Shown: positions 1-4,953 of the stretch, piece by piece
Position numbering within the stretch: the stretch's first letter is position 1
Layout: every line of letters starts with the position of its first letter
Virus record (IMG/VR): IMGVR_UViG_2654587711_000004
Length of the DNA stretch: 4,953 bases
Strand: one strand, 5' to 3'
Source: a virus
Taxonomy: Duplodnaviria; Heunggongvirae; Uroviricota; Caudoviricetes
Program-made: the position numbers and the translations under genes
Notes under the pieces: generated by a model
Told to the model about the DNA's origin: nothing
The model's database searches: none
What the model saw: only the letters and a program-made list of their open reading frames with translations

Positions 1-131
1 CCAGCCAGGGCGATATCAAAGGCGCATGTGACCAGCTACGTCGCTGGACATATGCTGGCGGTAAGCAATGGAAAGGGCTGATGACCCGTCGTGAGATTGA
101 GCGTGAAGTCTGTTTGTGGGGGCAGCAATGA
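1..131 (+). CDS. R: Phage endolysin, lambda R-type lytic transglycosylase; C-terminal fragment only (gene starts upstream of the window)
   Basis: Open frame from position 3 to TGA at 129-131 translates ...[42 protein letters not shown], which I recognise as the C-terminus of lambda R. Its stop overlaps the Rz start (ATGA at 128-131), the lambda R/Rz arrangement. Confidence 0.8.
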
Positions 132-592
132 GCAGAGTCACCGCGATTATCTCCGCTCTGGTTATCTGCATCATCGTCTGCCTGTCATGGGCTGTTAATC
201 ATTACCGTGATAACGCCATTACCTACAAAGAGCAGCGCGACAAAAACGCAAGAGAACTGAAGCTGGCGAACGCAACCATTACTGACATGCAGCAGAGACA
301 GCGTGATGTTAATGCACTCGATGCTAAATACACGAAGGAGTTAGCTGATGCGAAAGCTGAAAATGAAACTCTGCGCGCTGATGTTGCCGCTGGTCGTCGT
401 CGGTTGCACATCAAAGCAGTCTGTCAGTCAGTGCGTGAAGCCACCACCGCCTCCGGCGTGGATAATGCAACCAGCCCCCGACTGGCAGACACCGCTGAAC
501 GGGATTATTTCACCCTCAGAGAGCGGCTGATGACGATGCAGATGCAACTGGAAGGGGCACAGGAGTATATCCGCACTCAGTGCATTAAGTAG
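128..592 (+). CDS. Rz: Rz i-spanin (inner-membrane spanin subunit, lambda Rz-like)
   Basis: ATG at 128; translation [34 protein letters not shown]... has an N-terminal TM helix followed by a charged coiled-coil-like periplasmic domain, and is near-identical from memory to lambda Rz over about 153 aa. The ORF track starts at GTG 116, but ATG 128 matches the lambda N-terminus. Confidence 0.9.
348..530 (+). CDS. Rz1: Rz1 o-spanin (outer-membrane lipoprotein spanin subunit), wholly embedded in the +1 frame of Rz
   Basis: 60-aa [63 protein letters not shown] with a signal peptide, lipobox (VVVGC, Cys20) and proline-rich mature part; AGGAG at 336-340 lies 7 nt upstream of ATG 348. Matches lambda Rz1 in length and sequence from memory. 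Confidence 0.85.
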
Positions 593-634
593 CCTTTTTA
601 TCGTGGTAAACATTTCGCAGGGTATGAGGTATTT

Positions 635-985
635 ATGCCATCACTAATCCCACGTGCCTGCCGTAAGCGTGGATGTGCAGGTACAACCACAGACAGTTCG
701 GGTTACTGCGATAAACATCGCGGTGAAGGCTGGGTGCAGCACCAGCGCGGACTGAGCCGCCACCAGCGTGGCTATGGCTCAAAATGGACGGTGATTCGTG
801 CCCGTATTCTGAAGCGCGATAAAGGTCTGTGTCAGTTGTGTCTGCGTGTCGGTGTGGTGAGCGAGGCGAAAACCGTCGACCACATCATCCCGAAAGCGCA
901 TGGCGGAACAGACGCAGACAGCAACCTGCAGAGTCTGTGCTGGCCCTGCCATAAAGCGAAAACAGCGCGCGAACGAATCCGGTGA
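635..985 (+). CDS. HNH homing-type endonuclease, packaging-associated (HK97 gp74-like)
   Basis: 116-aa ORF with paired-cysteine zinc-finger motifs (C..C near the N-terminus, CQLC, CWPCH) and an HNH core (DHIIPKAHGG ... N ... CWPCH); GAGGT 4 nt upstream of ATG 635. Sits immediately upstream of terS/terL, the usual position for packaging HNH proteins. Confidence 0.88.
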   Translation: MPSLIPRACRKRGCAGTTTDSSGYCDKHRGEGWVQHQRGLSRHQRGYGSKWTVIRARILKRDKGLCQLCLRVGVVSEAKTVDHIIPKAHGGTDADSNLQSLCWPCHKAKTARERIR

Positions 986-1003
986 TAATTATTCTCACTT
1001 GTA

Positions 1004-1067
1004 GGGAGGGGCGGGGCAAATCCCTGTGACCTGACGTCTTCCGGACTGCCCGCCCCATCGTTTTTTT
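1004..1067. promoter_or_regulatory. GC-rich inverted repeat followed by a T7 run in the HNH-terS intergenic gap; candidate terminator and/or cos-region element
   Basis: Arms GGGGCGGGGCA (1008-1018) and TGCCCGCCCC (1047-1056) can pair (about 10 bp, one bulge) around a roughly 28-nt loop containing the palindromes GACGTC and TCCGGA; ATCG then TTTTTTT (1061-1067) follows. In HK97-like phages the cos site lies between the HNH gene and terS. Confidence 0.4.
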
Positions 1068-1106
1068 ATACCCGCGAAAAATGAAATTTAACCAGGAGTG
1101 CCGCAT

Positions 1107-1601
1107 ATGGCTGGAACGGCGGGGCGTTCCGGGCGTCGCCCCAAGCCAACGGCGCGCAAGGCGCTGGCCGGAAACCCCGGCAAGCGAGCCCTGAACAAAG
1201 ATGAACCTGTTTTTACGCCCATCAAAGGTGTTGAGCCACCAGAGTGGTTCGCTGAAGAAGATCTCCCTCTCGCCACGATCATGTGGCAACTGACAACCAA
1301 AGAACTCTGCGGTCAGGGCCTGCTGTGCGTGACTGACCTGGCGGTACTTGAGCGGTGGTGCGTGGCCTATGAGTTCTGGCGACGTGCCGTGAAAAATATT
1401 GCCATACAGGGCAACACCATCACCGGTGCAATGGGCGGCAGGGTCAAAAATCCGGAGCTGACCGCCAAAAAAGAACAGGAGTCCGAGATGAGCAGCACGG
1501 GGGCAATGCTCGGACTCGACCCCAGCAGCCGCCAGCGTCTGATTGGCCTGGCGGGGCAGAAGAAAGCCACTAACCCGTTTCTGAAAATTATCGAATCATG
1601 A
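1107..1601 (+). CDS. terS: Terminase small subunit (P27/HK97-type TerS)
   Basis: ORF ending at TGA 1599-1601; the preferred start is ATG 1107, with AGGAG at 1094-1098 (8-nt spacer), rather than the GTG 1098 of the ORF track. Basic N-terminus ([13 protein letters not shown]) typical of DNA-binding TerS; stop overlaps the terL start (ATGA). Confidence 0.85.
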
Positions 1602-3331
1602 GCCGGAAATCTTACCCCAACGTAAATGCTGCAAATCAGTATGCCCGGGATGTCGTGCGCGGAAAGATTGTTGCCTGCCAGTTTGTGATTCAGGCCTGCC
1701 AGCGCCATCTTGATGACCTGATGGCGGAAAAAAGTAAGTCGTTTCGTTACCGCTTCGACAAGGACCTGGCTGAACGGGCCGCGAAATTTATTCAGCTGTT
1801 GCCGCACACCAAGGGGGAGTGGGCATTCAAACGGATGCCCATCACGCTGGAGCCGTGGCAGCTATTTGTGATCTGCTGTGCGTTTGGCTGGGTCAATAAA
1901 GGCACCCGGTTGCGCCGCTTCCGGGAGGTGTACACCGAAATCCCCCGTAAGAACGGCAAATCAGCAATCTCTGCCGGTGTTGCCCTGTATTGTTTTGCCT
2001 GTGATAACGAGTTTGGCGCGGAAGTGTATTCCGGTGCCACGACAGAGAAACAGGCGTGGGAAGTCTTTCGCCCGGCGCGACTGATGTGTAAACGCACACC
2101 CATGCTGACGGAAGCGTTCGGGATTGAGGTTAACGCCTCAAACATGAACCGTCCGGAGGATGGCGCGCGGTTTGAACCGCTGATCGGCAACCCAGGTGAT
2201 GGTTCATCACCCCACTGTGCCGTGGTTGATGAATATCACGAGCATGCCACCGATGCGCTTTATACCACAATGCTTACCGGGATGGGGGCGCGACGTCAGC
2301 CACTGATGTGGGCCATCACCACCGCCGGGTACAACATTGAGGGGCCGTGCTACGACAAGCGGCGGGAAGTCATCGAGATGCTCAACGGCTCGGTGCCTAA
2401 CGATGAACTGTTCGGGATCATCTATACCGTTGATGAAGGTGACGACTGGACCGGCCCGCAGGTGCTGGAAAAAGCCAATCCAAATATTGGCGTGTCGGTT
2501 TATCGCGAATTTTTGTTAAGTCAGCAGCAGCGTGCGAAAAATAACGCCCGTCTGGCAAACGTCTTTAAAACAAAACACCTCAATATCTGGGTGTCGGCGC
2601 GTTCGGCGTATTTCAACTTGGTGAGCTGGCAGAGCTGCGAGGATAAATCACTGACCCTTGAGCAGTTCGAGGGGCAGCCGTGCATTCTGGCCTTTGACCT
2701 GGCGCGTAAGCTGGATATGAACAGCATGGCGCGACTTTATACCCGCGAGATTGACGGTAAAACGCATTACTACAGTGTGGCCCCGCGTTTCTGGGTACCG
2801 TATGACACGGTGTACAGCGTCGAGAAAAATGAAGATCGACGGACAGCCGAACGCTTTCAGAAATGGGTGGAAATGGGCGTTCTGACCGTTACCGATGGTG
2901 CGGAGGTGGATTATCGCTACATCCTCGAGGAGGCCAAAGCGGCGAACAAAATCAGCCCGGTCAGTGAGTCACCCATCGACCCCTTCGGGGCGACCGGGTT
3001 GTCACATGACCTTGCTGATGAAGACCTGAATCCCGTCACTATCGTCCAGAACTTCACCAATATGTCCGATCCGATGAAAGAGCTGGAAGCAGCGATTGAA
3101 TCGGGACGTTTTCATCATGACGGCAATCCCATCATGACCTGGTGTATCGGCAACGTGGTCGGCAAAAACATGCCGGGTAACGATGATGTGGTGAAACCCG
3201 TCAAAGAGCAGGCGGAAAACAAAATCGATGGTGCAGTTGCGCTGATTATGGCGGTTGGCAGAGCCATGCTGTACGAGAAAGAAGACACGCTGTCTGACCA
3301 CATTGAGTCCTACGGGATCCGCTCGCTTTAA
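1598..3331 (+). CDS. terL: Terminase large subunit (ATPase + nuclease)
   Basis: 577-aa ORF. Walker A-like PRKNGKS and Walker B-like CAVVDEYHE lie in the N-terminal half, with acidic nuclease-type motifs (ILAFDLARK...) in the C-terminal half. Start ATG 1598 is coupled to the terS stop. Confidence 0.95.
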
Positions 3332-3342
3332 CTGAGGTAATT

Positions 3343-3525
3343 ATGATCATGCTGATTCTCGCGCCTCTGGTGGGCGTGCTGGGTGCGCTTTTGCTGGCGT
3401 ATGGTGCCTGGCTGATTTATCCCCCGGCGGGTTTTGTTGTTGCCGGGGCGCTGTGCCTGTTCTGGTCGTGGCTGGTGGCGCGATATCTCGACCGTACACG
3501 GCAGTCTGTCGGCGGAGGTAAATAG
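3343..3525 (+). CDS. Small hypothetical membrane protein (60 aa, two predicted TM helices)
   Basis: ATG 3343 with GAGGT 7 nt upstream. Translation [60 protein letters not shown] has two hydrophobic stretches and a basic tail, with E. coli-like codon usage (CTG/GCG/GTG rich). It fills the terL-portal gap; no family recognised. Confidence 0.5.
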
Positions 3526-4681
3526 TGTTCTTTTCGGGATTATTTCAACGAAAAAGCGATGTGCCGGTGACCACGCCAGCAGAACTGCTGATGCTATCGG
3601 GCTGTCATACGACACCTATACCGGAAAGCGGATCAGTAGCCAGCGGGCCATGCGCCTGACGGCGGTCTATTCTTGCGTCAGGGTGCTGGCAGAGTCTGTT
3701 GGTATGCTGCCCTGCAGTCTCTACAAAATCAGCGGTACCCTGAAAACACGGGCGGTGGATGAACGACTGCATAAGTTGGTTTCGGCAAAACCTAATGGCT
3801 ACATGACACCGCAGGAATTCTGGGAGCTGGTTATTGTCTGCCTGTGTCTACGGGGGAATTTTTACGCCTACAAGGTAAAGGCACTGGGAGAAGTGGTGGA
3901 GCTTCTTCCGATAGATCCGGGCTGTGTGGAACCGAAGCTGAACAGCCAGTGGCAGCCGGTTTATCAGGTGACGTTTCCGGATGGTTCCGTGGATGTGTTG
4001 ACCCAGAATGAAATCTGGCATGTGCGCCCCCTGACGCTGGATGGACTTGTCGGGCTGAATCCCATTGCGTATGCGCGTGAGGCCATTTCACTGGCAGCGG
4101 CAACCGAGGAGCACGGTGCCAGGTTGTTTAGTAATGGTGCGGTGACATCCGGTGTGTTGCGTACGGAACAAAAGCTCACGCCGGATGCTTACGAGCGTCT
4201 GAAGAAAGATTTTGAGGAGTGTCACACGGGGCTTGGCAATGCTCACCGCCCGATGATTCTGGAAATGGGGCTGGACTGGAAGTCGATGGCGCTGAACGCC
4301 GAGGACAGTCAGTTCCTGGAAACCCGCAAGTTTCAGCTGGAAGAAATCTGTCGTCTGTTCCGGGTGCCGTTGCACATGGTGCAGAACACCGATCGCGCCA
4401 CCTTCAACAATATCGAAGAGCTGGGGCTGGGATTTATCAACTATTCACTGGTGCCGTATCTGACCCGCATCGAACAGCGGATCAACACCGGACTGGTACG
4501 AAAAAGTAAGCAGGGCGTTTATTACGCCAAATTTAACGCCGGGGCGTTACTGCGCGGGGATATGAAGTCCCGTTTTGAAGCCTACGCCACCGGGATCAAC
4601 TGGGGAATTTACTCTTCCAATGACTGCCGCGACCTGGAAGATATGAATCCGCGTCCCGGTGGTGTAATGCCGATCAGTTAA
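3525..4681 (+). CDS. Phage portal protein, HK97 family; apparently disrupted (N-terminal codons in a different frame from the body; 3' end abuts an IS4 end)
   Basis: Body frame (open 3434..4681) contains portal-like sequence (...AMRLTAVYSCVRVLAESVGMLPCSLYK...). It has no ATG/GTG start between the upstream gene and ATG 3650, and its only upstream starts (TTG 3434/3437/3440) lie inside the small ORF without an RBS. The other frame has GGAGG (3514-3518) then GTG 3525 encoding (M)FFSGLFQRKSDVPVTTPAEL..., a typical portal N-terminus, which hits TGA at 3657. The last codons (..GG VMPIS*) appear to be read from IS sequence. Confidence 0.7.
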
Positions 4682-4713
4682 GGATCAGTTGACCGATCCA
4701 GTGGCTGTGTAAG

Positions 4714-4748
4714 AATCCGGAAACGCTCACTTGTTTCCGGATTTTTTT
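4714..4748 (+). terminator. Hairpin plus T7 run immediately upstream of the transposase start codon (intrinsic-terminator-like; probably insulates the transposase from read-through)
   Basis: ATCCGGAAAC (4714-4723) and GTTTCCGGAT (4733-4742) form a perfect 10-bp stem with a 9-nt loop, followed by a 7-T run through 4748; the transposase ATG is at 4749 with no evident Shine-Dalgarno. Confidence 0.5.
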
Positions 4749-4953
4749 ATGCACATTGGACAGGCTCTTGATCTGGTATCCCGTTACGATTCTCTGCGTA
4801 ACCCACTGACTTCTCTGGGGGATTACCTCGACCCCGAACTCATCTCTCGTTGCCTTGCCGAATCAGGTACTGTAACGCTACGCAAGCGCCGTCTTCCCCT
4901 CGAAATGATGGTCTGGTGTATTGTTGGCATGGCGCTTGAGCGTAAAGAACCTC
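4749..4953 (+). CDS. insG: IS4 transposase, N-terminal fragment (ORF runs off the window end)
   Basis: ATG 4749; the 68 codons visible give MHIGQALDLVSRYDSLRNPLTSLGDYLDPELISRCLAESGTVTLRKRRLPLEMMVWCIVGMALERKEP with no stop, recognised from memory as IS4 transposase (InsG). Confidence 0.8.
   Translation, partial: MHIGQALDLVSRYDSLRNPLTSLGDYLDPELISRCLAESGTVTLRKRRLPLEMMVWCIVGMALERKEP

Follow-up and report, generated by a model that had tools for sequence, protein, structure and literature searches.

The window, a stretch of 4,953 nucleotides taken from a Caudoviricetes record (IMGVR_UViG_2654587711_000004), carries a 60-codon ORF on its plus strand between a terminase gene and a portal gene. The features of this junction were as follows.

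1598 to 3331, plus strand: terL, terminase large subunit (Pfam TerL_ATPase, E = 8e-26; TerL_nuclease, E = 4e-33; relatives annotated likewise)
3334 to 3337, plus strand: Shine-Dalgarno sequence GAGG of ymfR, 5 nt upstream of the ATG at 3343
3343 to 3525, plus strand: ymfR coding sequence, 60 codons and TAG (PHROG 502; RefSeq 'protein YmfR' at the homologous position; dN/dS)
3514 to 3518, plus strand: Shine-Dalgarno sequence GGAGG of the portal gene, inside ymfR codons G58-G59
3525 to 4664, plus strand: portal gene, HK97 family (Pfam Phage_portal, E = 1e-106; TIGR01537; start annotated in relatives)

The terL gene is intact in the window, and its stop codon TAA occupies 3329-3331; the next base, 3332, is the start that an earlier note on this DNA had given for the small gene. 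The terL stop and the ymfR ATG are separated by 11 nt, and alignment showed the same GAGG in the window, E. coli ZJ3920, K-12 e14 and phiP27, which bears out the ribosome-binding site that the note had described. At the other end, the ymfR stop codon TAG (3523-3525) overlaps GTG (3525-3527) as TAGTG, a gap of -1 nt, and this GTG is the annotated portal start in relatives (RefSeq, GenBank). The overlap with the portal start noted earlier is therefore real, but the portal behind it is frameshifted in the window: the frame from GTG 3525 ends at 3659, with 1 nt deleted near 3587 relative to relatives, and the gene is also cut by an IS4 insertion from about 4646. In the enterobacterial alignment G58 and G59 were invariant and the remaining tail was variable; the C-terminal GG would be kept because the portal GGAGG is embedded in these two codons. 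Upstream, Rz/Rz1 lies at 116-592, 2.7 kb from ymfR, with HNH, terS and terL in between; the lysis genes thus stand upstream of HNH-terS, and an endolysin is annotated in phiP27. Two antisense ORFs on the minus strand (3328-3615 and 3347-3499) were set aside as incidental, as the codon-position variation fits the plus-strand frame.

The profile search matched the ORF over its full length to PHROG 502 'membrane protein' (E = 2.8e-28), with residues 1-55 on profile positions 3-57 of 58. Identity to ymfR of the E. coli K-12 e14 prophage was 95-97%, and over 3200-3700 the DNA was 95-96% identical to regions annotated 'ymfR: protein YmfR'. This annotation was found in 1599 of 5426 complete E. coli genomes, among them K-12 derivatives, and the gene is also annotated in phiP27, ST64B, SfI, SfII and others, with the other names L37 (NP_543089) in phiP27 and sb3 (Sb3) in ST64B. 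The protein was 98% identical to phiP27 L37. Across e14, phiP27 and ST64B the gene is the same, with 60 aa, 97-98% protein identity, GAGG-ATG, TAGTG and the order terL-ymfR-portal, and only tail residues 53-54 differ. In K-12 e14, ymfR is flanked by truncated terL and portal pseudogenes, whereas the window has an intact terL and a broken portal. These results indicate that ORF 3343-3525 is almost certainly a genuine gene and the orthologue of ymfR. The earlier note had regarded it as unassigned; judged by these matches, it is an already known, named gene of the E. coli e14 prophage.

Pfam and NCBIfam returned nothing for YmfR beyond sub-threshold matches to unrelated membrane families, and a full-text literature search (ymfR, b1150, DUF1056) found ymfR in gene lists and one RNA-seq table only, with no functional study. 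Some GenBank records name a YmfR homologue 'head-tail joining protein W', a label that is a position-based mis-annotation. The gpW gene of lambda is likewise small and lies between terminase gene A and portal gene B, in a slot like that of YmfR, and lambda gpW is a soluble head-completion protein. As a candidate identity for YmfR, gpW (PF02831) was rejected: there was no Pfam gpW match at E ≤ 1, and YmfR is a hydrophobic hairpin.

The window holds 54 ORFs of at least 30 aa, so the 60-aa length alone is not significant, and conservation is what establishes ymfR. We compared two sets of loci, one retrieved by YmfR similarity and the other by portal similarity alone. In the YmfR-selected loci, diversity dipped to 0.011-0.028 across ymfR and dS was well under that of the portal. 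In the portal-selected loci this dip was gone, and nucleotide diversity passed from about 0.25 at the terL 3' end to 0.13-0.15 within ymfR, which is the portal level. A nucleotide-conservation island (RNA element or recombination linker) was accordingly rejected as a sampling artefact, and no Rfam family matched the ymfR region. Substitutions were mainly synonymous: dN/dS for ymfR was 0.1-0.3 (0.11-0.30) at dS 0.6-1.9, and pS reached 0.40-0.68 against a pN of 0.12-0.20 (Fisher P from 1e-3 to 3e-8). In the portal-selected loci, diversity was 0.255 at codon position 3 compared with 0.102 at positions 1 and 2. Purifying selection acted on codons 1-49 (dN/dS 0.1-0.3), and in codons 50-60 of the portal-selected loci diversity at positions 1 and 2 (0.349) was close to that at position 3 (0.361). 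The frame was open at 52-71 codons in hundreds of divergent sequences, and an intact ORF stood upstream of the portal in 77/77 viral contigs picked by portal alone. The earlier note had asked whether the ORF or only its nucleotide sequence is conserved, and the outcome favours a real small gene between terL and portal, given the PHROG 502 match, the synonymous excess and the 77 contigs. An accidental ORF lying within conserved intergenic or regulatory sequence could have drawn on the commonness of short ORFs and on the island in the YmfR-selected loci; with that island lost, the changes mainly synonymous and the frame kept open, this reading has practically no probability left and is refuted, as far as comparative sequence analysis allows.

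The protein is strongly hydrophobic (GRAVY 1.16), with two hydrophobic segments whose Kyte-Doolittle 15-residue means reached 2.7 (residues 2-25) and about 2.2 (residues 30-47). AlphaFold2 predicted a helical hairpin (H2-25 and H27-56; pLDDT 83.7), in keeping with the two transmembrane helices proposed in the earlier note. The predicted parts were as follows.

3346 to 3417, plus strand: predicted transmembrane helix 1, residues 2-25 (hydropathy, AlphaFold2, conservation)
3418 to 3432, plus strand: hairpin turn Y26-P-P-A-G30, the most conserved stretch in the family, predicted to face the periplasm
3433 to 3486, plus strand: predicted transmembrane helix 2, residues 31-48 (hydropathy, AlphaFold2, G35, basic residue 47)
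3487 to 3522, plus strand: variable basic tail, residues 49-60, predicted cytoplasmic, essentially unconstrained in sequence

The family shares the motif G..G......G.W..YPPAGFI..G. Conservation was concentrated in helix 1 (G14 96%, G21 99%, W23 86%), the turn (P28 85%, A29 82%, G30 91%) and helix 2 (G35 100%, R/K47 77%), and the tail differed between subgroups. Lysines and arginines averaged 0.18 per sequence in the loop compared with 2.0 at the N-terminus and 2.4 in the C-terminal tail; with basic residues at both ends and few in the loop, both termini are predicted to be cytoplasmic. YmfR is thus predicted to span the membrane twice as a helical hairpin whose two ends are cytoplasmic. Natural tandem-duplicated family members with four helices also exist, and a structural model of one of them had a pLDDT of 65.7, too low for use on hairpin packing. 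No sequence relatives of YmfR were found in the PDB (best E = 0.033, generic membrane proteins), and Foldseek gave no PDB match for the YmfR model.

The profile search recovered 403 cluster representatives at E ≤ 1e-3, nearly all of 45-110 aa and with the motif in common, and all 134 of the 134 aligned family members matched PHROG 502. Taxa carrying the family include Marinobacter, Polynucleobacter and Gilliamella, and the family was also found in Vibrio phage K324, Stutzerimonas phage PG1 and Ralstonia phage YO192_1. The remote members P0163, P0258, P0132 and P0199 each lay between terL and a Phage_portal gene. Loci were also sought at the DNA level by scanning with a degenerate form of the YGAW..YPPAG motif. 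Among remote loci with enough downstream sequence, a portal homologue came next in 15/15, and terL was upstream in 13. The position next to the portal was kept down to about 30-35% protein identity and with differing proteases (S78, S49), and at either end the junctions were tight or overlapped in every lineage examined.

The slot between terL and portal was empty in HK97, PotUPM1, Xanthomonas phage L522, Stenotrophomonas phage QH1, Brucella phage BiPBO1, Bacillus phage Gamma and two Clostridia phages, and phages with an empty slot still build HK97-type heads. HK97 itself couples terL directly to portal with no spacer. The view in the earlier note that HK97-type modules normally place nothing between terL and portal thus holds for HK97 itself but not for the large group of Gamma- and Betaproteobacteria phages that carry the family there. 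Since HK97 and several relatives lack the gene, YmfR would be an accessory and not a core component, and since HK97-type heads are made without it, it cannot be essential for portal function generally. On comparative sequence grounds, the YmfR family is a conserved accessory of one HK97-type head-module lineage, found in phages of Gamma- and Betaproteobacteria. The alternative in the earlier note of a phage-specific accessory was right in part: an accessory fits better than a moron, but the family is widespread and not confined to one phage.

The other proposal of the earlier note, a moron or superinfection-exclusion gene, would make YmfR a lysogenic-conversion product serving the host that landed by chance between terL and portal. 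PHROGs places family 502 in the category 'moron, auxiliary metabolic gene and host takeover', which is probably owed merely to its being a membrane protein. The junction can also take true insertions, as in Streptococcus phage Javan49, where a toxin-antitoxin pair sits between terL and portal, and ymfR has stayed intact in two prophages that have decayed, e14 of K-12 and the one in this window. A 60-codon gene, however, easily outlasts prophage decay by chance, and the many frameshifted ymfR copies present in genomes give no sign of host-level maintenance. Morons have a patchy distribution, but YmfR was present in every portal-selected relative and in the same place in distant Proteobacteria. 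HK97 gp15, a moron that encodes an inner-membrane superinfection-exclusion protein, occurs sporadically among the tail genes, whereas YmfR is fixed in position with no promoter-like site of its own; a crude consensus scan of the plus strand near 3332-3525, a weak test, showed neither promoter- nor terminator-like sites. The composition of ymfR was like that of its neighbours, with a GC3 of 0.667 compared with 0.648 for both terL and portal, and its higher GC (0.61 versus 0.54) is explained by the Gly/Ala/Leu-rich sequence. In K-12 RNA-seq data, which stem from a cryptic prophage, ymfR rose (log2FC 4.5) together with ymfJ, ymfL, ymfM, ymfQ and tfaP on e14 induction alongside the SOS response, and such joint induction with other e14 genes also speaks, indirectly, against a moron. 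A moron origin is accordingly very unlikely in our judgement, and YmfR is probably an accessory of the lytic cycle. Neither 'head-tail joining protein W' nor 'moron' should be kept as a label for the family.

The 11-nt gap, the TAGTG overlap and the embedded portal ribosome-binding site lead us to expect that ymfR shares an mRNA with terL and portal and that its translation is coupled to that of the portal. The divergence of YmfR followed that of the portal (partial r 0.73) more than that of terL (0.27). Recombination joints flanked ymfR on both sides, so the linkage to portal is not exclusive. Of the discordant locus pairs, 62 had the same ymfR and terL with a diverged portal and 4 showed the opposite. 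The statement that ymfR always travels with the portal was therefore rejected as only partly true, as the partial correlation favours it and the discordant pairs do not.

Such coupling could in principle be the whole function: the peptide would be irrelevant, the ORF would act as a translational-coupling spacer fixing the terL:portal ratio, and its hydrophobicity would be incidental or of use only in drawing the mRNA to the membrane. The tight or overlapping junctions in all lineages, the weak portal GTG start with its ribosome-binding site inside ymfR, and tail codons that are free at the amino-acid level save for the GG encoding that site would all suit a spacer. It would not account for the purifying selection on codons 1-49 or for the retention of G35, G21, G14, G30, W23 and P28 down to about 30-35% identity, and the direct coupling in HK97 manages without one. 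We regard a pure spacer as improbable.

A weightier alternative is a late membrane effector unrelated to head assembly, acting on lysis timing in a holin- or antiholin-like manner, on membrane potential or in a block to DNA entry by superinfecting or progeny phage, with the portal neighbour providing timing and dosage only. Such an effector would oligomerise in the inner membrane late in infection or bind a membrane protein of the host. The predicted architecture of about 60 aa, two transmembrane helices, cytoplasmic ends and a basic tail resembles that of class II holins and small exclusion proteins. All conserved residues lie in the membrane or the periplasmic turn and the tail is free, which suggests a target within the membrane, and many related head modules manage without the gene. 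Class II holins such as S21 have two helices, both ends cytoplasmic and a charged C-terminus, and they sit in lysis cassettes by the endolysin. YmfR shares this topology by prediction but is not in a lysis cassette, a separate one being present upstream. No holin Pfam family matched YmfR or its 134 relatives, and PADLOC gave no matches for YmfR and three remote relatives, save one at chance level (E = 0.23). Exclusion and lysis-accessory genes usually shift position and turn over, so the strict position beside the portal across about 30-35% identity would be unusual for such a gene, and the divergence of YmfR tracks that of the portal. Taken together, an effector of this kind appears unlikely, although it retains appreciable weight.

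The explanation that we favour, at somewhat better than even confidence, is that this ymfR orthologue is a head-module accessory forming a membrane oligomer that acts with the portal or head module. YmfR would be made late, from the packaging/head operon mRNA, during lytic growth. Its hairpins would pack through small residues into a dimer or higher oligomer within the membrane; we infer such an oligomer because the glycines G14, G21, G30 and G35 and the aromatic/proline turn are conserved, the tail is unconstrained, and tandem four-helix versions exist. YmfR may then tie portal synthesis, or the initiation of the portal ring or prohead, to the inner membrane. Two routes are conceivable, namely that YmfR binds the portal directly, or that the coupled mRNA is drawn to the membrane during hairpin insertion. 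The soluble tail is not conserved, which makes a conserved direct contact with the portal less likely. With mRNA targeting alone, the conserved YPPAG/glycine motif would be superfluous.

This portal-at-membrane mechanism is the one we prefer, although we judge it less likely than not, and it draws on analogy. In T4, the membrane protein gp40 assists the gp20 portal when head assembly begins on the inner membrane; gene 40 and the portal gene are not neighbours in T4. In PRD1, P20 and P22 are small integral membrane proteins of the packaging vertex (PMC5850374). PRD1 has an internal membrane, whereas tailed phages do not. Both systems are precedents for small membrane proteins associated with a portal or packaging vertex, and their resemblance to YmfR is hypothetical.

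A parallel in position was found in DUF1056 (PF06341), represented by orf59c of Streptococcus phage Sfi21, a protein of 59 aa with two hydrophobic helices and with lysines both N-terminally and in its C-terminal tail. Its gene occupies the same slot as ymfR, with terL before it and an HK97-type portal behind, and the genes for the prohead protease and the major capsid protein come next. Unlike YmfR, DUF1056 lacks the YPPAG/glycine motif; it gave no Pfam match for YmfR or its 134 relatives, and hhalign returned a probability of 0.45% with a DUF1056 profile whose sequences shared 83-100% identity and which was hence of low sensitivity. DUF1056 may resemble YmfR by analogy of position and architecture, or the two may possibly be related too distantly for detection. 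In the most specific version of the mechanism, a glycine-packed inner-membrane oligomer of the YmfR family, and perhaps of DUF1056 in Gram-positive phages, would recruit new portal protein from membrane-held mRNA, and the ring or prohead would start on the membrane. We consider this version speculative and rather improbable as it stands; if true, it would represent an unrecognised counterpart, in one HK97-type lineage, of the gp40-dependent membrane-bound start of the T4 head.

Taken alone, the finding is ordinary, being the rediscovery of a named E. coli gene. The comparative result is somewhat more useful: a hairpin of 50-70 residues with a sharp motif holds the terL-portal slot in phages of distant Proteobacteria, and in Streptococcus phages the slot is taken by DUF1056, which looks unrelated but matches it in size and shape. 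The K-12 copy and the inducible phages phiP27, ST64B and SfII are genetically tractable. Should YmfR prove to link portal or prohead assembly to the membrane, the model of HK97 assembly would gain a membrane step; should it prove to be a late membrane effector, the catalogue of small phage membrane proteins would gain a widespread member.

The window covers the start of the late operon in a prophage of the P27/ST64B/e14 type whose head is HK97-type, and the following features were located in it:

116-592: Rz (PF03245, E=3e-52)
348-530: Rz1, embedded in Rz in the +1 frame
635-985: HNH endonuclease
1098-1601: small terminase (terS), P27-family
1598-3331: terL, stop TAA at 3329-3331
3334-3337: ribosome-binding site of ymfR, GAGG
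3343-3525, + strand: ymfR, 60 codons, ATG at 3343 and TAG at 3523-3525
3514-3518: ribosome-binding site of the portal gene, GGAGG, within the final glycine codons of ymfR
3525 onwards: HK97-family portal gene, its GTG start overlapped by the ymfR TAG

The gaps around ymfR are 11 nt on the terL side and -1 nt on the portal side, and the GTG at 3525 is the portal start annotated in E. coli ZJ3920, K-12 and phage phiP27. The ORF, its own ribosome-binding site and the overlap of its stop with the portal GTG were thus confirmed as first described in the earlier note, and ymfR is expected to share one operon with terL and portal and to be translationally coupled to the latter. The lysis genes Rz/Rz1 directly precede HNH-terS; phiP27 has the same order, and its annotation places a cos site in the HNH-terS interval.

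The ORF had been called unassigned, but it is an already known gene. Its product matched PHROG 502 "membrane protein" over its full length (E=2.8e-28). Of 5426 complete E. coli genomes, 1599 matched window positions 3200-3700 (90-96% identity), and in these the ORF is labelled "ymfR: protein YmfR" between "terminase large subunit" and "phage portal protein". No model for YmfR was found in Pfam or NCBIfam. In K-12 derivatives ymfR belongs to the cryptic prophage e14, where terL and portal on either side of it are both truncated; in phiP27 it goes by the name L37 and in ST64B by sb3, and it also occurs in SfI, SfII, SfIV and others. Homologues in four phage records (H29, H35, H41, H42) are labelled 'head-tail joining protein W', and some family members carry the JGI label 'cytochrome c oxidase subunit IV'; both are mis-annotations. 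The former apparently arose from the position of lambda gene W in the same terL-portal slot, whereas YmfR gave no gpW profile match, and a gpW identity was rejected. Three records with DNA near-identical to this E. coli prophage bear unexpected taxon names ('Bacillota bacterium' MAG, Edwardsiella hoshinae NBRC 105699 and the 1764-bp 'Enterococcus phage Efm 3-10'; L005, L007 and H28), likely through contamination or mis-binning.

In this copy, the portal gene carries a 1-nt deletion near 3587 relative to its relatives (GAGCTGGCGGA -> GAACT-GCTGA), so that the frame from GTG 3525 stops at 3659 and the remaining portal lies in the frame of ORF 3434-4681. The deletion is common to four IMG/VR contigs and absent in 205 other loci, and is therefore a real lineage-specific frameshift rather than a one-off sequencing error. 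Portal homology ends at ~4664, and the window from ~4646 to its end (4953) is 98% identical to IS4, indicating that IS4 inserted in the portal 3' end. With its portal broken twice the prophage is defective, although its terL and ymfR remain intact.

Because the window holds 54 ORFs of at least 30 aa, a 60-codon ORF alone means little. We compared codons 1-49 of ymfR with divergent Mangrovibacter, Scandinavium and Citrobacter copies (60-65% protein identity). The results showed a dN/dS of 0.11-0.30 at dS 0.6-1.8, with proportions of 0.40-0.68 for synonymous against 0.12-0.20 for non-synonymous differences (Fisher p 1e-3 to 3e-8); the ORF was thus kept with synonymous-dominated changes, the conservation check proposed in the earlier note. 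Constraint was tighter on the flanking genes (dN/dS 0.04-0.07). Across 72 distinct loci retrieved through portal similarity alone, ymfR diversity was 0.255 at third positions versus 0.102 at positions 1+2, close to the pattern of portal (0.303 versus 0.062). Judged by these substitution patterns, ymfR is shown to be a genuine protein-coding gene, and the probability of a chance ORF is negligible. In tail codons 50-60, diversity was equal across positions (0.36 at third versus 0.35 at 1+2), so the tail sequence is unconstrained except for the conserved C-terminal 'GG' of enterobacterial YmfR. This 'GG' is encoded by the portal GGAGG (window 3511-3527) and is an RNA-level constraint mimicking protein conservation. 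Given the constraint on codons 1-49, a role as a pure coupling spacer is very improbable.

Hydropathy analysis placed hydrophobic segments at residues 2-25 and 30-47, followed by a basic tail. AlphaFold2, run with a 134-sequence alignment, modelled YmfR as a hairpin of two helices (residues 2-25 and 27-56; mean pLDDT 83.7), and we accordingly regard it as a predicted membrane hairpin; the earlier note was right in seeing a small membrane protein with two predicted TM helices. Family sequences carried on average 2.0 K+R ahead of helix 1 and 2.4 beyond helix 2, with 0.18 in the turn, a distribution that predicts cytoplasmic N- and C-termini and a turn towards the periplasm. Conservation was highest at G14 (96%), G21 (99%), W23 (86%), P28 (85%), G30 (91%), G35 (100%) and R/K47 (77%), with Y26 and A29 also among the conserved residues, so that the conserved positions belong to the hairpin within the membrane, including its tight Y-P-P-A-G turn, and none to a soluble part. 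Four family members (P0155, P0172, P0187 and P0242) are natural tandem hairpin duplications of 102-122 aa with four helices, and P0155 is encoded directly upstream of a portal gene; they suggest that the functional unit is at least two hairpins in parallel. The structure model of one such member (pLDDT 65.7) was too uncertain for use.

When 1.84 billion cluster representatives were searched with a profile, 403 YmfR-family proteins scored E<=1e-3, nearly all of 45-110 aa and nearly all sharing the motif; PHROG 502 was matched by 134/134 aligned members. Named sources included the Gamma- and Betaproteobacteria Escherichia, Salmonella, Citrobacter, Klebsiella, Enterobacter, Yersinia, Hafnia, Serratia, Gilliamella, Marinobacter and Polynucleobacter. 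Four of four remote members looked up directly showed terL, the family gene and Phage_portal with overlapping or almost touching junctions, followed by an S78- or S49-type protease. Among remote loci from a degenerate DNA scan for the motif and direct look-ups, a portal homologue came next in all 15 with enough downstream sequence, and terL lay upstream in 13. In viral contigs picked solely by portal similarity (72-100% identity), an intact family member stood directly 5' of portal in 77/77.

Among the few cultured phages with a related portal that were sampled, the gene was present in Vibrio phage K324, Stutzerimonas phage PG1 and Ralstonia phage YO192_1, whereas terL was followed directly by portal in HK97, PotUPM1, Xanthomonas L522, Stenotrophomonas QH1, Brucella BiPBO1, Bacillus Gamma and two Clostridia phages. 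The gene is thus non-universal, and some lineages dispense with it; the statement that no gene separates terL from portal is correct for HK97 but does not extend to the whole class of HK97-type modules. In BiPBO1, a different small gene, a 66-aa hydrophilic ORF, occupies a different slot of the same module, between portal and a Clp-type protease (L309 3267-3467). In Streptococcus phage Sfi21, an HK97-type phage of a Gram-positive host, the terL-portal slot holds orf59c (L306 2424-2603), a 59-aa DUF1056 (PF06341) protein which, like YmfR, has two hydrophobic helices and lysines at its N-terminus and tail. Profile comparison gave no homology between the families (probability 0.45%; the DUF1056 profile is shallow), and we treat them as analogues by position and architecture. 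A full-text literature search found no paper naming DUF1056.

Nucleotide diversity among portal-selected loci fell from ~0.25 at the terL 3' end to 0.13-0.15 inside ymfR, the level of portal; an island of conservation over ymfR in ymfR-selected loci was a sampling artefact. In Klebsiella michiganensis, ymfR (63%) and portal (86%) were kept beside a terL merely 37% identical. When 98 distinct loci were compared, the small protein's divergence correlated more strongly with that of portal (Spearman 0.89, partial r 0.73) than with that of terL (0.77, partial 0.27). Recombination joints occurred on both sides, ymfR and terL being common with a different portal in 62 pairs and the reverse in 4; as pairs are non-independent, only a tendency of ymfR to follow portal more than terL is suggested.

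The earlier note had raised the possibility of a moron. The junction can hold true cargo, since Streptococcus phage Javan49 carries a DinJ/RelE-type toxin-antitoxin pair and a 90-aa ORF there (L315 1131-2027). Morons are patchy in distribution, whereas the position of ymfR is fixed over deep divergence. In a consensus scan no sigma-70-like promoter or intrinsic terminator adjoined ymfR on the + strand, where the gaps leave no room; its GC and GC3 were in line with neighbouring genes, and defence/exclusion models gave no YmfR match. The many frameshifted ymfR copies in genome data give no sign of host maintenance. When e14 was induced alongside the SOS response in K-12, ymfR RNA rose (log2FC 4.5) together with ymfJ, ymfL, ymfM, ymfQ and tfaP (PMC10012262). 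These observations speak against the moron idea, and a lysogen-expressed moron is very unlikely; the PHROGs category "moron" probably derives merely from the words "membrane protein". We conclude that ymfR serves the head/packaging module as an accessory gene of the late operon.

No paper testing any of these roles was found in the searchable literature. In the main rival reading, which we consider doubtful, YmfR would be a membrane effector acting late in infection to adjust when lysis occurs, alter membrane potential or keep out other phage; the membrane-embedded conservation and holin-like shape of YmfR fit it, but the fixed position beside portal is left unexplained. A portal-membrane mechanism has a precedent in T4 gp40, a small membrane protein acting at the portal. 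Another is offered by P20/P22 of PRD1, which act likewise (PMC5850374). The unconserved soluble tail and the related phages without the gene count against it, and membrane-linked portal or prohead assembly as such is rather unlikely. We infer that YmfR works in the inner membrane during lytic growth, as an oligomer packing via its conserved glycines. Our preferred mechanism, offered tentatively and less probable than not, is that YmfR may give the membrane a part in portal synthesis or in portal-ring/prohead initiation, either through touching portal itself or through the hairpin being inserted as it is translated, which would draw the coupled portal start there.

Follow-up and report, generated by a model that had tools for sequence, protein, structure and literature searches.

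The portal gene carried by the 4,953-nucleotide stretch of DNA analysed here, which we refer to as the window, is spread over two reading frames, and this raises the question of whether the gene is mutated, misread by sequencing, decoded by a programmed shift or simply begun further downstream than its homology would suggest. An earlier note, made from the letters alone, had favoured a missing base in a decaying prophage and had offered both a pseudogene and a sequencing error as possible accounts of it. We compared the locus with its intact relatives, with other assemblies of the same organism and with known cases of recoding and of portal gene decay.

Origin and gene content of the window

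Against Shigella sonnei Ss046 and further assemblies of this species, the window is 99.98% identical. Of the ten S. sonnei loci fetched first, nine, Ss046 (CP000038.1) among them, matched it at 99.94–100%, and the tenth, L006, at 98.8%, with its extra differences found only in the Rz gene. The exact TerL protein was listed in 4,305 blocks of the index, which corresponds to very many assemblies. When the portal region was compared with complete Escherichia coli genomes, the best matches reached only 93.6–95.8%. Near-full identity to S. sonnei, set against these lower values for E. coli, shows that the window derives from the S. sonnei chromosome. Its genes, Rz, HNH, TerS, TerL, YmfR and portal (Table 1), mark it as late-region DNA of an HK97-type, phiP27-like prophage. 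The top E. coli matches are annotated, in order, as terminase large subunit, protein YmfR and phage portal protein. Immediately ahead of the portal, E. coli A36, ATCC 11775, K-12 e14 and phage phiP27 all have this gene, labelled either 'protein YmfR' or 'putative integral membrane protein'.

Table 1. Features of the window and of the portal product read from it.
Feature	Position	Strand	Basis or comment
Rz-type spanin	116–592	+	Pfam Phage_lysis
HNH endonuclease	635–985	+	Pfam HNH
P27-family small terminase (TerS)	1098/1107–1601	+	Pfam Terminase_4
Large terminase (TerL)	1598–3331	+	Pfam TerL ATPase and nuclease domains
ymfR-like gene, 60 aa, hydrophobic small membrane protein	3343–3525	+	ORF list
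Portal ORF, frame 2	3434–4681	+	Pfam Phage_portal PF04860, E = 1.3e-106
Shine-Dalgarno GGAGG	3514–3518	+	6 nt before portal start; sequence
Portal codons 1–21	3525–3587	+	Frame 3; tblastn residues 1–21, 19/21 identical
1-nt deletion site	3586–3587	+	One G of ancestral GG; CTGGC to CTGC; frame 3 to 2
Portal codons 22–380	3587–4663	+	Frame 2; whole Pfam Phage_portal domain inside
Internal ATG	3650–3652	+	Met43 of intact portal (tblastn)
Premature TGA	3657–3659	+	Stops translation from GTG 3525 after 44 codons
IS4-family element, left end	4665–4953	+	Transposase ATG 4749; Nterm_IS4 E = 1.4e-16
IS4-family transposase, start	4749–4952	+	Pfam Nterm_IS4, E = 1.4e-16
Junction peptide across the frame switch			TTPAELADAIGLSYDTYTGK
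Junction-spanning peptide that a frame-restored product would contain			TTPAELADAIGL

Several smaller differences and features were observed in the region upstream of the portal gene. Bases 5–4953 of the window are virtually identical to the S. sonnei loci, and the first four read CCAG versus TAAA in all nine loci that reach this point, so that three positions differ; the endolysin gene upstream may contain a mosaic boundary here, or the mismatch may come from the way the window was excised. Locus L006 (CP044191.1) differs from the window across positions 53–559 by approximately 60 substitutions and a 3-nt insertion, all in the Rz spanin gene; the patch appears to have been recombined in from a different lambdoid prophage. 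Within Rz, in another frame, lies a 60-aa ORF (348–530, + strand) whose product has a signal like that of a lipoprotein (LVVVGC) and a tail rich in proline; it resembles an embedded Rz1 o-spanin gene, which would form a true overlapping gene pair with Rz. The HNH–TerS intergenic region (approximately 1005–1060) aligns with the phiP27 region that carries an annotated 10-nt cos, placing the cos equivalent at approximately 1047–1056 (window TGCCCGCCCC, phiP27 CGCCCGCCCC), flanked by G-rich and C-rich blocks (GGGGCGGGGCAAATCCC ... GCCCGCCCC). From this alignment, the packaging signal seems to survive in the prophage remnant. Locus L007 (CP021144.1) is missing one C of a CCCCC run at window position 3421, within the ymfR-like gene, and its gene calls lack the 60-aa product; the assembly may have miscounted this homopolymer, or the loss may be one more genuine frameshift.

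A single-base deletion in the portal gene

In the prophages of E. coli A36, ATCC 11775 and C311, and in phage phiP27, the portal is encoded by a single 413-codon ORF that begins at a GTG overlapping the YmfR stop codon, equivalent to position 3525 of the window. The A36 portal and L38 of phiP27 share 99.5% identity, and the head module is therefore phiP27-like and HK97-type; downstream of the portal in these relatives, A36 and phiP27 included, lie genes for a prohead protease and the major capsid protein. In the window, GTG 3525 likewise shares its first G with the TAG (3523–3525) that ends the ymfR-like gene, and the GGAGG that precedes it is invariant across all seven aligned sequences. The frame opened by this GTG, which the earlier note had described as a portal-like N-terminus running to the TGA at 3657, is 44 codons long and includes the FFSGLFQRK segment, and we found that its first 21 codons match residues 1–21 of the homologues. 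GTG 3525 is thus the authentic portal start, because the intact homologues are annotated from the equivalent GTG and because of this tblastn match.

When the intact A36 portal was aligned to the window by tblastn, as the earlier note had proposed for an intact homologue, the alignment did switch frame: residues 1–21 were matched in frame +3, and true identity resumed in frame +2 from residue 22 (A-D-A-I-G, 3587) through residue 380. The Phage_portal profile was matched at positions 2–321 of its 321 by the frame-2 ORF. A DNA alignment with the four intact homologues (A36, ATCC 11775, C311 and phiP27) gave approximately 97% column identity and only one gap, where the earlier note had predicted it, and because of this the two-frame portal reflects homology rather than chance. 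At this gap, the homologues have GA(G)CTGGC(N)GA as opposed to GAACT-GCTGA in the window; therefore, one G of the GG doublet has been lost at 3587. The earlier guess of a missing base near 3586–3592, where CTG CTG ATG stands in place of CTG GCT GAT G and the protein would continue ...PAEL-ADAIGLSYDTYTGK, was exact.

With one G inserted at 3587, the portal runs unbroken for 380 codons as far as the junction with an insertion sequence, reading ...PAELADAIGLSYDTYTGK... This repaired ORF differs from the homologues by 10–35 amino acids. Compared with A36, 7.3% of its nucleotides differ and only 10 residues, a pattern which shows that purifying selection acted on the portal gene until recently.

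Sequencing error, downstream starts and recoding as alternatives

An exact 41-mer across the deletion was present in 13/13 S. sonnei loci taken from separate records, comprising complete genomes including Ss046, two Logan assemblies, each made from a separate sequencing run, and drafts with contigs that each recur in 7 to 20 or more samples. All the S. sonnei assemblies examined carry the deletion and, in the comparison with related strains that the earlier note had called for, none of the E. coli homologues examined does. For the latter, 60 matches were drawn from across the ranked list of 1,402 matching E. coli records; of these, 58 span the site, and every one was one base longer than the window query, and the 25 best-listed E. 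coli matches likewise carry the extra base. No match to the deletion 41-mer was found in 5,426 complete E. coli genomes or among the GTDB species representatives, nulls that are weak alone because the 41-mer also holds S. sonnei-specific SNPs, which makes the length comparison the stronger test. The exact 343-aa product called from ATG 3650 was found in only 51 blocks, a poor census of the deletion, as this product carries a strain-specific SNP at 4028 and many draft contigs end within approximately 20 nt of the insertion sequence junction. Literature searches on this S. sonnei locus and on phage P27 found nothing specific.

The SNP at 4028 is C in the window versus A in most S. sonnei loci, and it gives Thr169Pro in the dead portal; position 169 is Thr in all four intact homologues. 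The C allele was otherwise found only in L009, a contig from 20 or more samples, and is a non-synonymous change in the pseudogene, specific to a strain or sublineage.

One-base indels are the most frequent type of assembly error, and the two frames could on that account be an artefact of a genome that truly reads CTGGC, with the portal N-terminus in frame. However, the identical deletion 41-mer recurs in 13 of 13 separately recorded S. sonnei loci, so it is no sequencing artefact, and the site is a GG doublet rather than a long homopolymer. We rejected sequencing error on the first of these grounds, and regard it as vanishingly improbable; of the two options that the earlier note had left standing, this one fell, and the pseudogene option held, with a single G lost relative to the intact homologues and a truncation by an insertion sequence. 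A different reading takes ATG 3650 as the true start of a short, working portal-domain protein and the ORF with FFSGLFQRK as an unrelated upstream peptide. It draws on gene callers, which report a 343-aa product from ATG 3650 in several S. sonnei assemblies, and on the Pfam match, which starts just after this codon (residue 77 of the 415-aa ORF, approximately 3662). Against it, ATG 3650 aligns to the internal Met43 of the intact homologues, all of which begin at the ymfR-overlapping GTG and carry FFSGLFQRK, contrary to what the earlier note had said would speak against its reading, namely homologues that start at the equivalent of ATG 3650 and lack this segment. Distant HK97-family portals, from Vibrio, Mycobacterium and Burkholderia phages, also align from residue 1–2, and the N-terminal segment therefore belongs to the protein. 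There is no Shine-Dalgarno sequence in the stretch upstream of ATG 3650 (GGATCAGTAGCCAGCGGGCC), and the product would be without 33 C-terminal residues and its partner head genes. The earlier note was also right that the body frame has no plausible start before ATG 3650: the only frame-2 start codons further upstream are three TTGs (3434, 3437 and 3440), which sit within ymfR with no Shine-Dalgarno sequence or other ribosome-binding site, although the automatic call in Ss046 gives a 414-aa protein from TTG 3437. Starts at ATG 3650 and at TTG 3434 or 3437 were thus rejected, the first as a working start being very unlikely, and the 343-aa and 414-aa gene calls are annotation artefacts of the frameshifted portal.

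It could also be argued that a full-length portal is still made, by programmed −1 frameshifting or by transcriptional slippage at the A5 run (3551–3555). Frame 2 is open from 3434, so that a −1 shift anywhere in 3525–3656 would give a fusion. Programmed −1 frameshifting is used in phage morphogenesis genes such as those for the lambda G/GT tail assembly chaperones; the window resembles lambda G/GT only superficially, in having two overlapping frames in a late gene; unlike lambda, it has no slippery heptamer, stimulatory structure or conserved two-frame layout, and the gene concerned is a portal. We know of no portal gene in which programmed frameshifting is established. Between 3525 and 3657 there is no X_XXY_YYZ motif in the N-terminal frame and no XXXYYYZ motif in any frame, and the only runs are T4 and A5. 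At the junction defined by homology, the P-site CUG (tRNA-Leu) would have to re-pair on ACU. No stimulatory RNA structure was detected in the 93 nt downstream (3588–3680), which fold like shuffled sequence (−29.2 kcal/mol versus a mean of −28.8 for the shuffles, z = −0.12). Efficient transcriptional slippage needs a longer run than A5, and a shift at this run would swap out 11 conserved residues, which bears out the doubt that the earlier note had expressed about this run. The three E. coli prophages, phiP27 and K-12 BeeE each keep one frame through the site, so these homologues do not conserve the two-frame layout, and a recoded product would still miss its C-terminus and find no capsid for assembly. 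Since heptamer, structure and conserved two-frame layout are all absent, we rejected programmed frameshifting and slippage at the A run; that either yields a full-length portal is exceedingly improbable.

Truncation by an insertion sequence and decay of the head module

Homology to the intact portals stops at 4663/4664 (GGTG, then TAATGCC), after codon 380. The last codons of the portal ORF, VMPIS, and its stop at 4679–4681 are insertion sequence, and the 33 C-terminal portal codons have been replaced. The element belongs to the IS4 family: an IS4 N-terminal domain and a DDE transposase abut the break in homology, and in the complete S. sonnei loci a 442-aa Nterm_IS4 plus DDE_Tnp_1 transposase follows the portal. 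Between the frame switch at 3587, the TGA at 3657 and the loss of these 33 codons, no full-length 413-codon ORF remains. A hairpin resembling a terminator (CCGGAAACGCTCACTTGTTTCCGG) with a T run occupies 4718–4748 at the left end of the element, just before the transposase ATG, and may shield the transposase against read-through transcription.

No protease, capsid or tail genes were found downstream in any S. sonnei locus fetched, only insertion sequences and then host genes. The head-module synteny is thus kept upstream, in TerS, TerL and YmfR, and is missing downstream, where the prohead protease and major capsid genes would stand. The decaying prophage proposed in the earlier note is confirmed, as the IS4-family element cuts the 3' end of the portal and the protease and capsid genes are gone. 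Since none of the protease, capsid and tail genes are left, the prophage is unable to build heads, regardless of the lesion at 3587. Beyond the IS4 element, loci L002–L004, L007 and L008 carry another insertion sequence and then bamE/recN, and loci L005 and L006 carry raiA-pheL-pheA-tyrA; these two right-hand contexts suggest an IS4-mediated rearrangement between strains.

The closest intact system is that of phiP27 (Stx2e-converting, AJ298298.1; portal L38, CAC83556.1), together with that of A36 (WP_240745495.1). phiP27 shares with the window the order HNH, cos, P27-family TerS, TerL, YmfR/L37 and portal, and a GGAGG-N6-GTG portal start that overlaps the upstream stop. Over codons 1–380 it differs from the repaired window gene by 7.5% of nucleotides and 11 residues. 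Whereas the portals of phiP27 and E. coli are intact and accompanied by protease and capsid genes, the window copy has lost a G and carries an insertion sequence at codon 380. In E. coli K-12, the cryptic prophage e14 carries a decayed portal of the same family, beeE (b1151), next to ymfR; it starts from the equivalent GTG, its N-terminal sequence is the same (...PAELADAIGLSYDTYTGK), and it is an established example of portal decay within a defective prophage. BeeE keeps its N-terminal frame and is truncated after approximately 157 codons, where it adjoins the jayE pseudogene; the S. sonnei copy, in contrast, has a frameshift at codon 21/22 and the truncation at codon 380. The e14 and S. sonnei copies are approximately 90% identical at the DNA level, and their lesions are independent and in different prophage lineages.

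A single indel therefore separates the window gene from its single-frame homologues, and the lesion is reproducible in the S. sonnei loci. We are confident that the portal is an ordinary frameshifted, IS-truncated and non-functional pseudogene in a decayed phiP27-like prophage of S. sonnei, fixed in this lineage, and that no recoding is involved. On this account, the ancestral portal gene was one 413-codon ORF from GTG 3525, with its translation coupled to that of the ymfR-like gene before it. The loss of a G from the GG at 3587 presumably came from an ordinary replication error that no selection acted to remove. Ribosomes starting at GTG 3525 would now translate 21 authentic codons and 23 out-of-frame ones before reaching the TGA. 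The IS4-family element inserted after codon 380 is another lesion, removing the 33 C-terminal codons, and in present-day genomes the head and tail module is gone beyond it. The locus should accordingly yield no functional portal protein, although residual fragments could arise from ATG 3650 or by rare spontaneous frameshifting.

Such a fragment, made from ATG 3650 or by rare frame restoration at 3587, might instead be kept as a dominant-negative decoy that poisons the portal rings of superinfecting phiP27- or HK97-like phages. We consider this extremely unlikely; conservation among the closely related S. sonnei assemblies examined is uninformative on selection. If true, it would amount to prophage-encoded superinfection exclusion by co-assembly with incoming portal rings. 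The deletion could be used as a marker of the S. sonnei lineage, and the relevance of the finding is mainly one of annotation hygiene, in that the 343-aa and 414-aa portal-like ORFs are one pseudogene.

What the first reader, a model, noticed from the sequence alone, without database searches (positions are those of the whole stretch)
4640..4760. IS4 inserted into the 3' end of the portal gene, truncating it
The portal ORF ends ...NPRPGGVMPIS* at 4681, with the final codons apparently read from the IS4 left end that I place at about 4665. HK97-family portals are usually around 400-430 aa, while this one would be about 385 aa from GTG 3525, which fits loss of a few dozen C-terminal residues. 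The insertion would separate the portal from the downstream head genes (protease, major capsid), so the prophage is probably defective.
Basis: partly seen in the sequence, partly recalled or inferred. Interest (0 to 1): 0.55.

Follow-up and report, generated by a model that had tools for sequence, protein, structure and literature searches.

The report
IS4 splits a Shigella prophage portal
An IS4 insertion sequence landed in the portal gene of a decaying Shigella sonnei prophage, and later recombination between IS4 copies carried the rest of that gene about 43 kb away; this is an ordinary, well-understood way in which insertion sequences dismantle prophages in Shigella.

Summary
The IS4 left end starts exactly at window 4665. 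Intact portal homologs (413 aa) match through 4664. The ORF tail ...PGG-VMPIS* (stop at 4679-4681) is read from IS4 and replaces the last 33 portal residues.

The window is Shigella sonnei (99.98% identical to Ss046, CP000038.1).

1. GTG 3525 is not in frame with that ORF. A 1-nt deletion at 3587/3588 is fixed in all 14 Shigella loci examined and absent from intact relatives. It stops translation after 44 codons, so the portal is hit twice.
2. The insertion is no longer simple. In complete S. sonnei genomes this IS4 copy is followed by raiA or bamE chromosomal DNA, not by the portal remainder.
3. The matching 12-bp target duplication (GTCCCGGTGGTG) and the missing 101 nt of the portal lie beside a different IS4 copy next to bamD, about 43 kb away and inverted. 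Three IS4 copies carry cyclically permuted flanks, which is the signature of IS4 x IS4 inversions.

Downstream of that remote junction, IS600 has deleted most of the protease gene and all of the capsid and connector genes.

The prophage is thoroughly defective. Nothing here is novel in kind.

The parts
3525..4664 (+). 5' part of an HK97-type portal pseudogene (equivalent to codons 1-380 of a 413-codon gene)
   Evidence: Pfam PF04860 match, E = 1.3e-106. 92-99% DNA identity to intact 1242-nt portal genes in E. coli. Same GTG start overlapping the ymfR stop as in L001 and L002.
3587..3588 (+). Site of a 1-nt deletion (one G lost; neighbouring G->T at 3589) that shifts the portal frame. The GTG-3525 frame stops at 3657-3659 after 44 codons.
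   Evidence: Alignment A2 and translations. Present in all 14 Shigella loci and absent from all intact relatives. Adding back one base restores a full 413-aa ORF.
4653..4664 (.). GTCCCGGTGGTG: the left copy of the 12-bp IS4 target-site duplication
   Evidence: The same 12-mer directly follows the right end of the bamD-side IS4 copy and continues into the portal 3' remainder in L141, L148 and L017. Intact portals have it once.
4665..4953 (+). Left 289 bp of IS4. The element runs off the window; the full length is 1426 bp in L010.
   Evidence: Identical to L010 IS4. About 2,500 E. coli records at 99% or more. Boundary fixed by alignment A1 and the flank table.
4665..4682 (.). IS4 left terminal inverted repeat (18 bp, TAATGCCGATCAGTTAAG)
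   Evidence: 16 of 18 positions match the reverse complement of the right end. Fits the published IS4-subgroup end pattern -AATR--------WTW- (PMC2266710).
4664..4681 (+). Chimeric ORF tail V-M-P-I-S-stop, read from IS4 sequence and replacing 33 native residues (DVYLTPMNMTTKPSDGSKAGKQKDNANADETTS)
   Evidence: Translations.
4711..4748 (+). Strong hairpin (15 bp stem) ending in a run of 7 T inside IS4, just upstream of the transposase ATG. Terminator-like; a polar effect on read-through from the phage late operon is inferred.
   Evidence: RNA fold -24.4 kcal/mol, z = -4.66, 0 of 200 shuffles as stable. The simple terminator scan did not flag it.
4749..4953 (+). First 68 codons of the IS4 transposase (InsG-type, 442 aa when complete)
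   Evidence: Pfam Nterm_IS4 E = 1.4e-16 for the window part. Nterm_IS4 plus DDE_Tnp_1 for the full L010 protein. YREK motif YSHRWEIELGYREIK at residue 307.
3343..3525 (+). ymfR-like small gene (60 aa), context
   Evidence: Annotated ymfR at the same position in L001 and L002. No Pfam hit.
1598..3331 (+). Large terminase subunit, 577 aa, apparently intact (context)
   Evidence: Same length as in intact relatives. TerL_ATPase and TerL_nuclease domains. Named 'terminase large subunit [Shigella sonnei]' on more than 1000 contigs.
1098..1601 (+). Small terminase subunit, P27 family (context)
   Evidence: PF05119; annotated as such in L001.
635..985 (+). HNH endonuclease of the packaging module (context)
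   Evidence: Pfam HNH E = 1.6e-16.
116..592 (+). Rz-type lysis protein, with a nested lipoprotein-like ORF (348-530) in another frame (context)
   Evidence: Pfam Phage_lysis E = 3e-52. ORF list.

Best explanation
The window is the late-gene region (Rz, HNH, TerS, TerL, ymfR, portal) of a degraded HK97-head / Mu-like-tail prophage of Shigella sonnei, integrated beside smpB/ssrA.

Shown:
1. IS4 transposed into portal codon 381 and duplicated 12 bp of target (GTCCCGGTGGTG). The window holds the left junction at 4664/4665.
2. The portal also carries a fixed 1-nt deletion at codon about 21.
3. S. sonnei has two further IS4 copies at sites that are also used in E. coli: the bamD/raiA intergenic terminator and the bamE/yfjF terminator.
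4. Homologous recombination between these copies reshuffled their flanks. In Ss046-type genomes the three copies read portal5'|IS4|bamE, yfjF|IS4|raiA and bamD|IS4|portal3'. In 53G-type genomes the first reads portal5'|IS4|raiA.
5. The two halves of the portal gene therefore lie about 43 kb apart on opposite strands.
6. Behind the remote portal 3' end only 120 codons of the prohead protease remain. A 1264-bp IS600 replaces the rest of the protease gene and the capsid, connector and tail-terminator genes.
7. The tail module carries two IS1 insertions.

Inferred:
- The flank pattern arose by two successive inversions between inversely oriented IS4 copies.
- No functional portal is made, because translation from the native start ends after 44 codons.
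- The IS4 hairpin plus T-run would terminate late-operon read-through.
- The prophage cannot form particles.
For: - Boundary at 4665.
- IS4 identity.
- Intact portals are 413 aa in L001, L002 and all ten contexts.
- Source organism: window 99.98% identical to L008, L009, L012 and L014. Proteins named Shigella sonnei on more than 1000 contigs.
- Frameshift.
- Control insertions all show 11-14 bp duplications, whereas this copy has unrelated flanks.
- The right flanks are genuine IS4 sites in E. coli: 337 genomes for raiA and 3 for bamE.
- yfjF|IS4|raiA in Ss046 and others.
- bamD|IS4|GTCCCGGTGGTG followed by the 101-nt portal remainder, a 120-aa protease stub, IS600 and the sheath gene, in complete genomes L141 and L148.
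- The same protease stub, IS600 and sheath arrangement in provirus L062.
- Record coordinates and orientations of the copies.
- In-silico removal of IS4 and one duplication copy, plus one restored base, rebuilds an uninterrupted 413-aa portal.
- General background: IS4-family elements are expanded in Shigella and inversions are frequent there (PMC8072062; PMC2266710). IS x IS recombination is a recognised cause of missing duplications (PMC11708052).
Against: - The window ends 289 bp into IS4, so its own right flank is not seen. Which isomer it comes from (raiA-type or bamE-type) is unknown.
- 2 of 24 S. sonnei contigs read have the native bamD|IS4|raiA arrangement (L043). In such strains the portal halves could still be contiguous around a single IS4.
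- The 43-kb distance is a composite of two genomes.
- The order of events (frameshift, IS4 insertion, inversions, IS600 deletion) is not resolved.
- Loss of function is inferred and was not tested.
- The 33 lost residues lie outside the Pfam domain and are low-complexity, so the IS4 cut alone might have been tolerable.
- The terminator role of the IS4 hairpin is inferred, and the consensus scan did not call it.
Confidence: 0.92

Rival explanations
1. Simple, undisturbed IS4 insertion. The rest of the portal and the protease and capsid genes follow directly after the IS4 right end about 1.4 kb beyond the window.
For: A 12-bp duplication shows that the event began as a simple insertion. L043 (CP180280.1) has a native bamD|IS4|raiA copy, so an un-inverted arrangement may persist or have been restored in a minority of strains.
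Against: In all 8 complete genomes found through TerL and the further genomes found through PheA, the IS4 that follows this portal 5' part is flanked on the right by raiA or bamE DNA. The duplication partner is at the bamD-side copy in L141 and L148. Even there, IS600 has removed the capsid gene.
Confidence: 0.06
2. IS4-associated adjacent deletion. IS4 inserted, or recombined with a directly oriented copy, and everything distal to the portal cut was lost from the genome.
For: No phage genes follow IS4 at this locus. Missing duplications are often due to adjacent deletions (PMC11708052).
Against: The portal 3' remainder with the matching 12-mer, the protease stub and the whole tail module are still in the genome, next to bamD and smpB. 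The flanks of the three IS4 copies form a closed cyclic permutation, as expected for reciprocal exchange without loss.
Confidence: 0.01
3. The portal is not truncated. ...PGGVMPIS is a natural C-terminus, or the IS4 end lies downstream of the stop codon.
For: The Pfam portal domain is complete in the ORF.
Against: The IS4 boundary is at 4665, 14 nt before the stop codon. Every intact homolog continues for 33 more residues. The HK97 portal structure alignment runs across the cut, PGGD.
Confidence: 0.005
4. The frame change at 3587/3588 is a sequencing error or a programmed frameshift, so a near-full-length portal is still made from GTG 3525.
For: It is a single-base difference. The downstream frame stays open to 4681.
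Against: The sequence is identical in 14 independent Shigella assemblies, including 8 closed genomes. All intact relatives encode the portal in one frame. The deletion is not in a long homopolymer. No slippery-site or stimulatory-structure evidence was sought or found.
Confidence: 0.02

Closest known systems
IS4 of Escherichia coli (1426 bp, InsG transposase; type element of the IS4 subgroup)
   Same: The window part is 99-100% identical to annotated IS4 copies. The full copy in sister genomes is 1426 bp with 16/18 terminal repeats, Nterm_IS4 plus DDE_Tnp_1 domains, a YREK motif and a 12-bp target duplication.
   Different: Nothing in the element itself differs. This copy's two flanks come from different insertion events (chimeric copy). 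In Ss046-type strains it is itself interrupted by IS2, and in 53G by IS600, both outside the window.
Intact HK97-head / Mu-like-tail prophages of E. coli with a P27-family terminase (for example in strain ECCHD184, locus L001); portal related to HK97 portal structures 8cez and 8fql
   Same: Same gene order: lysis, HNH, TerS, TerL (577 aa), ymfR, portal, protease, capsid, then sheath and tube. 92.5% DNA identity over 4 kb and 99% in the last 365 bp of the portal 5' part. Portal homologous to the HK97 portal, E = 1e-51.
   Different: The S. sonnei copy has a frameshifted portal split by IS4, its halves inverted and about 43 kb apart, head genes deleted by IS600, and IS1 and IS2 insertions elsewhere.
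IS-mediated inversions and swapped target duplications described for Shigella and E. coli (PMC8072062; PMC11708052)
   Same: Recombination between inversely oriented IS copies gives inversions and leaves IS copies without matching duplications. IS4-family elements are enriched in Shigella.
   Different: This is a specific three-copy case in which all six flanks were recovered and form a closed permutation. I did not find this locus described in the papers searched.

Membership tests
IS4 (IS4 subgroup of the IS4 family) | Element length 1400-1650 bp (IS4 itself 1426 bp) | tested here: met
   The full copy continuing the window sequence in L010 spans 13068-14493, which is 1426 bp. The window holds only the first 289 bp. 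Criterion from PMC2266710 Table 1.
IS4 (IS4 subgroup of the IS4 family) | Terminal inverted repeats with ends of the form -AATR--------WTW- | tested here: met
   TAATGCCGATCAGTTAAG versus TAATGCCAGTCAGTTAAG, 16 of 18. AATG at positions 2-5 and TTA at 14-16 fit the pattern.
IS4 (IS4 subgroup of the IS4 family) | DDE transposase with an IS4 N-terminal domain and a YREK motif | tested here: met
   PF13006 plus PF01609. Y-2-R-3-E-6-K motif at residue 307. The window encodes residues 1-68 only.
IS4 (IS4 subgroup of the IS4 family) | Target-site duplication of 10-13 bp | tested here: met
   12-bp GTCCCGGTGGTG at window 4653-4664 and again after the right end of the bamD-side copy in L141 and L148. 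The two copies now flank different IS4 copies.
IS4 (IS4 subgroup of the IS4 family) | Near-identity to curated IS4 (ISfinder reference) | tested here: inconclusive
   ISfinder is not available here. As a proxy, the window part is at least 99% identical to copies annotated 'IS4-like element IS4 family transposase' by PGAP in about 2,500 E. coli records.
HK97-type phage portal protein (Pfam PF04860) | Sequence match to the family profile and to solved HK97-family portals | tested here: met
   E = 1.3e-106 with full profile coverage, 2-321 of 321. The intact relative matches HK97 portal 8cez/8fql at E = 1e-51.
HK97-type phage portal protein (Pfam PF04860) | Position between the large terminase and the prohead protease / major capsid genes | tested here: not met
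   The upstream side is conserved: TerL, ymfR, portal. The downstream neighbours are IS4 and chromosomal genes. The protease stub lies about 43 kb away and the capsid gene is deleted.
HK97-type phage portal protein (Pfam PF04860) | Uninterrupted ORF of full length (413 aa in close relatives) | tested here: not met
   Frameshift at codon about 21 and loss of 33 C-terminal residues. It is a pseudogene derived from this family, not a functional member.

The most novel reading that the evidence does not exclude
The three IS4 copies form a recombination system that makes the roughly 20-kb raiA...bamE chromosomal segment (pheA, tyrA, aroF, rplS-rpsP, ffh, grpE, nadK, recN) invertible. It is polymorphic between S. 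sonnei strains (53G-type versus Ss046-type). This flipping, or the retention of an intact HNH-TerS-TerL packaging module beside it, might have a selectable phenotypic consequence rather than being neutral decay.
Probability: 0.07. Interest if true: 0.35.

Novelty: already known. Interest (0 to 1): 0.14.

Why it matters
It matters little beyond annotation.

- It documents at base-pair resolution how one S. sonnei prophage was dismantled: a frameshift, an IS4 insertion, IS4 x IS4 inversions, an IS600 deletion, and IS1 and IS2 hits.
- It gives a clean worked example of why an IS copy can lack a matching target duplication. The partner sits at another copy.
- Database entries called 'phage portal protein [Shigella sonnei]' (343 aa, 414 aa and many 'partial' forms) are products of a doubly disrupted pseudogene.
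- Short-read S. sonnei assemblies break at this junction.
- One public draft scaffold (CXFI01000117.1) is chimeric here.

Tried and rejected
1. Exact 30-nt left-junction searches. There was no match in 5,426 complete E. coli genomes (0 records covering 80% or more), in GTDB species representatives or in JGI metagenome contigs. Matches came only from IMG/VR S. sonnei proviruses and the protein-indexed NCBI assemblies.
2. The reciprocal-junction pattern was absent from genome contigs and metagenome contigs. The single IMG/VR hit (L017 = L027) turned out to be a scaffold with one N. It mixes the S. sonnei pieces with a second, intact siphovirus-type prophage. Contig A departs from the window exactly at the junction, with 3 mismatches in 65 bp. 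Contig B departs from true S. sonnei sequence where IS600 begins. I therefore did not use its downstream genes as the S. sonnei state.
3. A capsid homology search and look-ups of P0001 and P0135 returned only intact E. coli prophages. They served only as 413-aa portal controls.
5. The first Pfam call failed because I gave an out-of-frame transposase coordinate.
6. The consensus terminator scan missed the IS4 hairpin, so I folded it instead.
7. I considered and rejected deletion models. A deletion between directly oriented copies would remove essential genes (bamD, or the raiA-ffh-grpE block) and is contradicted.

Full report
**Observation.** Window 4640-4760 holds the end of a long ORF (3434..4681...DMNPRPGGVMPIS*, TAA at 4679-4681) followed by a hairpin and an ATG at 4749. 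I aligned the window with two intact portal loci from E. coli and four independent IS4 copies (in atoC, lacZ, mlc and near ygcG). The portals match through G4664. All IS4 copies share sequence from T4665 (TAATGCCGATCAGTTAAGG...) onward. Megablast gives the same break. Window 4665-4953 is identical to the first 289 bp of a complete 1426-bp IS4 and matches annotated IS4 in about 2,500 E. coli records.

**The portal.** Close relatives encode a 413-aa portal (1242 nt) whose 3' end overlaps the prohead protease gene. All ten further contexts show 413 aa. IS4 cut the gene after residue 380, removing 33 residues (DVYLTPMNMTTKPSDGSKAGKQKDNANADETTS). The Pfam portal domain (intact residues 47-373) is untouched, and the alignment to the HK97 portal structure (8cez/8fql) runs across the cut.

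Compared with intact genes the window lacks one G at 3587/3588 and has a G-to-T change next to it. The native frame stops at 3657-3659 after 44 codons. The same sequence is in all 14 Shigella loci I retrieved, including 8 closed genomes, and in none of the intact relatives. It is a fixed mutation, not an error.

**Source.** An exact look-up of the window's TerL found it in thousands of assemblies. The window is 99.98% identical to several complete genomes, including CP000038.1. The sources name the TerL and the truncated portal ORF 'Shigella sonnei', and a neighbouring protein of CP000038.1 is named 'Shigella sonnei Ss046'. No complete E. coli genome, GTDB representative or JGI metagenome contig has the junction.

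**What lies beyond the window.** In those genomes the IS4 is complete (1426 bp, 16/18 terminal repeats). In Ss046-type strains it carries an IS2 insertion with a 5-bp duplication. Its right flank is not portal sequence. It is CAGCCCTTGAGCTG..., upstream of raiA-pheL-pheA, in some genomes, and GCTCATTGAGC..., the 3' end of bamE, in others. Control IS4 insertions all have matching 11-14 bp duplications. Both right flanks are genuine IS4 sites in E. coli with their own duplications and native left partners: bamD|IS4|raiA in 337 genomes and yfjF|IS4|bamE in 3 genomes.

**Finding the partner.** Using S. sonnei alleles of neighbouring genes as anchors, I recovered the other junctions.
- yfjF...GCTCATTGAGC|IS4|CAGCCCTTGAGCTG...raiA, in Ss046 and others.
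- bamD...CAGCCCTTGAGCTG|IS4|GTCCCGGTGGTG followed by ATGTCTATCTC... in complete genomes L141 and L148. This is the window's 12-bp target sequence followed by the missing 101 nt of the portal.

Three IS4 copies thus carry a closed cyclic permutation of three target duplications. This proves an original 12-bp-duplication insertion into the portal, followed by reciprocal IS4 x IS4 exchanges.

Record coordinates show the following:
- Copy 1 (portal 5' side) and copy 2 are inversely oriented, 20.5-21.5 kb apart.
- Copies 2 and 3 are co-oriented, 18.8 kb apart.
- The portal halves are therefore about 43 kb apart on opposite strands. This figure is a composite of two genomes.

The raiA-type and bamE-type arrangements are inversion isomers of the raiA...bamE segment. 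Removing IS4 and one duplication copy in silico, and restoring one base, rebuilds an open 413-aa portal.

**Further decay.** After the remote portal 3' end only 120 codons of the protease remain. A 1264-bp IS600 then runs to 19 bp before the sheath gene. It replaces the rest of the protease gene and the capsid, connector and tail-terminator genes. The Mu-like tail module next to smpB carries two IS1 copies, and the early region carries IS2.

**Mechanism and status of steps.**
- Shown: the insertion site, the duplication, the frameshift, the flank permutation, the copy orientations and the IS600 deletion.
- Inferred: two successive inversions as the route; no functional portal, because translation ends after 44 codons; termination of late-operon read-through at the IS4 hairpin plus T7 (4711-4748; -24.4 kcal/mol, z = -4.7); and inability to make particles.

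**Comparison and novelty.** The element meets every testable IS4 criterion from PMC2266710 Table 1: size, ends, YREK and a 10-13 bp duplication. The portal is a pseudogene derived from the HK97-type family. IS4-family expansion and frequent IS-mediated inversions in Shigella are documented (PMC8072062). IS x IS recombination as a cause of missing duplications is also documented (PMC11708052). The finding is correct but ordinary. Its value is in annotation and as a tidy worked example.

Noticed in passing
window 3587-3659: A 1-nt deletion (plus an adjacent G->T) near portal codon 21 truncates translation from the native GTG 3525 after 44 codons. It is fixed in every Shigella copy examined.
   Followed up: yes
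L014 14190-15520 (Ss046); L042 about 7600-8880 (HE616528.1): The IS4 copy that continues from the window is itself interrupted in some strains: by IS2 (5-bp duplication GTGTC) in Ss046-type genomes, and by an IS600-like element (100-aa and 272-aa ORFs) in HE616528.1.
   Followed up: partly
L141 5019-6599; L148 5021-6600; L062 1-1643: IS600 (1264 bp) joins protease codon 120 to a point 19 bp upstream of the tail-sheath ATG. It deletes about 3.7 kb of head and connector genes, including the major capsid gene.
   Followed up: yes
flanks of IS4 copies in L003-L006, L015, L016, L142, window 4653-4664: IS4 target duplications look loosely pseudo-palindromic (C-rich, then 4-5 nt, then G-rich): CCCCTGTCGGTG, CAACCCGTGGTC, GCCCGCGTTGGTC, CAGCCCGGAGGCTG, CAGCCCTTGAGCTG, GCTCATTGAGC, GCCCCGAAGGGC, GTCCCGGTGGTG. 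Several lie in terminator hairpins (after bamD, bamE, ygcG). No statistics were done.
   Followed up: no
L142-L146 (for example CP000266.1), around 6689-8114 and 13459-14884: Other Shigella genomes (about 4.5-4.7 Mb) also have IS4 at the bamD/raiA site with swapped flanks. Together with a copy downstream of clpB (duplication GCCCCGAAGGGC), this indicates an inversion of the bamD-rluD-yfiH-clpB block. In L146 the second copy has yet another left flank.
   Followed up: partly
L017 = L027 (GCA_001259355.1, CXFI01000117.1), 2433-2860 and 4197-4650: This public S. sonnei draft scaffold is chimeric. It reads through the IS4 site into a paralogous portal 3' end (3 mismatches in 65 bp). It has one N. 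It starts its IS4 part with the hairpin loop inverted. It continues past the IS600 breakpoint into an intact siphovirus-type head and tail module.
   Followed up: yes
window 3434-4681 and 3650-4681: Public annotations list this pseudogene as 'phage portal protein [Shigella sonnei]': 343 aa from an internal ATG at 3650, 414 aa in the Ss046 record from an upstream out-of-frame start, and many 'partial' forms where contigs end inside IS4.
   Followed up: partly
window 4689-4716: Promoter-like site TTGACC-16 nt-AAGAAT (with TG) inside the IS4 left end, upstream of the hairpin and the transposase ATG. One site was found against 0.3 expected in shuffles.
   Followed up: no
window 116-592 and 348-530: Rz-type lysis gene with a nested 60-aa ORF in another frame that starts with a lipoprotein-like signal ([20 protein letters not shown]...), as expected for an Rz/Rz1 pair. 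The stretch between Rz and HNH is about 800 bp shorter than in the closest E. coli relatives.
   Followed up: partly
L052 14341-20591 (CP032523.1) and L057 15583-16407 (CP029794.1): The tail-fibre end of the same prophage has different neighbours in other genomes. In CP032523.1 it is an integrase and early genes of another prophage instead of smpB. In a 4.54-Mb Shigella genome it is smpB-ratA-yfjF-bamE without a full IS4.
   Followed up: no
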